This document shows, one piece after another, positions 1-60,903 of a stretch of DNA of 60,903 bases; positions within the stretch are counted from its first letter, which is position 1; every line of letters starts with the position of its first letter. A model generated the notes under the pieces. That model searched no databases, was not told the DNA's origin, and saw only the letters and a program-made list of their open reading frames with translations. This DNA is from a virus. A program made the translations under genes and the position numbers. Location of the stretch: the IMG/VR virus record IMGVR_UViG_3300009703_000001. One strand, written 5' to 3'.

Positions 1-123
1 AGAAAAGAAGGTAAGTCACCATCAGGTGGATTAAATCAAAAAGGAAGAGACAGTTACAAAGGTGGAACTTTAAAAGCACCTACAAAATCTAAAACAAGCG
101 GAAGAAGAAAATCCTTCTGTGCT
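1..123. repeat. Terminal overlap: exact copy of 60781..60903 (circular or terminally redundant complete genome)
   Basis: All 123 bases are identical at both window ends; the overlap lies inside a CDS. Confidence 0.95.
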
Positions 124-219
124 AGAATGAGTGGTATGAAAAAGAAATTAACATCAGCTAAAACTGCAAGAGATCCAAATTCTAGAATTAATAAATCACT
201 AAGAAAGTGGGACTGTTAA
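1..219 (+). CDS. 3' part of a small basic protein that wraps around the window ends (starts at 60721)
   Basis: Frame continues from 60721..60903 through the overlap to TAA 217-219 (about 92 aa; ...KSFCARMSGMKKKLTSAKT...). Confidence 0.6.
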   Translation, partial: RKEGKSPSGGLNQKGRDSYKGGTLKAPTKSKTSGRRKSFCARMSGMKKKLTSAKTARDPNSRINKSLRKWDC

Positions 220-220
220 A

Positions 221-430
221 ATGATCGAAACAGTTTTTGCACTTCTGATGTTTGTAAACGGAGAAATTAAAGAACACCGTATCCAGCCCTCGATGGGAAT
301 TTGTTTGCGCGGGAAACGTGAAGCGGAGAGAACCTACAGTGAAAGTGTAACCTATAAATGCATCAAGGCTAAGGCTGAAACAGAGATTTATATGGGTGAA
401 AAATCAATTAAAAAAATAATCCTTGAATAA
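221..430 (+). CDS. hypothetical protein (69 aa)
   Basis: ORF starting 2 nt after the previous stop; locally GC-richer; no recognisable motif. Confidence 0.4.
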   Translation: MIETVFALLMFVNGEIKEHRIQPSMGICLRGKREAERTYSESVTYKCIKAKAETEIYMGEKSIKKIILE

Positions 431-522
431 AAAAAATCCAATAGCTAAAATCCTTAGAGATAGGAGATATAAACAAACTATTATTAAAAATAAAAAAATA
501 TATAATAGAAAGGAGAAACAAC

Positions 523-1020
523 ATGAAACTATCAAAAAATTTCAGTTTAGCAGAGCTAACTAAATCACAAACTGCTGAACGTATGGGGTTAAATAATTCC
601 CCAAATGAAGATCAAACTGAAAATTTAAGACTCTTATGTGAAAGAGTTTTACAACCAGTACGTGATCATTTTGACGATGTAGTAACTATTAGTTCAGGAT
701 TCCGCGACCCTATTTTGTCAGCTAAAATTGGCAGTTCAAGCAAATCGCAACATTGCAAAGGAGAAGCGGCTGATTTTGAAATCTTTGGAGTTCCTAATAA
801 TGAGGTCAGCGATTGGATCAAAGAAAATTTAATGTTTGATCAGTTGATTCTCGAGTACTTTACTCCTGGCGAACCTAATTCAGGATGGGTACATGTCTCA
901 TACAATAAAGATATTAATTTAAATAGAAAAGAATATTTAATGGCTATTAAAGATGAGAATGGAAAAACTCAATATAAACCAATACTAGGTTTATCTACGG
1001 ATAGATACATTAAGTCCTAA
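523..1020 (+). CDS. Endolysin, peptidase M15 (zinc D-Ala-D-Ala carboxypeptidase fold)
   Basis: SQHCKGEAADF (H-x6-D) and GWVHVS zinc-ligand motifs; N-terminal FSLAELTKSQTA typical of M15-type phage lysins; AGGAG upstream. Confidence 0.8.
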   Translation: MKLSKNFSLAELTKSQTAERMGLNNSPNEDQTENLRLLCERVLQPVRDHFDDVVTISSGFRDPILSAKIGSSSKSQHCKGEAADFEIFGVPNNEVSDWIKENLMFDQLILEYFTPGEPNSGWVHVSYNKDINLNRKEYLMAIKDENGKTQYKPILGLSTDRYIKS

Positions 1021-1132
1021 AAAAATCTAGGGGTCTAGATTAATGAATCAAAAAATGGTAAACTTACCTTAGTTGTACAACCACAAAATGGAGTAGGATT
1101 AACTCTCAAAGTGGCCACTAAAAAGGAGATAG

Positions 1133-1549
1133 ATGCCAACAGTAGGTAAAAAAAAATTTAAGTATACTGCTAAAGGAAAAGCTGAAGCTAAAGCTTATGC
1201 TAAAAAGAAAGGACTGCCTGTTTATAAAGCAGCCATGGGTCGTGCTCAATTTGCCACTACTACTTCTAAACCATCTATGTTTGTACAAAAATTACAACCC
1301 TCTAAAGCAGTACTAGGTTTATATGCTATGAATAAAATGAGTGATAAAAAGAAAAATAAAGTTAAATCTCATTTTAAAAAAAGAGCCTCTCTTTCTCCTG
1401 TGGGATCACAATTTTTTAATAAAGGTGGTTCGATGTTTGTACAAAAATTACAACCTTACGATGGTAGTTATATTAAAGGTAAGTTAGCTGGTCATAAAGT
1501 ATCTAATCCAAGTTTAAAAAAATACTATAAAGGAATGATAGATGGGTAA
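1133..1549 (+). CDS. lysine-rich small protein with internal duplication (SMFVQKLQP x2)
   Basis: SD AAGGAG; 23-nt exact repeat ATGTTTGTACAAAAATTACAACC at 1277 and 1433. Confidence 0.65.
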   Translation: MPTVGKKKFKYTAKGKAEAKAYAKKKGLPVYKAAMGRAQFATTTSKPSMFVQKLQPSKAVLGLYAMNKMSDKKKNKVKSHFKKRASLSPVGSQFFNKGGSMFVQKLQPYDGSYIKGKLAGHKVSNPSLKKYYKGMIDG

Positions 1550-1799
1550 GAAAACAAAAAGACCAAAAAGAGGCGGAGGCCCCGATTGGATCAATACCCA
1601 CGAACCAGGCCCTATGGGTAATCCTCCAGTGATGGAAAAAATAGATAATATGAGAGAATTTATGATTGCAAATCCAGGTATTGAAGATGTTGCCGATTAT
1701 AGTTCAATTTATGGTAAACCAAAAAAGAAATTAAAAAAATCAAAAAAAGCTAATGGCGGTTTTATTTCTGTTAGTGAATATGTAGAAGACATAATTTAA
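1542..1799 (+). CDS. lysine-rich small protein
   Basis: Overlaps the upstream stop; basic; ends ...NGGFISVSEYVEDII. Confidence 0.6.
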   Translation: MGKKTKRPKRGGGPDWINTHEPGPMGNPPVMEKIDNMREFMIANPGIEDVADYSSIYGKPKKKLKKSKKANGGFISVSEYVEDII

Positions 1800-2182
1800 T
1801 GGGTAAAAAAATTAAAATATTACCTGATTATTTAAAGAAAAAAGCGAAAGGTATTACAGTAAGTGGTGGTGCAGGAGTTTATACGGATGAGTATGTAAAT
1901 GAACCTAGTGGAAGTATAACTTTTTCAAAAGGAAAAACTAGCGTAACAGGAAGTGCTTCAAAACCTTACCTAAAAGATAGTAAACAAAATCTTAATAGTA
2001 CTTTAGGTTTAAAAATTACAAAACATGGTAATAAAAGCGCTTTTAGTGTTGAAGGCTCTAAAACAGGTAAAAGTAAAAACCTAGGTATTAGTTTTACAAA
2101 AACTTTTAGCCATGGTGGTGAAGCAAGAGTTCGAGGATCGGGAGTAGCAATTAAAGGTACTTCCTTTAAAGGAATATTCTAA
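1799..2182 (+). CDS. lysine-rich small protein
   Basis: TAATG overlap; ends ...VRGSGVAIKGTSFKGIF. Confidence 0.6.
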   Translation: MGKKIKILPDYLKKKAKGITVSGGAGVYTDEYVNEPSGSITFSKGKTSVTGSASKPYLKDSKQNLNSTLGLKITKHGNKSAFSVEGSKTGKSKNLGISFTKTFSHGGEARVRGSGVAIKGTSFKGIF

Positions 2183-2247
2183 TGTGGAGGTGATTTACTC
2201 TACTCTATTAGAATGATATTATAAGAGTAAAATTAAGGAGAAATAAC

Positions 2248-2673
2248 ATGGCAAATACAAGAAGAATGAATAGACTAGAAGAACTAGGTCGTGTAGATTC
2301 AGAAAAAGCTTACACTAAAAAAGGCAAAAGAAACCTTAGAGCTGAAAAAAAAAGAGTAGTAAAAGAGATTAAAAAAGCTAAACAAGGTTACTATGCTAGA
2401 GAAGATGAATCTATTGCAATGAGAAGAAAAAAGAAAAGAACTAAAGCACAACTTGTTGCAAGTAGAAATGAATCTTATGGTAAGTGGGGTAAAAGAGGAA
2501 AAGACTGGAAGAAAAAAGTAGTAAAAGCTCGTACAGGTACAATGGTAAATAGACCTTCAACTCAAGGTTTTGGTGCAGCGAGAACTTCTGGTACAGGACT
2601 ACAAGATGAATCTTTACAACCAGGACAAACTTATGTTCAAAAAGGCGGAGATTATATCAAAGATTTAATATAA
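2248..2673 (+). CDS. lysine/arginine-rich small protein
   Basis: SD AAGGAG; very basic; ends ...QKGGDYIKDLI, like the 1542 ORF. Confidence 0.65.
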   Translation: MANTRRMNRLEELGRVDSEKAYTKKGKRNLRAEKKRVVKEIKKAKQGYYAREDESIAMRRKKKRTKAQLVASRNESYGKWGKRGKDWKKKVVKARTGTMVNRPSTQGFGAARTSGTGLQDESLQPGQTYVQKGGDYIKDLI

Positions 2674-2679
2674 TGAATT

Positions 2680-3591
2680 ATGGCAACATCAGGAACTACT
2701 GCATTCGATCTACAGATCGATGATATAATTGAAGAAGCATACGAAAGATGTGGTATGCGAACAAACAGTGGTCATGATATTAGAAGTGCTAGAAGAAGTT
2801 TAAATCTTTTATTTTCTGAATGGGGAAACAGAGGTATTCATCTCTGGAAAGTTGAACTTAATCAAATTACTTTGCAATCAGGTGTTGCCACTTATTCTGT
2901 TCCACTTCAAGTAAGTGATGTTATGGAAGCATACATCTCTTCAACAGGTGCAGCTAATGGAACTCTTAATACTGCCTTAACTTCATCAGCTACTTCAGTT
3001 ATTTTAACTGATGGCTCTTCTTTTGCAGTAAGTGGAACTATTCAAATTGGTTTAGAGACGATGACTTACACAGGTAAAAGTACACATACTTTAACAGGTG
3101 TAACTAGAGGAGCTCTTGGATCTACAGCAGTTGCACATTCAGCAGGTGTCCCTGTACAAAATATATCAGGGCAAGGAACTGCTGATACACAAGATATTGC
3201 TTTAACTAAAATAGATAGATCTGCTTATGCAGCTTTACCTAAAAAATTACAAGTAGGACAACCTTCTCAATTTTTTGTACAAAGATTTACTCAACCAACT
3301 ATTAGTTTATATTTAGCACCTGACATTTCTACTTATACTACTTTAAAATATTATTCTATTAATAGAATTGAAGATGTTGGTAAATTTACTAATACACCTG
3401 ATACACCGTATAGATTTTTACCATGTATGTGTGCTGGATTAGCTTATTATTTATCACAAAAAAAAGCACCTGATAGAATACAACTTTTAAAACAATTATA
3501 TGAGGATGAATTATTAAGAGCATTGAATGAAGATGGTTCAAGAACTTCTGTATATATTTCCCCTCAAGCTTATTTTGGAGATGGAGTATAA
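2680..3591 (+). CDS. virion structural protein; N-terminus resembles P22 gp4-type head-to-tail adaptor
   Basis: DDIIEEAYERCGM...ARRSLNLLFSEWGNRGIHLW pattern; inserted E-x-M-x-YTG...LTGVTRG...AHSAG module. Confidence 0.4.
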   Translation: MATSGTTAFDLQIDDIIEEAYERCGMRTNSGHDIRSARRSLNLLFSEWGNRGIHLWKVELNQITLQSGVATYSVPLQVSDVMEAYISSTGAANGTLNTALTSSATSVILTDGSSFAVSGTIQIGLETMTYTGKSTHTLTGVTRGALGSTAVAHSAGVPVQNISGQGTADTQDIALTKIDRSAYAALPKKLQVGQPSQFFVQRFTQPTISLYLAPDISTYTTLKYYSINRIEDVGKFTNTPDTPYRFLPCMCAGLAYYLSQKKAPDRIQLLKQLYEDELLRALNEDGSRTSVYISPQAYFGDGV

Positions 3592-3675
3592 TGTTTTGGA
3601 TATATCATATATTAGCTATTTGCACAGTTATTGGAATTAGTTTTGGAATTGGTTTTTTAATAGGAAAGGAATATA

Positions 3676-4071
3676 ATGTCTTGGGCAAGCGGTAAACGAT
3701 CATTAGCAATTTCGGACAGATCGGGACAGGCATTTCCTTATCAAGAAATGGTTAAGGAATGGACAGGAGCTTTAGTTCATATTTCAGAATATGAACCTAA
3801 ACAACCCCAAATAGATCCACCTTATCATAAAGCGGATCCTGTAGCTTTACAAAATCCAAGATCACAAGATTTTCAACAATTAAAAGATGTAAGTGGAATA
3901 TTAGCATCATCTGGTGGACAAGGAATGATAACAGCAGATTTAACTTTACCAGGTCAATTTGCTTTTTTAACTCAAGGAACTTCTGCAATGACTCCTGCAG
4001 ATCCATCATTACAAAATAAAAGAAGACAATTAAAAGTATCAGCATCTGCTGTAACCGTGGTAATATCATAA
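3676..4071 (+). CDS. hypothetical structural-module protein
   Basis: ORF in a co-directional structural block. Confidence 0.55.
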   Translation: MSWASGKRSLAISDRSGQAFPYQEMVKEWTGALVHISEYEPKQPQIDPPYHKADPVALQNPRSQDFQQLKDVSGILASSGGQGMITADLTLPGQFAFLTQGTSAMTPADPSLQNKRRQLKVSASAVTVVIS

Positions 4072-4751
4072 TGGCAATAACTTATTCAAATTTTTTAACA
4101 CAAGTAAGAAACTATACTGAGGTAAGTAGTAATGTTTTAACTGATGCTATCATTCAAGATTTTATAAGAAATGTAGAATTAGACTTAGCAGGAAAAGTTG
4201 ATTATGATGATTTACGAAAATACTCTCTTTCTAATTTTACTGCAAGTAATCGATATGTAAGTTTACCTGCTGATTGTATGATTGTAAGATCGGTTCAAGC
4301 AATTAATAGTGGAGAAAGAACTTTTTTAGAAAAAAGAGATACAAGTTTTATTTCAGAATATAACAACGATGGTGCTACAGGACTTCCTAAATATTGGGCT
4401 AATTGGGAAGATAATGTTCAACAAGGTAATATTATTTTAGTAGCCCCTACACCTGATTCTGCATATCAAGTTCAATTGAACTTTATTAAAGATCCCCCAC
4501 AATTTACTTCAACTACGGATACTTATATATCTACTTATCAAGAAGCCATGCTATTACATGGGGTTTTAGCTGAAGCTTTAAGATACTTAAAAGGACCAGA
4601 GAATATATACAATCTCTATAAAACAAAGTATGATGAAGAAGTACAGAATTTTGCTCTTCAACAAATGGGGAGAAGAAGACGTGCAGAATTTGAGGATGGT
4701 GTACCACGTGTTGTGGTGCCTTCACCATCACCGAACAAATTGACCAAATAA
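4071..4751 (+). CDS. hypothetical structural-module protein
   Basis: TAATG overlap with the upstream gene; 226 aa. Confidence 0.6.
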   Translation: MAITYSNFLTQVRNYTEVSSNVLTDAIIQDFIRNVELDLAGKVDYDDLRKYSLSNFTASNRYVSLPADCMIVRSVQAINSGERTFLEKRDTSFISEYNNDGATGLPKYWANWEDNVQQGNIILVAPTPDSAYQVQLNFIKDPPQFTSTTDTYISTYQEAMLLHGVLAEALRYLKGPENIYNLYKTKYDEEVQNFALQQMGRRRRAEFEDGVPRVVVPSPSPNKLTK

Positions 4752-4771
4752 AATTATAAAGGAGGACAATT

Positions 4772-5209
4772 ATGGCAATAACAACAAACGCAATCGCTAA
4801 TTCTTTTAAAAAGCAATTGCTAGAAGCAGTACACAATTTTAGTAATCCAGGTGGAAATACATTCAAACTTTCAATGTATACAAACTCGGCAACTTTAGGA
4901 GCAAGTACAACTTCTTATACTACAGGAAACGAAGTAACTTCACCATCAGGATATACTGCAGGTGGAAAAGCTTTAGTTAATTCAGGAACTTCAGTTGGTA
5001 CTGGAGTGGCTATTACTGATTTTAGTAACTTATCTTTTACAGGAGTTACTTTAACAGCTAGAGGCGCATTAATTTACAATGATACAGCAAGTAACGATCC
5101 AGCTGTAGCAGTATTGGATTTTGGTGGAGATAAAACAGCAACAGCAGGAACATTTACTATTCAATTTCCAGCTTATACTACTTCGGCTGCAATATTAAGA
5201 ATTGCATAG
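4772..5209 (+). CDS. hypothetical virion protein
   Basis: SD GGAGG; Thr/Ser/Gly-rich beta-type sequence. Confidence 0.6.
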   Translation: MAITTNAIANSFKKQLLEAVHNFSNPGGNTFKLSMYTNSATLGASTTSYTTGNEVTSPSGYTAGGKALVNSGTSVGTGVAITDFSNLSFTGVTLTARGALIYNDTASNDPAVAVLDFGGDKTATAGTFTIQFPAYTTSAAILRIA

Positions 5210-5222
5210 GGAATAAAATGAA

Positions 5223-6314
5223 ATGGCAGCTACTTGGGGTGCACAAACATGGGGTTTTCAAAACTGGGGATCATTAGGTGATCTTTCTGTTACCCTAAGT
5301 AGCGTTTCAGTAACTACAACTACTGGGACTGTATATATTGATTCAGATGTAAATATAGGTTGGGGTGGAGACACTTGGGGTGAAAATGCTTGGGGTGAAT
5401 TATCAGGTGTTTACCAAGATGTTACAGGAATTGCTGCAACATTAAGTATAGGAACACTTCAATCAGTATCAGGAGATGCAAATGTATCGGTTACAGGACA
5501 AGCTTTAACAGTTACCAATGCAGGTATTGTTGCAGGAATTTCTTATGATGCATTCCCAGTAGGACAAAGTTTAACCACAAGTATAGGTAATGAAACTGTA
5601 GGTATTGGTGTTGATGTTACAGGACAATCTTTAACCACAAGTATTGGGACTGCAACCATTGATGAAGGTTTATTAACTGGTGAAGGTTGGGGTAGAGAAA
5701 CTTGGGGTAGTTTTGCTTGGGGCGATAATTATTCAGTTAGTGTTACAGGTCTATCTTTAACTTCTTCTCTTGGAAATGAAGCGGTCACTACTGATGTAAC
5801 GGTTGATGTAACAGGCCAAGCGTTAGCTTTAACTTTAGGAACTTTTTCTTTACAAATTGACCAAGATATTTTTGTTAATGCTACCGAACACGAATTAACT
5901 ACTAGTATTGGTAGTGTATCTTTAAGTGGAGCAGCCACGGTTGATGTAACGGGTATACAATTATCAAGTTCAGTAGGAGTAGTAGTTCCCGAAAATTTAA
6001 CAGCAGTTGATGTAACGGGTATTCGTTCTACAACAGCTTTAGGTTTTATTACTTTAATTCAAAGTACAGTAGAACCTGTAACAGGCCAACTTTTAACTGG
6101 TTCTTTAGGTAATACTGTAGAAGAATCGGCATATGATGTAACAGGAGTAGCTCTTAGTTCTTCAATCGGTTCAGTAACTATTACAGGATCAGGAGTGGTA
6201 CCTGTAACAGGTAATTCTGCTACTATTTCTGTAGGAAGTGTAGGCATTACCGCATGGGCTGAAATTGACCCTAATGTAAACAATGTATGGACAGAGGTTG
6301 ATTTAGCAGCTTGA
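5223..6314 (+). CDS. fibre-like structural protein built from degenerate repeats
   Basis: About 11 copies of V[DS]VTGxxLTxSxG plus three WGxxxWGxxxWG motifs. Confidence 0.65.
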   Translation: MAATWGAQTWGFQNWGSLGDLSVTLSSVSVTTTTGTVYIDSDVNIGWGGDTWGENAWGELSGVYQDVTGIAATLSIGTLQSVSGDANVSVTGQALTVTNAGIVAGISYDAFPVGQSLTTSIGNETVGIGVDVTGQSLTTSIGTATIDEGLLTGEGWGRETWGSFAWGDNYSVSVTGLSLTSSLGNEAVTTDVTVDVTGQALALTLGTFSLQIDQDIFVNATEHELTTSIGSVSLSGAATVDVTGIQLSSSVGVVVPENLTAVDVTGIRSTTALGFITLIQSTVEPVTGQLLTGSLGNTVEESAYDVTGVALSSSIGSVTITGSGVVPVTGNSATISVGSVGITAWAEIDPNVNNVWTEVDLAA

Positions 6315-6353
6315 TTAAGGTAAAATTATAATTATTTAGGAGAGAAAAAATTT

Positions 6354-7595
6354 ATGACATCGGCATATTCAACAGATTTAAAACTCGAACTAATGGTGAC
6401 TGGCGAAAACGCTGGTACATGGGGAGATAAAACAAATACAAACTTAAACTTAATTCAACAAGCAGTTGCAGGTTATGAACAAGTAACACTTTCAAGTGGT
6501 GGAACTTTAGCGTTAGCAATGACGCAAGAAGCTTTATCAAATGCAAGAAATATGGTTATTAAATTTGCTACTGCTTCTATTGCTGCAAGTACAATTTGTA
6601 CTATACCTGATGGAATAGAAAAATTTTATATTTTTGATGCAACAGGATTAAGTAATCCCGCTAATCTTACAATTAAAACTGCATCAGGAACTGGCTTTAC
6701 TTTAGATGCAGCAAAAATTTATGCTGCTTATGCAGATGGAACAAATTTAAAAGAAATATCTTTAGATACTTTAGGTGGAACAGTTGGTAGTGCACAAATT
6801 GCTGACGATGCCATTACGAGTGCTAAAATTGATGATAATGCAGTTTTAACTGCAGCTATTTCTGCGAACCAAGTTACTACAGCTAAAATTCCAGATGATG
6901 CAATTACTACAGCTAAAATTTCAGCGCTTCAAGTTACTAGTGCTAAAATTGCAAATGATGCTGTAGGACCAGATCAATTAGCGGATACTGCTGTAACAGC
7001 AGCATCTTATACTCTTGCATCAATTACAGTTGATGCACAAGGAAGAGTGACGGCTGCTTCATCAGGTTCTGCTGGAGGCGGAGGATGGATTTGGAATGCT
7101 GCAGGTTTTTTACAAGGCAGCGCAAGCGGAAACTATGCTGCATCACCATCAGCAACAAAAATTGGTTGTTACCTTCAAGCTGGAGGCGGTGGAGGAGGCA
7201 CAGGAAATTCTCACCCTGCTGGAAGTGGTGGCTATGGCGGAGCTGGTTACTATCATGATGATGTTACTGCACCGTTTAGTGCACCTTACTCTGTAGGTGG
7301 TAGAGGTAATGCAGGAAATCCAGGTAATGCGGGAGGAGCAACAAGTTTTCACAATTTTGCAGTTAATGGTGGTAATGGAGGAGCAGGCGAAACACCTTCA
7401 GGGGGAGCACCAGGAAGTCCGGGAAGTGCAGGAAATACAGATTTAATTTATGATTGGGGTAATAATCAGACCTTGGCACCAATGGGATCTTTTCCAACTA
7501 GTGGTGAAGGTGGAAAATTAGTTTGGAATAATGGTTTAGGCGGTGGTAGAAATAATCCCGGTGGCGCTGGCTGGTTATGGATATGGGAGGGTTAA
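6354..7595 (+). CDS. tail fibre protein
   Basis: IADDAITSAKI-type repeats, ITVDAQGRVT motif, glycine-rich C-terminal domain. Confidence 0.65.
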   Translation: MTSAYSTDLKLELMVTGENAGTWGDKTNTNLNLIQQAVAGYEQVTLSSGGTLALAMTQEALSNARNMVIKFATASIAASTICTIPDGIEKFYIFDATGLSNPANLTIKTASGTGFTLDAAKIYAAYADGTNLKEISLDTLGGTVGSAQIADDAITSAKIDDNAVLTAAISANQVTTAKIPDDAITTAKISALQVTSAKIANDAVGPDQLADTAVTAASYTLASITVDAQGRVTAASSGSAGGGGWIWNAAGFLQGSASGNYAASPSATKIGCYLQAGGGGGGTGNSHPAGSGGYGGAGYYHDDVTAPFSAPYSVGGRGNAGNPGNAGGATSFHNFAVNGGNGGAGETPSGGAPGSPGSAGNTDLIYDWGNNQTLAPMGSFPTSGEGGKLVWNNGLGGGRNNPGGAGWLWIWEG

Positions 7596-7598
7596 AAT

Positions 7599-8030
7599 AT
7601 GGCTTATGCAATTTTTAATAAAAATAACCCTAATCAGGGAGGAACTTTAGTCCATTTAAAACCTACTGGTACAGATATTACTTCTTTTACAGAAATAGGA
7701 TATCAAGTGTGTGAAATTAATGATTCACAATACAATGATATTAGATTAGAAAGAAAAACTGCATCCTATGATGATGGAGGAAATATAGTTTTAAGTAATC
7801 CTTCTTATGTTGATGGAAAAAGTGAAAACGATATTCCAACTTGGGATACTTTAGAACATCTACAAGCATATATAGATACTTTAAATGCCGATGGTGTAGA
7901 TGCAGAATTTACTGCTCAAGTTAATTCTTTAAAAAGTAAAGATCTTTCTGGATTGTCATACCCTATTAAAAAAACTGTTCCTGAAATAGCAGAGGATCAG
8001 GGAATTACTTGGATAACTACATTTAGATAA
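7599..8030 (+). CDS. hypothetical protein downstream of the fibre gene
   Basis: ORF, 143 aa, acidic. Confidence 0.55.
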   Translation: MAYAIFNKNNPNQGGTLVHLKPTGTDITSFTEIGYQVCEINDSQYNDIRLERKTASYDDGGNIVLSNPSYVDGKSENDIPTWDTLEHLQAYIDTLNADGVDAEFTAQVNSLKSKDLSGLSYPIKKTVPEIAEDQGITWITTFR

Positions 8031-8068
8031 TTCTTGCTCTAAATAAGTTTTTAGTGTAGGACACTAAA

Positions 8069-8851
8069 ATGAAAACAATTGAGTTTTTAGCTCCTAAAGA
8101 CTATTACGATTTACACGAAGATCATCCCACACCCATTAAAACTAATATACCCGAGTGGTATAAAAAATTAGACCACGGTAAAATTGACCCTAATGATTTA
8201 ACACACCAACGTACTATTAAAGGTTGTATGCCTTTTTTAGAAAGTATGACTACGGGTTATTTATTAAAATTACCTGTCGATTATAAAATTGAGTTTGGTG
8301 TTAAAAGAAATAAGGAGGGTAAACCTCTTACAAGAATTTTGACTTCTCTTGATGAATCAGGGGTTAACCATGTAATGAAATCAAAAGGGGTGAATATTGC
8401 CGACCCTAAACCTCATCCTCCTGTACAAGTAGAAGGATCTCCACTTATTGAGAAAAATGGAGGTATGGATTATCCATTTTTAAAAATAAACAATCCATGG
8501 AAAATAAAAACACCAAGGGGATATTCGTGCTTATTTGTTAATCCTCTTAATAATCCTTCTCAGGATTATTTTACTATTATTCCAGCAATTGTTCATACTG
8601 ATACATACTATTTTCAAGAAATAAATTTTCCTATTGTAATGAATTATCAAAAACATGGGGAAGTTAATCTAACCTTAAACAAAGGTCTTCCCTATGTCCA
8701 AGTAATACCTTATAAAAGAGACGATTGGCAAATGAAAATAAAATCTTATGACAGTATACAGGAGAAACATCAATCAAGTTTTTGGAGTCTACAATTTCTT
8801 AATAGGTATAAAAATAGATTTTGGTTAAAAAATAAAACATCATGGAAATAG
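8069..8851 (+). CDS. hypothetical protein (possibly cupin-like; marine-phage conserved type)
   Basis: TIKGCMPFLESMTTGYLLKLP and NPWKIKTPRGYS motifs recalled from cyanophage hypothetical proteins; unverified. Confidence 0.5.
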   Translation: MKTIEFLAPKDYYDLHEDHPTPIKTNIPEWYKKLDHGKIDPNDLTHQRTIKGCMPFLESMTTGYLLKLPVDYKIEFGVKRNKEGKPLTRILTSLDESGVNHVMKSKGVNIADPKPHPPVQVEGSPLIEKNGGMDYPFLKINNPWKIKTPRGYSCLFVNPLNNPSQDYFTIIPAIVHTDTYYFQEINFPIVMNYQKHGEVNLTLNKGLPYVQVIPYKRDDWQMKIKSYDSIQEKHQSSFWSLQFLNRYKNRFWLKNKTSWK

Positions 8852-9414
8852 AGAATTATGTTTTTATAAAAGAAAATTTTTTAGATGAAGTTACTTTAAA
8901 AAAACTTTTTCAATATATGAAAAATGATATTGAATGGGAATCAGCTGCTGTAGTGCTAAAAGAAAAGTACGTGATCGATGAAAAGATGAGAAAAGTTAAC
9001 TCAAAGTTTATTTCCAATTTAGGTAATCAAAAGTCTACATCTATTTTTTGGTTTAATTTTTTAAGACATAGATTTTTAAAATTTACTTTTGAATATTTTA
9101 ATACCCTCAATACTGCTTATACCCAAGTAACAGAAAATTTGGAAGTAAATTTGTTAAAATATGACAAAGATAATTTTTATGAGCGACATTCGGATTATCA
9201 TTACACAACTCCAAGACAGTTCAGTTATATTCTTGTTTTAAACGATGATTATGAAGGTGGCGAAATAACATTTCATTTTTCTAAAACACATACCAAAACA
9301 TTAAAAATAAGTAAAAATATGTGTATTATGTTCCCAAGTAATTTCATATTTACTCATCATGTTAATCCCGTGACTAGCGGAAATAGGTATGTAGTTGTAG
9401 CATGGATGCCATAA
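8842..9414 (+). CDS. 2OG-Fe(II) oxygenase (prolyl-4-hydroxylase-like)
   Basis: ERHSDYH (HxD), YEGGEITFH, THHVNPVTSGNRYVVVAW (distal His, Arg). Confidence 0.7.
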   Translation: MEIENYVFIKENFLDEVTLKKLFQYMKNDIEWESAAVVLKEKYVIDEKMRKVNSKFISNLGNQKSTSIFWFNFLRHRFLKFTFEYFNTLNTAYTQVTENLEVNLLKYDKDNFYERHSDYHYTTPRQFSYILVLNDDYEGGEITFHFSKTHTKTLKISKNMCIMFPSNFIFTHHVNPVTSGNRYVVVAWMP

Positions 9415-9950
9415 TGGATAGATATATAGTAGTTAAAAATTTTTTAGACGAATCAGAAAGAAAATTATTATCTACTTACGGTAAAATTTATATAAGAAAT
9501 AATATCACACAATTTGATTTGCAAGATGGTGCTTCTTCTGGGGGTTATGGAGATTGGGTGTTTGAATCTATTTTAGGAAATAAACATAAATTAATGGAAG
9601 AAAAAACGCAGCTAAAATTATTTCCTACTTATTCATTTTTTAGAATTTATAATAAATATTCAGTTTTAAAAAAACATAGAGATAGACCATCTTGTGAAAT
9701 AAGTGTAACCGTTAGTATAGATAGCTGTAAAACTTTTGAATGGCCTATATACATTGATGGAGAGAAAGTGCTACTAGAGCATGGAGATGCAGTTATATAT
9801 AAAGGGTGTGATTGGTGGCATTGGAGAAATGAGTTTTTAGGAGATTGGCATCATCAATGTTTTTTACATTATGTAAATGCAAATGGACCTTATCAAGAAT
9901 GGGCATTAGACAAACGAAAACTATTAGGAGAAGGAGCTGTTAATAAATAA
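9414..9950 (+). CDS. putative 2OG-Fe(II)/cupin-type oxygenase
   Basis: KHRDR (HxD) and WWHWRNEF; TAATG start at 9414 preferred over the ATG at 9402. Confidence 0.45.
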   Translation: MDRYIVVKNFLDESERKLLSTYGKIYIRNNITQFDLQDGASSGGYGDWVFESILGNKHKLMEEKTQLKLFPTYSFFRIYNKYSVLKKHRDRPSCEISVTVSIDSCKTFEWPIYIDGEKVLLEHGDAVIYKGCDWWHWRNEFLGDWHHQCFLHYVNANGPYQEWALDKRKLLGEGAVNK

Positions 9951-9952
9951 TT

Positions 9953-10567
9953 ATGTTAACTTTACATAGTTGGTTTCCCACAGTAATCGGTGTTACGCAA
10001 TGTCCTTTTATACATGAAATCCAAAAAAAATATAAAGAGTATTTAAATATTAGCGATGAGAGGCCTCAAGAATATCAATATTATCAACTCCATAAAGATG
10101 AAAAATTTAAAAGATTATATGAGTGGCAACAAGAACAAGTAGATACTTTTACAAACGCCCATAATTACAAACCCATGAAAGCTGGTGAGTCGTGGTATAT
10201 TGATTATAAACCATATACAAACAATCATTGGCATAACCACCTAGGGTGGGCTATTAGTACAATATTTTATTTAGAAGCAAACCCAAAAGACGAACCTACA
10301 CGCTTTAGAAGTCCTTCATATCATTCTAGTAATCCTCTATTACTAAGAACAGAGAAAGAAGGTGATACCTTAAATCCTATTGAGATAAATCACGCAAAAC
10401 ACTTTAATGAGTTTACATATCTTACTTGTAATTATAAAGCATCTTCAGGCCGACTATTAGTATTTAAATCCACAGTAGAACATATGACGGATAATAAAAT
10501 ACCTCATTTAGGACCTAGAATAATATTTTCAACCAATTATAATACTATAGAAGGAGGACATTACTAA
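9953..10567 (+). CDS. 2OG-Fe(II) oxygenase, TIGR02466/2OG-FeII_Oxy_5-like
   Basis: WHNHLGW, LLVFKSTVEHMT, RIIFSTNY motifs. Confidence 0.65.
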   Translation: MLTLHSWFPTVIGVTQCPFIHEIQKKYKEYLNISDERPQEYQYYQLHKDEKFKRLYEWQQEQVDTFTNAHNYKPMKAGESWYIDYKPYTNNHWHNHLGWAISTIFYLEANPKDEPTRFRSPSYHSSNPLLLRTEKEGDTLNPIEINHAKHFNEFTYLTCNYKASSGRLLVFKSTVEHMTDNKIPHLGPRIIFSTNYNTIEGGHY

Positions 10568-10569
10568 TT

Positions 10570-10821
10570 ATGAAATTTCAATTAAATGACGATGTAACCG
10601 AAGGAGCTATTGTTTTTACTGATGAAGAACTTGAAATCATTAAAAAGAATGGTAATAAATTTGTTTTTAAACGAGAAAATGTTTATACTCTTACTAATGG
10701 TATCTTAGGCCTTATAGCTCATCTACAAAAAGCAATAAAAGATGAAGAAAGAAAAGACCCTGAAAACAATAAATTTGTTAACGATTTAGAGGTATTGCCT
10801 GTGGATCTTTCAAAAAAATAA
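10570..10821 (+). CDS. hypothetical protein
   Basis: 83-aa ORF, tightly packed. Confidence 0.5.
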   Translation: MKFQLNDDVTEGAIVFTDEELEIIKKNGNKFVFKRENVYTLTNGILGLIAHLQKAIKDEERKDPENNKFVNDLEVLPVDLSKK

Positions 10822-10841
10822 ATGATATGGTATCATAGCAT

Positions 10842-12986
10842 ATGCCATTAACAAATGTAAAAATACAACCAGGCTTTGATAAACAATTAACACCTACAGG
10901 TGCTGCAGGAAGATGGACTGATGGGGATTTTGTTAGATTTAGATACGGTCTTCCTGAAAAAATAGGGGGCTGGGAAGAAATCTTAAATAGCACTCTAATA
11001 GGAGCAGTTAGAGAACAACTCGTTTGGGCAGATTTAGATGGTAGAAAATATGTGGCTTTAGGAACGAGTAAAGTTTTAGTTATTTATTATGGAGGAGCAT
11101 TCTATGATATTACTCCTTTAGAAAGCGCTATTACAGGTGCAACTTTTGATGCTACTCTTAATGACCCTGTGGTTACTGTCAATAAAGTAGCACATGGATT
11201 AGAAGCAGGAGATCTATTTACATTCACTTCTGTTACAGTCCCAACAGGCTCAGGGTATACTACAGGAGCTTTTGAAGATCAAACTTTTGAAGTAATTACT
11301 GTACCTACAGTTGACACTTTTACAGTTACAATGGCTACCAATTCTGCTGGTAATACTTCAGGTACAGGATCTGCTGTTATAAATCCTTACATTACCGTAG
11401 GTCCTTTAAATCAATCTTTTGGTTATGGTTTTGGAACATCTGGATGGGGAGGAGCAACAGGAATTTTAGGAACTTTAAATGGTTCTTTATTAAACGATAC
11501 TGCAGGTACGGGGGGTGTAGGCACTTCTATAACTTTGGCTTCCACTACAGGATTTCCTACAAGTGGGGTTGTAAGAGTTGGTACCGAATTAATTTCATAC
11601 ACAGGAATTTCAGGTAACGATTTAACTACTATTACTAGAGGAGTTAATGGATCTTCAAAAGATGCACATAGTAGTGGTGCTGCCGTAGAATTTTTTATAG
11701 CATGGGGGGAAGCTTCTACGAGTTCAACTGTATTAATAGAACCTGCATCTTGGTCTTTAGATCATTTTGGAGAAACCTTAATTGCAACGGTTAAAAATGG
11801 AAAAACTTATGAATGGGCTCCTCTTGCATCTTCAGGAGCAGCATTAACTACTCGAGCCACTGCAGTGAGTGGTGCACCAACTAGATCAGTAATGTCTATT
11901 GTCTCTGAAAGAGATAGACATTTACTTATTTTGGGAACAGAAACAACTATAGGAAGTACAGGTTCACAAGATAAAATGTTTATTAGATTTTCAGATCAAG
12001 AAGATATTAATGATTATTCCCCTACTTCTGTTAATACTGCAGGAACATTTAGATTAGATTCAGGGGTTACAATTGTAGGAGCAGCAAAAGCTAAAGATTA
12101 TATATTAATTGTAACTGATACTTCTGCGTATGTTATACAGTTTGTAGGACCTCCTTTTACATTTTCTATTAGACAAGTAGGATCTAGTTGTGGATTGATT
12201 GGTCAACATGCTATTAAATATGTTAATGGTGCTGTGTGGTGGATGGGACAAGCAGGAGGATTTTTTGTTTATGATGGTACAGTTAAAGCACTTCCATGTT
12301 TAGTAGAAGATTTTGTATTTACGAATAAGGGTGATAATTTAGGAATAAATTATAATAGTGGTGAACAAATTTATGCAGGTTTGAATCATTTATATGGAGA
12401 AATAAATTGGTTTTATCCTAAATCAGGTTCAACCCAAATAGATAGAATAGTAACTTATAATTATGAAGAAAATGTATGGACAACAGGCTCCTTAGACAGA
12501 ACAACTTGGGTTGATGCAACTTTATTTCCTAATCCATACGCCACTAAATTTAACTCAACAAATACTCCTACATTTCCTACAATACAAGGTGTAACCAATA
12601 CCAATGGAGCGAGTACATATTTTGCTCACGAAGTAGGAAATAATGAAGTAAATTCAGCGGGTACTAAAACAGCAATTCCAGCATTTATTCAATCTGGAGA
12701 TTTTGATTTATCAGATGGACAAATTTTTATGAGTATAAGAAGATTTATACCTGATTTTAAATTACTTACAGGAGATGCACAAGTTACAATAAATCTTAGA
12801 GACTATCCCTCTGACACTAAAACATCCTCGCCTCTCGGACCTTTTACAGTAAATAGTTCTACTGACAAAGTAGATACACGAGCTCGATCAAGAGGAGCTA
12901 GTTTAAAAATAGCTAATACATCAACCGATCAAAATTGGAGATTTGGTACTTTTAGAGCAGATGTTCAACCCGATGGAATGAGATAA
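10842..12986 (+). CDS. large tail structural protein (tail tubular/nozzle protein B-like?)
   Basis: 714 aa; N-terminal GRWTDGDFVRFRYGLPEKIGGWE; contains an ELISYTG...ITRG...AHSSGA module. Confidence 0.45.
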   Translation: MPLTNVKIQPGFDKQLTPTGAAGRWTDGDFVRFRYGLPEKIGGWEEILNSTLIGAVREQLVWADLDGRKYVALGTSKVLVIYYGGAFYDITPLESAITGATFDATLNDPVVTVNKVAHGLEAGDLFTFTSVTVPTGSGYTTGAFEDQTFEVITVPTVDTFTVTMATNSAGNTSGTGSAVINPYITVGPLNQSFGYGFGTSGWGGATGILGTLNGSLLNDTAGTGGVGTSITLASTTGFPTSGVVRVGTELISYTGISGNDLTTITRGVNGSSKDAHSSGAAVEFFIAWGEASTSSTVLIEPASWSLDHFGETLIATVKNGKTYEWAPLASSGAALTTRATAVSGAPTRSVMSIVSERDRHLLILGTETTIGSTGSQDKMFIRFSDQEDINDYSPTSVNTAGTFRLDSGVTIVGAAKAKDYILIVTDTSAYVIQFVGPPFTFSIRQVGSSCGLIGQHAIKYVNGAVWWMGQAGGFFVYDGTVKALPCLVEDFVFTNKGDNLGINYNSGEQIYAGLNHLYGEINWFYPKSGSTQIDRIVTYNYEENVWTTGSLDRTTWVDATLFPNPYATKFNSTNTPTFPTIQGVTNTNGASTYFAHEVGNNEVNSAGTKTAIPAFIQSGDFDLSDGQIFMSIRRFIPDFKLLTGDAQVTINLRDYPSDTKTSSPLGPFTVNSSTDKVDTRARSRGASLKIANTSTDQNWRFGTFRADVQPDGMR

Positions 12987-13150
12987 TGGCAAAAATAAAC
13001 ATTCAAATACCCGAACCTAGAAATGAATACGATGTAGGTAATCAAAGACAAATACTAGAATCATTAAATACTTTAAAAAATCAACTTAATTTTTCTTTTC
13101 AATTTGACTTGAAAAACGAACAAGATTCGTTTAATTGGTTTATATCATGA
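12986..13150 (+). CDS. small hypothetical protein (54 aa)
   Basis: Hand-translated MAKINIQIPEPRNEYDVGNQ...; TAATG and ATGA overlaps on both sides. Confidence 0.45.
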   Translation: MAKINIQIPEPRNEYDVGNQRQILESLNTLKNQLNFSFQFDLKNEQDSFNWFIS

Positions 13151-13491
13151 CAATACAATATAAAAATGCTGGAATAAATTTAACTACTACAAATACTGTA
13201 GATATTCTTACCTCGCCAGCTTCAGCGAGATGTTTAATTAAACAAATACAACTAAGTAATGGATCAGCAGTAGGAGCCCTTGCAGTAGTTACGCAAGTTA
13301 CCGATTCCTCTGCTTCTACAACCTATAGAATTAGCAATCAAAGTATAGCAGCTTCAGCTACTACAGATATAATTACTAAAACTTTAGTCTTAGAAGAAAG
13401 TGATGTATTAAAAATGACATGTAGCACTAAAGATGAAATTCAAGGAATTGTTTCTTATGCTCAAATAGATAGATCGCAGGAAAACGGTTAA
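13147..13491 (+). CDS. hypothetical structural-module protein
   Basis: ATGA-coupled start (MTIQYKNAG...); the track ORF begins at 13135. Confidence 0.55.
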   Translation: MTIQYKNAGINLTTTNTVDILTSPASARCLIKQIQLSNGSAVGALAVVTQVTDSSASTTYRISNQSIAASATTDIITKTLVLEESDVLKMTCSTKDEIQGIVSYAQIDRSQENG

Positions 13492-13946
13492 TGATCCAAA
13501 TACATAATTTTTTAAGTAAAGATCTTTGTGATTTTTTAATTAAATATTTTCACAGACATAAAAAAAACGCTTCTTCTTTTTCCCACGGAAGTATACTTGA
13601 TGTAATAGATCCAAAAAATAATGAACTAACTATTCAAAATTTAAGAAATGTTTACAAAAAAATATATCCTTTAAAGCAACTGACTAAGATGGAATTACTC
13701 TCTTGGAAGGTAGGGGAGTCGCAGGATTGGCATAATGATACCGTAAATTATGATCAAACAACTATCACCTATTTAAATGATGGTTTTCAAGGAGGAAGAA
13801 CTGAAGTAGGTCGTCCACCCGATGGTTATAAGGCAGAACCACATGTAGGTAAGATTATATTATTTCCCTCTTCTGTTGAACATAAAGTTACCGAATTAAT
13901 TTTAGGAGAAAGATATGTAATTATGGCTTGGTACAAAGATGGCTAG
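13491..13946 (+). CDS. 2OG-Fe(II) oxygenase (P4H-like)
   Basis: DWHNDT (HxD), FQGGRTEV, SSVEHKVTELILGERYVIMAWY. Confidence 0.7.
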   Translation: MIQIHNFLSKDLCDFLIKYFHRHKKNASSFSHGSILDVIDPKNNELTIQNLRNVYKKIYPLKQLTKMELLSWKVGESQDWHNDTVNYDQTTITYLNDGFQGGRTEVGRPPDGYKAEPHVGKIILFPSSVEHKVTELILGERYVIMAWYKDG

Positions 13947-14070
13947 GATAAAATTTTTAAACTTTACTCCTCGTGATAAACCAAGGAAACGTCCTGGAAG
14001 GCATAAAAAAAGACTTAACAAACATGAAAAAAGAAGTTATAAGAAATATAATCAACAAGGAAAAAAATAA
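13939..14070 (+). CDS. very basic 43-aa ORF
   Basis: Hand-translated MARIKFLNFTPRDKPRKRPGRHKKRLNKHEKRSYKKYNQQGKK. Confidence 0.3.
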   Translation: MARIKFLNFTPRDKPRKRPGRHKKRLNKHEKRSYKKYNQQGKK

Positions 14071-14072
14071 TT

Positions 14073-14270
14073 ATGAGTGATATAATAAAAATACCAGCAG
14101 AAGCTGTAGAAATAGTTAAAAATAAAAGAACAGGTAAAGTCTATAAAGACAAAGCCGAGTTTGATGCTGATGTAGCTAACCCAAGTACCGATACTAAAGA
14201 TGAGGATTTCAGACAAGATTTACAAATAACAGTTGCAAAGTTAACTTTATTTGGTAAAACAAAAGACTGA
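14073..14270 (+). CDS. hypothetical protein
   Basis: 65-aa ORF; stop overlaps the next start. Confidence 0.5.
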   Translation: MSDIIKIPAEAVEIVKNKRTGKVYKDKAEFDADVANPSTDTKDEDFRQDLQITVAKLTLFGKTKD

Positions 14271-15208
14271 TGAATCCACGAGGCGGTACCGAATTACAAA
14301 TGGAAATGCTCCAAAAGCATTGTCCTAAAAAATTATTAGATCAAGTACAAATTTGTACTTCTATTCCTGGGAAAGTTCCGTTAGATCCTACTAAATTAAA
14401 TATTTTATGGCAAAAGAATTCTTATGATCAATCTAACTTACAAGAATTTTTTTCTAATCCCACAAGACATAAAGAATATGATTGGTATGTATTTAATTCT
14501 CATTGGAATTATGAAAAGTTTAGATATTTTTTTAACATTCCAGAAGACAGGTCTATAGTTATTAAAAACGGTTGCACTAATTTTCCTAAAAGAAAAATTT
14601 ATAAAAAAGGAGATCCTATAAAGATTCTTCATCATTGTACTCCATGGAGAGGATTAAATATTTTATTACTCGCTATGCAGCATTTAAAAGACACTAACAT
14701 TACTTTAGATGTATATAGTTCTAGTCAAGTGTATGGAGATGCCTTTAAAAATGCAAATGATAAGCAATTCCAACCTCTATATGAACAAGCTAAACAATTA
14801 CCTAATGTAAATTATATTGGTTATAAACCTCATGAATATATACTAGAACACATTACTGATTATGACATGTTCGTTTATCCAAGTATATTTGAAGAAACTT
14901 TTTGTATATCAGCTCTAGAAGCTTTATCAGCAGGACTTCATGTAATTACAAATAATTTAGGAGCTTTATATGAAACTTGTGCTGAATGGCCTGTTTATAT
15001 TAACTACACTCAAAACTATGAGATTATGAGTCAAGCAACAGCTGAAGCTATTAAAGTAGCCTCGAGTTATTTGCATGAAGATTATATTCAAGAACATTTA
15101 GAAGAACAAACCAAATTCTATAAAAGATTTTATAATTGGAATAAAAAAGGAATGGAATGGGAAAGTTTTTTATCAGGAGCCTTAAGTGCCAAATTACATA
15201 AAGCCTAG
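14270..15208 (+). CDS. glycosyltransferase, GT-B (family 1/4-like)
   Basis: YPSIFEETFCISALEALSAGLHVITNNLGALYE matches the E-x7-E region of GT1/GT4 enzymes. Confidence 0.7.
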   Translation: MNPRGGTELQMEMLQKHCPKKLLDQVQICTSIPGKVPLDPTKLNILWQKNSYDQSNLQEFFSNPTRHKEYDWYVFNSHWNYEKFRYFFNIPEDRSIVIKNGCTNFPKRKIYKKGDPIKILHHCTPWRGLNILLLAMQHLKDTNITLDVYSSSQVYGDAFKNANDKQFQPLYEQAKQLPNVNYIGYKPHEYILEHITDYDMFVYPSIFEETFCISALEALSAGLHVITNNLGALYETCAEWPVYINYTQNYEIMSQATAEAIKVASSYLHEDYIQEHLEEQTKFYKRFYNWNKKGMEWESFLSGALSAKLHKA

Positions 15209-16031
15209 ACCTACAATCGCACCCTATTCAAAAGCCATTCACCCTATGTGGAAAAATGCTAAATTAGAATTAGAGGTTGCTCCTTATTCTATCTTTGTAG
15301 CCACTCCTGTTCATAGTGATGTATCTATTCACTATACTCAATCTTTATTAGAGTTTCAAAAAGCATGTTTAAGAAAAAAAGTAAAAGTACAGTTTCAGCT
15401 CATAAAATCTTCATTAGTTACACAAGGAAGAAATTTATGTGTAGGGGCATTTCTAGAATCAAAAATGTCTCATTTGTTATTTATAGATTCTGATATTGAT
15501 TTTCATGACTCTTCTATCTTTAAAATGATTGACGCAAATAAAGATATAATATCAATTCCTTACCCTTTAAAAACTATGATGTGGGAAAAAGGTTTTGAGA
15601 AGTTTCAAAGAGGGGAAATAAAAAATGCTAAAGATTTAAGTTTAGGTTTAAATTCTTATCCTATGAAAGTAAAGGATAATGGGGATATAAAGGTAGATAA
15701 TGGAATTATTGAAGTAACTCATAGCCCTACGGGATGTATGTTAATTAAAAGAGAAGTTTTTACAAAATTGATTAAAGCCTATCCTGATAAAGGTATAGTT
15801 CAAAAAACTATTATTAATGGAAAATTGGAAGATAGACCTCATATGTGGAATTTTTTTGATTGTTTACATGATCCAGAAAGTAAGACTTATTTAGGAGAAG
15901 ACTTTGCTTTTTGCAAATTATGGAAAGATATAGGAGGTCAATGTTATGCCTATATTCTTGATCCTATTACTCATGTAGGAGAACATTCATATACAGGCCG
16001 ATTTGCTGATGAGTTGATAGTAAATAAATAA
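15186..16031 (+). CDS. putative glycosyltransferase, GT-A fold
   Basis: LLFIDSDIDF (DxD) after a Rossmann-like N-terminus; GTG 15186 or ATG 15246 start. Confidence 0.5.
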   Translation: MPNYIKPRPTIAPYSKAIHPMWKNAKLELEVAPYSIFVATPVHSDVSIHYTQSLLEFQKACLRKKVKVQFQLIKSSLVTQGRNLCVGAFLESKMSHLLFIDSDIDFHDSSIFKMIDANKDIISIPYPLKTMMWEKGFEKFQRGEIKNAKDLSLGLNSYPMKVKDNGDIKVDNGIIEVTHSPTGCMLIKREVFTKLIKAYPDKGIVQKTIINGKLEDRPHMWNFFDCLHDPESKTYLGEDFAFCKLWKDIGGQCYAYILDPITHVGEHSYTGRFADELIVNK

Positions 16032-16066
16032 AATGTTAATATTATCTATAATTAATAAAAGAGATT

Positions 16067-16957
16067 ATGGATCCATTTACAATAGCATTAGCCACATTTG
16101 GCGTACAGAAACTTAGAGGAAAATCAACAAAAAGAGCATTAAGAGATGCAGCTATCTTAGGAGGAGGTGCCTATGGTTTAGGTCAATTAGGAGGTGTTCA
16201 GGCATTTCAAGGTGCACCTTTATCTAGTTTAGGTTTGGGAACAGCAGGCACATCAGCAGGAGCCGCTGGTCTTCAAGCTACTACAGGAACAGTCGCAGCT
16301 AACTCTCCATTTGCTACGGCAGGAGCATCAAGTATGCCAGGTTTTATTGCTCCACCACAACAAAGTGGTCTAGGATCATTACTTACAAAATTTAAAGAGT
16401 CTAGTCCAGGAACTAAAATTGCTATTGGTGCAACATTACTTCCTTTACTAGAAGGCGAAGAAGAACCTGTTAAACCACCATTTAGTGAAGAAGATTATAC
16501 AAAAGCTTATAAAGAACAATCAGCAAAATTAGAAGGAGCATTTCAGCCTACAGAAAATACCATGCCTAGTATGGAAGAGGTGTTTAGTTCAAATATGTTT
16601 TATGCAAACGAAGGGGGATTAGCCGAAGTAGTAAAAAAATTTAATACAGGAGGTGTAAATTATTTACCTTCTAAAATAGACCATGACGAAAATGATTATA
16701 ATAATTATGTAAAAGCTGACGGGTATGTAGAAGATGGTACGGGAAATGGAAATAAAGATAAAGATACAATGTTAGCACAATTAGCTGACGGGGAATTTGT
16801 ATCACGAGCAGATGCAGTATTAGGAGCTGGTATTCTATCGGGAGCTAGTCCTACTGATATGAAAAAAATGAGAGAGCAAGGTGCTACTTTTTTTTATGAT
16901 CAACAAAAAAAATTTAAAAGAATTTATGATTTAACACATGCAAGCAAAACAAATTAA
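16067..16957 (+). CDS. virion-associated protein
   Basis: Gly/Ala-rich N-terminus; LADGEFVSRADAVLGAG motif recalled from marine podovirus virion proteins. Confidence 0.5.
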   Translation: MDPFTIALATFGVQKLRGKSTKRALRDAAILGGGAYGLGQLGGVQAFQGAPLSSLGLGTAGTSAGAAGLQATTGTVAANSPFATAGASSMPGFIAPPQQSGLGSLLTKFKESSPGTKIAIGATLLPLLEGEEEPVKPPFSEEDYTKAYKEQSAKLEGAFQPTENTMPSMEEVFSSNMFYANEGGLAEVVKKFNTGGVNYLPSKIDHDENDYNNYVKADGYVEDGTGNGNKDKDTMLAQLADGEFVSRADAVLGAGILSGASPTDMKKMREQGATFFYDQQKKFKRIYDLTHASKTN

Positions 16958-17399
16958 AATAGAAAAACAAGTAGATGTATTAGAAATAGCATCATCTAAA
17001 ATAGATGATCATTGGAATCTAGTAGATTTTATGTTGAGAGAAGGTTTAAAATATGATGGAGATCCCATGAGTATTTTAGATTTAAAAAAATTCTTAAAAG
17101 AAGGACATATGCAATTGTTTATGATGTTTGGTTCAGATGATGGTGAACAATATAAAGTGTTTGGTGTATGTGTTACTCGAATAACTAAACTTCCTAATTT
17201 TAATCAATGTGAAGTTATTCTTTTAAAAGGAGAGAAAAGAGAATTATGGCAAGATTTACTTGCTAATACACTAGAGAATTTAGCTAAAATAAATTCTTGT
17301 AAAAGAATAGCAGTCCATGCACGACCAGGATGGCAACCTTTTTTAAAAACCAAAGGATGGGCTGTTAAAAGATATTTATACACTAAGGAGATTAAATAA
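16938..17399 (+). CDS. hypothetical protein (possibly GNAT-like)
   Basis: 153-aa ORF; weak acetyltransferase-like beta-alpha pattern only. Confidence 0.4.
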   Translation: MQAKQIKIEKQVDVLEIASSKIDDHWNLVDFMLREGLKYDGDPMSILDLKKFLKEGHMQLFMMFGSDDGEQYKVFGVCVTRITKLPNFNQCEVILLKGEKRELWQDLLANTLENLAKINSCKRIAVHARPGWQPFLKTKGWAVKRYLYTKEIK

Positions 17400-18253
17400 T
17401 GAGTTTTATATTTGGTGGCGGTGGAGGAGGATCTGGTGGAGGCCAGAGTACTTCAGGCACACAAACTAGTATAGCAAGAGAAGCTCCTGGAGTAGAGTCT
17501 CGTAAGTTAGCTTTATATGATCAAGCTGCTAATTTAGCTAAGACTCCTGTAGGGTTACCTGCATTACAAGTAGCTCCACTTTCAGGATTAGAAAAAGCTG
17601 GAATTGCTCAATCGGGTGTAACAGGTATTGGAGCTCCCGCAGTTACTTCAGGAATTGGATCAATACAAGCTGGATTAGCGGCACCAAATATTTCACAGTT
17701 TTTAAATCCTTATCAATCTTATGTGACTGATGAAATTACAAGACAGGCACAAATGGCAACTAATCAATTAGGAGCTCAAGCCGTTGCAAGTGGTGCTTTT
17801 GGTGGAGGAAGACAAGGAATTGCTGAAGCTGAAATTGAAAGAGCAAGACTTGCTAACATTGGGCAAGCACAAGCATCAGGATTTCAAACTGCATTAGCTG
17901 CAGCTCAAAATCAAAGACAACAACAACTTGCAGGTGGTCAACTTTATGGAGCATTAGGTGCTCAACAACAAGCTATGTCTTTATCCGATATTCAAGCTCA
18001 AATGCAAGCAGGAGGTCTGCAAAGACAATTAGGTCAAGCAGGATTAGAGGCGCAAAGACAAACAGCATTACAAAGAGCATATGAACCTTATCAAAGAGTA
18101 GAATTCTTAAAAGGTATCATGACTAATTTACCAACAACACAAAGTACTGTTACAGCAACCACGGCTCCTGGTTCTAATCCTTTATCTCAAGCTTTAGGTA
18201 CAGGTCTTGGTGCTTATTCAGCATACAATATGATGCAACCAAGGCGAGCTTAA
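17399..18253 (+). CDS. Gln/Ala/Gly-rich internal-virion-type protein
   Basis: TAATG coupling; poly-Gly N-terminus; Q/A-rich repeats. Confidence 0.55.
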   Translation: MSFIFGGGGGGSGGGQSTSGTQTSIAREAPGVESRKLALYDQAANLAKTPVGLPALQVAPLSGLEKAGIAQSGVTGIGAPAVTSGIGSIQAGLAAPNISQFLNPYQSYVTDEITRQAQMATNQLGAQAVASGAFGGGRQGIAEAEIERARLANIGQAQASGFQTALAAAQNQRQQQLAGGQLYGALGAQQQAMSLSDIQAQMQAGGLQRQLGQAGLEAQRQTALQRAYEPYQRVEFLKGIMTNLPTTQSTVTATTAPGSNPLSQALGTGLGAYSAYNMMQPRRA

Positions 18254-19119
18254 TGGATGAAGTATTAACTAGAAAACTTTTTAAAAAAAGATATTTTAAA
18301 TCTCTTAAACCTAAAATTAGATATTTTCAGGCAGGAGGGTTAGGATCACTAACTCCTCAAGAAAAAGCAATTTATGCAGCCACGCTTGCGGGACCTTTAT
18401 TACAAGGTAGAGGAGGTCCAGGTCTTGGAGGAGCTTTAGCTGATGTAGGAACCGCAGTTTCAAAATTACCAGCTACTATAATAGAAGTGGAAAAAATGAA
18501 AGCTGCAGGAAAAAAAGGTAGTGGTGTAAGAACACTAACAGAACAAGAACTTGTAGCTTATAATTTACCTAAAGGAACAATTGCTCAAATGAGTGCCGAT
18601 GGTAAAATTTCTATTGTATCTAAACCGTCTGCTGAACAACTTAAACAAATTCAAGGTGGTAAAAGAGTAAGATCAATTTTAAGTAGAGTGGCTGATGATT
18701 ACTATTCACTAAACAAACCTGTAGGTCCTTTATCTTATAGACAACTAGCACCATTTACTAAGGCACTGGGTACAGACTATTCTAAAAGATATGCTGGAAT
18801 GAAAAGTAGAATACAACAAACTACATCTTTTTTAACTCAAGCAATTTCAGGAGCTGCAGTATCAGAACAAGAAGCAGAAAGAATTACAAAATTAATTCCA
18901 CAATTAAGTGATACTGAAGTAACCTTTGAAGCTAAATTACAAGCATTAGATTCTTATTTTGCAGATGCAATTGCTATTGCACAAGATAACAATGCAGATT
19001 TTATGACTGCCATGGAGATAATGGAAAATTCAGGTAAAGGTGCAGAAAACTATTTAGATCTTACTGAAGAAGTAAGTGTTAAAAAATATGATGGTGGCTA
19101 CGATGTTAGCGCCAATTAG
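18253..19119 (+). CDS. internal-virion-type protein
   Basis: TAATG coupling; position between two similar proteins. Confidence 0.5.
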   Translation: MDEVLTRKLFKKRYFKSLKPKIRYFQAGGLGSLTPQEKAIYAATLAGPLLQGRGGPGLGGALADVGTAVSKLPATIIEVEKMKAAGKKGSGVRTLTEQELVAYNLPKGTIAQMSADGKISIVSKPSAEQLKQIQGGKRVRSILSRVADDYYSLNKPVGPLSYRQLAPFTKALGTDYSKRYAGMKSRIQQTTSFLTQAISGAAVSEQEAERITKLIPQLSDTEVTFEAKLQALDSYFADAIAIAQDNNADFMTAMEIMENSGKGAENYLDLTEEVSVKKYDGGYDVSAN

Positions 19120-19127
19120 GGGGATCA

Positions 19128-21791
19128 ATGGGTGAAATTGTAGTACAAGGAGAAACATTTAAAATTAAAGGGGATGAGCCTACTCCTAGAGAAAGTTTAG
19201 CAATTGATTCTGTTATTGCAAGTAAAAAGAAAAAGGATGGGGCATTAACTTTTGATGAAGAATTAAGTTTAATGATAACTCCTGATGAAGTGTTAAGTGA
19301 TGCAGCAAAAGGAAAATATAATCAAGATACAGAAAATTTTTTAAGTAGTCCTACTTTTATGAGAATAGTTACCGAAGTAGGTTTATCAATTGCTGGAGGT
19401 GTGGCAGGAGCTGTAGCTGCCCCTTTTTCTGGTGGATCCTCATTAGCTTTAACTGCTATTTCTGCAGCAAGAATAGCAAGACTTGCTAGACCTCTTTTAA
19501 ATATATCAGCTTCAAAAGTAGGTTTAATTGGAAGAGCAACATTAGGGGGAGCAGTTGGAGGAGGTATTGGTGCGGGAGTAGCTCAAACATTTGATCCAAG
19601 AGAAAGTATTGTACGAGAAGTTGCGAGAGGAGCATTACAAGGGGGTGCAGGAGAAGTTCTTGGTTTTGGTTTAGCAGGTGCGTTATCTAAAGGATATAAT
19701 AAAGTTACAGGTCATACTATTAGACAAATCGATGGAGCTCGAGAAGCTACTGCTACTTTAGCCCGAGATACAGAATTTATGAAAGTATTAAAAGAAATTA
19801 AGCAAGGAAAAAAAATTTCTCCCGAAAGAATTGAAAAATTAAAAGCGGGTGAAACACTAAAAGGTGTAAAAGTCAGAGACGGTTTAACTACTGAACAAAT
19901 AGAGATAATAACAACACCAGAGTTAGCTAGCCAAGCAATTACTAAAGCTGGAGACTTACTAGAAGGAACAAGCAGTCTTCTAGGAAAAACAGGAATAAGA
20001 GCAGAAAAAGCAAATATTACGCCTGGTAAATTAACAGAAAATAGTGCTATTGAAACCTTATCAGGTATAGCTACAGCTTCTATTTTAGGAGGAGGTTTAG
20101 TTAGAGCTTCAGAAGGGATGGCACGAAGAACAACTATGCAAGGAATTGATAGTTTTGTTGATGCTGTACTTTATAAATTACCTAAAGCTGCAGGATATGA
20201 TGAAGGAGGAGTTGCTATTGGTCAACTTTTAAATGACCAAATTACTAAAAGTCATGCTTTATATAACACTACAAAAAATCAATTATGGGATGAAGTTACT
20301 GAAGCAGTGAATAAATTAAAAAGACCTGATGGTACATTTGATCCTAAATATGATGTGGTATGGAATGGTCCTGGAGCACCCCTACAATTAGATGTTCTAG
20401 TCACACCTGCAGGTAAAGCTAGTTATCCTAAAACTGTAAGTAATTTAAATGATTATATTAATGAAGCATTAAAAGTAAACAGAAATGTTGATGATGAAAC
20501 TATTAAAGGTATGTTAGGAATGCTAATGAGAGCACAAGGAAGAACAGACTATAATGATTTTAAAAACATTTACACTGCCATAGCAGAAACAAAAGTGGTA
20601 GGTCGACAAGCAGAAGTTCAAGCAAACCTTTTACAAAGAATGCAATCCATGTTAAATAATTCTCCTCTTCCAGGTAATATAGGCGTACTTAGACAAAGTG
20701 CTGCTAAATTTACTACTATGGGAGGATCAGCATTTAACAACGCTGTTATAAAAAAAATTTTAAATACAGAAAGAGGACATGAAGCATTATACAAACAAAT
20801 TATAGCTTCAGGTAAAGAAAGTTATTATGATGATTTTGCAAGAGCTCTTGATGAAGGAAAAGTTAGTTATAAACTTTCGGATGGTACAACCAAATCATAT
20901 GATCTATTTCCAAATAAAGAACTTATAGTAGGGGGTCTTAGAGGACAATTTTTTAAAGACTACTTAAAACATTCTGTTGAAGCGGGTGGTCAATATCCAA
21001 AATTAAATGCTTCAAGAGCTCAAAAATTTTTAGACAATCATGACTTTTTATTAAGTAAAGAGGGATTCTTAACAAAGAGTCAAATAAAAAATATTAAAGA
21101 CTATACTAATAGAATAAAATTTGTTGAAGGTACACTAAAACCTACAGGAGCTGCAGGTTCTAATCCAGCAATGTTTATTCAATTAAACCAAGCTGGAGCT
21201 ATATCACAAGGAATTGGAGTGTTCGCAGGAGGTACAGGGCTTATAGATCCTGGTACTGCAATTTTCTTTGTGGCTGCTCCTTTGGGACTATCTAGAATTT
21301 TTTCTAATCCTAAACTAAGCCGTTTAATGATGGATGGATTAGGTGGGGGAAACAAAACTATAGATAGTTATTCCAAATTAACTAGATATATGGGGCAATT
21401 AACTACAGGATTAATTGGAGCAGGAGTAGTAAGTGCACAAGAAGGAGAAGAAACTATGAAACAACTTCAAGGCAACAAAGCTTACTATGATAAATTTTTT
21501 GAAACAGGAAAATATGAAGGTTCTATTGTAAGACAATCTAATCCAGCAGAAGCTCCAGCAATACCGGTAGAAGGTGTAGAAAGTGGAGGCGGAGGTGGAG
21601 GAGAAGTTATTGATGAAACTGCCGTCTTTTCGGAACAGTTACCTAATGTATCTCCTTCTAATTTATCTATGACTGGCCAAAATCCACAAACTAGAGCAGC
21701 CCTAGCCTCTGGTAATTTATATGGAGCTATTGCATCTCAACCTCAACAATTTAAAACAGGTGGGATTATCAGTGCCAAAAAAAATTTCTAG
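19128..21791 (+). CDS. large internal virion/ejection-type protein (887 aa)
   Basis: Largest ORF; several Gly/Ala-rich hydrophobic segments; no polymerase motifs; ends in an A8 tract. Confidence 0.55.
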   Translation: MGEIVVQGETFKIKGDEPTPRESLAIDSVIASKKKKDGALTFDEELSLMITPDEVLSDAAKGKYNQDTENFLSSPTFMRIVTEVGLSIAGGVAGAVAAPFSGGSSLALTAISAARIARLARPLLNISASKVGLIGRATLGGAVGGGIGAGVAQTFDPRESIVREVARGALQGGAGEVLGFGLAGALSKGYNKVTGHTIRQIDGAREATATLARDTEFMKVLKEIKQGKKISPERIEKLKAGETLKGVKVRDGLTTEQIEIITTPELASQAITKAGDLLEGTSSLLGKTGIRAEKANITPGKLTENSAIETLSGIATASILGGGLVRASEGMARRTTMQGIDSFVDAVLYKLPKAAGYDEGGVAIGQLLNDQITKSHALYNTTKNQLWDEVTEAVNKLKRPDGTFDPKYDVVWNGPGAPLQLDVLVTPAGKASYPKTVSNLNDYINEALKVNRNVDDETIKGMLGMLMRAQGRTDYNDFKNIYTAIAETKVVGRQAEVQANLLQRMQSMLNNSPLPGNIGVLRQSAAKFTTMGGSAFNNAVIKKILNTERGHEALYKQIIASGKESYYDDFARALDEGKVSYKLSDGTTKSYDLFPNKELIVGGLRGQFFKDYLKHSVEAGGQYPKLNASRAQKFLDNHDFLLSKEGFLTKSQIKNIKDYTNRIKFVEGTLKPTGAAGSNPAMFIQLNQAGAISQGIGVFAGGTGLIDPGTAIFFVAAPLGLSRIFSNPKLSRLMMDGLGGGNKTIDSYSKLTRYMGQLTTGLIGAGVVSAQEGEETMKQLQGNKAYYDKFFETGKYEGSIVRQSNPAEAPAIPVEGVESGGGGGGEVIDETAVFSEQLPNVSPSNLSMTGQNPQTRAALASGNLYGAIASQPQQFKTGGIISAKKNF

Positions 21792-21987
21792 CAAAGATTC
21801 ATTAGCTCATCAAAGAATAGATGATCATGAAAAATTGTGTCAAATAATGCAAAGAGAAACAAATCGTAAAATAAATGAATTACATACAGATATTCATCGA
21901 ATAGAAAAAATAATGATCTCTTCTTCTGCATTTTTAATAACATCTATGTTGGGATTAATTGTTGCTCTTTTATTGAAAGTATTCTAA
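21721..21987 (+). CDS. +1-frame ORF with C-terminal transmembrane segment (independent gene or frameshift extension)
   Basis: Overlaps the upstream gene by 71 nt; ...SSSAFLITSMLGLIVALLLKVF; start uncertain. Confidence 0.35.
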   Translation: MELLHLNLNNLKQVGLSVPKKISSKDSLAHQRIDDHEKLCQIMQRETNRKINELHTDIHRIEKIMISSSAFLITSMLGLIVALLLKVF

Positions 21988-21995
21988 AAGACCAT

Positions 21996-22736
21996 GTGCG
22001 TCTTATTAAAGAAAATAATAAATTTTTAATTACTGATCTTAAACGGGAAAATAAATATAAGTATAGCAAATATACTAGAGACACCGATCTCGGCTCACGA
22101 CACTATAATGTGGGTGATAAAAAAATTCCTTCCGTTACTACTATATTATCAGCTACTCAATCTAAAAATAAACAAGATTCATTAGATCGATGGAGAGAAA
22201 GAGTAGGTTATCAAGAGGCACAAAGAATAACTACTCAGGCAGCAACACGAGGAACGGAAATGCATTATGTATTAGAAAATTATATAGATGGTAAAGGATA
22301 TTTAAATCTATCTGAAGATGGGGCATTAGCACGAATGATGGCTCATGAAATAGTTAACAATTTAGAAAAATTAAAAATAGTTTATGGGAATGAAGTTAAT
22401 TTAGCTTATAAAGATTTATGGGCAGGTTCTACTGATGTGGTGGGGCTATATGATGAACAACCTACTATAATAGACTTTAAACAATCTAATAAATTAAAAA
22501 GAGAAGATTATGTTGAAGATTACTATTATCAGATCTGTGCATATTCCTTAGCACATAAAGAACAATATGGTCCTATAACACAAGGACTTATATGTATCTG
22601 TACTAAAGATAAAGTTTATCAAGAATTTAAAATGAATGAAGATAAATTAAAAGAGTATGAAGATAAATGGCTAGAGAGGGTAGATAAATATTATAAAACT
22701 AAAGCCACTTCTGAGCCTCTTCCCCAAGAGTCTTAG
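21996..22736 (+). CDS. PD-(D/E)XK (RecB/Cas4-like) exonuclease
   Basis: SVTTIL, GTEMH, GSTDVVG...IIDFKQS (D...D/E-x-K), YYYQICAY; GTG start. Confidence 0.7.
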   Translation: MRLIKENNKFLITDLKRENKYKYSKYTRDTDLGSRHYNVGDKKIPSVTTILSATQSKNKQDSLDRWRERVGYQEAQRITTQAATRGTEMHYVLENYIDGKGYLNLSEDGALARMMAHEIVNNLEKLKIVYGNEVNLAYKDLWAGSTDVVGLYDEQPTIIDFKQSNKLKREDYVEDYYYQICAYSLAHKEQYGPITQGLICICTKDKVYQEFKMNEDKLKEYEDKWLERVDKYYKTKATSEPLPQES

Positions 22737-24105
22737 CAGATATTTCTATTTTACCTTCTAAAGAGTTTAATATCATTTCATCAATACTTTTATTTGCAAT
22801 TAAATCGACATATGTGACTTGAGCAGTTTGACCATATCTATGAGCACGATCTTCGCTTTGCTGGCGGACTTCAAGATTGTAATTATTACTATAATATATA
22901 ACATACCTAGCAGCAGTAAGGGTAAGACCGTAACCACCAACAGTAGGATTACCAACGAGGAAACGGCATCTAGCATTATGTTGAAAACTTTCAACAGCAT
23001 CATTACGTACTTTAATTGAATCTTCACCGTATATCGAAACCACTGTATCTTTTCCATAGGTCTCCTCTAATTTCTGTTTAATCATTTTTATATTAAAAAT
23101 ATAGTTTGCCCATATGATACACTTATCTTCAGTCTCCTCCAATATATTGAGTAATTCATTTAATTTAGGGTTGCTTTTAAAAGAGGTAATTGTTCCTTCA
23201 TCTGTTTTATAAAAACCACAAGTAATTTGATGAAGTTTTAAAACTTCAGTAAGTTTATTAGTATATGAAATAGTCTCATCTTGAACTATTGCTAGAGCTC
23301 TGCGTTTTAAATCATTATATACTTTCCTTTGTTCCTCGGTTAAATCTATATATCTTTGAACATATGTTTTTGGTGGTAAATCTAAACAATCTTTTTTTCT
23401 TACTCTATAACTAAAATTTTTTAATTTATGTTCTAATTCCTCTAAATTCGTATAATATTTTGGAAACATAATTTGACGACCATTCATTTCCATACTATGC
23501 ATAACAGCATAGCGAGATCTATAAGGATAGAAACTTTCATATCCTAATAATTTCCAATCTAAAAAATAACATTGAGTGAATAAATCTAAAGGGGATTTGG
23601 TAACAGGAGACCCCGTTAATATTCTTTTAAATCTAACTAACTTTCCTAATTTAATAATACATTTAGTTCTTCTAGCAGTTCTGTTTTTAATAGTAGTACT
23701 TTCATCTACTACCATTAATGATCTTAATCCAACTACACTTAATAATTTTTCCAACCATTTTTGACCCGACTTGTGAGATAAAGCTTCAACATTCATTAAA
23801 ATAAAAGTTAGTTTAGAATCATTCAAATCTAGAGTCTTTTCTGAGTCTACTTTCCATATCCATATATTGTGGGTTTCTGGGCAATGCATACTAATTTCTT
23901 TGGCCCAATTTTGATAGACAGAATTAGGAGCAATTACAAAACAATAATTTATATACTGTTGTTGAAATAAAAAACAAGCATTATCAATGGCTACTTTAGT
24001 CTTACCAGTTCCCATTTCCATAAAATAAGCGAAATTTTTTTCTTTGGCTCCTTGAATTAAAGCGTGTCTTTGATGTTTAAAAGGGGAAGTTTTATAATTA
24101 TACAT
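22699..24105 (-). CDS. SNF2-family helicase
   Basis: MGTGKT (Walker A), VVDEST (DExx), QSEDRAHRYGQT (motif VI). Confidence 0.85.
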   Translation of the reverse strand: MYNYKTSPFKHQRHALIQGAKEKNFAYFMEMGTGKTKVAIDNACFLFQQQYINYCFVIAPNSVYQNWAKEISMHCPETHNIWIWKVDSEKTLDLNDSKLTFILMNVEALSHKSGQKWLEKLLSVVGLRSLMVVDESTTIKNRTARRTKCIIKLGKLVRFKRILTGSPVTKSPLDLFTQCYFLDWKLLGYESFYPYRSRYAVMHSMEMNGRQIMFPKYYTNLEELEHKLKNFSYRVRKKDCLDLPPKTYVQRYIDLTEEQRKVYNDLKRRALAIVQDETISYTNKLTEVLKLHQITCGFYKTDEGTITSFKSNPKLNELLNILEETEDKCIIWANYIFNIKMIKQKLEETYGKDTVVSIYGEDSIKVRNDAVESFQHNARCRFLVGNPTVGGYGLTLTAARYVIYYSNNYNLEVRQQSEDRAHRYGQTAQVTYVDLIANKSIDEMILNSLEGKIEISAKTLGEEAQKWL

Positions 24106-24175
24106 TTTCTTTTTTATAAATTATTTGTTTGCTTTTTACAAATATATAATATATTGATTCGCTAAGGAGGTTCTT

Positions 24176-24721
24176 ATGGACTTAGAAGCAGAATCTATCG
24201 TATCGGTAGATACTGGCATGTCTAGAGACATTGCCGAATCTTGCAATAAGTTATTGGAAACTCAGAAGAAAATATCAACGGTTGAAGAACAACTAAAAAA
24301 GTTAAAAGATGTTGAAAACACTCTTTCTGAGCAAACAATTCCAAACTTAATGCAACAAGCTGGTATATCAATGCTTAAATTAGCAGATGGTTCATCTGTT
24401 GAAATTAGGCCTTTTTATTCAGCGCGAATACCAGCATCTAAAGCTGATGAAGCTTTTTCATGGTTGCGTGAAAATGGTCATGGTGATTTGATAAAAAATC
24501 AAGTTACTTTGGAATTTGGAATGCAGCAAGATAATGAAGCTAAATCAATTATAGAAGAGCTGAAACAAAAAGGTTTACCTGTACAACAGAAGACAACAGT
24601 ACATCCAAGTACTTTAAGAGGATTTGTTAGAGAACAAATTCAAGAACTTGGAAGGAATGTTCCTGCTGAATTGTTCGGAACCTATGTTGCAAATAAAACA
24701 AAAATAACCACGAAGGAGTAA
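24176..24721 (+). CDS. hypothetical protein of the replication/recombination module
   Basis: SD AAGGAGG; coiled-coil N-terminus. Confidence 0.6.
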   Translation: MDLEAESIVSVDTGMSRDIAESCNKLLETQKKISTVEEQLKKLKDVENTLSEQTIPNLMQQAGISMLKLADGSSVEIRPFYSARIPASKADEAFSWLRENGHGDLIKNQVTLEFGMQQDNEAKSIIEELKQKGLPVQQKTTVHPSTLRGFVREQIQELGRNVPAELFGTYVANKTKITTKE

Positions 24722-24724
24722 ACA

Positions 24725-25549
24725 ATGGCAAACGGCAACAACGCAAAACCTCAAGCTAAAGAGGTAATAAAAAAAGCGAGTAACCTTCCATCTAATTTTA
24801 ATTTAGAAGAGATGGCGGGTCAAGGTCAAGAGTATGTGACAGCTCGGGATCAAAAACTACCAATCCTAAAAATACTATATGCTAACTCCCCTGTACTTGA
24901 TGAAAGTGATGGGAAATATGTCGAGACTGCAAAGCAAGGAGATATATGGAGTGAAACATCTGGCACAGTATGGAAAGGTAAAAAAGGAGTAATCGTAGTA
25001 CCTTGTCTTTATATAAATACATTTAATGAATGGAAAGACAAAGGAGATAGCCCAGGAAGACCTGTGGCAATTCATACTGATCCTTCAGTAATGTCTGATA
25101 CCTCTAGAGGTGCAGATAATAAAGACCGTTTAGAAAACGGTAATTATATTGAGGATACAGGTAATCATTTTGTTTATATTTTGGATGAAGATTATAATCC
25201 AATTGAGCAAGCTTTGATTACAATGAAGTCTACGCAAAAAAAGAAATCTAAAACTTGGAACTCCATGATAATGTCTAGGAGATCTCAAGGTAAATCAGGT
25301 TTCTTTAATCCACCATCATGGTCTACTTCTTATAGATTAACCACTACCAAAGAGTCTAATTCTCAAAACTCGTGGTATGGTTGGGTTGTAGAATTTGATA
25401 AATTTTTAAATTCTACTTCGAATTTAAAAGTACTTGAAACCACTCAAGGCTTTTATCAAAGTGCTATGAAGAGTGATATTTTTGGGAAAGTAGATTTCTC
25501 ACAAGATAGTATTGCTCAAGCTAACAAAAAGGAAACCGTACCCTTTTAA
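24725..25549 (+). CDS. conserved phage protein of the replication/recombination module
   Basis: 274-aa ORF; KLPILKILYANSP... pattern; function not assignable by eye. Confidence 0.6.
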   Translation: MANGNNAKPQAKEVIKKASNLPSNFNLEEMAGQGQEYVTARDQKLPILKILYANSPVLDESDGKYVETAKQGDIWSETSGTVWKGKKGVIVVPCLYINTFNEWKDKGDSPGRPVAIHTDPSVMSDTSRGADNKDRLENGNYIEDTGNHFVYILDEDYNPIEQALITMKSTQKKKSKTWNSMIMSRRSQGKSGFFNPPSWSTSYRLTTTKESNSQNSWYGWVVEFDKFLNSTSNLKVLETTQGFYQSAMKSDIFGKVDFSQDSIAQANKKETVPF

Positions 25550-27111
25550 TGGAGCAGAAACTCTTAAATTTATTTGAGGGTAATTCTGAACTGTTCATCA
25601 CTACTTCCCTCACGGGGGAAGTAGATGAACGGGGCAAGAGAGTTGCCAAAACTATCACGGTTCACGAACCTGTTACACTAGAGCTATGGAAAAAACATTT
25701 AGCAGGTCAAACTAGAATTGGTATCAAACCTGAAAATGGAGCTGTTGCTAAATGGGGGTGTATTGATATAGATCCTCAAAGTTATAAAGATTATTCAGAA
25801 AAAAAAGTTGTAGATATTATTAGAGATAATAAATTACCTTTAGTTCCTGCTAGATCAAAGTCAGGAGGTCTCCATTTATTTTTATTTTTAAAGGATTGGA
25901 CACCTATAAAAGATATTTTAAAAAAATTACATGAATGGAATAATAATTTCTTTCAAGCCTTAGAAGTATTTCCCATGAATAAATGTTTGAACATGCCATA
26001 TTTTAATATGGATCAAACTACCGAATTTGCATACAATGATAACAATACACCTGTATTAATAAATACATTTTTAGAAATAGCATTTAAAAAAACTGTTACC
26101 TTAGAACAGTTAAATAATATTCAAGTTAAAGAATATGAACCCGAAATAAATTGGAAAGATTATCCTCCTTGTGTTCAAAAAATGATTGCTGATAAATGGG
26201 CAGGGAATCATAGAAATGATTTATTATTTAATGTTGGCGTTTTAGAAATGAAAAAAGCCGATGGTAATTTAAGTAAAGAAGATATCTCTAGAATACTTCA
26301 AAAAAGAAATCAAGAAATTTTTGTTACTCCAATGGATCCAAGAGAAGTAGAAAATTCTGTAGTTAAATCTGTAAGTAAAAAAGATTACACTTACAAATGT
26401 CCTCCAAAATTAGGAGCTATTACTCCTATTTGTAATAAAGATTTATGTAAGCTAAGAAAACTAGGAATTGGTTCACAGGTCCCTGATTTAATAGATGAGT
26501 TTGAAGAAGTAGAATTTATTAGAAGTACCAAATCAATTGAATATACTTTTAAATTTCAAAATGAAAAAATTATTATTAATCCTGAAGATATGAAAGATGA
26601 AAAATCTTTTAGAGTAAAATTATTAAGATATGGTATTTATTGGATGACCTTACCTCGACCTAAAACAGGAGCTTCTCCATTTGAAATGCTTATGGCTACC
26701 TTAGTAAGAAAGGCAGTAGAAAATGAAAAAATGAAATTTGAAGATACATTGGGAGAAGAAAAATATAATTTTCTTAAGAAGTTTTTTGAAAGTCATATTG
26801 AAGAAGATGATTTTGAAAAACTACAGGACAATTATGTTATATTAGATTCTAAAACTAATACTTGTTATTTTAAAAAAATAACTTTTGAAAAATTTTTAGG
26901 TAATAACAAAACATTTAAAAGTGCTACAGAAGCTCTTAATCTCTTAAGCTGCCAAAGATTAGACTATCATGAAGGAGTTAAAAATGTATGGTCAGTAAAA
27001 ATGCCTACTTTTGTGGATCATAAAAAAATAAACAATACTACTAAACCAAATACTAAAACAGTATCGGAAATGGATGATGACTTCCACACAGGAAAATTCA
27101 GAACTGAATAA
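25549..27111 (+). CDS. primase-polymerase (archaeo-eukaryotic primase fold) replication protein
   Basis: WGCIDIDPQ (DxD) and RSKSGGLHLFLF (sGG-H) motifs. Confidence 0.65.
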   Translation: MEQKLLNLFEGNSELFITTSLTGEVDERGKRVAKTITVHEPVTLELWKKHLAGQTRIGIKPENGAVAKWGCIDIDPQSYKDYSEKKVVDIIRDNKLPLVPARSKSGGLHLFLFLKDWTPIKDILKKLHEWNNNFFQALEVFPMNKCLNMPYFNMDQTTEFAYNDNNTPVLINTFLEIAFKKTVTLEQLNNIQVKEYEPEINWKDYPPCVQKMIADKWAGNHRNDLLFNVGVLEMKKADGNLSKEDISRILQKRNQEIFVTPMDPREVENSVVKSVSKKDYTYKCPPKLGAITPICNKDLCKLRKLGIGSQVPDLIDEFEEVEFIRSTKSIEYTFKFQNEKIIINPEDMKDEKSFRVKLLRYGIYWMTLPRPKTGASPFEMLMATLVRKAVENEKMKFEDTLGEEKYNFLKKFFESHIEEDDFEKLQDNYVILDSKTNTCYFKKITFEKFLGNNKTFKSATEALNLLSCQRLDYHEGVKNVWSVKMPTFVDHKKINNTTKPNTKTVSEMDDDFHTGKFRTE

Positions 27112-28708
27112 ATTAAAAGAGCTTTACCACAAGACAATAAAAATATTTGGTCCGCCAGGTACAGGTAAAACTTATACTTTAATTGAAAAAGTATTAAAAA
27201 ATTATTTAAGAAAAGGAACTAAACCTCAAGATATTGCATATTTATCTTTTACCAATAAAGCTGTTAATACTGCAATAAAAAGAGCTATCGAATCTTTTCC
27301 TCATTATACTACAGAAGATTTTATGAGATTTAAAACTCTTCATACTTATTGTAGGAGATATTTTTCGGAAGATGTATTTGATCCTAAACATTGTGCAATA
27401 GACTTTGCGTTACAAACTAAAATAATTAAAACAAGTGATCAACGATTAACTGATGATAATTTTACTTATAAAGATTGGTCTTTAGCTATTTATAGTAAAG
27501 CTAGAAATTTACTTATTACTCCAGAAGAAGCTTATAAAAGAGAGAGTTATAAAAAAGATTCTCTTACTATTTTTAAAAGAAAAATTGCTACTTATGAACA
27601 TTATAAAAAACATGGGGGAGAAAAAGCTTTTATTGATTTTGATGATATGATTGAAAAAGCAATTACCTTAGATTTTCCTAAATTAAAAGTTTTAATTTTA
27701 GATGAAGCACAAGATTGTACTCCGTTACAATGGTCTGTTATTTATAAGATGGCTGATAAAGTTAATAGAATTTATTTAGCAGGAGATGATGATCAAGGAA
27801 TTTACAAATGGAATGGAGCAGACTCAAAATATTTCACTACATTTTTTCCAGGTCGTAAAGTTAAATTAAGAAGAACTCAAAGATTTGGAGAAGCTATTTA
27901 TAAATTTTCTCAAGTAATTAGAAGAGGGATAAGTGATAGTGAGGAAAAAGAATATCAACCTGGTAAGATGAAAGGATATGTTAAAAGTTATTTATCTTTT
28001 AGAGAAATTCCTTTTGAATCTTTAAAAGAAGATTGGTACATTTTAGGTCGAATTAATGAAACAGTAAATGAATTAAGAATGTTGGCTAAAGATGCGGGTC
28101 TTTATTATAAAGATAACAAGGACACAAAATGTTTCGATATAAAACAATGGGAAGCCATTAAGTCTTGGACGGCTCTTACTAAAAATAAAAAGATAGATAA
28201 AAAACAAAGTAAAAATATGTACAAATACATTAGGGAACTTAAAGATCCTAAATATAGAAGTGATAAATTTTGGAGCTCTGAACCTGATTTTAAAGAATAT
28301 GATTTTGAATCCTTAGTAGAATGGGCAGGATTAGATCTACCATTAAAAGACAAAAGTAAACCGTGGTATTGGATATTAAGAAGAAATTTTAAGCCTAAAC
28401 AAGTACGGCATTTTATACGATTACTAAGAAGATATGGCCAAAAAGAATTAGATAAAGATCCTTTAATTACAATAGATACTATTCATTCAGTTAAAGGTGG
28501 GGAAGCTAATCATGTAGTTCTGTATAGTAAAGGAAACTACCCTTCAGACTTTGAGAATAAAAATAAGAAAGAAAAAAGTGATGAAAAAAAAGTTTGGTAT
28601 ACAGGGGCTACTAGAGCTAAAAAAACTTTACATTTATTAAGATCTGACTATAAGTTTAATTATCCAATTGGATCTGATTATTTAATTTACATTCAGGAGA
28701 AAAAATGA
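27074..28708 (+). CDS. superfamily 1 (UvrD/RecD-like) DNA helicase
   Basis: FGPPGTGKT (Walker A), LILDEAQD (Walker B), TIHSVKGGEANHVVL. Confidence 0.8.
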   Translation: MMTSTQENSELNKLKELYHKTIKIFGPPGTGKTYTLIEKVLKNYLRKGTKPQDIAYLSFTNKAVNTAIKRAIESFPHYTTEDFMRFKTLHTYCRRYFSEDVFDPKHCAIDFALQTKIIKTSDQRLTDDNFTYKDWSLAIYSKARNLLITPEEAYKRESYKKDSLTIFKRKIATYEHYKKHGGEKAFIDFDDMIEKAITLDFPKLKVLILDEAQDCTPLQWSVIYKMADKVNRIYLAGDDDQGIYKWNGADSKYFTTFFPGRKVKLRRTQRFGEAIYKFSQVIRRGISDSEEKEYQPGKMKGYVKSYLSFREIPFESLKEDWYILGRINETVNELRMLAKDAGLYYKDNKDTKCFDIKQWEAIKSWTALTKNKKIDKKQSKNMYKYIRELKDPKYRSDKFWSSEPDFKEYDFESLVEWAGLDLPLKDKSKPWYWILRRNFKPKQVRHFIRLLRRYGQKELDKDPLITIDTIHSVKGGEANHVVLYSKGNYPSDFENKNKKEKSDEKKVWYTGATRAKKTLHLLRSDYKFNYPIGSDYLIYIQEKK

Positions 28709-28956
28709 CAGATAAAGATATGTTTGATAAAGCATTTCCTCAAGACAAACAAATTGGAGGAACTCATTATAAAAACTTTCGTATTCAGCCTTTTGAATTT
28801 ATTACCAAAAATAAATTATCTTTTTTTCAAGGATGTGTTGTGAAGTATGTTTGTCGCTATTTAAATAAAGACAAGATAAAAGATTTACAAAAAATAATTC
28901 ATTATTGTGAATTAGAAATTAAAGCTATAGAAGATGATAAAAAAAATAAAATGTAA
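28705..28956 (+). CDS. DUF3310-family protein
   Basis: GGTHYKNFRIQPFEFI...GCVVKYVCRY...DLQKIIHYCELEI. Confidence 0.7.
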   Translation: MTDKDMFDKAFPQDKQIGGTHYKNFRIQPFEFITKNKLSFFQGCVVKYVCRYLNKDKIKDLQKIIHYCELEIKAIEDDKKNKM

Positions 28957-29101
28957 TGAATGTGAAAAAAATGCAGTCATTCTTGAAAATAAAATTTATT
29001 ATTGTGGTGATTGTGCTGTCGAGCAATTTATTACTAAGTTGCACAAAAGATTACAGTCTAAGCCCGTGGACAGTAATAAGACACTTAGGAAAGGTAGTTG
29101 A
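28934..29101 (+). CDS. small zinc-ribbon protein (55 aa)
   Basis: Hand-translated MIKKIKCNECEKNAV...YYCGDCAVEQF (CxxC...CxxC); stop abuts the polA ATG. Confidence 0.45.
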   Translation: MIKKIKCNECEKNAVILENKIYYCGDCAVEQFITKLHKRLQSKPVDSNKTLRKGS

Positions 29102-30976
29102 ATGACAGGATTACAGTTAACATTGGAATTTAAAAAATCTATGTGGAATACTCCCAGTGAGTATAAAGATTTATCTTCTGCAACAGAAATAGCAATTGAT
29201 TTAGAAACTAGAGATGAAGGTATTAGTAATGGGCTTGGAGCTGGTTGGGCTTTAGGAAAAGGAGAAATAGTAGGGTTTGCTGTAGCTGTGGATGGATGGC
29301 AGGGTTACTTTCCCTTTGGTCATTTAGGAGGAGGTAATATGATTCCTGCACAAGTAAAAACTTATATGAAAAAAATATGTGCTTTACCGTGTCCTAAAAT
29401 ATTTCATAATGCTCAATACGATGTTGGTTGGTTACAAGCATCAGGTATAGAAGTTAAAGGTGAAATAATTGATACGATGATTGCTGCAGCGTTAGTAGAT
29501 GAGAATAGATTTTCTTATTCTTTAAATGCATTGTCAATTGATTATCTAGGAGAAATAAAAGCAGAAACAGATTTAAAAGAGGCAGCGGCAGCTCATGGAA
29601 TAGATGCTAAAGCAGAAATGTGGAAATTACCTGCAGAACATGTTGGTTATTATGCTGAACAAGATGCACGACTCACGCTTAATTTGTGGCAAAGATTTAA
29701 ACAAGAAATATCTACACAAAGTTTAACAACTGTATGGAACATGGAACAACAATTAATTCCCACATTAATAAAAATGCGTCAGAGAGGTGTTAGAGTAGAA
29801 GTGGAAGCAGCTGAAAAACTACAAATAGAAATGAAGAGCCAAGAAAAAGAATTACTGTTGGACATAAAAAAAGAAGCAGGAATAGAAGTAGACATTTGGG
29901 CAGCACGCCAGATTGCCAAAGCTTTTGACAAACTAAAGTTACCATATCCACGAACTGAAAAAACAAAAGAGCCTTCCTTTACTCAAAATTGGTTAATAAA
30001 TAATAACCATAAACTAGCGAAATTAATTGTTCAAGCCCGAGAGATAAATAAATTTCATGGAACTTTCTTATCTTCCATAATGAAGTATCAAATCAAAGGG
30101 AGAATTCATGGAGAGATCCAACAGCTTAGATCCGATTTGGGAGGAACTGTATCCGGTAGATTAAGTATGACTAACCCCAATTTACAACAAGTACCAGCTA
30201 GAAATAAAGACTTTGGTCCTAAAATAAGAAGTCTTTTTCTACCCGAGGAAGGATATAAATGGGGGAGCTTTGATTATTCACAACAAGAACCACGGATGAC
30301 GGTTCATTATGCAGCTTCCATTGGAGAAAATGGTTATTCAGGTGCTAATGAATTAGTAGAAGCTTATCAGAATGCTAATGCAGACTTTCATCAAACTATC
30401 GCTGACTTGGTAGGGATTGAAAGAACTCAGGCTAAAACAATTGGATTAGGTTTAATGTATGGAATGGGTAAAAATAAATTAGCTATTTCATTAGGGGTAA
30501 GTAAAGAAGAAGCCGATGAATTAATTATTAAATACAATAACAAAGTTCCTTTTGTAAAAAAATTATCTAACAGATGTAAATTAGCAGCGGATGAAAAAGG
30601 AGTTATTAGAACTAAAAAAGGTAGAAAATGCAGATTTGATAAATGGGAGACTAAAGATTTTGGTTTGCATCTTGCTGAAACCTTTGATAATGCTGTAGCT
30701 AAATATGGTAGAGACAATATTAAAAGAGCTTACACTTACAAAGCATTGAATAGATTAATTCAAGGATCTTCTGCAGATCAAACTAAACAAGCAATGTTAG
30801 ATTGTGCTAATGCTGGTCATTTACCTATATTACAAATTCATGATGAACTTTGTTTTAATATTAAAGATAAAAAGCACGCAGAAGAAATTAAAAAAATAAT
30901 GGAAACTACAATAGAATTTAAAGTACCTTCTGTTGTAAAATATGGATTAGGAGGAAATTGGGGTGGAACAAAGTAA
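29102..30976 (+). CDS. family A DNA polymerase with 3'-5' exonuclease domain
   Basis: Exo I IAIDLET, Exo II HNAQYDVGWL, Exo III YYAEQDA; Pol A DYSQQEPRM, Pol B RTQAKTIGLGLMYGMG, Pol C LQIHDEL. Confidence 0.95.
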   Translation: MTGLQLTLEFKKSMWNTPSEYKDLSSATEIAIDLETRDEGISNGLGAGWALGKGEIVGFAVAVDGWQGYFPFGHLGGGNMIPAQVKTYMKKICALPCPKIFHNAQYDVGWLQASGIEVKGEIIDTMIAAALVDENRFSYSLNALSIDYLGEIKAETDLKEAAAAHGIDAKAEMWKLPAEHVGYYAEQDARLTLNLWQRFKQEISTQSLTTVWNMEQQLIPTLIKMRQRGVRVEVEAAEKLQIEMKSQEKELLLDIKKEAGIEVDIWAARQIAKAFDKLKLPYPRTEKTKEPSFTQNWLINNNHKLAKLIVQAREINKFHGTFLSSIMKYQIKGRIHGEIQQLRSDLGGTVSGRLSMTNPNLQQVPARNKDFGPKIRSLFLPEEGYKWGSFDYSQQEPRMTVHYAASIGENGYSGANELVEAYQNANADFHQTIADLVGIERTQAKTIGLGLMYGMGKNKLAISLGVSKEEADELIIKYNNKVPFVKKLSNRCKLAADEKGVIRTKKGRKCRFDKWETKDFGLHLAETFDNAVAKYGRDNIKRAYTYKALNRLIQGSSADQTKQAMLDCANAGHLPILQIHDELCFNIKDKKHAEEIKKIMETTIEFKVPSVVKYGLGGNWGGTK

Positions 30977-31367
30977 AGCCTTAATAGGTTGGTGTTCAGG
31001 TTTATTTGATGGAGAGGGTAATGTTAATTATGCTCAATACAGATCTAAAAGTCCAAATGGTAAAATTTATATGAAATGGAATGTGGGAATGGAAATTTCT
31101 ATGACTCACTTAGAAACTATTCATCATTTTTATCAAATTATTCAACAGTTAGGATCTATTAATTATAAAAAAAATGGAGGCTTTGGTAGAAAAGATCAAT
31201 GGAGATGGAGATGTAGTCATCGCAAAGCTTTAATAGTTGCAAAATTATTATTTCCTTATGCCTTAACTAAGCGTAAAGATTTATTAAAAATAATAAACCA
31301 TTACGAATTTACCAAGCCAATGGATAATCTAAATACAAAATTTAATTTTTTTAAAAAAAAAATTTAA
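30963..31367 (+). CDS. LAGLIDADG-type homing endonuclease (single-motif)
   Basis: WCSGLFDGEGNV motif; GTG start overlapping the polymerase stop by 14 nt. Confidence 0.6.
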   Translation: MEQSKALIGWCSGLFDGEGNVNYAQYRSKSPNGKIYMKWNVGMEISMTHLETIHHFYQIIQQLGSINYKKNGGFGRKDQWRWRCSHRKALIVAKLLFPYALTKRKDLLKIINHYEFTKPMDNLNTKFNFFKKKI

Positions 31368-31368
31368 T

Positions 31369-31983
31369 ATGATAGACCCTGGAGTCCACTTACTTTTTGG
31401 GATACCTCTTTTTCATTCTAATGAATATCAAATATCTATAAAAGAAAAAAATTTTTTAATAAAACTGTGTGAAACCAATCATTTAAATGAAGGTAATAAT
31501 AACTCATCTTCTGATCAATATATATTAAATCATTCTGAATTAACTAATTTAAAAAAATATTTTGATTCTAAAATAGAAGAATATACAAAAAAATATTTAA
31601 AAATATCTTATCTGACAGAATTTTATATTACACAAAGTTGGGTAAATAAAACTCCCCAAGGTACTTATCATCATGAACATTCTCACCCTAATAGTATATT
31701 GAGTGCCGTATATTTTATAACAGAAAGTTTATCTCAAATTACTTTTAAAAGAGACTCTCCTTTATTTTCTACTTTTCAATTTGCGGTAGAAGAATATAAT
31801 AATCTAAATTCAGAAAGTTGGAGGATGCCAGATGTTAAAAATAGTTTATATTTATTTCCTAGTACATTAAAACACTTTGTTCCTATAAATAATAATAAAG
31901 AAACTAGATACACACTTTCCTTTAATGTTTTTGCAAAAGGTGTAATAGGTAGAAGTGATAGATCAACAGCATTAAAAATATGA
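31369..31983 (+). CDS. 2OG-Fe(II) oxygenase, TIGR02466-like
   Basis: YHHEHSHPNS, LFPSTLKHFVP, RYTLSFNVF. Confidence 0.65.
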   Translation: MIDPGVHLLFGIPLFHSNEYQISIKEKNFLIKLCETNHLNEGNNNSSSDQYILNHSELTNLKKYFDSKIEEYTKKYLKISYLTEFYITQSWVNKTPQGTYHHEHSHPNSILSAVYFITESLSQITFKRDSPLFSTFQFAVEEYNNLNSESWRMPDVKNSLYLFPSTLKHFVPINNNKETRYTLSFNVFAKGVIGRSDRSTALKI

Positions 31984-32035
31984 AAAGCCGATAGATAGCC
32001 TAGGGAAAAACTTAATTTTTTAAAAACAATAAAAA

Positions 32036-32224
32036 CTAGCTAGCTCTATTAAGAACTAAGTTTTCTTGTACATCCTGATATTTAATACTATTTCTAGTAG
32101 ATTTAATATCAGTTTCTATTTTAAGCATGTCAACAGTACAGCAACCATTAGTCATTAATTCTGCTGACCACTTATGTTCAAGATGTTGAAGTTGTTTCAA
32201 CAGCTCTATTTTTTTGGGACTCAT
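32036..32224 (-). CDS. small hypothetical protein
   Basis: Last ORF of the minus-strand block. Confidence 0.4.
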   Translation of the reverse strand: MSPKKIELLKQLQHLEHKWSAELMTNGCCTVDMLKIETDIKSTRNSIKYQDVQENLVLNRAS

Positions 32225-32408
32225 TATTCAGTTCCTCATAAGTTATGTGAACTTGCTTATTGTTACAAAAATCATCTTTGTAAGTTTCAATATTTCCTTC
32301 GCTCACAAGTTTAGAAAACTTTTCTAAAGCCTCCACATCGTTGGCTGCATTTAGTTTAGTATCTAAATACTTTCCTCCCATACGAGCTTGGACTCGATAA
32401 GCCTTCAT
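32178..32408 (-). CDS. small hypothetical protein
   Basis: Minus-strand ORF coupled to the upstream gene. Confidence 0.45.
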   Translation of the reverse strand: MKAYRVQARMGGKYLDTKLNAANDVEALEKFSKLVSEGNIETYKDDFCNNKQVHITYEELNNESQKNRAVETTSTS

Positions 32409-32662
32409 AAGATATTATAAGATATTTTAAAGGAATGGTCAATATTATAGCCTTCAGGGTCAATAGCTATACAATGTACCTCATAGTGCTCCATAGACCC
32501 CTCTTTTTTTTCGATTCTATCCTTAACTGTCATACCTATAGAGTAAGCTGCAGACCTACACTGAGAATCGCTTAAAATAGGGTTTTGAATAAAATCTCTG
32601 CAAATAACCTTAGTTTCTATAGTATAACACATGCTGCCTAATAATATGAATTTTAAAATCAT
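32405..32662 (-). CDS. small secreted Cys-containing protein
   Basis: N-terminal signal-like MILKFILLGSMC; C-x13-C-x28-C spacing like the neighbour. Confidence 0.5.
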   Translation of the reverse strand: MILKFILLGSMCYTIETKVICRDFIQNPILSDSQCRSAAYSIGMTVKDRIEKKEGSMEHYEVHCIAIDPEGYNIDHSFKISYNIL

Positions 32663-32663
32663 T

Positions 32664-32882
32664 TTATGTTGGGTATCTAAGATCTACTCCACAATGAAAT
32701 TTTATATAAATTTTGTGCTTATCTACATCTTCTTTACCAATTTCTTTCATTTTATCAAGGGATTGTTTATATCCTTCCATCATGCATTCATAAGTTGAAG
32801 AGTAAGTTTGGGGTAGGGTATAAGGAGGTAAACAAGTACCAGCTGTTCCTGAGCATATAATAAGGGCTAAAAATATTTTCAT
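32664..32882 (-). CDS. small secreted/lipoprotein-like Cys-containing protein
   Basis: MKIFLALIICSG signal/lipobox-like N-terminus. Confidence 0.5.
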   Translation of the reverse strand: MKIFLALIICSGTAGTCLPPYTLPQTYSSTYECMMEGYKQSLDKMKEIGKEDVDKHKIYIKFHCGVDLRYPT

Positions 32883-32928
32883 AATTTAATTGACTTTTTC
32901 AAGTCTCCCATGTAGTTAAGATAGATAA

Positions 32929-33195
32929 GTGAAACAAAAAAGTAAAAGTTCAATATTAAATAGTATCATGAGTGATGTAGATCAACAATTATCTTCTATA
33001 CCTTCTTTTGATACTGATGGTTGTCCAATTGAAGACTCTATGCATTTTGATATGTACATTGATGGTATCACTACTATTTCATTTAAGGATGGACTAGAAA
33101 ATATCCATTATCCTTTTGGACGAACTATAGCGACTATTCTAGTATTTGATGAACTTGAAGAACGAAACAATCAACCAGAGGAGAAAAATAAATGA
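32929..33195 (+). CDS. hypothetical early-type protein
   Basis: ORF after a divergent intergenic region; GTG 32929 or ATG 32968. Confidence 0.5.
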   Translation: MKQKSKSSILNSIMSDVDQQLSSIPSFDTDGCPIEDSMHFDMYIDGITTISFKDGLENIHYPFGRTIATILVFDELEERNNQPEEKNK

Positions 33196-33404
33196 GTAAT
33201 GTAAACAATGAAGATACTGTCTATAACCGATTAGAAAAAGGGATTGATAGTTTATGTAAAGAAGTAAAACAATTAAGAGAAGAAAATAAAAGACTTAAAG
33301 AAAGTTTAGGGATTAGTGTAGTAGATGATCACGGTTTTATTTCACACTTAAAAAAAGCTGTAAATAATATTGGAGATATTATTAGAAAGGAATCAAAATC
33401 ATGA
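33192..33404 (+). CDS. hypothetical protein (coiled coil)
   Basis: ATGA coupling. Confidence 0.5.
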   Translation: MSNVNNEDTVYNRLEKGIDSLCKEVKQLREENKRLKESLGISVVDDHGFISHLKKAVNNIGDIIRKESKS

Positions 33405-33637
33405 ACACTAGTAAATGGAAAAGTGTAGCAGTAGCTATTAAAGATTATCATTTACTCAGGGGATTGTGTAAAGATAAATTTAGAGCTCCTGGCGCAATGA
33501 TTTCTAAAATTTTAAATGACTACATAGAATTTCAAGCAAAGAAAAATAAACTGTCTGTGGATGTTTTTAAGAAAAAACTTTTAAACGGAGTAGGAATAAA
33601 AAATGACCCTGATACGAGAGGATCTAAAAAAAATTGA
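33401..33637 (+). CDS. ribbon-helix-helix-like DNA-binding protein
   Basis: MNTSKWKSVAVAIKDYHLLRGL...; paralogous to 36051..36263. Confidence 0.45.
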   Translation: MNTSKWKSVAVAIKDYHLLRGLCKDKFRAPGAMISKILNDYIEFQAKKNKLSVDVFKKKLLNGVGIKNDPDTRGSKKN

Positions 33638-33824
33638 TAAAAGAATAAAAGCTAAAGAGTTTTTTACTATTGAATTAGACCACTCCTCACATCGTTTATG
33701 TTTATATGTTAATGGAGAATTAAGAAACACTATTAAAACTCCTAACGCTGAAGCTTTATTTGAGAAGATGTTAAAGATTGCTAAATTAAAATTTATTAAA
33801 ATTAGAAATGAGATTCAAAACTAA
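33603..33824 (+). CDS. hypothetical protein
   Basis: 73-aa ORF. Confidence 0.45.
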   Translation: MTLIREDLKKIDKRIKAKEFFTIELDHSSHRLCLYVNGELRNTIKTPNAEALFEKMLKIAKLKFIKIRNEIQN

Positions 33825-34053
33825 ACATAAGTCTAAAGCTAGATCCTACTTATCTAATAGAAAAAAAATAACTAGAAGGTCTAGAAACAAAATTGTTTTA
33901 TATGATTATAAAAATTATTGGGTTTCCTCTATACCTGAGGGACATTTAATTGAAATTTGTCATGGTAAAACTGATAAAGTATTAGAAATAGAATGTAAAT
34001 GGAAAAATAGATATAGAGATAAAGGATCTAACAGAGTTCGCAATAATGACTGA
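33808..34053 (+). CDS. hypothetical basic protein
   Basis: 81-aa ORF. Confidence 0.45.
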   Translation: MRFKTKHKSKARSYLSNRKKITRRSRNKIVLYDYKNYWVSSIPEGHLIEICHGKTDKVLEIECKWKNRYRDKGSNRVRNND

Positions 34054-34342
34054 CTATACTACATTATTGGAAATGTGGAGAAACGAAAAAAAGAAAAGAC
34101 AAGATGCCGAAGGGGAATTATCTATTATTAAAGCAATTGGAAGTAATTCTCCTGAAGTGAAAACTCTTCAAGCTCGGATTAAAGAAATGGACAACTCTTT
34201 ATCAATAGCACTCGATATTAATGATCAATATCAAAGAGAAAATAAAAAATTAAAAGAAAAGTTAAGTAAAACAACAGAAGAATATAAATATGATCTTAAA
34301 GTTTATCAAGAAGAAATAAAAAATTTGTCAAAAAATAAATGA
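34046..34342 (+). CDS. hypothetical coiled-coil protein
   Basis: 98-aa ORF. Confidence 0.5.
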   Translation: MTDYTTLLEMWRNEKKKRQDAEGELSIIKAIGSNSPEVKTLQARIKEMDNSLSIALDINDQYQRENKKLKEKLSKTTEEYKYDLKVYQEEIKNLSKNK

Positions 34343-34500
34343 ATTATATTAAAGAAAAAAAATTAATTAAAAAATACTCTGACCAATGGCGTAAAGATAA
34401 TGGGTACAAAGATTTTCTGGAAGAAGCGGAAAAGGAAAAAGCAGAATTAAACGAGTCCTATAAAGAATCAAAAAGACAAGCTGAAGAGAGAAAGAAATGA
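34339..34500 (+). CDS. small hypothetical protein (53 aa)
   Basis: Hand-translated MNYIKEKKLIKKYSDQWRKDNGYK...; ATGA coupling. Confidence 0.35.
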   Translation: MNYIKEKKLIKKYSDQWRKDNGYKDFLEEAEKEKAELNESYKESKRQAEERKK

Positions 34501-34576
34501 ATAAAATATTTTTTATTATTTTTGCATCATTAGGGTTAATTACTTTATTAGCTTTATATATGCTAATTGTAGTATT

Positions 34577-35965
34577 ATGAAAAAATTAAAGATTTTAGAT
34601 TTATTTAGTGGAATAGGTGGATTTAGTTTAGGGTTACATTCTACGGGAGCGTTTGAAACAATTAAATTTGTTGAAAAAGATCCTTATTGTATTAAAGTAT
34701 TAAATAAGAATTTTCCAAACATACCCATTGAGGAGGATATAAAAAATGTCAAAGGAAAAGAATTCGAAGCAGATGTCATTACTGGAGGATTTCCCTGCCA
34801 ACCAATGTCAGTCGCAGGAAACCAAAAAGGAACAAGTGACGACAGATATCTCTGGCCAGACATGTTTAGAATCATTAGGGAAGTCAAACCCCAATTCGTT
34901 ATTGGGGAAAATGTGCAAGGAATTATTAACATCCAAGACGGCATGGTACTCCGACAGGTGCAAGATGACTTGGAAGGTGAAGGTTTCGAAGTCCAATGTT
35001 TCCTTATTCCAGCTTCAGGCATCGGTGCTTGGCACAAAAGGAACAGAGTTTGGATTATTGGCCACTCCAAACACAATGGATTACTTGCCGCCGAGAAGCG
35101 CTGCAGGGACCAAGAAATTAATGGAGGGTCACAGGAAGGGCAGAACCAAACCATCGAATCTGAGAGAACAAGTGGATCCAGAGACAATGAGAATGTATCC
35201 AACTCCATCAGCACAGGAGGCGGGAGAAGGAGAGTTTCTAGAAACGTTGACGAGCAAGGATGGAACACCTTTAAAACCGAACGAGAGAGCTTACAACCCA
35301 AAGACAAACAAACACGTCCAAATAACATTAAACAGAGCAGTGAAGATGTATCCAACACCACAGAGATCAGATCATCTAGCGAATCAATCGGAGACATTGG
35401 AAGCTTGGAAGAAGAGAGCAGCAGAGAAAAAAAAAGAGGGAATCAATCTTCAGTTTGCATTGAGACACGCAGTTCAAATGTATCCAACTCCACAAGTGGA
35501 CGATTCAAAAAATGTGAACCCCTCTCCCAAGAGAAGAATGACTCTAGCAAAACATGTGAAGATGTATCCAACACCGACAGTGGGTTGCGAGGAAGGGGGA
35601 GAACAATCAAGCAGAGTGGAGCAAACCAAATCTGGAGCTTTTATCCTAAGAAAGAAGAACAAACCCGACTCGACATTCGGAGCAAAACTATCAGACGCGA
35701 TGCTGTATTTGGAGAAAAACAAAATGTTACCCACTCCAACAGTGAACGACAGCAAGAACAACGCAGGGCCGAGTCAATACAAAAGAAAAGGGACGAATCT
35801 CAATGTAGCAGTTGGTGGAAAATTGAATCCGACTTTCGTGGAGTTCCTCATGGGATTTCCTATGAATTGGACAAAGGTAGAGTTAACCGAATCAAAGCCC
35901 TCGGCAACGCAATTGTCCCACAAATCGCAAGAGAAATAGGGCTTGCTATCAAAAAAGTCCTATAA
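34577..35965 (+). CDS. dcm: DNA (cytosine-5)-methyltransferase, frame A (462-aa ORF)
   Basis: Motif I LFSGIGGF, IV GGFPCQP, VI GENV, VIII-like HKRNRVWIIG, X ALGNAIVPQ; middle about 270 codons are low complexity. Confidence 0.8.
   Translation: MKKLKILDLFSGIGGFSLGLHSTGAFETIKFVEKDPYCIKVLNKNFPNIPIEEDIKNVKGKEFEADVITGGFPCQPMSVAGNQKGTSDDRYLWPDMFRIIREVKPQFVIGENVQGIINIQDGMVLRQVQDDLEGEGFEVQCFLIPASGIGAWHKRNRVWIIGHSKHNGLLAAEKRCRDQEINGGSQEGQNQTIESERTSGSRDNENVSNSISTGGGRRRVSRNVDEQGWNTFKTERESLQPKDKQTRPNNIKQSSEDVSNTTEIRSSSESIGDIGSLEEESSREKKRGNQSSVCIETRSSNVSNSTSGRFKKCEPLSQEKNDSSKTCEDVSNTDSGLRGRGRTIKQSGANQIWSFYPKKEEQTRLDIRSKTIRRDAVFGEKQNVTHSNSERQQEQRRAESIQKKRDESQCSSWWKIESDFRGVPHGISYELDKGRVNRIKALGNAIVPQIAREIGLAIKKVL
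34746..35939 (+). CDS. +1-frame ORF nested in dcm (397 aa) with M[YL]PTP repeats; coding status unresolved
   Basis: LLATPNTMD, 4x MYPTP plus MLPTP, C-terminal NPTFVEFLMGFPMNWT; kept open against expectation. Confidence 0.5.
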   Translation: MSKEKNSKQMSLLEDFPANQCQSQETKKEQVTTDISGQTCLESLGKSNPNSLLGKMCKELLTSKTAWYSDRCKMTWKVKVSKSNVSLFQLQASVLGTKGTEFGLLATPNTMDYLPPRSAAGTKKLMEGHRKGRTKPSNLREQVDPETMRMYPTPSAQEAGEGEFLETLTSKDGTPLKPNERAYNPKTNKHVQITLNRAVKMYPTPQRSDHLANQSETLEAWKKRAAEKKKEGINLQFALRHAVQMYPTPQVDDSKNVNPSPKRRMTLAKHVKMYPTPTVGCEEGGEQSSRVEQTKSGAFILRKKNKPDSTFGAKLSDAMLYLEKNKMLPTPTVNDSKNNAGPSQYKRKGTNLNVAVGGKLNPTFVEFLMGFPMNWTKVELTESKPSATQLSHKSQEK

Positions 35966-36050
35966 AATAAGTGATTGCAAAGTTATCTGAGGTCATTAGA
36001 TTTTGGTCTGATTGGCAATAAAGTCAATCATAACTTAATATGGAGACCTT

Positions 36051-36263
36051 ATGGATAATAGTAAATTTAAGTCTATTGCACTTAATATAAATACATATGA
36101 TGAATTAAAACAGTTATCATTATATAGATTTGAAATGCCCCATAGTATGTCTAAAGTAGCTGCGTTTTTAATTAATAAAGCTTTTAATTTATTTGAAGAA
36201 ACGCGTAGAGAAAAAGAAGCTGAAGATACTTGGGAGTTAGTCAAAGATTTTAAACCTAACTAA
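36051..36263 (+). CDS. ribbon-helix-helix-like DNA-binding protein
   Basis: MDNSKFKSIALNINTYDELKQL...; paralogue of 33401..33637. Confidence 0.45.
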   Translation: MDNSKFKSIALNINTYDELKQLSLYRFEMPHSMSKVAAFLINKAFNLFEETRREKEAEDTWELVKDFKPN

Positions 36264-36273
36264 ATAAATAAAA

Positions 36274-36301
36274 GGGAGTAAAGCTCTTGTGCTTTGCTCC
36301 C
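36274..36301 (+). terminator. stem-loop after the 36051 gene
   Basis: GGGAGTAAAGC-tcttgt-GCTTTGCTCCC, 11-bp stem with one G-U pair; no clear U-tract. Confidence 0.4.
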
Positions 36302-36327
36302 ACGACCTTTAAAATAAAGAGTTGCAA

Positions 36328-36558
36328 ATGTTAAAAAATTTTTATAAGAAAGAAAAAAGATACAAATACGAGATTTGTAAAGACTGTAAAGGTTTAGGAT
36401 TTATTACTGGAAAGCTCAGTAACAATCCAATTTCTTGTATCATTTGTAATAGTTCAGGTACCACGATTCACGGCCCTCACAATGAAGCTGAACAAACTTT
36501 AATTTATAAACTAGCATTGGATTTTTTAAATGGCAGACCCAAAGGATGGTATCACTGA
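36328..36558 (+). CDS. DnaJ-type zinc-finger mini-protein
   Basis: CKDCKGLG and CIICNSSG (CxxCxGxG x2); ATG 36328 preferred over TTG 36322. Confidence 0.5.
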   Translation: MLKNFYKKEKRYKYEICKDCKGLGFITGKLSNNPISCIICNSSGTTIHGPHNEAEQTLIYKLALDFLNGRPKGWYH

Positions 36559-36799
36559 ACTTGTTAAAACTCTTGCCACTCTTGCGTCTAAATTAGACAA
36601 AAAAACTTACGACAAAGTTATTTCTACTATCTTTGCTTTATTAAATGGTGTTCAGTTTGGTTATACTGAAATGGGACCAAGATTTATTAATGACGCTAAT
36701 GATATTTATGATCTTCATTCTAAAGGATCTAAAAAGAAAAAAATTAAAAATAATGTAATTCCATTTAAACTTATAAAGGGTGGCAAAGATGATAAGTAA
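36530..36799 (+). CDS. hypothetical protein
   Basis: 89-aa ORF. Confidence 0.45.
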   Translation: MADPKDGITELVKTLATLASKLDKKTYDKVISTIFALLNGVQFGYTEMGPRFINDANDIYDLHSKGSKKKKIKNNVIPFKLIKGGKDDK

Positions 36800-37013
36800 C
36801 CTTTATAATAATGGGGAGATGATAACTCCTCGAGAAACATACTATGAAATAAAAAACTACATTCAAGTTGAAAAACTTGAAGGCGCAGACATTACTCTAA
36901 TTATAGAAGATGTTCATGAACACTACGAGGTCGCTACTCGATTCAATTGGATTAATTCCAAAAGGTGCTATCGTGATATACTCTCTCGACTTGTTAAAAA
37001 TTATGGGCACTAA
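36780..37013 (+). CDS. hypothetical protein
   Basis: 77-aa ORF, GTG/ATG start. Confidence 0.45.
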   Translation: MAKMISNLYNNGEMITPRETYYEIKNYIQVEKLEGADITLIIEDVHEHYEVATRFNWINSKRCYRDILSRLVKNYGH

Positions 37014-37440
37014 AGTGGCTGCCGATATTATTGCTGAAAATCATAATTGTAATGAACAAAAATTGTGGAGACATGTTATTTTAAATGCGTTTGAAGATGC
37101 ACGAATTATGACTACTGATAGAAAGTCTAGTATTTATAAATGTGATGCTCATTTTTGGATTGCTGCTTCAAAAGATTTTAATCAAATTTGTTGGTGGGCT
37201 GGTTGGGATCCTGATGAAGTTAGGACTCGATATAGAAAGGCTTTACTTAAGGAATTTATTCGATTTAAAAGAAAACATTTGTTGTGGAATGAATATTATA
37301 GTTTATATTTAAGACTTAAAGAGGAAAAAGATCCTGCAATTAGAAAAGAATTAAGGAGAAATGTGGAAAATAAAAGAAAACAAATTATGTATGCTGATAA
37401 TGTTTTTGTTAAAAATTTTCTTAAAGATTTAAATATTTAA
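37003..37440 (+). CDS. hypothetical protein
   Basis: Likely start MGTKVAADII at 37003 (the track ORF opens at 36910). Confidence 0.5.
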   Translation: MGTKVAADIIAENHNCNEQKLWRHVILNAFEDARIMTTDRKSSIYKCDAHFWIAASKDFNQICWWAGWDPDEVRTRYRKALLKEFIRFKRKHLLWNEYYSLYLRLKEEKDPAIRKELRRNVENKRKQIMYADNVFVKNFLKDLNI

Positions 37441-37442
37441 AT

Positions 37443-37949
37443 ATGTTCGATAAAATAACCCAAGCAATAAGTCAGGGTAAAGTTTTACATATACCTAATG
37501 CATTAATGTTAGAAAATAATATTAATTTTAACACCATAAGTAAATTATTAAATAGTAATAATTACAAAAACCGAATTCAAATAAATAAAAATGTAGGTAT
37601 TAACGAAAATGATATTTTTTGTAATCCTTTTCAAATAAGAAAAGTTGAAGATGCTCCAGAGATAAGACCTCTGCATAAGATAATATGTAATGGGCTTAAA
37701 CACTTTAATATTGATCAAGCAGATATTTTTTTCTCATTCAAAAGATCTATTGGTGCAGCTCATGTAGATGAAGAAAATTCTTTAATTTTAGGGGTTTATA
37801 ACAACGCTATGTATAGATTTGATACTCAAGATATAACTATACATTTAAGACCAGGAGATTTATTATTATCTCCTTCAGGTTTGCCACACTTTGCATTATC
37901 TTACCAGGAAAGGATTATTTTATCATGGGGCGTGAGAGAGAAGAAATAG
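37443..37949 (+). CDS. putative cupin/JmjC-like oxygenase
   Basis: GAAHVDEE (HxD/E) and SGLPHFALS (distal His). Confidence 0.45.
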   Translation: MFDKITQAISQGKVLHIPNALMLENNINFNTISKLLNSNNYKNRIQINKNVGINENDIFCNPFQIRKVEDAPEIRPLHKIICNGLKHFNIDQADIFFSFKRSIGAAHVDEENSLILGVYNNAMYRFDTQDITIHLRPGDLLLSPSGLPHFALSYQERIILSWGVREKK

Positions 37950-38542
37950 AATATACTACTTACCCTTGGGGACCATTACTCTTTAAAAGTAGAGTAAAAC
38001 TTGAAGATATTAAAGAATTTAAAAAAATTTGTAATGCTGCCACAGAAAATTTTTCGAGCAATTTAGCTGGTATTATTAAAGACGAAAGGGTAATTGATAA
38101 ATTTGAATACTTAAATATTATAAAACCTTATTTTAAGGCATACCAAAAGGCTTATCAAAATTGGTATGGTGTAAACCTGGAAGGAATTAAAGTGAACCAC
38201 GCATGGGTTAACTTTATGAAAAAAGGAGAATCTAATCCTCCTCATGTCCATAATGGTTGTGACTTATCTTCAGTATTATTTATAGATATTCCTGATGAAA
38301 TTAAAAAAGAACAAAGGGAATGGAAAGGTACCGGTAGTGGGCCTGGTTCTTTAATGTTTATTACAGGAAATCCGCAGCCTTTTCATACTCATTCATTTGA
38401 GTTTAAACCCGAGATAGGAGACTTTTTTATTTTTCCTTGGAATCTAACTCATTCGGTTGCTAATTTTAGATCGGATGTGACTAGAATAAGTGTAGCTGCT
38501 AATTTTTCACTTTTAGAATCGCAACCCGGTGAAAAAAAATAA
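37925..38542 (+). CDS. 2OG-Fe(II) oxygenase, TIGR02466-like
   Basis: NPPHVHNGCD, FIFPWNLTHSVAN, RISVAANF. Confidence 0.65.
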   Translation: MGREREEIEYTTYPWGPLLFKSRVKLEDIKEFKKICNAATENFSSNLAGIIKDERVIDKFEYLNIIKPYFKAYQKAYQNWYGVNLEGIKVNHAWVNFMKKGESNPPHVHNGCDLSSVLFIDIPDEIKKEQREWKGTGSGPGSLMFITGNPQPFHTHSFEFKPEIGDFFIFPWNLTHSVANFRSDVTRISVAANFSLLESQPGEKK

Positions 38543-38725
38543 ACAAAGGGAGCTCCGAGATGCGATTCCATTGTTAGTTAGTAAGTGCTTTAATATATAA
38601 TAAATTATTTTGAAAATCAATTTAAAATACGAGGGTCGTGGGTAATAAACCAATAATAAAGCATCACGGCTCACGGCCATTGAATTGCCACATTCTTCCC
38701 AATTTCCTACAATACTCTTTCTTAG

Positions 38726-38910
38726 AAAAAAAAAATAAAAAAAAATATTTGTAAGGACATTTTTCTAGGAAACTAGGAAAATACTATATAAATCAATACT
38801 TCTAGAGCAAAATAGACTAGGAAAACACTAGGAAAATTCCTAGAAATTCTAGGAAAAAACAGAGAGGGCATTTTCTGCAAATAAAAAAATAAAAAAAATA
38901 TTTGTAAGGA
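38726..38910. promoter_or_regulatory. CTAGGAAA octamer array bracketed by two A-rich/TATTTGTAAGGA direct repeats, upstream of terS
   Basis: Exact CTAGGAAA at 38765, 38773, 38817, 38828, 38849; variants at 38802, 38840, 38917; flanks 38726-38757 and 38883-38910. Confidence 0.6.
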
Positions 38911-38948
38911 AGTGTATTAGGAAAAATTTATGCTATTATCTGGTCAAG

Positions 38949-39455
38949 ATGACAAAAAGAAAGAATTCCTTAAAATCTATAAATGAATTAACTTTGAAAC
39001 AAAAAGCTTTTGTAGATATATATGTTTCTAATTGGGGTAACATATCTAAAACCGAAGCTGCACAAAGAGCTGGTTATTCTTCTAAGAAAAAAGAAGGACC
39101 AACAGAAATTGCTAGTAGACTTACTGATCCTAACAAAAATCCTCATGTAGTGAGATATCTAGAAAAAAAATATAATCAAGAATTAAAAAAACATGAAGGG
39201 GATAAGCTTAAGAAATATAAAAGATTTGACATATTAAGTAAAAAAGCAGAAGAGAAAAAACAATTTGCAGTAGCTGTTAATGCTGAATATAGAAGTGGGC
39301 AAATGGCAGGAATGTTTGTAGATAAAAAAGAAGTTACACATGTTGGATTGGAGGGAATGAGTCGTGAGCAGCTTGAGAAAAGGTTATCCGAACTTGAAGG
39401 TAAAATCGGAGAAGCCAAAAATATCATTGACGTTACGCCAAAAGAATCTAGTTAA
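38949..39455 (+). CDS. terS: terminase small subunit (Terminase_2-like)
   Basis: LTLKQKAFVDIYVSNWGNISKTEAAQRAGYSSKK matches the TerS HTH N-terminus; coiled-coil C-terminus. Confidence 0.7.
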   Translation: MTKRKNSLKSINELTLKQKAFVDIYVSNWGNISKTEAAQRAGYSSKKKEGPTEIASRLTDPNKNPHVVRYLEKKYNQELKKHEGDKLKKYKRFDILSKKAEEKKQFAVAVNAEYRSGQMAGMFVDKKEVTHVGLEGMSREQLEKRLSELEGKIGEAKNIIDVTPKESS

Positions 39456-39565
39456 AACAGATAAATGGATGACTGTGTTTAATGAGATTCATAATAAAAA
39501 TCTCCATACCTCTGTTGGGATTGTAAGTATTTTAACTAAGGATAAAGAATAAATGAGAAAGCTTG

Positions 39566-39653
39566 AAATCTTGAGATTGCATAACGGTATTTTTCAAATC
39601 TTGAGATTGCATAACGGTATTTTTCAAATCTTGAGATTGCATAACGGTATTTT
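39566..39653. repeat. three tandem 30-bp repeats AAATCTTGAGATTGCATAACGGTATTTTTC
   Basis: Units start at 39566, 39596, 39626 and are identical; the last runs into the ATG at 39654. Confidence 0.9.
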
Positions 39654-39965
39654 ATGAAAAATAAAAAAAGAAAAAATAAAAAAATTTTAATTCCAAAAAA
39701 AATTTATTCTGAAATAGAAAAATATCCAATGGTTTCTGTAGAATGGTTTGATATAATCTCAAATTCTAATTGGAGTTCTTTTGAAGAAGTAAAAAATTCT
39801 GAACTAGCGACTTGTATTACTAAAGGTCATTTATTATCTCAATCTAAAGGTATTACTAGAATTTTTGGGGATTACTCATTTTCAGATGATAAAAAAAGAA
39901 TTGAAACCATAGGCAATACTACTTTAATTCCTAATTCGGTAATAAAAAGCATTAAAAAAATTTAG
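39654..39965 (+). CDS. hypothetical protein
   Basis: 103-aa ORF directly after the tandem repeats. Confidence 0.5.
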   Translation: MKNKKRKNKKILIPKKIYSEIEKYPMVSVEWFDIISNSNWSSFEEVKNSELATCITKGHLLSQSKGITRIFGDYSFSDDKKRIETIGNTTLIPNSVIKSIKKI

Positions 39966-40001
39966 ATTGAAATAAATTTATTTGTGTATATGTTGGGGGC
40001 T

Positions 40002-40094
40002 ATGGATAATTTAATCGCAACACTTATTAGAATATTAATTTTTTATCCTATTCCTACTATTATTATTATAACTTTATTAATTATAATCCTTTAA
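40002..40094 (+). CDS. 30-aa hydrophobic peptide
   Basis: Hand-translated MDNLIATLIRILIFYPIPTIIIITLLIIIL; paralogue at 44534..44629. Confidence 0.4.
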   Translation: MDNLIATLIRILIFYPIPTIIIITLLIIIL

Positions 40095-40135
40095 AAACCC
40101 CCATTTTACTACTGTTTTTATTATAAAATTATTAT

Positions 40136-40170
40136 TTGACAAAATAACCTTTATCTTATATTAATGGGAT
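40136..40170 (+). promoter_or_regulatory. sigma70-like promoter
   Basis: TTGACA-N17/18-TATTAAT followed by GGGA. Confidence 0.5.
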
Positions 40171-40173
40171 ATT

Positions 40174-40332
40174 ATGGTTATGTTAAAATTTACTGTTGAT
40201 AAAGATAATAAACTTTTAAAAGTAGAAAGATCAAAAGAAAAAGGTTTATTTGAAACAAAAGCAGATAAAAAATATGCAACCAAAATAAAAAATAAACTAA
40301 TAAAAAAACAAAGGAGTAAAAATGGGATTTGA
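40174..40332 (+). CDS. small basic protein (52 aa)
   Basis: Hand-translated MVMLKFTVDKDNKLLKVERSKEKG...; preferred over the minus-strand ORF 40161..40352. Confidence 0.35.
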   Translation: MVMLKFTVDKDNKLLKVERSKEKGLFETKADKKYATKIKNKLIKKQRSKNGI

Positions 40333-40918
40333 TTTAACAGGACTAAATCCAAAAATTTCAGGCAAAGAACCTGAAAGACCTGATGACTTATTTAATTTAA
40401 GTCAAGCAGAACAAAACAAATATTTTAAAGCACGAGAAAAATATTTGGACAAAAATAAAGGCGTTTATTTTAGAAATAATGTGTGGTGGTGGAGACCTCT
40501 AGCGCAATATGTTTTAGAATTTACTCAAGTTATTGATGAAGACAAAAAGCAGAGTTGGCATTATAACGACTTTACAGAAATAGATGAAACTCACGCTAAA
40601 CAAATTCATAAACAATTACAGGCATTAATTAACAAAGGGCATACCAAACACTTTAGTATCCATTGGGAAACAAGAAGAAAAACTTTAGAAGAAAATAATA
40701 AAAAAGTTGAAAAGGAACTTGACGCTTTTTGTAAAAGTGTTGAAAAAAAACTAAATAAAAAAAATCTTGCCCCAAATGATTTTCCTGCAGAGGACAAAAA
40801 AAAGTGGGATAAAATTTATAAAAAAAGAAATAGTGATGCGAGTTATCCTTTTTCAATTGAAAATGTAGAGGAGTTTTCTCAATTTTGTAAATTAAGTGGG
40901 GGATTTACTATTGGATAA
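40322..40918 (+). CDS. hypothetical protein
   Basis: SD AAGGAG; 198 aa, Lys-rich. Confidence 0.6.
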   Translation: MGFDLTGLNPKISGKEPERPDDLFNLSQAEQNKYFKAREKYLDKNKGVYFRNNVWWWRPLAQYVLEFTQVIDEDKKQSWHYNDFTEIDETHAKQIHKQLQALINKGHTKHFSIHWETRRKTLEENNKKVEKELDAFCKSVEKKLNKKNLAPNDFPAEDKKKWDKIYKKRNSDASYPFSIENVEEFSQFCKLSGGFTIG

Positions 40919-41134
40919 AAGAATTTTTTGATTGTTTTTTATTATATTGGCAAAGTTGGGATTTCCCACGCATATAAATAAAAATAATCTGTGGTTAAGT
41001 AAGGACACTATGAAAGCGATTAATTTCGGATACAGGATAGTTCTTTTAAATTAAGTTCCTGTCCAAGTGAATTAACACAGGTGGTATAAAACACAGCTTG
41101 ACCATAACAAACTAACAAAAACAAAGGAGCAGAA

Positions 41135-41755
41135 ATGTCAAATAAACAAATAAGTAAAGACAACCGAGAATATTGGCAAAAAAAATTAAATAGAAAATTT
41201 GCTGATAAAAGGAGTGCAATTGAGTCTATACATATAGAAGAAATAAATTCACTCGCAAGAAAAAACTTTCCTAGTTTTAAAAAAAGATTAGGAATAGAAC
41301 AAAACCTTAAAATAATAAAAAAATTGGAAGAAGATTATAACAATTATTTTATTAACTTTGATAAACGCCTACAAGAAAAAAAATCTAAATTAGAACAAAT
41401 ATTTAAAAAACTTTCAAATGTTTGTCAAGATTTTGAAGACACGAGAAAATGGGATAAGTCTTTTCCTGATTTTGAACGAGAAGATAATAAAGCGTTTAAT
41501 CTTCTGTCAAAGATAGAGGGTTATTTAGAAAGTAATTGTAAAGAAGAAACAAGAAAAGCATTTTACAATTCTAAAAAAGGACAAGAAATAAAAAATATAA
41601 ATGACCTAGAAGAACAAGCAGATGATCTTTTACATAGTGATATGATTGGTACAGAGGTTTTAAAAGCCATTCAAGGTATTGCTAAAAAAAGTCAAATTCA
41701 TTTATATATTCCAACCAATTCACAATTGGCAATTGAAAATGATATCACTAAATAA
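41135..41755 (+). CDS. hypothetical protein
   Basis: SD AAGGAG; 206 aa. Confidence 0.6.
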   Translation: MSNKQISKDNREYWQKKLNRKFADKRSAIESIHIEEINSLARKNFPSFKKRLGIEQNLKIIKKLEEDYNNYFINFDKRLQEKKSKLEQIFKKLSNVCQDFEDTRKWDKSFPDFEREDNKAFNLLSKIEGYLESNCKEETRKAFYNSKKGQEIKNINDLEEQADDLLHSDMIGTEVLKAIQGIAKKSQIHLYIPTNSQLAIENDITK

Positions 41756-41948
41756 ATTAGTTGATATATACAATTCGTGGGGGGACAAACAAAAATTGTC
41801 CCCTCTCGGAAGTGCTGATGAAGAATTATATTGGAATTCAAAATTACATAAATCTCAATGTGATTGGCTAGAAAGATTTATAAAAGTGTGGGATTTAACT
41901 CAAGAAAATGAAAGGAAAAATAATGGCAAAATACTCAAAAAATATTGA
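41739..41948 (+). CDS. hypothetical protein
   Basis: Likely start MISLNKLVDIY (the track ORF opens at 41679). Confidence 0.45.
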   Translation: MISLNKLVDIYNSWGDKQKLSPLGSADEELYWNSKLHKSQCDWLERFIKVWDLTQENERKNNGKILKKY

Positions 41949-42384
41949 AGATATAAAAAGTGCAGTAAAAGAAAATCAATTAGTATGCGATAAAAATAAT
42001 GCTTATTACATTACTTACGATAGTGAACAAGATAAATTTTTTATTATTTGTAGAGATAATAACTACACGATTGGATTGTCTCATATTGATAAAAAAACTA
42101 ATAAAGAAATAATAAACATGGGTAAATCTAAAGGTTATTGGCTTATTCATACTTTGTCGGAAAGTTGGGGATTGAGAATTGCTAAACATTTAGAGGGAAG
42201 AAGAATTGTTAGAATTGATTATTGTTCAGAAAAAGAAATGGAACATCAAGGGTGGCATTGTCAACCAATTCAAATATTATTAGACAATGGTACTTGGTTA
42301 ACACCAACAAGTGATGATGAAGGAAATGATGGTGGCGCTATTCATACAAATATAAATGAACTTCCAATTATCCCTGTAATATAG
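41923..42384 (+). CDS. hypothetical protein
   Basis: Likely start MAKYSKNIEDI after AAGGA (the track ORF opens at 41908). Confidence 0.55.
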   Translation: MAKYSKNIEDIKSAVKENQLVCDKNNAYYITYDSEQDKFFIICRDNNYTIGLSHIDKKTNKEIINMGKSKGYWLIHTLSESWGLRIAKHLEGRRIVRIDYCSEKEMEHQGWHCQPIQILLDNGTWLTPTSDDEGNDGGAIHTNINELPIIPVI

Positions 42385-42404
42385 TAGTATATATTTGACT
42401 AGTT

Positions 42405-42444
42405 AAACCCCTAACAATGCGAGAGTGGCGTTAGGGGTTTTTGT
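42405..42444 (+). terminator. rho-independent terminator
   Basis: AAACCCCTAAC-14 nt loop-GTTAGGGGTTT followed by TTGT. Confidence 0.7.
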
Positions 42445-42466
42445 ATGTTATTGACTTAATAACATA

Positions 42467-42832
42467 ATGAAAAAATCAGAAAGTAATTTGTGGAAAAGAA
42501 TAAAATCACTTAAGTTAAAAGGTCAAATTTTTCGTATAGAAAGTAATACAATTAATGGAATTCCTGACATTTATTGGTTGATAAATGGGAAAAGTATTTG
42601 GATTGAGTTAAAGTCAAATGACATCAAGAATTGTGGACTTTCTAAATATCAAATCAATTGGCATTTAAAACATTTTCAAAATGGCGGAACTTCTTTTATC
42701 TTGCGAGAAGACCTCTCGCAGAGGTCTTCTCAAAATCTACAAATATTCGTGGTTCGTGAACCGAGAAATTTGGTTCTAGTTTGTGCGAACCTAAACTTAT
42801 CTAACGCTTTTCAAAAAATCCTGACGCTATAA
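42467..42832 (+). CDS. VRR-NUC / PD-(D/E)XK nuclease
   Basis: GIPDIYWLINGKSIWIELKSN (D...E-x-K) and LSKYQINW. Confidence 0.6.
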   Translation: MKKSESNLWKRIKSLKLKGQIFRIESNTINGIPDIYWLINGKSIWIELKSNDIKNCGLSKYQINWHLKHFQNGGTSFILREDLSQRSSQNLQIFVVREPRNLVLVCANLNLSNAFQKILTL

Positions 42833-42852
42833 CCCCGTCTCACGCTTGACTA

Positions 42853-42879
42853 ACAAACGCCAACAAAGTTGGCGTTTGT
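42853..42879 (+). terminator. perfect 12-bp hairpin
   Basis: ACAAACGCCAAC-aaa-GTTGGCGTTTGT; no U-tract. Confidence 0.45.
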
Positions 42880-43041
42880 AAATCTTGAGATCTTACAACG
42901 AGCTTGGGTCGTGGGGCTTGATACCTTTATAAATCTTGAGATCCTATAACGAGATTTTTTCGCTTTTCTTTTACCTTTACATAGGCGCGTAAATCTTGAG
43001 ATCCTATAACGAAATTTTTTCGCTTTCCTTTTACCTTTACA
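42879..43041. repeat. three copies of TAAATCTTGAGATC[CT]TA[TC]AACGA; the last two extend to 52-nt units 60 bp apart
   Basis: Copies at 42879, 42930, 42990; they share the core AAATCTTGAGAT with the 39566 array. Confidence 0.85.
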
Positions 43042-43146
43042 AAAAAAATAAATTTTTTTTTAAAATAAAATAGAGCAGCTCAAGGCAGCTTAACCAAGGC
43101 CAGCTTACCAGGACTATTTTAACCTGGAGAGCCGGTAAAATAGAAG

Positions 43147-43183
43147 TTGACAGGTGCTGCCATCTCATGCTAATGGGACTAAT
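43147..43183 (+). promoter_or_regulatory. sigma70-like promoter
   Basis: TTGACA-N16-GCTAAT followed by GGGACTAAT (same downstream 9-mer as at 44766). Confidence 0.5.
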
Positions 43184-43201
43184 AAACAAACGGAGGAAAA
43201 A

Positions 43202-43444
43202 ATGAAAAAACCAAAACAGCTAGCAGAGGGCATGGGTTATTTTAGTGACTACAATGAATGGGGAAAGGGTAGAGATTTGGGTGCCATTAATTTTAATGGA
43301 GATACTTTAAAATCTACTCGAGAAATTTTAGATGGCAAAGATTGTATTGTCTCTAGAATTACTGATTCACATGGTAAGACTAGAATATCACAGATTGAAT
43401 ATCCATTAATTTATAAGAAAGGAGAAAAAAATGATAAACTTTAA
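43202..43444 (+). CDS. hypothetical protein
   Basis: ATG after the GGAGG SD; the track GTG start at 43154 would lie inside the promoter. Confidence 0.55.
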   Translation: MKKPKQLAEGMGYFSDYNEWGKGRDLGAINFNGDTLKSTREILDGKDCIVSRITDSHGKTRISQIEYPLIYKKGEKNDKL

Positions 43445-43673
43445 AGATCTAAAAAAAGGGCAGGAGATAAAAAGCAGTCAATTGCATCCTTTTGTATTAT
43501 GCAGCGGAAAGCTTCTAGAATCTCCAAAGCAAGGCAAAGGCATCAAAAAAACTATTCTAATAGATGCCAAGGGCTCGGAGCTCGGATTCTTTGATGAAGC
43601 TGGCAGCGTCTACAGCCATCAAATCAAATTAGCCAAAGTAAACAACATATGGCAGGGGGTAAAACATGGATAA
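43431..43673 (+). CDS. hypothetical protein
   Basis: 80-aa ORF, GC-richer codons. Confidence 0.5.
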   Translation: MINFKDLKKGQEIKSSQLHPFVLCSGKLLESPKQGKGIKKTILIDAKGSELGFFDEAGSVYSHQIKLAKVNNIWQGVKHG

Positions 43674-43845
43674 GAATCTAACTTCGGATTTATTTGGCTG
43701 CCCACCGCCTTGCAGTGATTGCGATGGAAGTGGAGTCATTGTTACTGAGTTAACTTTCACTGATGATAAGATCGGAAAAAAAATAAGCTGCGGAGAGCGT
43801 GAAGATGAATGTGAAAGCTGCAGCGGAAGCGGGGTGCAGCAATGA
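43666..43845 (+). CDS. DnaJ-type zinc-finger mini-protein (59 aa)
   Basis: Hand-translated; CSDCDGSG and CESCSGSG; preferred over the minus ORF 43629..43919. Confidence 0.5.
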   Translation: MDKNLTSDLFGCPPPCSDCDGSGVIVTELTFTDDKIGKKISCGEREDECESCSGSGVQQ

Positions 43846-44537
43846 CTCTGCTTAATTATTACAGCCAAACCAAAATGGCTAAGGGGGAGCAATTCGGAGT
43901 CAAGACAGCTATTTTGCATTTAGCTCCATTCGATCTAAGTGGCACAAATGTTTGTCCAAAGGCTAGCAAGGAATGCGCAGCGCTTTGTTTAAACACTTCA
44001 GGGCGTGGACAAATGAACTCGGTGCAGCAAGCTCGAGTTAAAAAAACTCAGTATTTCTGGACGAATAAGAATGCATTCTTGTGGCAGCTAAGTACTGAAA
44101 TTGAGCAGCTCAAGAATCGAGCCAAAAATCAAGGCTTTAAATTTGCCGTTAGATTGAATGGGACTTCCGATCTAGCGTGGCATCGCATGAAAGTTGATGG
44201 AGGAAGTACCCTTCATGAGCTGCACCCTGATGTACAATTCTATGAATATACTAAGGTATTAAATTATTTAGATCATGATCAGGATAATTTGCATTTTACA
44301 TTCAGCGACTCAGGGCGGAACGATTCGGATATTAAAAAAGCTATTAAAAAAAATGTAAATGTTGCCATCGTTTTTCAGGATAAGTTGCCCAGGAAGTGGC
44401 TGCAGCGGAGAGTCATTGACGGTGATAAACATGACCTACGCTATCGAGATCCGCGGGGCGTGATAGTTGGACTCATTGCCAAAGGGAAAGCGTCACGGGT
44501 TACCGGTAACAATAGCTTTTTGAAAGTGGCTACATGA
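43842..44537 (+). CDS. conserved phage protein with N-terminal Cys cluster (gene-88-protein-like?)
   Basis: LAPFDLSGTNVCPKASKECAALCLNTSGRG...VRLNGTSDLAW; family name from memory only. Confidence 0.5.
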   Translation: MTLLNYYSQTKMAKGEQFGVKTAILHLAPFDLSGTNVCPKASKECAALCLNTSGRGQMNSVQQARVKKTQYFWTNKNAFLWQLSTEIEQLKNRAKNQGFKFAVRLNGTSDLAWHRMKVDGGSTLHELHPDVQFYEYTKVLNYLDHDQDNLHFTFSDSGRNDSDIKKAIKKNVNVAIVFQDKLPRKWLQRRVIDGDKHDLRYRDPRGVIVGLIAKGKASRVTGNNSFLKVAT

Positions 44538-44629
44538 TTGACAATCTCATTGCTGCGCTCATGCGCTGCGCCATCTTTTACCCTATTCTAACCCTTTTTA
44601 TTTTTTTTATAATTGTCATGGCTTTTTAG
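44534..44629 (+). CDS. 31-aa hydrophobic peptide
   Basis: Hand-translated MIDNLIAALMRCAIFYPILTLFIFFIIVMAF; paralogue of 40002..40094. Confidence 0.4.
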   Translation: MIDNLIAALMRCAIFYPILTLFIFFIIVMAF

Positions 44630-44667
44630 AATGATTCTAGATTGCTCCTTGTGTCATTCTTTAAGAT

Positions 44668-44696
44668 ACGCCCAGGCTACAACCTGGGCGTGTATT
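44668..44696 (+). terminator. rho-independent terminator
   Basis: ACGCCCAGG-ctacaa-CCTGGGCGT followed by GTATTT. Confidence 0.6.
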
Positions 44697-44737
44697 TGAC
44701 CTGGTTAAGCTGCCCTTTTAATTAATTAATTATTTAT

Positions 44738-44774
44738 TTGACATCTTATCATATATGATTAAGATGGGACTAAT
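44738..44774 (+). promoter_or_regulatory. sigma70-like promoter
   Basis: TTGACA-N16-TAAGAT followed by GGGACTAAT. Confidence 0.55.
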
Positions 44775-44807
44775 CGCATAAGCGGGAAATAAAACAAAGG
44801 AAGTAAA

Positions 44808-45122
44808 ATGTTAAAAGCAAAAAAATCACTTGCTCAAGCTAATAACTTAAAATTGTTTAAAGCTTGTGAAGTGAACGACTTGCGTAAAACTTACGCAAAA
44901 TTATGGACAGATGTTAAGGAAGAGACATTGCCCATAGTTGAAGAGCAGGGCGGATTTGTTATTGGTAAGTACAAAAATAAATCCTATTCTTTGGAGATCA
45001 TCAAAAAAAATGTTATTAGATTTGATGTAAAAACTTTCAAGGAAAAACATCCTGAAATCTATGACTCATTTAAGATACAAGGTGAGTCTGTAGAGTTAAA
45101 AACAAAGTATAAAAAATCATAA
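44808..45122 (+). CDS. hypothetical protein
   Basis: SD AAGGAAG; 104 aa. Confidence 0.55.
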   Translation: MLKAKKSLAQANNLKLFKACEVNDLRKTYAKLWTDVKEETLPIVEEQGGFVIGKYKNKSYSLEIIKKNVIRFDVKTFKEKHPEIYDSFKIQGESVELKTKYKKS

Positions 45123-45283
45123 TGAATAAAATTAATTTATACTTTTATATAATGTTAATTCTAATTAGCTTTGCCATAGCTTTTTTAGGTGTTGTCATAA
45201 TGTTTAATTTTGATGTTACACTTGGAACAGTTATGGCAATTGCAGGAATTGGACTAACATTAAGAATAGTACACTTTCAATGA
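45122..45283 (+). CDS. small membrane protein (53 aa, 2 hydrophobic segments)
   Basis: Hand-translated MNKINLYFYIMLILISFAIAFLGVVIMF...; TAATG and ATGA coupling. Confidence 0.45.
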   Translation: MNKINLYFYIMLILISFAIAFLGVVIMFNFDVTLGTVMAIAGIGLTLRIVHFQ

Positions 45284-45495
45284 TACCTTTTAAATATAAA
45301 GGATATCAAGTTAATATTGGCAACATTGCCAATGTAACGAAAGTCAATGCAACCAATGGGACGGATGATTGCTCATGGCTGTTTAATATAGACACAGCCC
45401 ATCAGGCAAAATGGGAGGTATTCGTCAAGCGTGTTAAAAAGACTATAGACGATCGCTTGAGATATATTAAACAAACTGAGAATAATCCATCCTAA
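45280..45495 (+). CDS. hypothetical protein
   Basis: 71-aa ORF. Confidence 0.5.
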   Translation: MIPFKYKGYQVNIGNIANVTKVNATNGTDDCSWLFNIDTAHQAKWEVFVKRVKKTIDDRLRYIKQTENNPS

Positions 45496-45508
45496 TTAAT
45501 TTTTATCT

Positions 45509-45540
45509 AACGCCCTCTATTCAAGGGGGCGTTGGTTTTT
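45509..45540 (+). terminator. rho-independent terminator
   Basis: AACGCCCTC-tattcaa-GGGGGCGTT followed by GGTTTTT. Confidence 0.7.
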
Positions 45541-45712
45541 CGTAGAGGTACCAACCAAAATTCAAAAATTAAAAAATTTATTTTTTTAATTTTTTTCCTT
45601 ATTTTTAAAATTTTTCCTTTTCATCCTTTACCTTGACATGCCAAATACATGTAGTCAGGTCTTTAATGAAAGGGGTTTCTTTTTAGGGGACTCAAGTATA
45701 TAGTAAGTATAT

Positions 45713-47200
45713 ATGAGTAATACCGATTTAATGACCACCGATCAGCTACGAGAGAGGCTCGAAAAAGTGTGGCTTCAACATATTAAACTGTGCCAAGATA
45801 ACTTCTTATATTTTGTAAAAAATGTATGGCCTGATTTTATATGTCGTACAGACAAAGATATGAATAGATGGGGACATCATCAACATATTGCTCATGAGTT
45901 TACAAAGATAGCAAAAAATAAAAAAGGGAGGCTCATTGTAAATATGCCTCCAAGACATACCAAATCAGAATTTGCATCTGTTTATTTTCCTGCATGGATC
46001 ATAGGGAAGTTTCCTAAAATGAAATTAATGCAGGTATCACACAATGCAGAACTGTCTGCGAGGTTTGGGGCTAAGGTAAGAAATTTAATTGATAGCCCAG
46101 ACTATAAACAAATATTCGGAGATGTTAGACTACGAGAAGATAGTAAGGCAAAAGGACGTTGGGAGACCAATCATGGTGGGGAATACTTTGCAGCGGGTGT
46201 TGGCGGTTCTATCACAGGACGAGGGGCGGACTTACTTATTATTGACGATCCACATACTGAACAAGATTCTATGTCTGATTCTGCCATGGAAAGAACTTAT
46301 GAATGGTATTTATCTGGACCTAGACAAAGATTACAACCTGGAGGCTCAATTGTACTTGTAATGACAAGATGGGCACAAGATGATTTAACAGGAAGATTAA
46401 TTAAAGCAGAACAAGAACCTAAAGCAGACAAGTGGGAAAAAATTTCTTTTCCTGCACTTCTAGGTGAAGATGATGATGTAGTACCCGTGTGGCCTGAATA
46501 TTGGTCTCTTGAAGAATTAGAAAAAGTTAAAGCGTCTATATCAATTAGAAATTGGTCTGCACAATATATGCAGAACCCAACATCAGAAGAAGGAGCTATT
46601 TTAAAAAGAGAATGGTGGCAGCCGTGGACAAAGGACATGCCATATTTAAAACATGTTATACAATCTTACGACACTGCATTTAGCAAAAGAGAAACTGCAG
46701 ATTATTCTGCTATTACGACTTGGGGAATCTTCACGCCTCACGAATCAGGACCTGATGCTATTATGTTAATTGATGCCGTTAAAGGTAAGTATGATTTTCC
46801 AGAACTAAAAATGGTAGCTTTAGACCAATATAAATATTGGCAGCCAGAGACCGTGATTATTGAAGCTAAAGCAAGTGGACAAAGTTTATTACAAGAATTT
46901 CGTAGAATGGGTATTCCTGTTATGGATTACACTCCAGGAAGAGGACAGGATAAACATTCACGGGTCAACGCTTGTGCTCCTATATTCGAATCAGCACAAG
47001 TATATTTTCCCAGAGACGAACATTGGGCAGAAGAAGTCATTGAAGAATGTGCTGCTTTTCCTCATGGAGAACATGATGATTATGTGGACAGCACCACTCA
47101 AGCTATGTTAAGATACCGCCAAGGTTCTTTTATAACTACTTTTTCTGACGAGAAAGAGATTGAACGTTATAATCGAGAGCGAAAATACGTATATTACTAA
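45713..47200 (+). CDS. terL: terminase large subunit
   Basis: PPRHTKSE, GADLLIIDDPH (Walker B), VMTRWAQDDLTGRL, C-terminal nuclease IIEAKASGQSL...HDDYVDSTTQA. Confidence 0.9.
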   Translation: MSNTDLMTTDQLRERLEKVWLQHIKLCQDNFLYFVKNVWPDFICRTDKDMNRWGHHQHIAHEFTKIAKNKKGRLIVNMPPRHTKSEFASVYFPAWIIGKFPKMKLMQVSHNAELSARFGAKVRNLIDSPDYKQIFGDVRLREDSKAKGRWETNHGGEYFAAGVGGSITGRGADLLIIDDPHTEQDSMSDSAMERTYEWYLSGPRQRLQPGGSIVLVMTRWAQDDLTGRLIKAEQEPKADKWEKISFPALLGEDDDVVPVWPEYWSLEELEKVKASISIRNWSAQYMQNPTSEEGAILKREWWQPWTKDMPYLKHVIQSYDTAFSKRETADYSAITTWGIFTPHESGPDAIMLIDAVKGKYDFPELKMVALDQYKYWQPETVIIEAKASGQSLLQEFRRMGIPVMDYTPGRGQDKHSRVNACAPIFESAQVYFPRDEHWAEEVIEECAAFPHGEHDDYVDSTTQAMLRYRQGSFITTFSDEKEIERYNRERKYVYY

Positions 47201-47211
47201 GGAGAAACCCA

Positions 47212-47694
47212 ATGGGAAAATTAAGTAAAAAACTAAAAAGAGCAGCAATGGTAGGCGCAGGTCTTTATGCGGCAAACAAAGCAATGACTGGCTCTATAGG
47301 TAGACATCAAGCCTCAAAAAGTTTAGCAGGTGATAAGTTTGCTAAAGCAAGAAAGGTGATGACATCTAACAAAGCATATACAGGAAAACCTGGAATGCTA
47401 TCTAAAAGTATGGGTATGGATAAAAAAGCAAGTCCGATTAAAATATTAGCGGATGAATCTAGAACTAATCTAAATCCAAGAACTAGAGGTGGGCAGCTAA
47501 ATAGAATGAAACTATGGCAAGCTAAACAGAAAGCACTTGACGCAGCTAAACCAAAGAGCACTGTGAAACCAAGAGGCGGAGGTCATCCACTAAGAAGAGG
47601 AAGCTATCGAGCTAAAGGTGGAGTCATTAAAGCGCGTGGTGGTGTTATGGTTAATACTAAACTAAATGGTAAATTATACACAGAAACTTTCTAA
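47212..47694 (+). CDS. basic small protein
   Basis: SD GGAG; Lys/Arg/Gly-rich, resembling the 1133-2673 set. Confidence 0.55.
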   Translation: MGKLSKKLKRAAMVGAGLYAANKAMTGSIGRHQASKSLAGDKFAKARKVMTSNKAYTGKPGMLSKSMGMDKKASPIKILADESRTNLNPRTRGGQLNRMKLWQAKQKALDAAKPKSTVKPRGGGHPLRRGSYRAKGGVIKARGGVMVNTKLNGKLYTETF

Positions 47695-50108
47695 TGGCTG
47701 AAGTCGATAAAGCAATCATTGCTGAAGAAGAAATTTCTTCAGATGGAGAAACTGAAAAAGAAGTAGATGTTGAAATAGAAGGATCGGAAGGTCCTTCTGT
47801 TATCGAGACTGTTCTTTCGGTAGAGGAAGAATTTCATCAAAATCTTGCAGAAGAATTATCTGAAGATGTTCTTCAAAGAATGTCTAATCAATTGCTAGAC
47901 GAATATAAACGAGATAGAGTTTCACGAAAAGATTGGGAAACTTCTTATACTAATAATTTAGATTTATTAGGTTTAAATACTAGAGAAAGAACTAGACCTT
48001 TTAGAGGGTCAGCTTCTGTAACACATCCATTACTTTCAGAAGCAGTTACACAATTTCAAGCACAAGCATATAAAGAATTACTTCCTTCTTCAGGACCTGT
48101 TAAGAGTAAAGTTTTAGGAGTTGAAGATGAAGCTAAAATGAATCAAGCTGCTCGGGTTCAAGATTTCATGAATTATATGATTACTGAAAAAATGGAAGAA
48201 TATACTCCAGAGTTTGATCAATTATTATTTTATTTAGCCCTAGCAGGTTCGGCATTTAAAAAAGTTTATTATGATGAAGTAATGCAAAGAGCTGTTTCTA
48301 AATTTATTCCTGCAGAAGACTTAGTAGTTCCTTATTATGCAACCGATTTATTAGAGTGTGAAAGAATTACCCATGTTATTAAAATGGGAGAAAATGATAT
48401 TCTTAAAAAACAAGCTGTAGGGTTTTATAGAGATATTGAATTAAAACCATTATCTACAGGAGTCACACAAATTGAAAAAAAATACCAAGAGCTAGAAGGA
48501 ATTACACCTTCAAGCGATAGACAGTATACATTCCAAGTTTTAGAAATGCATGTAGATTTAAATCTAGAAGAATTTGAAAATGCATCTGCTAATAAAGAAA
48601 AAGAAGTTAAGATTCCTTACATTGTAACAATTGATGAAGGTTCAGGAGAAATTTTATCTATTTATCGTAACTATTCACTTAATGATGAGTTTAAAAAAAG
48701 AAAAGAATACTTTGTACATTTTAAATTTTTACCAGGTTTAGGTTTTTATGGGTTTGGTTTAACTCATATGATTGGTGGTTTAAGTAGATCAGCTACACAA
48801 TCTTTAAGACAATTACTAGATGCAGGTACATTATCTAATTTACCAGCAGGATTTAAGTCTAGAGGAATAAGAATTAGAGATGATGATCAGCCTTTTCAAC
48901 CTGGAGAGTTTAGAGATGTAGATGCACCAGGTGGAAACATTAAAGATCAGTTTCAAATTTTACCATTTAAAGAACCTTCAGCTACATTATATCAATTAAT
49001 GGGCTTTGTTGTTCAAGCAGGTCAGAAGTTTGCAGCTATTACTAACATGGATGTTGGTAATGACATGCAAAATAGAGCTGTTGGTACTACGGTTGCGCTG
49101 TTGGAACGTGGTTCGAGAGTCATGACTGCTATACATAAAAGATGTTATTACTCTATGAAAAGAGAATTTAGACTTTTATCTAAAGTTTTTGGAGAATATT
49201 TACCCCCACTTTATCCATATACAGTATATGGTGCCGATCAAGCAGTTAAACAAACAGATTTTGATAATAGAGTAGATGTTTTACCAGTTGCTGATCCTAA
49301 TATTATGTCTATGGCACAAAGAGTAACTTTAGCTAATGAAAATTTAAAAATTGCTATGTCTAATCCTTTAATGCATAATTTAAGAGAAGCATATCGTAGA
49401 GTATATGAAGCATTAGGGACGCAAGATATAGATCAATTATTAATTCCACAAGAACAACCTACTCCTAAAGACCCTGCAACAGAAAATAGAGAAGCTTTAA
49501 TGCAAAAACCATTATATGCTTTTCCCGAACAAGATCATCAAGCACATATTACTGCGCATAGAGCATTTATGTCGACAAGAATGGTACAAATTAATCCACA
49601 AGTCTCTTCAGCATTACAAGCACATATTTCGGAACATGTTTCAATGTTAGCAGGTCAACAAATTGGTGCTTTAATTGCACAAGATCCAATGATGCAACAA
49701 AAATTACAGATGGATCCTGAAGGAGCAAAGGTTCAAATTAATTCTATGATTGCTCAAAAGATAGCTCAATTAACTCTTGAACTTGCTGAAAGTGAAGCTA
49801 TGGGACAACAACAAGATCCATTGGTTGCATTAAAGCAACAAGAATTAGATATTAAAGCATTAGACCTACAAAGAAAATCAGAACAAGATATGATGTCTAA
49901 TGAAATTAGAGAAAATGAAATAGATGAAAAATTAGATGTGGAAAAAATGAAATTAGAAAATAATGAAGATCAAGCTGCAGAAAGAATTAGAATTGCAGAT
50001 CAAAAATTAAAACAAACTAGAGATATTGCTGAAGCTCGTTTACAAGTTGAGAAAATGAAACGAACTGCAGAAGATCGTAGAACAAAAGAACAAGGTAAGA
50101 AAAAATAA
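47694..50108 (+). CDS. portal protein
   Basis: 804 aa just downstream of terL; acidic N-terminus, coiled-coil basic C-terminus; call rests on size and synteny. Confidence 0.7.
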   Translation: MAEVDKAIIAEEEISSDGETEKEVDVEIEGSEGPSVIETVLSVEEEFHQNLAEELSEDVLQRMSNQLLDEYKRDRVSRKDWETSYTNNLDLLGLNTRERTRPFRGSASVTHPLLSEAVTQFQAQAYKELLPSSGPVKSKVLGVEDEAKMNQAARVQDFMNYMITEKMEEYTPEFDQLLFYLALAGSAFKKVYYDEVMQRAVSKFIPAEDLVVPYYATDLLECERITHVIKMGENDILKKQAVGFYRDIELKPLSTGVTQIEKKYQELEGITPSSDRQYTFQVLEMHVDLNLEEFENASANKEKEVKIPYIVTIDEGSGEILSIYRNYSLNDEFKKRKEYFVHFKFLPGLGFYGFGLTHMIGGLSRSATQSLRQLLDAGTLSNLPAGFKSRGIRIRDDDQPFQPGEFRDVDAPGGNIKDQFQILPFKEPSATLYQLMGFVVQAGQKFAAITNMDVGNDMQNRAVGTTVALLERGSRVMTAIHKRCYYSMKREFRLLSKVFGEYLPPLYPYTVYGADQAVKQTDFDNRVDVLPVADPNIMSMAQRVTLANENLKIAMSNPLMHNLREAYRRVYEALGTQDIDQLLIPQEQPTPKDPATENREALMQKPLYAFPEQDHQAHITAHRAFMSTRMVQINPQVSSALQAHISEHVSMLAGQQIGALIAQDPMMQQKLQMDPEGAKVQINSMIAQKIAQLTLELAESEAMGQQQDPLVALKQQELDIKALDLQRKSEQDMMSNEIRENEIDEKLDVEKMKLENNEDQAAERIRIADQKLKQTRDIAEARLQVEKMKRTAEDRRTKEQGKKK

Positions 50109-50692
50109 TGCCATTCCGATCTGAAAAACAAAAAAGATATTTGTGGAAAAACCATCCTGACATTGCAAAAAGATGGTCTAAGCGTTATGGAAATAAAATA
50201 AACAAACTTAAAGGCGGAGGTATGGATTCTTCTGAACCTGATTTTGGTACAAGAAGTTCATTAGGAAATGCAAGAGAAAATTATATAAGCACTCAATATG
50301 GTGGGGGTTCTAAAAATACTGGGAATAAAGGAAATGGAGCTCTATCTATGGCAAATATAGTTACAGGTTTAGTAGGTAAAGTAATTGATTTCCCATTAAG
50401 TTTAGCAACAACCATTGGAGGAAAATTTAGTGGTGTAAATACCAATAATCCAACTAACCCACCAAAGAATGATGAAAGAGGAGGACATACCACAATCATA
50501 CCGCCTAAACAAGTAGCTATTCAAGCTCCTAAGTCTGTTAGCAAATCTGTTTCACCTTTAGATAATTTTTTTAAATTTAAAGCTTATAGAGTGGGAGGAT
50601 TATCAGGTGGAGTAAGATATGGTCCACCACCTTTAAGAGGACCAAATCCTCAAGTACCTCCAGTTAAATTAAGAAAAGGGAGTAAAAAATAA
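50108..50692 (+). CDS. hypothetical basic/Gly-Pro-rich protein
   Basis: TAATG coupling to portal; N-terminal RSEKQKRYLWKNHP. Confidence 0.55.
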   Translation: MPFRSEKQKRYLWKNHPDIAKRWSKRYGNKINKLKGGGMDSSEPDFGTRSSLGNARENYISTQYGGGSKNTGNKGNGALSMANIVTGLVGKVIDFPLSLATTIGGKFSGVNTNNPTNPPKNDERGGHTTIIPPKQVAIQAPKSVSKSVSPLDNFFKFKAYRVGGLSGGVRYGPPPLRGPNPQVPPVKLRKGSKK

Positions 50693-50693
50693 T

Positions 50694-51080
50694 ATGGCTT
50701 GGTTCAGTTTAGCTAAAATAGCTTTGCAGGCTGGAAGTAAAATTTATTCTAACCGTCAGAAGACTAAGATGGCTATGTCTGATGCACAATTAATGCATGC
50801 AGAAAAGATGGCTCGAGGTGAGGAGCAATACCAAGGCAAACTTTTAGAAGCCCGTCAAAACGACTACAAGGACGAAATCGTTTTGGCGATTCTCACACTG
50901 CCCATAATTGTGCTCGCCTGGTCGGTTTGGACAGAGGATCCAGAGGCAATGCAGAAGATAGAAATCTTTTTTGAGTACTTTTCAAACCTTCCGAAATGGT
51001 TTACAAATTTATGGATTTTGGTCGTAGCGAGCGTTTTTGGGATTAAAGGAACTCAGATCTTCAGGAATGGTAAAAAATGA
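50694..51080 (+). CDS. membrane protein (two C-terminal hydrophobic segments)
   Basis: IVLAILTLPIIVLAWSVW and LWILVVASVFGI. Confidence 0.5.
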   Translation: MAWFSLAKIALQAGSKIYSNRQKTKMAMSDAQLMHAEKMARGEEQYQGKLLEARQNDYKDEIVLAILTLPIIVLAWSVWTEDPEAMQKIEIFFEYFSNLPKWFTNLWILVVASVFGIKGTQIFRNGKK

Positions 51081-51238
51081 TTTGGGATTGGATAAAAAGT
51101 TTTTTTATAAAAGAACCATCTAAAGATCCTCATCTTGAATTATATGAAGATCTTGATTATGATGAAATGACTAAAGGTGATCTTAAAAAATTAAAAGCGC
51201 AAGGTAAAATAAAGTCTATTTACAAACCATACATATAG
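51077..51238 (+). CDS. small acidic protein (53 aa)
   Basis: Hand-translated MIWDWIKSFFIKEPSKDPHLELYEDLDYDEM...; ATGA coupling. Confidence 0.35.
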   Translation: MIWDWIKSFFIKEPSKDPHLELYEDLDYDEMTKGDLKKLKAQGKIKSIYKPYI

Positions 51239-51304
51239 TATATAAATTTAAGGCATGAGGCGGCCTGCTATAAAAAGTAAAATTATTCACTCAAAAAAGG
51301 TTTT

Positions 51305-52732
51305 GTGAAAATAATTATAGTAGGAGGCGGTACAGCGGGGCTAATAGCAGCTTTAACTCTAAAAAGTCGTTTTAATAACTTTAATATAAATATAATTAAG
51401 TCGGATAAAATTGGAATAGTGGGGGTCGGGGAAGGGACTACTGAACATTGGAGAGAGTTTTGTGAGTTTAATAAAATTTCTATCTCTGAACTTATTAAAG
51501 AAACGGATGCAACCTTTAAATATGGTATTATGTTTGAAAATTGGACTAATCATACTTATTTTCATAATGTAGAATACCACTTATCTAAACTAAAGTTTGG
51601 TCAATATTTATCAGGCTTTGGTTATTGTATAAAAAATAAATTACAATCCAAAGAATATACAGATAAATCGTGTTGGGATAATAAAATTTCTCTTACCGAC
51701 CTTCCTAATCAATTTCATTTTAATACCTATAAGTTAAATGAATATTTGTTAAATAAATGTAAATCTAGAGGAATAAAAATATTTGAAGATGAAATTAATA
51801 ATATAATTAATGATGAAGAAGGAAATATTAAATATATTGAAGGTAATTTAAAATATAATGCCGATTTTTTTATTGATTGTACAGGTTTTAAGAAAAAATT
51901 AATTACTTCTTTAGGAGCAACATGGATTTCATATAAAAAATATTTACCAATGAATGAAGCGATAGCGTTTCCGACTGAAGATACAGATGAATATACCCCT
52001 TATACTCTTGCAAAAGCTATGAAAGCGGGTTGGATGTGGAGAATTCCTACTAATGGACGGTGGGGAAATGGTTATGTTTTTAACAATAATTATATTTCTG
52101 CTGCTGAAGCTCAACTTGAATGTGAACATTATTTAAATAAAAAAATTACTATTGGTAAAAATATTAAATTTGAAGCAGGTTATGTGGATAAAGTGTGGAT
52201 AAAAAACTGCGTAGCAATAGGATTAAGTTCAAGTTTTATTGAACCACTCGAAGCATCTTCTATAGGTACCTCCATTGCACAATCATTTTTATTAATGCAT
52301 TTAATCGTAAACTACTCAGCGTCTGATATTAATTTATATAATAAAAAGTTTATTGAGATTGTAGAAAATATAAGAGACTTTGTTTTGCTCCATTATTTAT
52401 GTAAAAAAAATGATTCACCTTTTTGGAAAAATTTTAAACCATGTCTTCCTTTATCTTTAATTAATAAATTAGACAAGTGGAAATATAGACTTCCTATTCA
52501 AGAAGATTTTGAAAATAATTATTTATTATTTACTCAAGAAAACTTTACTATTATTCTTAAAGAATTAGAATTATTTGATCTTAAATATATTGAAAAAGAA
52601 TATGAATCGTTGTCGGAAAATCTCAAGAATTATACAGAGGCTCAAATGAGAAATTTTCATCTCAAACCAATTAAATCAATAAGTCATAAAAAATATTTAA
52701 ATAATATTAATGATCCATCCACTCAATATTAA
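51305..52732 (+). CDS. flavin-dependent (tryptophan-type) halogenase homologue
   Basis: IIIVGGGTAG (GxGxxG), GVGEGT, GWMWRIP (WxWxIP), SFIEPLEASSIG; GTG start. Confidence 0.75.
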   Translation: MKIIIVGGGTAGLIAALTLKSRFNNFNINIIKSDKIGIVGVGEGTTEHWREFCEFNKISISELIKETDATFKYGIMFENWTNHTYFHNVEYHLSKLKFGQYLSGFGYCIKNKLQSKEYTDKSCWDNKISLTDLPNQFHFNTYKLNEYLLNKCKSRGIKIFEDEINNIINDEEGNIKYIEGNLKYNADFFIDCTGFKKKLITSLGATWISYKKYLPMNEAIAFPTEDTDEYTPYTLAKAMKAGWMWRIPTNGRWGNGYVFNNNYISAAEAQLECEHYLNKKITIGKNIKFEAGYVDKVWIKNCVAIGLSSSFIEPLEASSIGTSIAQSFLLMHLIVNYSASDINLYNKKFIEIVENIRDFVLLHYLCKKNDSPFWKNFKPCLPLSLINKLDKWKYRLPIQEDFENNYLLFTQENFTIILKELELFDLKYIEKEYESLSENLKNYTEAQMRNFHLKPIKSISHKKYLNNINDPSTQY

Positions 52733-53462
52733 AAAAAGACGACAACAATTTTTAAGCGGAAAACCTTTTCCTTATGTAATAATTGATAATTTTTTTAAAC
52801 ACGATGTAGCCCAAAATATTTTAACCGAATTAAATAATTTTAATTATAAAAAAAATAATACAGTAAGATATTTATCTCCTTTAGAAAATAAATTTGCTTG
52901 TAATCATTATGATAAGTTTAGTAAAAATATATATAAAGTTTTTCATTTTTTAAATTCAGAAGTTTTTATAAAACAAGTTCAATTAATAACAGATCAAAAA
53001 AAATTATATGCTGATAATGGTTTATTTGGTGCAGGTTTACATTTTCATGGTAATAAAGGCAAACTAAATATACATCAAGATCATTCTGTTCATCCTAAAT
53101 TAAATTTACAAAGAAAATTAAATTTAATTATTTATATGTCTGCTGATTGGAAAGAAAGCTATGGAGGGCATTTAGAGTTTTGGTCTCATAACGAAAATAC
53201 AAATAAACCCAAAGATTTAGCTCATAAAATTAAAATTAAATTTAATAGAGCCGTTTTATTTGATACAAACAGCAATAGTTGGCATGGACTACCACATGAA
53301 ATAAAGTGTAAAGCTGATAAAGTAAGGCAAAGTATGGCTGTTTATTATTTGACAGATCTAAAAGAAACATCTATTAAAAGAGCCAGAGCTTTATTTGTTC
53401 CAAGTAAAGAACAAGAAAATAATAAAGAAGTTTTAAATATAATTAAAGAAAGATCAGTTTAA
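52710..53462 (+). CDS. 2OG-Fe(II) oxygenase
   Basis: LNIHQDHS (HxD), YGGHLEFW, NSWHGLP, RQSMAVYY. Confidence 0.7.
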   Translation: MIHPLNIKKRRQQFLSGKPFPYVIIDNFFKHDVAQNILTELNNFNYKKNNTVRYLSPLENKFACNHYDKFSKNIYKVFHFLNSEVFIKQVQLITDQKKLYADNGLFGAGLHFHGNKGKLNIHQDHSVHPKLNLQRKLNLIIYMSADWKESYGGHLEFWSHNENTNKPKDLAHKIKIKFNRAVLFDTNSNSWHGLPHEIKCKADKVRQSMAVYYLTDLKETSIKRARALFVPSKEQENNKEVLNIIKERSV

Positions 53463-54598
53463 TGGCACATCCTGCTCAAGTAAATTTTTTAAATGCGGTT
53501 AAGGAAAGATTTGCAGACAAATTTAATCAACCTTCAGTAGTTGATATAGGATCACTCGATATTAATGGTAATACTAGATTTTTATTTAATAATCCCCAAT
53601 ATGTTGGAGTAGATATTGGAGAAGGACCTAATGTAGATGTAATTTCTAAAGGTCATGAATATAAATCAGAACATAGATTTGATATTGTAATAAGTACAGA
53701 ATGTTTTGAACATGATATGTACTACAAAGAAACACTAAAAAATTGTGTTAAACTTTGTAAAGCAGGAGGAATGTTTATTTTTACCTGTGCCTCAGAAGGA
53801 AGAGCAGAACACGGAACAGCAAGAACTTCAACAACAGATGCACCTTTATTAAAAGGTGAATGGTCAAACTATTATAAAAATTTAACTGAAAAAGATATAA
53901 GAGAAGTTTTAAATATAGATGGTATTTTTTCTGATTATCAATTTCTTTATGAACCTAATCATAAAGATTTATATTTTTGGGGTATTAAAAGAAAAGGTCC
54001 AAAGATTTGGACTCATATGATTTGGGATGAGGATAGAAATCTAGGAAGAGCTTATAATGATGCAATTAATCAACATCCAGATAAAGATTGGGTAGCTATT
54101 ATTGATCATGATGCTATGTTTACAACAATGGATTGGTATACACAATTACAACAATGTATAAACTCAAATCCTAATGCTGCAGCCTTTACCAGTAGAACTA
54201 ATAGAGTTGCTTGTATGGAATTGTTGACAGTAGGCGTAGATCCACATAATCATGATTATTCTTATCATCGAAGAGTGGGGGCACATTTAAGTAAAAAATA
54301 TTGGGGTGAGGTAAATACATACCCTAAAGAAAAAGCGGGTAGATGGAGCGGTATTTTTATTGCAGTAAATGTTGGAAGAATAAAAGAATTAGGTGGTTTT
54401 TCTGATAACGGAAAATGGTTTGGTCAGGATCAAATGACCCATAAAAAAATAGTAGAGTCAAAATATAAATTTTGTGTTTGTAATGGAATTTATATTTATC
54501 ATTGGTATAAAGCAGAAAAACCCTATGATCATTCAAAAAATACTATGGAAGCTTTAGAAAATGCACACTTAAACTTTATTAAACTTACAAAATGTTAG
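53462..54598 (+). CDS. fusion of SAM-dependent methyltransferase and GT-A glycosyltransferase-like domain
   Basis: VVDIGSLDINGN / VGVDIGEG / VISTECFEH / AGGMFIFT, then VAIIDHDAMF (DxD). Confidence 0.6.
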   Translation: MAHPAQVNFLNAVKERFADKFNQPSVVDIGSLDINGNTRFLFNNPQYVGVDIGEGPNVDVISKGHEYKSEHRFDIVISTECFEHDMYYKETLKNCVKLCKAGGMFIFTCASEGRAEHGTARTSTTDAPLLKGEWSNYYKNLTEKDIREVLNIDGIFSDYQFLYEPNHKDLYFWGIKRKGPKIWTHMIWDEDRNLGRAYNDAINQHPDKDWVAIIDHDAMFTTMDWYTQLQQCINSNPNAAAFTSRTNRVACMELLTVGVDPHNHDYSYHRRVGAHLSKKYWGEVNTYPKEKAGRWSGIFIAVNVGRIKELGGFSDNGKWFGQDQMTHKKIVESKYKFCVCNGIYIYHWYKAEKPYDHSKNTMEALENAHLNFIKLTKC

Positions 54599-54795
54599 AT
54601 CCATATACTATAGATTCAATAAAACATAAAATTCAAAAAGACATAGAACATATTAAAGAGCATATTTGCTATGGGGTTGATTCGATAAATAAATTAGAGT
54701 ATGCTAGGGGCAAACTCAGTGCTTTAGAAACACTGCTTCAGGATATTAAAAACCTGCAAAAGGAGGATAACGATGGAGACCTTGATAAAACCTAA
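54592..54795 (+). CDS. hypothetical protein
   Basis: 67-aa ORF. Confidence 0.45.
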   Translation: MLDPYTIDSIKHKIQKDIEHIKEHICYGVDSINKLEYARGKLSALETLLQDIKNLQKEDNDGDLDKT

Positions 54796-55213
54796 ACTTA
54801 CAAATTTCGGAAACGAAAAAAATAAAGCTGAGGTAAAATCACAAATCCCTACTGATTCTCACGGCATCAAAAAATATCTTGAAATCGTACCCAATCCCGT
54901 AGGATATCGTATGCTAGTTAGACCTTGGTCTGGCCAAGCTAAAACGAAAGGTGGAGTTATTTTATCCGATGAAACTCAAGACAAGATTCAAATGACAACT
55001 GTTGTGGGTTTAGTGGTTAAAATGGGAGACCTTTGTTATCAAGATAAAGAAAAATTTCCTAAAGGTCCTTGGTGTAAAGAAGGCGAATTTGTTATTTATG
55101 GCAGATACGCTGGAAGTAGATTTCAAACTAAATACGGTGAACATCGTATACTTAATGATGACGAGATTATAGGAACTATAGGTAAACCAGAAGATATTCT
55201 CCATTTATTTTAA
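54773..55213 (+). CDS. GroES-like co-chaperonin (Cpn10 fold) with N-terminal extension
   Basis: RMLVRPW...KTKGGVILSDETQDK...VVGLVVKMGD...GEFVIYGRYAG...ILNDDEIIGTI aligns by eye to GroES/T4 gp31. Confidence 0.55.
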   Translation: METLIKPKLTNFGNEKNKAEVKSQIPTDSHGIKKYLEIVPNPVGYRMLVRPWSGQAKTKGGVILSDETQDKIQMTTVVGLVVKMGDLCYQDKEKFPKGPWCKEGEFVIYGRYAGSRFQTKYGEHRILNDDEIIGTIGKPEDILHLF

Positions 55214-55228
55214 ATAAAGGAGAAAAAC

Positions 55229-56311
55229 ATGGCCGAAGTAAAAGACTATAGTGCACAAGCATTATTAGACAAAGAAAAAGAAGTTGAACTTGATACAGAT
55301 GGCATTCAGGATACGGATGTTGAGGTTAAGGAAGAAACTAAAACAAAAGAAGATAAAGTTCCTGACTTAAATGTTGGGGAAGTTGATCTTGGATATACTG
55401 ATCATCCAATTAAAGAAGAAAAGGAAGATTCTAAAACACCACCTGAAATTCAGATAGAAGAAAAACCTGAAGAAGAAAAACCTAAAGAAGAAAAAAAACC
55501 TGAATCTAAGGAAGAAGAAAAACCAAACCTAAGTGAATCAAGAAGAGATTATCAAAAAAGAATTGATAAACTAGTCTATCAAAAGAAAGAAGCTGAACGA
55601 AGAGAAAAAGCAGCTCTTGCATTTGCTCAGGGTATACAAAAAAAATTTGACACTAATCTTAAAAAGTTAAATTCTACTGATGATCAGTATCTTAAAGAAT
55701 TAGATGCTAGAGTAGATGCTCAAAGAGAACAGGTCAAAGCGTCTCTTCAGAAAGCTATCGAAAGTCAAGATGCTTCTAAAATTATGGAAGCTAATGATAA
55801 ATTAACTCAACTAGCTGTCGAAAAAGAAAAAGCTAGATTAGAGTTAGTTAACCGTGAAGAACAAAAGAAAGCCGAAGAAGAAAAAAGTAAACAACAACAA
55901 AACGTACAAGCTGAACCTCAAACAGCGGAAATATCACAATCTGCACCACGAATAACACCTAAAGCTAAAAAATGGGCTGAAGAAAATAAATGGTTTGGAT
56001 CTGATGAAGTAATGACTAATGCTGCTATTACTATTCATAACAATATTGCACAAGAGGGTATTGCAGTGGACAGTGAAGAGTATTATAATGAAGTTAATTC
56101 AAGATTAAGGAAATACTTTCCTGAAAATTTTGATGACACTAAAGACGAGCCTAAAAAAGAGACACCGAAACCCGTCCAAACGGTAGCCTCTGCAGCTCGT
56201 AGTCAACAAGGACGCAGAACTGTGAAACTCACCAAATCACAGGTAGCTATTGCTAAACGATTAGGGGTGCCACTAGAGGAATACGCTAGATACGTGAAGG
56301 AGGATAAATAA
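55229..56311 (+). CDS. scaffolding-type protein
   Basis: Glu/Lys-rich coiled coil, 360 aa, upstream of capsid genes. Confidence 0.55.
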   Translation: MAEVKDYSAQALLDKEKEVELDTDGIQDTDVEVKEETKTKEDKVPDLNVGEVDLGYTDHPIKEEKEDSKTPPEIQIEEKPEEEKPKEEKKPESKEEEKPNLSESRRDYQKRIDKLVYQKKEAERREKAALAFAQGIQKKFDTNLKKLNSTDDQYLKELDARVDAQREQVKASLQKAIESQDASKIMEANDKLTQLAVEKEKARLELVNREEQKKAEEEKSKQQQNVQAEPQTAEISQSAPRITPKAKKWAEENKWFGSDEVMTNAAITIHNNIAQEGIAVDSEEYYNEVNSRLRKYFPENFDDTKDEPKKETPKPVQTVASAARSQQGRRTVKLTKSQVAIAKRLGVPLEEYARYVKEDK

Positions 56312-56312
56312 T

Positions 56313-56783
56313 ATGAGTACAATTAAGAGAACTTCACGGGAGTCAGAGACTAAAGCTTTAAAAGAAGCTAAAAAAACTTGGGCTCCACCATCCAGTTTGG
56401 ATGCGCCACCTGCACCTAACGGATATGCCCACAGATGGATAAGGGTTTCCGTTCAAGGTTTTGACGATGCATCGAATGTATCGAAGAAACTTAGGGAAGG
56501 TTGGGATTTTGTAAAAGTCGAGACTGTTAAAGAAGAAATCGGCTCTAACAAATATCCTTTCTATACCGAGGGTAAATATCAGGGGTTCATTGGGATTGGA
56601 GGCCTTGTGCTGGCAAGGATACCGGTTGAGATACTAGAACAACGTGCTGCGTACTTTAAAAGACTTACGCAAGACAGAATGAACGCGGTTGATCAGGATC
56701 TTATGAAGGAACAGCACCCAGACATGCCAATCAATATTGATAGGCAGTCAAGAGTGACCTTTGGTGGTAGTCGCAAAAAATAA
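56313..56783 (+). CDS. hypothetical head-module protein
   Basis: 156-aa ORF between scaffold and capsid. Confidence 0.5.
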   Translation: MSTIKRTSRESETKALKEAKKTWAPPSSLDAPPAPNGYAHRWIRVSVQGFDDASNVSKKLREGWDFVKVETVKEEIGSNKYPFYTEGKYQGFIGIGGLVLARIPVEILEQRAAYFKRLTQDRMNAVDQDLMKEQHPDMPINIDRQSRVTFGGSRKK

Positions 56784-56839
56784 TTTTGCAATATCTACCG
56801 AGTCATTTAAAGTAAACACGTTATAAGGAGATAATAACT

Positions 56840-57424
56840 ATGGCAAACCAAGTAGAAAAGTTCGGTCTAAGACCTTACAGAAAACTTGATGGTACACCCT
56901 TAGTTGGTGCTCAAAACAGATACATAGTAAAAGCAGGATATGCAACTGCAGTATTCCAAGGAGATTTGGTTATTCCAACTTCAACTGGACATATTGAAAG
57001 AGCTACTGCTAATACTAGCAATGCTGTTGTGGGCGTTTTTAACGGATGTTTCTATAATGATCCAACTACACAAAAGCCAACATTCTCAAATTACTACCCT
57101 GGCGGAATTACACCGACTCAAGGCGATATTACAGCCTTCATCGTTGATGACCCAGATGCAGTATTTTTGATGGATGCTGATGCGTCTTTTGCAAGAGCGG
57201 ATCTATACAAGAACTATTCTGTTTCAAATACAACAGGTGTAACACAAACAGGTATATCCAAGGTACAACTAGATGTAGATGTATCTGGAATTGCGACTAC
57301 TTTTGTAGTATCAGCAATTGACATAACGCAAGACCCAGAGAATGATGAATTTGGGGCAGCGAATGCTAATATACTTGTAAGAATAAACAATCACTTCTAC
57401 AGAAGTGGTGTAGGACTGGCATAA
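56840..57424 (+). CDS. hypothetical head-module protein (decoration/minor capsid?)
   Basis: SD AAGGAG; 194 aa directly upstream of the capsid gene. Confidence 0.5.
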   Translation: MANQVEKFGLRPYRKLDGTPLVGAQNRYIVKAGYATAVFQGDLVIPTSTGHIERATANTSNAVVGVFNGCFYNDPTTQKPTFSNYYPGGITPTQGDITAFIVDDPDAVFLMDADASFARADLYKNYSVSNTTGVTQTGISKVQLDVDVSGIATTFVVSAIDITQDPENDEFGAANANILVRINNHFYRSGVGLA

Positions 57425-57441
57425 TAAGGAGATAAATAACT

Positions 57442-58359
57442 ATGGCTATATCACGATCACAACTAGTTAAAGAACTAGAGCCAGGTTTGAATGCTTTATT
57501 CGGCCTGGAATACAATCGTTACGAAAATCAAGATAGAGAAATTTTTGTAACAGAAACATCTGACAGAGCTTTCGAAGAGGAAGTAATGTTAAGTGGATTT
57601 GCTTCTGCACCAACAAAAGCTGAAGGTGCATCAGTAGTTTTTGATCAAGCAGGTGAAACTTTCACAGCTAGATACACAAACGAAACAATCGCTTTAGCAT
57701 TTGCTATCACTGAAGAAGCAATCGAAGATAACCTATACGATAGATTAGCTGCAAGATACACAAGAGCTCTTGCAAGATCTATGTCTAACACGAAGCAAGT
57801 AAAAGCAGCGCAGATATTAAATCAAGCGCAATTTGCTGCTGTAACAGGTGGAGACGGTGTGCCTTTAATTTCGGCATCTCACCCACTTGCAACAGGTAAT
57901 ACGTTTTCAAACGTATTAGCAACTGCTGCTGACTTGAACGAAACTTCACTTGAGCAATCGTTAATTGATATTGCTGGATTCGTAGACGAAAGAGGATTAA
58001 GAATCGCTACTCAAGGTAGAAAAATGATAATTCCAAAAGAATTACAATTTACTGCTGAGAGATTGATGCAATCTCCTCAAAGAACTGCGACAGCTGATAA
58101 CGATATCAACGCAATCAGATCAATGGGAATGGTTCCTGAAGGTTATAGAGTTAATAACTTTTTAACTGATACAGATTCATTCTATTTATTGACAGATGTG
58201 CCTAATGGATTAAAACATTTTGTTAGAGCACCAATCAAAACTGCAGTTGAAGGTGATTTCGATACTGGAAACGTTAGATTTAAAGCTAGAGAAAGATACA
58301 GCTACGGCTGGTCTGACCCTAGAGGAATATTTGGTAACGGAAATTTACCAACTAGCTAA
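57442..58359 (+). CDS. major capsid protein (HK97-fold type)
   Basis: SD AAGGAG; strong terminator downstream; GFASAPTKAEGASVVFDQ...LAFAITEEAIEDNLY pattern. Confidence 0.7.
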   Translation: MAISRSQLVKELEPGLNALFGLEYNRYENQDREIFVTETSDRAFEEEVMLSGFASAPTKAEGASVVFDQAGETFTARYTNETIALAFAITEEAIEDNLYDRLAARYTRALARSMSNTKQVKAAQILNQAQFAAVTGGDGVPLISASHPLATGNTFSNVLATAADLNETSLEQSLIDIAGFVDERGLRIATQGRKMIIPKELQFTAERLMQSPQRTATADNDINAIRSMGMVPEGYRVNNFLTDTDSFYLLTDVPNGLKHFVRAPIKTAVEGDFDTGNVRFKARERYSYGWSDPRGIFGNGNLPTS

Positions 58360-58400
58360 TCAGTAGAGTAACAGATTAACCTCACTAAAGAGGTACTTAA

Positions 58401-58431
58401 AAGGGGCGGAGTTTACTCTGCCCCTTTTTTT
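58401..58431 (+). terminator. rho-independent terminator after the capsid gene
   Basis: AAGGGGCGGAG-ttta-CTCTGCCCCTT followed by a T-run. Confidence 0.85.
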
Positions 58432-58535
58432 ATGTATAATAAAAACACCTAGAAAAATAATTATTTTGTAGACTGACTAGGCAGACGGTATAGAGACTAC
58501 AAAATTTAAAGCTATACACATAAAAGGAGAATATT

Positions 58536-59081
58536 ATGGCTAATACAACTTTTGACGGACCGGTTAGATCGAAAAACGGGTTTATCAATTTAGGACCAAG
58601 TGCTGTTAAAGCACTAACTTTAGCTACTGATCTTACAGTAGCAGCTCATGCGGGAAGACTTGTAACTATAGATCCTGCAGCTACACCAACTGCAATAACT
58701 TTACCGGCAATAAATGCTACTGCTGATTCTGCAAGTGCAGGCCCAGGTAGTGATCCAAATAATCCAAATACACTTGGTACTACTTTTGAAATTCTTTTTA
58801 CAGACGATTTCACTGGTACAATTCAGACAAAGGATACTGATGACAAATTTATTGGTATAATAACATCTGGTATTGATGCTTCAGTTTCAGGAAAACAATG
58901 GGTTCCTGCAACAGCTAATAACGAGATGAACTTAAATGGTGAAGCGGGTGCATCTGTTGCTACAACAGGTGGTCTAAAAGGTTCTTATGTTAAGTTTACT
59001 GCAGTCGCAGCAAACCTTTACTTTGTAGAGGGAACGCTTAATGCTACTGGAGCTTTAGCAACACCTTTTGATACACAGTAA
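58536..59081 (+). CDS. virion surface-type protein (own SD and hairpin)
   Basis: SD AAGGAG; Thr/Ala/Gly-rich beta-type sequence. Confidence 0.55.
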   Translation: MANTTFDGPVRSKNGFINLGPSAVKALTLATDLTVAAHAGRLVTIDPAATPTAITLPAINATADSASAGPGSDPNNPNTLGTTFEILFTDDFTGTIQTKDTDDKFIGIITSGIDASVSGKQWVPATANNEMNLNGEAGASVATTGGLKGSYVKFTAVAANLYFVEGTLNATGALATPFDTQ

Positions 59082-59093
59082 TAAATAATTTTG

Positions 59094-59113
59094 TGAGCTC
59101 CTTCGGGAGCTCA
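59094..59113 (+). terminator. 8-bp hairpin with TTCG tetraloop
   Basis: TGAGCTCC-ttcg-GGAGCTCA; no U-tract. Confidence 0.5.
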
Positions 59114-59131
59114 TAATTAAGGAGAAAATTT

Positions 59132-59437
59132 ATGGGAACAACTTTTACAAGTGATCAATCAACCATTACAATGGATACTGTGGGAAGTAATCAACTTGCT
59201 AGAACTGGAAGATGTAGAATTACATCTATTCAAGCAAAAGGAATAGCAAGTTCAATTATTGTTTTTTATGATTCAGATGATTCCACATCTCCAGGAGGTG
59301 CAATATCTACTTTTAACTATGGAACTGAAGGAATGAATTTATATATTCCTGGTTCAGGTATTTTATTTAAAAATGGAATTGTCTATAATTTAACGGGAGC
59401 AAGTGGAAGCGTTACTGTAACTATTACAGGAGCTTAA
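59132..59437 (+). CDS. hypothetical virion-module protein
   Basis: SD AAGGAG; 101 aa. Confidence 0.55.
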   Translation: MGTTFTSDQSTITMDTVGSNQLARTGRCRITSIQAKGIASSIIVFYDSDDSTSPGGAISTFNYGTEGMNLYIPGSGILFKNGIVYNLTGASGSVTVTITGA

Positions 59438-59468
59438 AAATTAATAAGTGTTGAAGATAGGAGAACCT

Positions 59469-59570
59469 ATGGACAAAGTAAAAATTCAAGCACAAAAACT
59501 ATGGATGGATCATAATCATCATGCAGCTATTTTTTTAGCGGGAGTTATAGTTGGTGCGATTATTTGGTAA
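59469..59570 (+). CDS. 33-aa single-pass membrane peptide
   Basis: Hand-translated MDKVKIQAQKLWMDHNHHAAIFLAGVIVGAIIW; SD GGAG. Confidence 0.4.
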   Translation: MDKVKIQAQKLWMDHNHHAAIFLAGVIVGAIIW

Positions 59571-59745
59571 TATTCAAAAGTGTCAAAATTGTGGGCATGA
59601 ATGCCATTGTGGGGGAGCGTGTAAGCAATCTCATAATGATGGGGATAATAAACCTATAACTATTGCATGTTGTCAAACATGTAGATGTCAAGAAGAAACC
59701 ACTTCAGAAGATCTATCTTATGAGAATGAGGTAAAATATGATTGA
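59551..59745 (+). CDS. Cys/His-rich small protein
   Basis: CQNCGHECHCGGAC...ACCQTCRC; TTG/GTG start after GGGAG. Confidence 0.45.
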   Translation: MVRLFGNIQKCQNCGHECHCGGACKQSHNDGDNKPITIACCQTCRCQEETTSEDLSYENEVKYD

Positions 59746-59995
59746 AAAATTAATGACAATGCTGGTTGGAATTTTATTGGCATTAGCTGGCTGGAGTCTA
59801 TCTAGAACTTTTGAACTCTCAACTATCCAAGCAGTACACGAAGATAAAGTACAAAGAATTCAAGCCCAAGTTTTAAAACTAGAAGATCAAATGGATGAAA
59901 TGATGGATTCAGATAAAGAAATTATGGATCAACATAAAAAACTATTTGAAGCTCTAGGTTCAAATCAACCAACAACAGGATATAATTATAACTAA
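59738..59995 (+). CDS. N-terminal TM plus coiled-coil protein (i-spanin candidate)
   Basis: LMTMLVGILLALAGWSL followed by a coiled coil; followed by a lipoprotein ORF. Confidence 0.4.
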   Translation: MIEKLMTMLVGILLALAGWSLSRTFELSTIQAVHEDKVQRIQAQVLKLEDQMDEMMDSDKEIMDQHKKLFEALGSNQPTTGYNYN

Positions 59996-60153
59996 TGAGA
60001 AAAATATTTTTATTACTTGTATTAATTACATTGGTTTCTTGTGTATCAATAGGAAAAAAATGTACTTATACACAAGAAGGAACTAAAATTGAATCTTGGA
60101 TCTGGTTTACAAAAGAAGTACCAGCAGATCTAGATAAAATGAATTGTAACTAA
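59995..60153 (+). CDS. small lipoprotein (o-spanin candidate)
   Basis: Hand-translated MRKIFLLLVLITLVSC... with lipobox LVSC; TAATG coupling on both sides. Confidence 0.4.
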   Translation: MRKIFLLLVLITLVSCVSIGKKCTYTQEGTKIESWIWFTKEVPADLDKMNCN

Positions 60154-60572
60154 TGGCACTTAAAATTTCAGAAGAAGCAGCTGTACAAATGCCAATGAAA
60201 ACGGTAGCCTCACTGATCGCAATGGTCGCGATTGGAACCTGGGCTTACTTTGGTATTATCGAGACGCAAAACAAAATTTCTACAACATTAGAGCTGATGG
60301 AAAAAGACTTAACTGAGAACACAGAGTTTAGAATCAAATGGCCGCGGGGTCAACTTGGTTCGCTTCCTGCAGATTCCGAGCAATTTATGATGATCGAGGA
60401 TCTGTATAAAACTACGGATAAGTTGAACAAGCACATAGAATCTATGGCTTTAAACAAAGTCAACATAGAATTTTTAACAAAACAAATGGATAAAGTTTTA
60501 ACTGATATAGAAAAACTAAAAGATGCGTCTAGAGAGATGAAATATACTAACGGTAATGGAGGACATCAATAA
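60153..60572 (+). CDS. N-terminal TM plus coiled-coil protein
   Basis: VASLIAMVAIGTWAYFGII followed by a coiled coil. Confidence 0.5.
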   Translation: MALKISEEAAVQMPMKTVASLIAMVAIGTWAYFGIIETQNKISTTLELMEKDLTENTEFRIKWPRGQLGSLPADSEQFMMIEDLYKTTDKLNKHIESMALNKVNIEFLTKQMDKVLTDIEKLKDASREMKYTNGNGGHQ

Positions 60573-60721
60573 TGGCTAAACCAGGATTATACGCAAACAT
60601 TCACGCAAAGCGTGCTAGAATTAAAGCAGGCTCAGGAGAAAAAATGAAAAAATCGGGAGCTAAAGGTAGACCTACCGCAAAACAATTTAGGAGAGCAGCT
60701 CAAACTGCTAAGAAAAAATAA
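60572..60721 (+). CDS. small basic protein (49 aa)
   Basis: Hand-translated MAKPGLYANIHAKRARIKAGSGEKMKKSGAKGRPT... Confidence 0.45.
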   Translation: MAKPGLYANIHAKRARIKAGSGEKMKKSGAKGRPTAKQFRRAAQTAKKK

Positions 60722-60903
60722 TGATTGCATTAAGAGGATTTGGAAGAGCTTACCTAAATGGTGGTGGCGCTGCATGGACAAGAAAAGAAGGTAAGTCACC
60801 ATCAGGTGGATTAAATCAAAAAGGAAGAGACAGTTACAAAGGTGGAACTTTAAAAGCACCTACAAAATCTAAAACAAGCGGAAGAAGAAAATCCTTCTGT
60901 GCT
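60721..60903 (+). CDS. 5' part of the wrap-around small basic protein (continues at 124..219)
   Basis: TAATG start; MIALRGFGRAYLNGGGAAWTRKEGKSPSGG... Confidence 0.6.
   Translation, partial: MIALRGFGRAYLNGGGAAWTRKEGKSPSGGLNQKGRDSYKGGTLKAPTKSKTSGRRKSFCA
60781..60903. repeat. Terminal overlap: exact copy of 1..123
   Basis: Direct comparison of the two ends. Confidence 0.95.

What the first reader, a model, noticed from the sequence alone, without database searches (positions are those of the whole stretch)
34577..35965. C5-methyltransferase locus read in two frames: motifs split between a 462-aa ORF and a nested +1-frame 397-aa ORF
Frame A (34577..35965) carries C5-MTase motifs I (LFSGIGGF), IV (GGFPCQP), VI (GENV) and VIII-like (HKRNRVWIIG). 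It also carries motif X (ALGNAIVPQ) at the extreme C-terminus. The roughly 270 codons in between are low-complexity S/N/R/E/Q-rich sequence. The +1 frame (frame B, 34746..35939) is open over the same DNA and reads there like a folded, motif-bearing protein. It has LLATPNTMD at 35056 and five spaced M[YL]PTP units with ATGs at 35193, 35346, 35478, 35562 and 35724. The 11-mer ATGTATCCAAC recurs four times. Frame B ends with GGKLNPTFVEFLMGFPMNWT. The same 11-mer reads [DN]VSN[ST] in frame A. By hand count, about 45 frame-B codons between 35060 and 35880 end in T. None is followed by AA, AG or GA, which would create a frame-A stop. About one third of the codons there begin that way, so the naive expectation is more than 10 stops. 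Conversely, no frame-A xTA or xTG codon is followed by the base that would stop frame B. Other off-frame ORFs in this window rarely exceed about 110 codons. Three explanations are possible: a genuine overlapping gene inside dcm; an A->B->A recoded methyltransferase whose target-recognition region is frame B; or an old pair of compensating indels. From memory only, both sequence styles occur in annotated phage Dcm-like proteins. WPTPTA written with CCA/ACA codons reads xANTNS one base earlier, so the dual reading could be general to the family. I cannot verify this without a database.
Basis: partly seen in the sequence, partly recalled or inferred. Interest (0 to 1): 0.9.

Follow-up and report, generated by a model that had tools for sequence, protein, structure and literature searches.

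The report
Split methyltransferase encoded in two frames
One stretch of this marine phage's DNA encodes two proteins in two reading frames, most likely the two halves of one DNA cytosine methyltransferase; thousands of phages and prophages share the layout, but databases and a 2022 enzyme study missed the second protein.

Summary
ORF A (34577..35965, 462 aa) and the nested +1 ORF B (34746..35939, 397 aa) are both open. Synonymous shuffles of either frame always put stops in the other (0 of 5000 stop-free).

In 71 of 76 related viral loci, and 59 of 80 loci from diverse bacterial genomes, the same pair is open. Purifying selection passes from frame to frame:
- A alone before 34746.
- Both frames over motifs IV-VIII.
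- B alone over the MYPTP modules and motif IX, where A is neutral but never interrupted.
- A alone over motif X.

B has a conserved ATG with a Shine-Dalgarno 8 nt upstream. This rules out indels. It argues strongly against A->B->A recoding.

The best reading is a two-subunit C5-methyltransferase:
- Alpha (A) carries motifs I-VIII, a passenger linker and motif X.
- Beta (B) carries an N-domain, six PTP modules and motif IX.

The precedent is M.EcoHK31I (1995), whose beta lies in another frame inside alpha. New here are the size of the family (more than 17,000 clusters, no Pfam or NCBIfam model for beta), the modular beta, and a hidden beta ORF in the characterised enzyme M.BatI. Subunit assembly is inferred, not shown.

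The parts
34577..35965 (+). ORF A, putative alpha subunit (462 aa). It carries C5-MTase motifs I-VIII, a linker of about 270 aa, and motif X.
   Evidence: PF00145 1.2e-48, residues 4-459 on profile 1-323/324. phrog_363 3.7e-70. The exact protein is called as a gene in JGI and ENA data.
34601..34624 (+). Motif I, LFSGIGGF (frame A), the SAM-binding loop.
   Evidence: Read from the sequence. Aligned to M.HhaI FAGLGGF.
34730..34737 (+). Shine-Dalgarno GAGGAGGA for ORF B, 8 nt upstream of its ATG. It lies in the A codons for E-E-D (motif III region).
   Evidence: GAGGAGGA or GAAGGAGA plus ATG sits at the same place in 55 of 57 distinct related loci. 20 of 44 genes in the window use a GGAG-type SD.
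34746..35939 (+). ORF B, putative beta subunit (397 aa), in the +1 frame and wholly nested in A (1194-nt overlap).
   Evidence: The exact protein is called as a gene in ENA (P0001). phrog_1008 4e-33. No Pfam or NCBIfam model.
34746..35054 (+). B N-terminal domain (103 aa), co-encoded with A motifs IV (34784..34804), VI (34904..34915) and VIII (35033..35062).
   Evidence: Both frames are constrained: A dNN/dSN 0.19, B dNN/dNS 0.34, dSN/dSS 0.27. The rate at sites synonymous in A falls from 1.03 to 0.27. A fictitious-frame control gives 0.90 and 0.81. Homologous to the C72C1 B N-terminus, E 5e-13.
35055..35813 (+). Six PTP modules of B, starting at 35055, 35193, 35346, 35478, 35562 and 35724. 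In frame A the same bases give a low-complexity linker.
   Evidence: B dNN/dNS 0.17. A dNN/dSN 0.92 (per-pair median 1.06), so A is neutral yet never interrupted. The wobble position switches to B position 3 at about 35018-35080. Module number and order vary among relatives.
35814..35873 (+). Motif IX in frame B, GGKLNPTFVEFLMGFPMNWT.
   Evidence: B dNN/dNS 0.13-0.14. A dNN/dSN 1.2-1.3. Lines up with M.HhaI KLHPRECARVMGYPDSY and with in-frame motif IX of Moonbeam gp69.
35874..35939 (+). B tail and stop. It overlaps the A lead-in to motif X.
   Evidence: B dNN/dNS 0.86 (neutral). A dNN/dSN 0.135.
35897..35923 (+). Motif X in frame A, ALGNAIVPQ.
   Evidence: Aligned to M.HhaI QFGNSVV. The A-only 3' end has dN/dS 0.11.

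Best explanation
The locus is a genuine pair of overlapping genes. Together they most likely encode a two-subunit DNA (cytosine-5) methyltransferase.

The two products
- Alpha is made from the ATG at 34577 in frame A. It holds the catalytic large-domain motifs I, IV, VI and VIII, then about 270 residues of unconstrained hydrophilic linker, then motif X.
- Beta is made from the internal ATG at 34746, which has a strong Shine-Dalgarno 8 nt upstream, in frame +1. It holds an N-terminal domain of about 100 aa, six tandem PTP modules and motif IX.
- The alpha linker exists only because ribosomes must read through the beta-coding DNA in frame A to reach motif X.

How it would work (inferred)
- Beta supplies the small domain that alpha lacks: the target-recognition part plus motif IX. 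The two chains assemble on DNA into a complete enzyme.
- As an orphan enzyme in the phage replication module, it would methylate phage DNA against host restriction.

Shown
- Both frames are open, conserved and under purifying selection.
- The constraint passes from frame to frame.
- The beta start signal is conserved.
- The motifs are split in a complementary way between the two frames.

Inferred
- That both products are translated.
- That the two chains bind each other.
- That the modules recognise DNA.
- The biological role.
For: 1. Double openness is not chance. 0 of 5000 shuffles were stop-free in either direction, and the third frame has 36 stops.

2. The pair is conserved.
- 71 of 76 IMG/VR loci have A (motifs I to X) and B (+1) both open, although A varies from about 350 to 510 aa and B holds 1-6 PTP motifs. 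Four of the other five are cut by contig ends.
- 59 of 80 loci from many bacterial phyla show the same +1 nesting.
- It is also present in phages C72C1, S-H1, SOVA965, K1G and Bloom and in a B. thuringiensis plasmid.

3. Selection, from an OLGenie-like test on frame-agnostic DNA alignments.
- A-only 5' end: dN/dS 0.106.
- Motifs IV-VIII: A 0.19, B 0.34.
- Modules: A 0.92, B 0.17.
- Motif IX: A 1.2-1.3, B 0.13.
- Motif X: A 0.135, B 0.86.
- B-only extension found in relatives: 0.067.
- A fictitious frame in the A-only region gives 0.90 and 0.81.

4. The beta ATG and its SD are conserved in 55 of 57 loci.

5. The motifs are collinear with a one-chain enzyme.
- A chimera of A, then the B modules with motif IX, then A motif X scores 180.0 bits on PF00145, against 166.7 for A alone.
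- It aligns to M.HhaI residues 270-314.
- Moonbeam gp69 carries PTP modules, IX and X in one frame.

6. There is a precedent. M.EcoHK31I beta lies wholly in another frame of alpha, and both chains are required for activity (PMC2836561, PMC3404938).

7. M.BatI, which is active when its gene is cloned in E. coli, hides a B-family +1 ORF (hhalign 99.8 %, E 7e-30).
- Its two selected low-toxicity, reduced-activity mutations both hit that ORF.
- A98V (GCA to GTA) makes CAG into TAG in the +1 frame. The selection host carries glnV44, which reads amber as Gln.
- D75N (GAT to AAT) turns a TTG that lies 8 nt after GGAGG into TTA.
- This is my reading. It is an inference.
Against: - There is no direct evidence here that either product is made or that they bind each other.
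- AlphaFold2 on beta alone gave low-confidence models (mean pLDDT 49.6 and 53.5), and Foldseek found nothing. The fold of the modules, and their identity with a target-recognition domain, is therefore untested.
- Profile searches of beta against PDB sequences found nothing. The motif IX alignment to M.HhaI is below threshold on its own.
- For M.EcoHK31I the literature places the predicted TRD in alpha, not beta.
- Two single-contig relatives have frame swaps (L084, L089).
- Two genomes carry an M.AquI-like layout with motif X in beta (L147, L169). Which chain carries X is therefore not fixed in the family.
Confidence: 0.8

Rival explanations
1. One polypeptide is made by two programmed ribosomal frameshifts: +1 near 35050 and -1 near 35880. 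It would read A (motifs I-VIII), then B (modules and IX), then A (motif X).
For: - The constraint follows exactly this A->B->A path.
- The A-B-A chimera is collinear with M.HhaI and scores 13 bits higher on PF00145 than A alone.
Against: - B is also constrained for about 100 codons upstream of the supposed shift (0.34 and 0.27, against a control of 0.90 and 0.81).
- B has a conserved SD and ATG.
- Frame A stays open through neutral sequence in every complete locus. Recoding would not need that.
- In many relatives B continues in frame past motif X into a constrained extension (dN/dS 0.067).
- I saw no conserved slippery site. The AAAAGG at 35036 lies inside motif VIII and is absent from L089.
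Confidence: 0.05
2. B is a real protein with a function of its own, such as DNA binding or anti-defence. It merely shares DNA with the methyltransferase and is not a subunit of it.
For: - The B N-domain has no counterpart in one-chain C5-MTases, and no family model matches B.
- In M.BatI, toxicity is independent of catalysis.
- Moonbeam keeps an alternative-frame ORF like the B N-domain although its modules, IX and X are in the main frame.
Against: - B carries the one C5-MTase motif that A lacks (IX), at the collinear position and spacing.
- A has no constrained sequence between motifs VIII and X, so it has no small domain of its own.
- The EcoHK31I precedent shows that such a beta is required for activity.
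Confidence: 0.1
3. The double frame is an artefact or a decayed gene: sequencing indels, or an old pair of compensating frameshifts in a pseudogene.
For: Isolated contigs do show frame swaps or fusions (L084, L089/P0034, P0024, P0131, P0220, KT997847).
Against: - The same two-frame layout recurs in hundreds of independent assemblies and in isolate genomes from many phyla.
- Both frames are under strong purifying selection.
Confidence: 0.01

Closest known systems
M.EcoHK31I (E. coli HK31; Lee, Kam and Shaw 1995, as described in PMC2836561 and PMC3404938)
   Same: - It is a C5-MTase made of two polypeptides.
- Beta is encoded entirely in an alternative reading frame inside the alpha gene.
[quoted passage not shown]
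- Both chains are needed for activity.
- The beta N-terminus matters for association.
   Different: - It belongs to a restriction-modification system, not to a phage orphan gene.
- The literature places the predicted TRD in alpha. Here the alpha stretch between motifs VIII and X evolves neutrally, and the only constrained candidate for target recognition is in beta.
- The window's beta has six tandem modules and a 1194-nt overlap.
M.AquI (alpha with motifs I-VIII, beta with part of the variable region plus IX-X; PMC3404938)
   Same: It is a natural two-subunit C5-MTase split in the variable region. Two members of the B family (L147 Brevibacillus, L169) have this division: A stops after motif VIII, and B carries the modules, IX and X.
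   Different: In the window motif X is in alpha, so alpha must be read through the whole beta-coding region.
Multispecific C5-MTases of Bacillus phages (SPR, phi3T, H2; cited in PMC8936443)
   Same: They are phage-borne orphan enzymes with several target-recognising domains in tandem between motifs VIII and IX. The array of distinct, reshuffled PTP modules in beta looks analogous.
   Different: - They are single polypeptides.
- tblastn with frame B from 35046 to its end (the modules and motif IX) against the phage collection gave only 4 records, none a Bacillus phage, so no similarity to them was detected.
- Whether a PTP module is a TRD is untested.
M.BatI of a Bacillus anthracis prophage (PMC8936443)
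   Same: - It belongs to the same family: an A-type gene with a hidden +1 ORF of the B family.
- It is enzymatically active (GCDGC) when the whole gene is expressed in E. coli.
   Different: - It has one PTP module, not six.
- It was published as a single small enzyme with an unusually short TRD. The nested ORF was not recognised.
One-chain relatives such as Mycobacterium phage Moonbeam gp69, and M.HhaI
   Same: The motif order is the same: I-VIII, PTP modules, IX, X. Moonbeam has them in one frame. Motifs IX and X have the same spacing as in M.HhaI.
   Different: In the window the middle part is in another frame and is made as a separate protein with an extra N-domain.

Membership tests
DNA (cytosine-5) methyltransferase, PF00145 | Motifs I (FxGxG), IV (PCQ), VI (ENV), VIII (QxRxR) and X (GNxVP) in one chain | tested here: met
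   All are in frame A. PF00145 1.2e-48 over the full profile, TIGR00675 1.1e-43, M.HhaI 1e-22.
DNA (cytosine-5) methyltransferase, PF00145 | Motif IX and a target-recognition domain between VIII and X in the same chain | tested here: not met
   Frame A between VIII and X is low-complexity and evolves neutrally (0.92 and 1.2-1.3). Motif IX is read only in frame B.
EcoHK31I-type two-subunit C5-MTase | The beta ORF lies entirely within the alpha gene in another frame | tested here: met
   B 34746..35939 lies inside A 34577..35965, in frame +1.
EcoHK31I-type two-subunit C5-MTase | Alpha carries motifs I-VIII and X; beta carries motif IX | tested here: met
   Constraint sits in the matching frame for each motif.
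EcoHK31I-type two-subunit C5-MTase | The TRD lies in alpha (as predicted in the literature) | tested here: not met
   There is no amino-acid constraint on A between motifs VIII and X.
EcoHK31I-type two-subunit C5-MTase | Both polypeptides are made and both are required for methylation | not testable with these tools
   Indirect only: the conserved SD and ATG, selection on both frames, and my reading of the M.BatI mutants.
EcoHK31I-type two-subunit C5-MTase | Sequence homology to M.EcoHK31I alpha and beta | not tested
   The 1995 paper is not held. No supplement holds the sequence. No named hit appeared.
AquI-type two-subunit C5-MTase | Beta carries both motif IX and motif X; alpha ends after VIII | tested here: not met
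   In the window motif X is in A and A does not stop after VIII. The feature is met in relatives L147 and L169.
Programmed ribosomal frameshifting | A conserved slippery site at the frame junctions, with no independent start for the second frame | tested here: not met
   No conserved slippery heptamer was seen by eye. B has its own conserved SD and ATG, and is constrained upstream of the junction.
Multispecific phage C5-MTase | Several tandem TRDs, each conferring one target sequence | tested here: inconclusive
   Six distinct modules, reshuffled among relatives and under purifying selection. No structural or sequence link to known TRDs was found.

The most novel reading that the evidence does not exclude
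The PTP modules of beta are interchangeable target-recognition units. Beta would then be a plug-in specificity subunit that makes a multispecific methyltransferase, with the window's enzyme covering up to six targets.

Nesting beta inside alpha would keep the two halves co-inherited and co-expressed. Every module gain or loss would have to leave the alpha frame stop-free.

By extension, thousands of small phage 'Dcm' genes in databases, M.BatI among them, would be two-gene loci whose specificity subunit has gone unannotated.
Probability: 0.4. Interest if true: 0.8.

Novelty: new variant of a known kind. Interest (0 to 1): 0.7.

Why it matters
1. Long same-strand overlapping genes in phages and bacteria are rare and often disputed. 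This one is 1.2 kb long, has clean frame-by-frame selection signatures and hundreds of independent replicates, and its constraint visibly passes between frames. One frame is kept open purely as a passage to motif X.

2. The beta family is very large but has no Pfam or NCBIfam model.
- A profile search found 17,226 clusters at 50 % identity.
- A second search found at least 7,373 homologues.
- Annotation pipelines call either A or B, so one half of the enzyme is usually missing from annotations.

3. It offers a new reading of published experiments. M.BatI was described as an unusually small enzyme with a very short TRD and unexplained toxicity. It carries the hidden beta ORF, and both selected attenuating mutations fall on features of that ORF. 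This can be tested with existing plasmids.

4. If the modules set specificity, the family is a natural kit for building methyltransferases with chosen targets, and a way for phages to escape many restriction systems.

Tried and rejected
Structure and family searches that found nothing
- AlphaFold2 of the window's B with 42 homologues gave mean pLDDT 49.6. A short relative, P0125, with 98 homologues gave 53.5. Only the N-domain (two helices and a hairpin) and one module reach 60-84.
- Foldseek of the second model against the PDB gave no match with E below 0.9.
- Profile searches of two B alignments against PDB sequences gave no hit up to E 10.
- Pfam and NCBIfam on five B proteins gave nothing.

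Sources I could not reach
- The original M.EcoHK31I paper is not held. The Ostermeier-lab paper has no held supplement. Homology to EcoHK31I therefore stays untested.
- A scan of GTDB genomes aimed at B. anthracis did not return it among the best 80 loci. I took the M.BatI sequence from the paper's supplementary plasmid file and repaired two OCR base losses using the printed protein.

Analyses that gave little
- Single-linkage clustering of modules lumped most of them into one cluster through the shared PTP motif. I use it only to show that architectures vary.
- Full-text searches found no paper linking phage Dcm genes to a nested subunit. The pair is annotated without comment in phage K1G and in Paenibacillus phages.

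Ideas I dropped
- The minus-strand 237-aa ORF as a third gene: it is not conserved.
- The 27-aa upstream ORF as part of the system: it is not conserved.
- My first idea that the A-frame string opposite motif IX is only a shadow of IX throughout the family. It holds in the marine clade (A neutral). L147 and L169 carry a similar pre-X motif in frame 30 aa after IX, so I do not generalise it.
Full report
**Observation**

The window holds ORF A (34577..35965, 462 aa) and, nested in its +1 frame, ORF B (34746..35939, 397 aa).
- A matches the C-5 cytosine methylase family PF00145 end to end (1.2e-48). B matches no Pfam family.
Motifs I, IV, VI, VIII and X are in A.
- Five M[YL]PTP units begin at 35193, 35346, 35478, 35562 and 35724, and a sixth (LLATP) begins at 35055.
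- The 11-mer ATGTATCCAAC occurs four times against 0.01 expected.

The region is GC-raised and T-poor, but composition does not explain the double openness.
- Synonymous shuffles of A put a mean of 11.1 stops in frame B (minimum 4).
- Shuffles of B put a mean of 18.0 stops in frame A (minimum 9).
- None of 5000 shuffles was stop-free in either direction.
- The third forward frame has 36 stops.

**The pair is conserved**

tblastn showed that distant phage methyltransferase genes carry a similar protein in their +1 frame. These include KT997847, C72C1, a gut phage scaffold, Stenotrophomonas phage SOVA965 and cyanophage S-H1. In SOVA965 the depositors annotated part of frame B and left frame A unannotated.

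| Search | Result |
|---|---|
| Frame B against 5.8 billion proteins | 1621 homologues, 265-581 aa, none with a Pfam domain, differing in number and kind of PTP modules |
| B profile against 1.84 billion representatives | 17,226 hits at E <= 1e-3 |
| Short C72C1-type B | at least 7,373 homologues |
| IMG/VR loci with both motifs detected | 71 of 76 have A (motifs I to X) and B (+1) both open; 4 others are cut by contig ends |
| Genomes of many bacterial phyla | 59 of 80 loci show the same nesting |

In the IMG/VR set A ranges from about 350 to 510 aa and B holds one to six PTP motifs. This excludes sequencing indels and a decayed pseudogene.

**Selection**

I wrote an OLGenie-like estimator. 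It classes each site by its effect in A and in B. I applied it to frame-agnostic pairwise DNA alignments of 55 distinct marine loci.

| Region | Frame A | Frame B |
|---|---|---|
| A-only 5' end | dN/dS 0.106 | - |
| Overlap with motifs IV-VIII | dNN/dSN 0.19 | dNN/dNS 0.34, dSN/dSS 0.27 |
| Modules | 0.92 (per-pair median 1.06) | 0.17 |
| Motif IX | 1.2-1.3 | 0.13-0.14 |
| Motif X | 0.135 | 0.86 |
| A-only 3' end | 0.11 | - |
| B-only C-terminal extension (some relatives) | - | 0.067 |

- In the motif IV-VIII overlap, the rate at sites synonymous in A falls from 1.03 to 0.27. Sites silent in both frames stay at 0.98.
- A fictitious +1 frame in the A-only region gives 0.90 and 0.81, so the test is calibrated.
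- Along the window, the fastest-evolving codon position changes from A position 3 to B position 3 at about 35018-35080.

**Two proteins, not recoding**

Four facts favour two separate products.
- B has a conserved ATG with GAGGAGGA or GAAGGAGA 8 nt upstream in 55 of 57 loci. This is one of the strongest Shine-Dalgarno sites in the window.
- B is constrained for about 100 codons upstream of the supposed shift point.
- Frame A is held open through about 270 neutrally evolving codons in every complete locus. That only makes sense if ribosomes must traverse it in frame A to reach motif X.
- In many relatives B continues in its own frame beyond motif X into a constrained extension.

I saw no conserved slippery site.

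**What the parts are**

A chimera of A(1-162), the B modules with motif IX, and the A motif X segment is collinear with M.HhaI.
- B's KLNPTFVEFLMGFPMNW lies on KLHPRECARVMGYPDSY (motif IX).
- A's ALGNAIV lies on QFGNSVV (motif X), with the same spacing.
- The chimera scores 180.0 bits on PF00145, against 166.7 for A alone. This is a modest gain.
- Mycobacteriophage Moonbeam gp69 has PTP modules, IX and X in one frame.

B therefore supplies what A lacks. The modules are distinct in sequence, are shared between distant lineages, and are reshuffled among relatives. This recalls the tandem target-recognising domains of the multispecific Bacillus phage enzymes (PMC8936443). I could not confirm it. 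AlphaFold2 models of B alone were poor, and neither Foldseek nor PDB profile searches gave a match.

**Comparison with what is known**

[quoted passage not shown] Both are needed for activity (PMC2836561, PMC3404938).
- The window's locus matches these architectural features.
- It differs in the placement of the target-recognition function. Alpha's variable region is neutral here.
- It also differs in the multi-module beta and in being a phage orphan gene.
- Homology to EcoHK31I could not be tested.

Two genomes in the B family (L147, L169) show the M.AquI-like split, with motif X in beta. The family therefore spans both known natural heterodimer types and one-chain forms.

The nested pair is already annotated as two CDS in phage K1G ('Mte8-like protein') and in Paenibacillus phages. 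I found no discussion of it. PHROGs holds both families (phrog_363 and phrog_1008). Pfam and NCBIfam have none for beta. Pipelines called A in some data sets and B in others for this very sequence.

**M.BatI**

The 2022 study of M.BatI describes a small prophage enzyme with motif I CxGxxG, a 'TRD shorter than a single TRD' and toxicity independent of catalysis.
- From the plasmid sequence in its supplement, the +1 frame of batIM encodes a protein of about 164 aa with the B N-domain, one LLATP module and INPQFVEWMMGLPQDWT.
- hhalign against the B alignment gives 99.8 % probability and E 7e-30. An experimentally active enzyme therefore belongs to this family.
- Both attenuated mutants selected in that study map onto the hidden ORF.
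- A98V (GCA to GTA) turns its CAG-30 into TAG. The selection host ER2796 carries glnV44, which reads amber as Gln.
- D75N (GAT to AAT) turns into TTA a TTG that lies 8 nt after GGAGG, a likely beta start.
- Both mutants kept methylation at a reduced level.

This is my inference from published data, not a demonstrated result. It is cheap to test.

**Verdict**

The locus is a genuine overlapping gene pair and most likely an EcoHK31I-like split C5-methyltransferase. Its beta subunit is modular, and the family it belongs to is very large and mostly unrecognised. I rate it a new variant of a known kind, with interest 0.7.

The subunit interaction, the role of the modules and the role of the B N-domain remain inferred.

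One point is unexplained. L147 and L169 carry, in frame after motif IX, a pre-X motif similar to the A-frame string that nested genes encode on the same bases as IX.

Noticed in passing
window 34498..34581: A 27-aa hydrophobic ORF (MNKIFFIIFASLGLITLLALYMLIVVL) ends in an ATGA that overlaps the start codon of ORF A, which itself has no Shine-Dalgarno. This may be translational coupling. The ORF is not conserved upstream of the gene in related loci.
   Followed up: partly
window 34684..35397 (minus strand): A 237-aa antisense ORF lies over the same DNA. Among relatives the longest stop-free antisense run varies from 90 to 304 aa (141 aa in the closest relative), always in the same phase. It looks like a by-product of the T-poor doubly coding sequence.
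   Followed up: yes
window 35427..35435: An A9 homopolymer lies inside the overlap (EKKKEG in B, REKKRG in A). Slippage of one base here would swap the two frames. The run is absent from the closest relative, L007.
   Followed up: partly
window 34700..36050: The methyltransferase locus is a compositional island, with GC 0.40-0.48 against 0.23-0.33 around it and AT skew up to +0.48. I did not resolve whether this reflects horizontal origin or the need to avoid stops in two frames.
   Followed up: no
window 51305..52732: A 475-aa ORF matches a PHROG annotated as tryptophan halogenase (phrog_2928, 2.5e-103). It sits between the portal (47694..50108) and further late genes of this phage. That is an unusual auxiliary gene.
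   Followed up: no
L005 1688..2062 (Mycobacterium phage Moonbeam): gp69 has PTP modules, IX and X in its main frame. Even so, an alternative-frame 124-aa ORF over motifs IV-VIII reads like the B N-domain plus a first PTP module (FAEYDPDTRSWK...TWPKTGYMSDGRAYEL...SSLPTPRGS). It resembles the cyanophage S-H1 B N-terminus. I did not test it for selection.
   Followed up: no
L147 1275..2418 and L169 1272..2571: These are M.AquI-like members of the family. A stops just after motif VIII (176-177 aa). B carries the N-domain, modules, IX and, about 30 aa later in the same frame, EP..PRVA.GV..R..R.K..GNAVVP (motif X). That pre-X string resembles the A-frame string which nested genes encode on the same bases as IX. 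Unexplained.
   Followed up: partly
batIM in pZE31-tetR-batIM, bases 112..891 (PMC8936443, S1 File): There is a hidden +1 ORF of the B family. The published attenuating mutations A98V and D75N correspond to an amber codon and to loss of a TTG preceded by GGAGG in that ORF. The selection host carries glnV44.
   Followed up: partly
L084 2200..3900 and L089 1308..2699: These single-contig variants have the two frames swapped by single-base indels. In L089 motif X is fused to B, and the B extension is a separate ORF. They may be assembly errors or natural frame-swap mutants.
   Followed up: partly
L004 1532..2257 (Stenotrophomonas phage SOVA965): The deposited annotation names part of frame B (1734..2234) 'DNA-cytosine methyltransferase'. 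It leaves the 241-aa catalytic frame A unannotated.
   Followed up: yes
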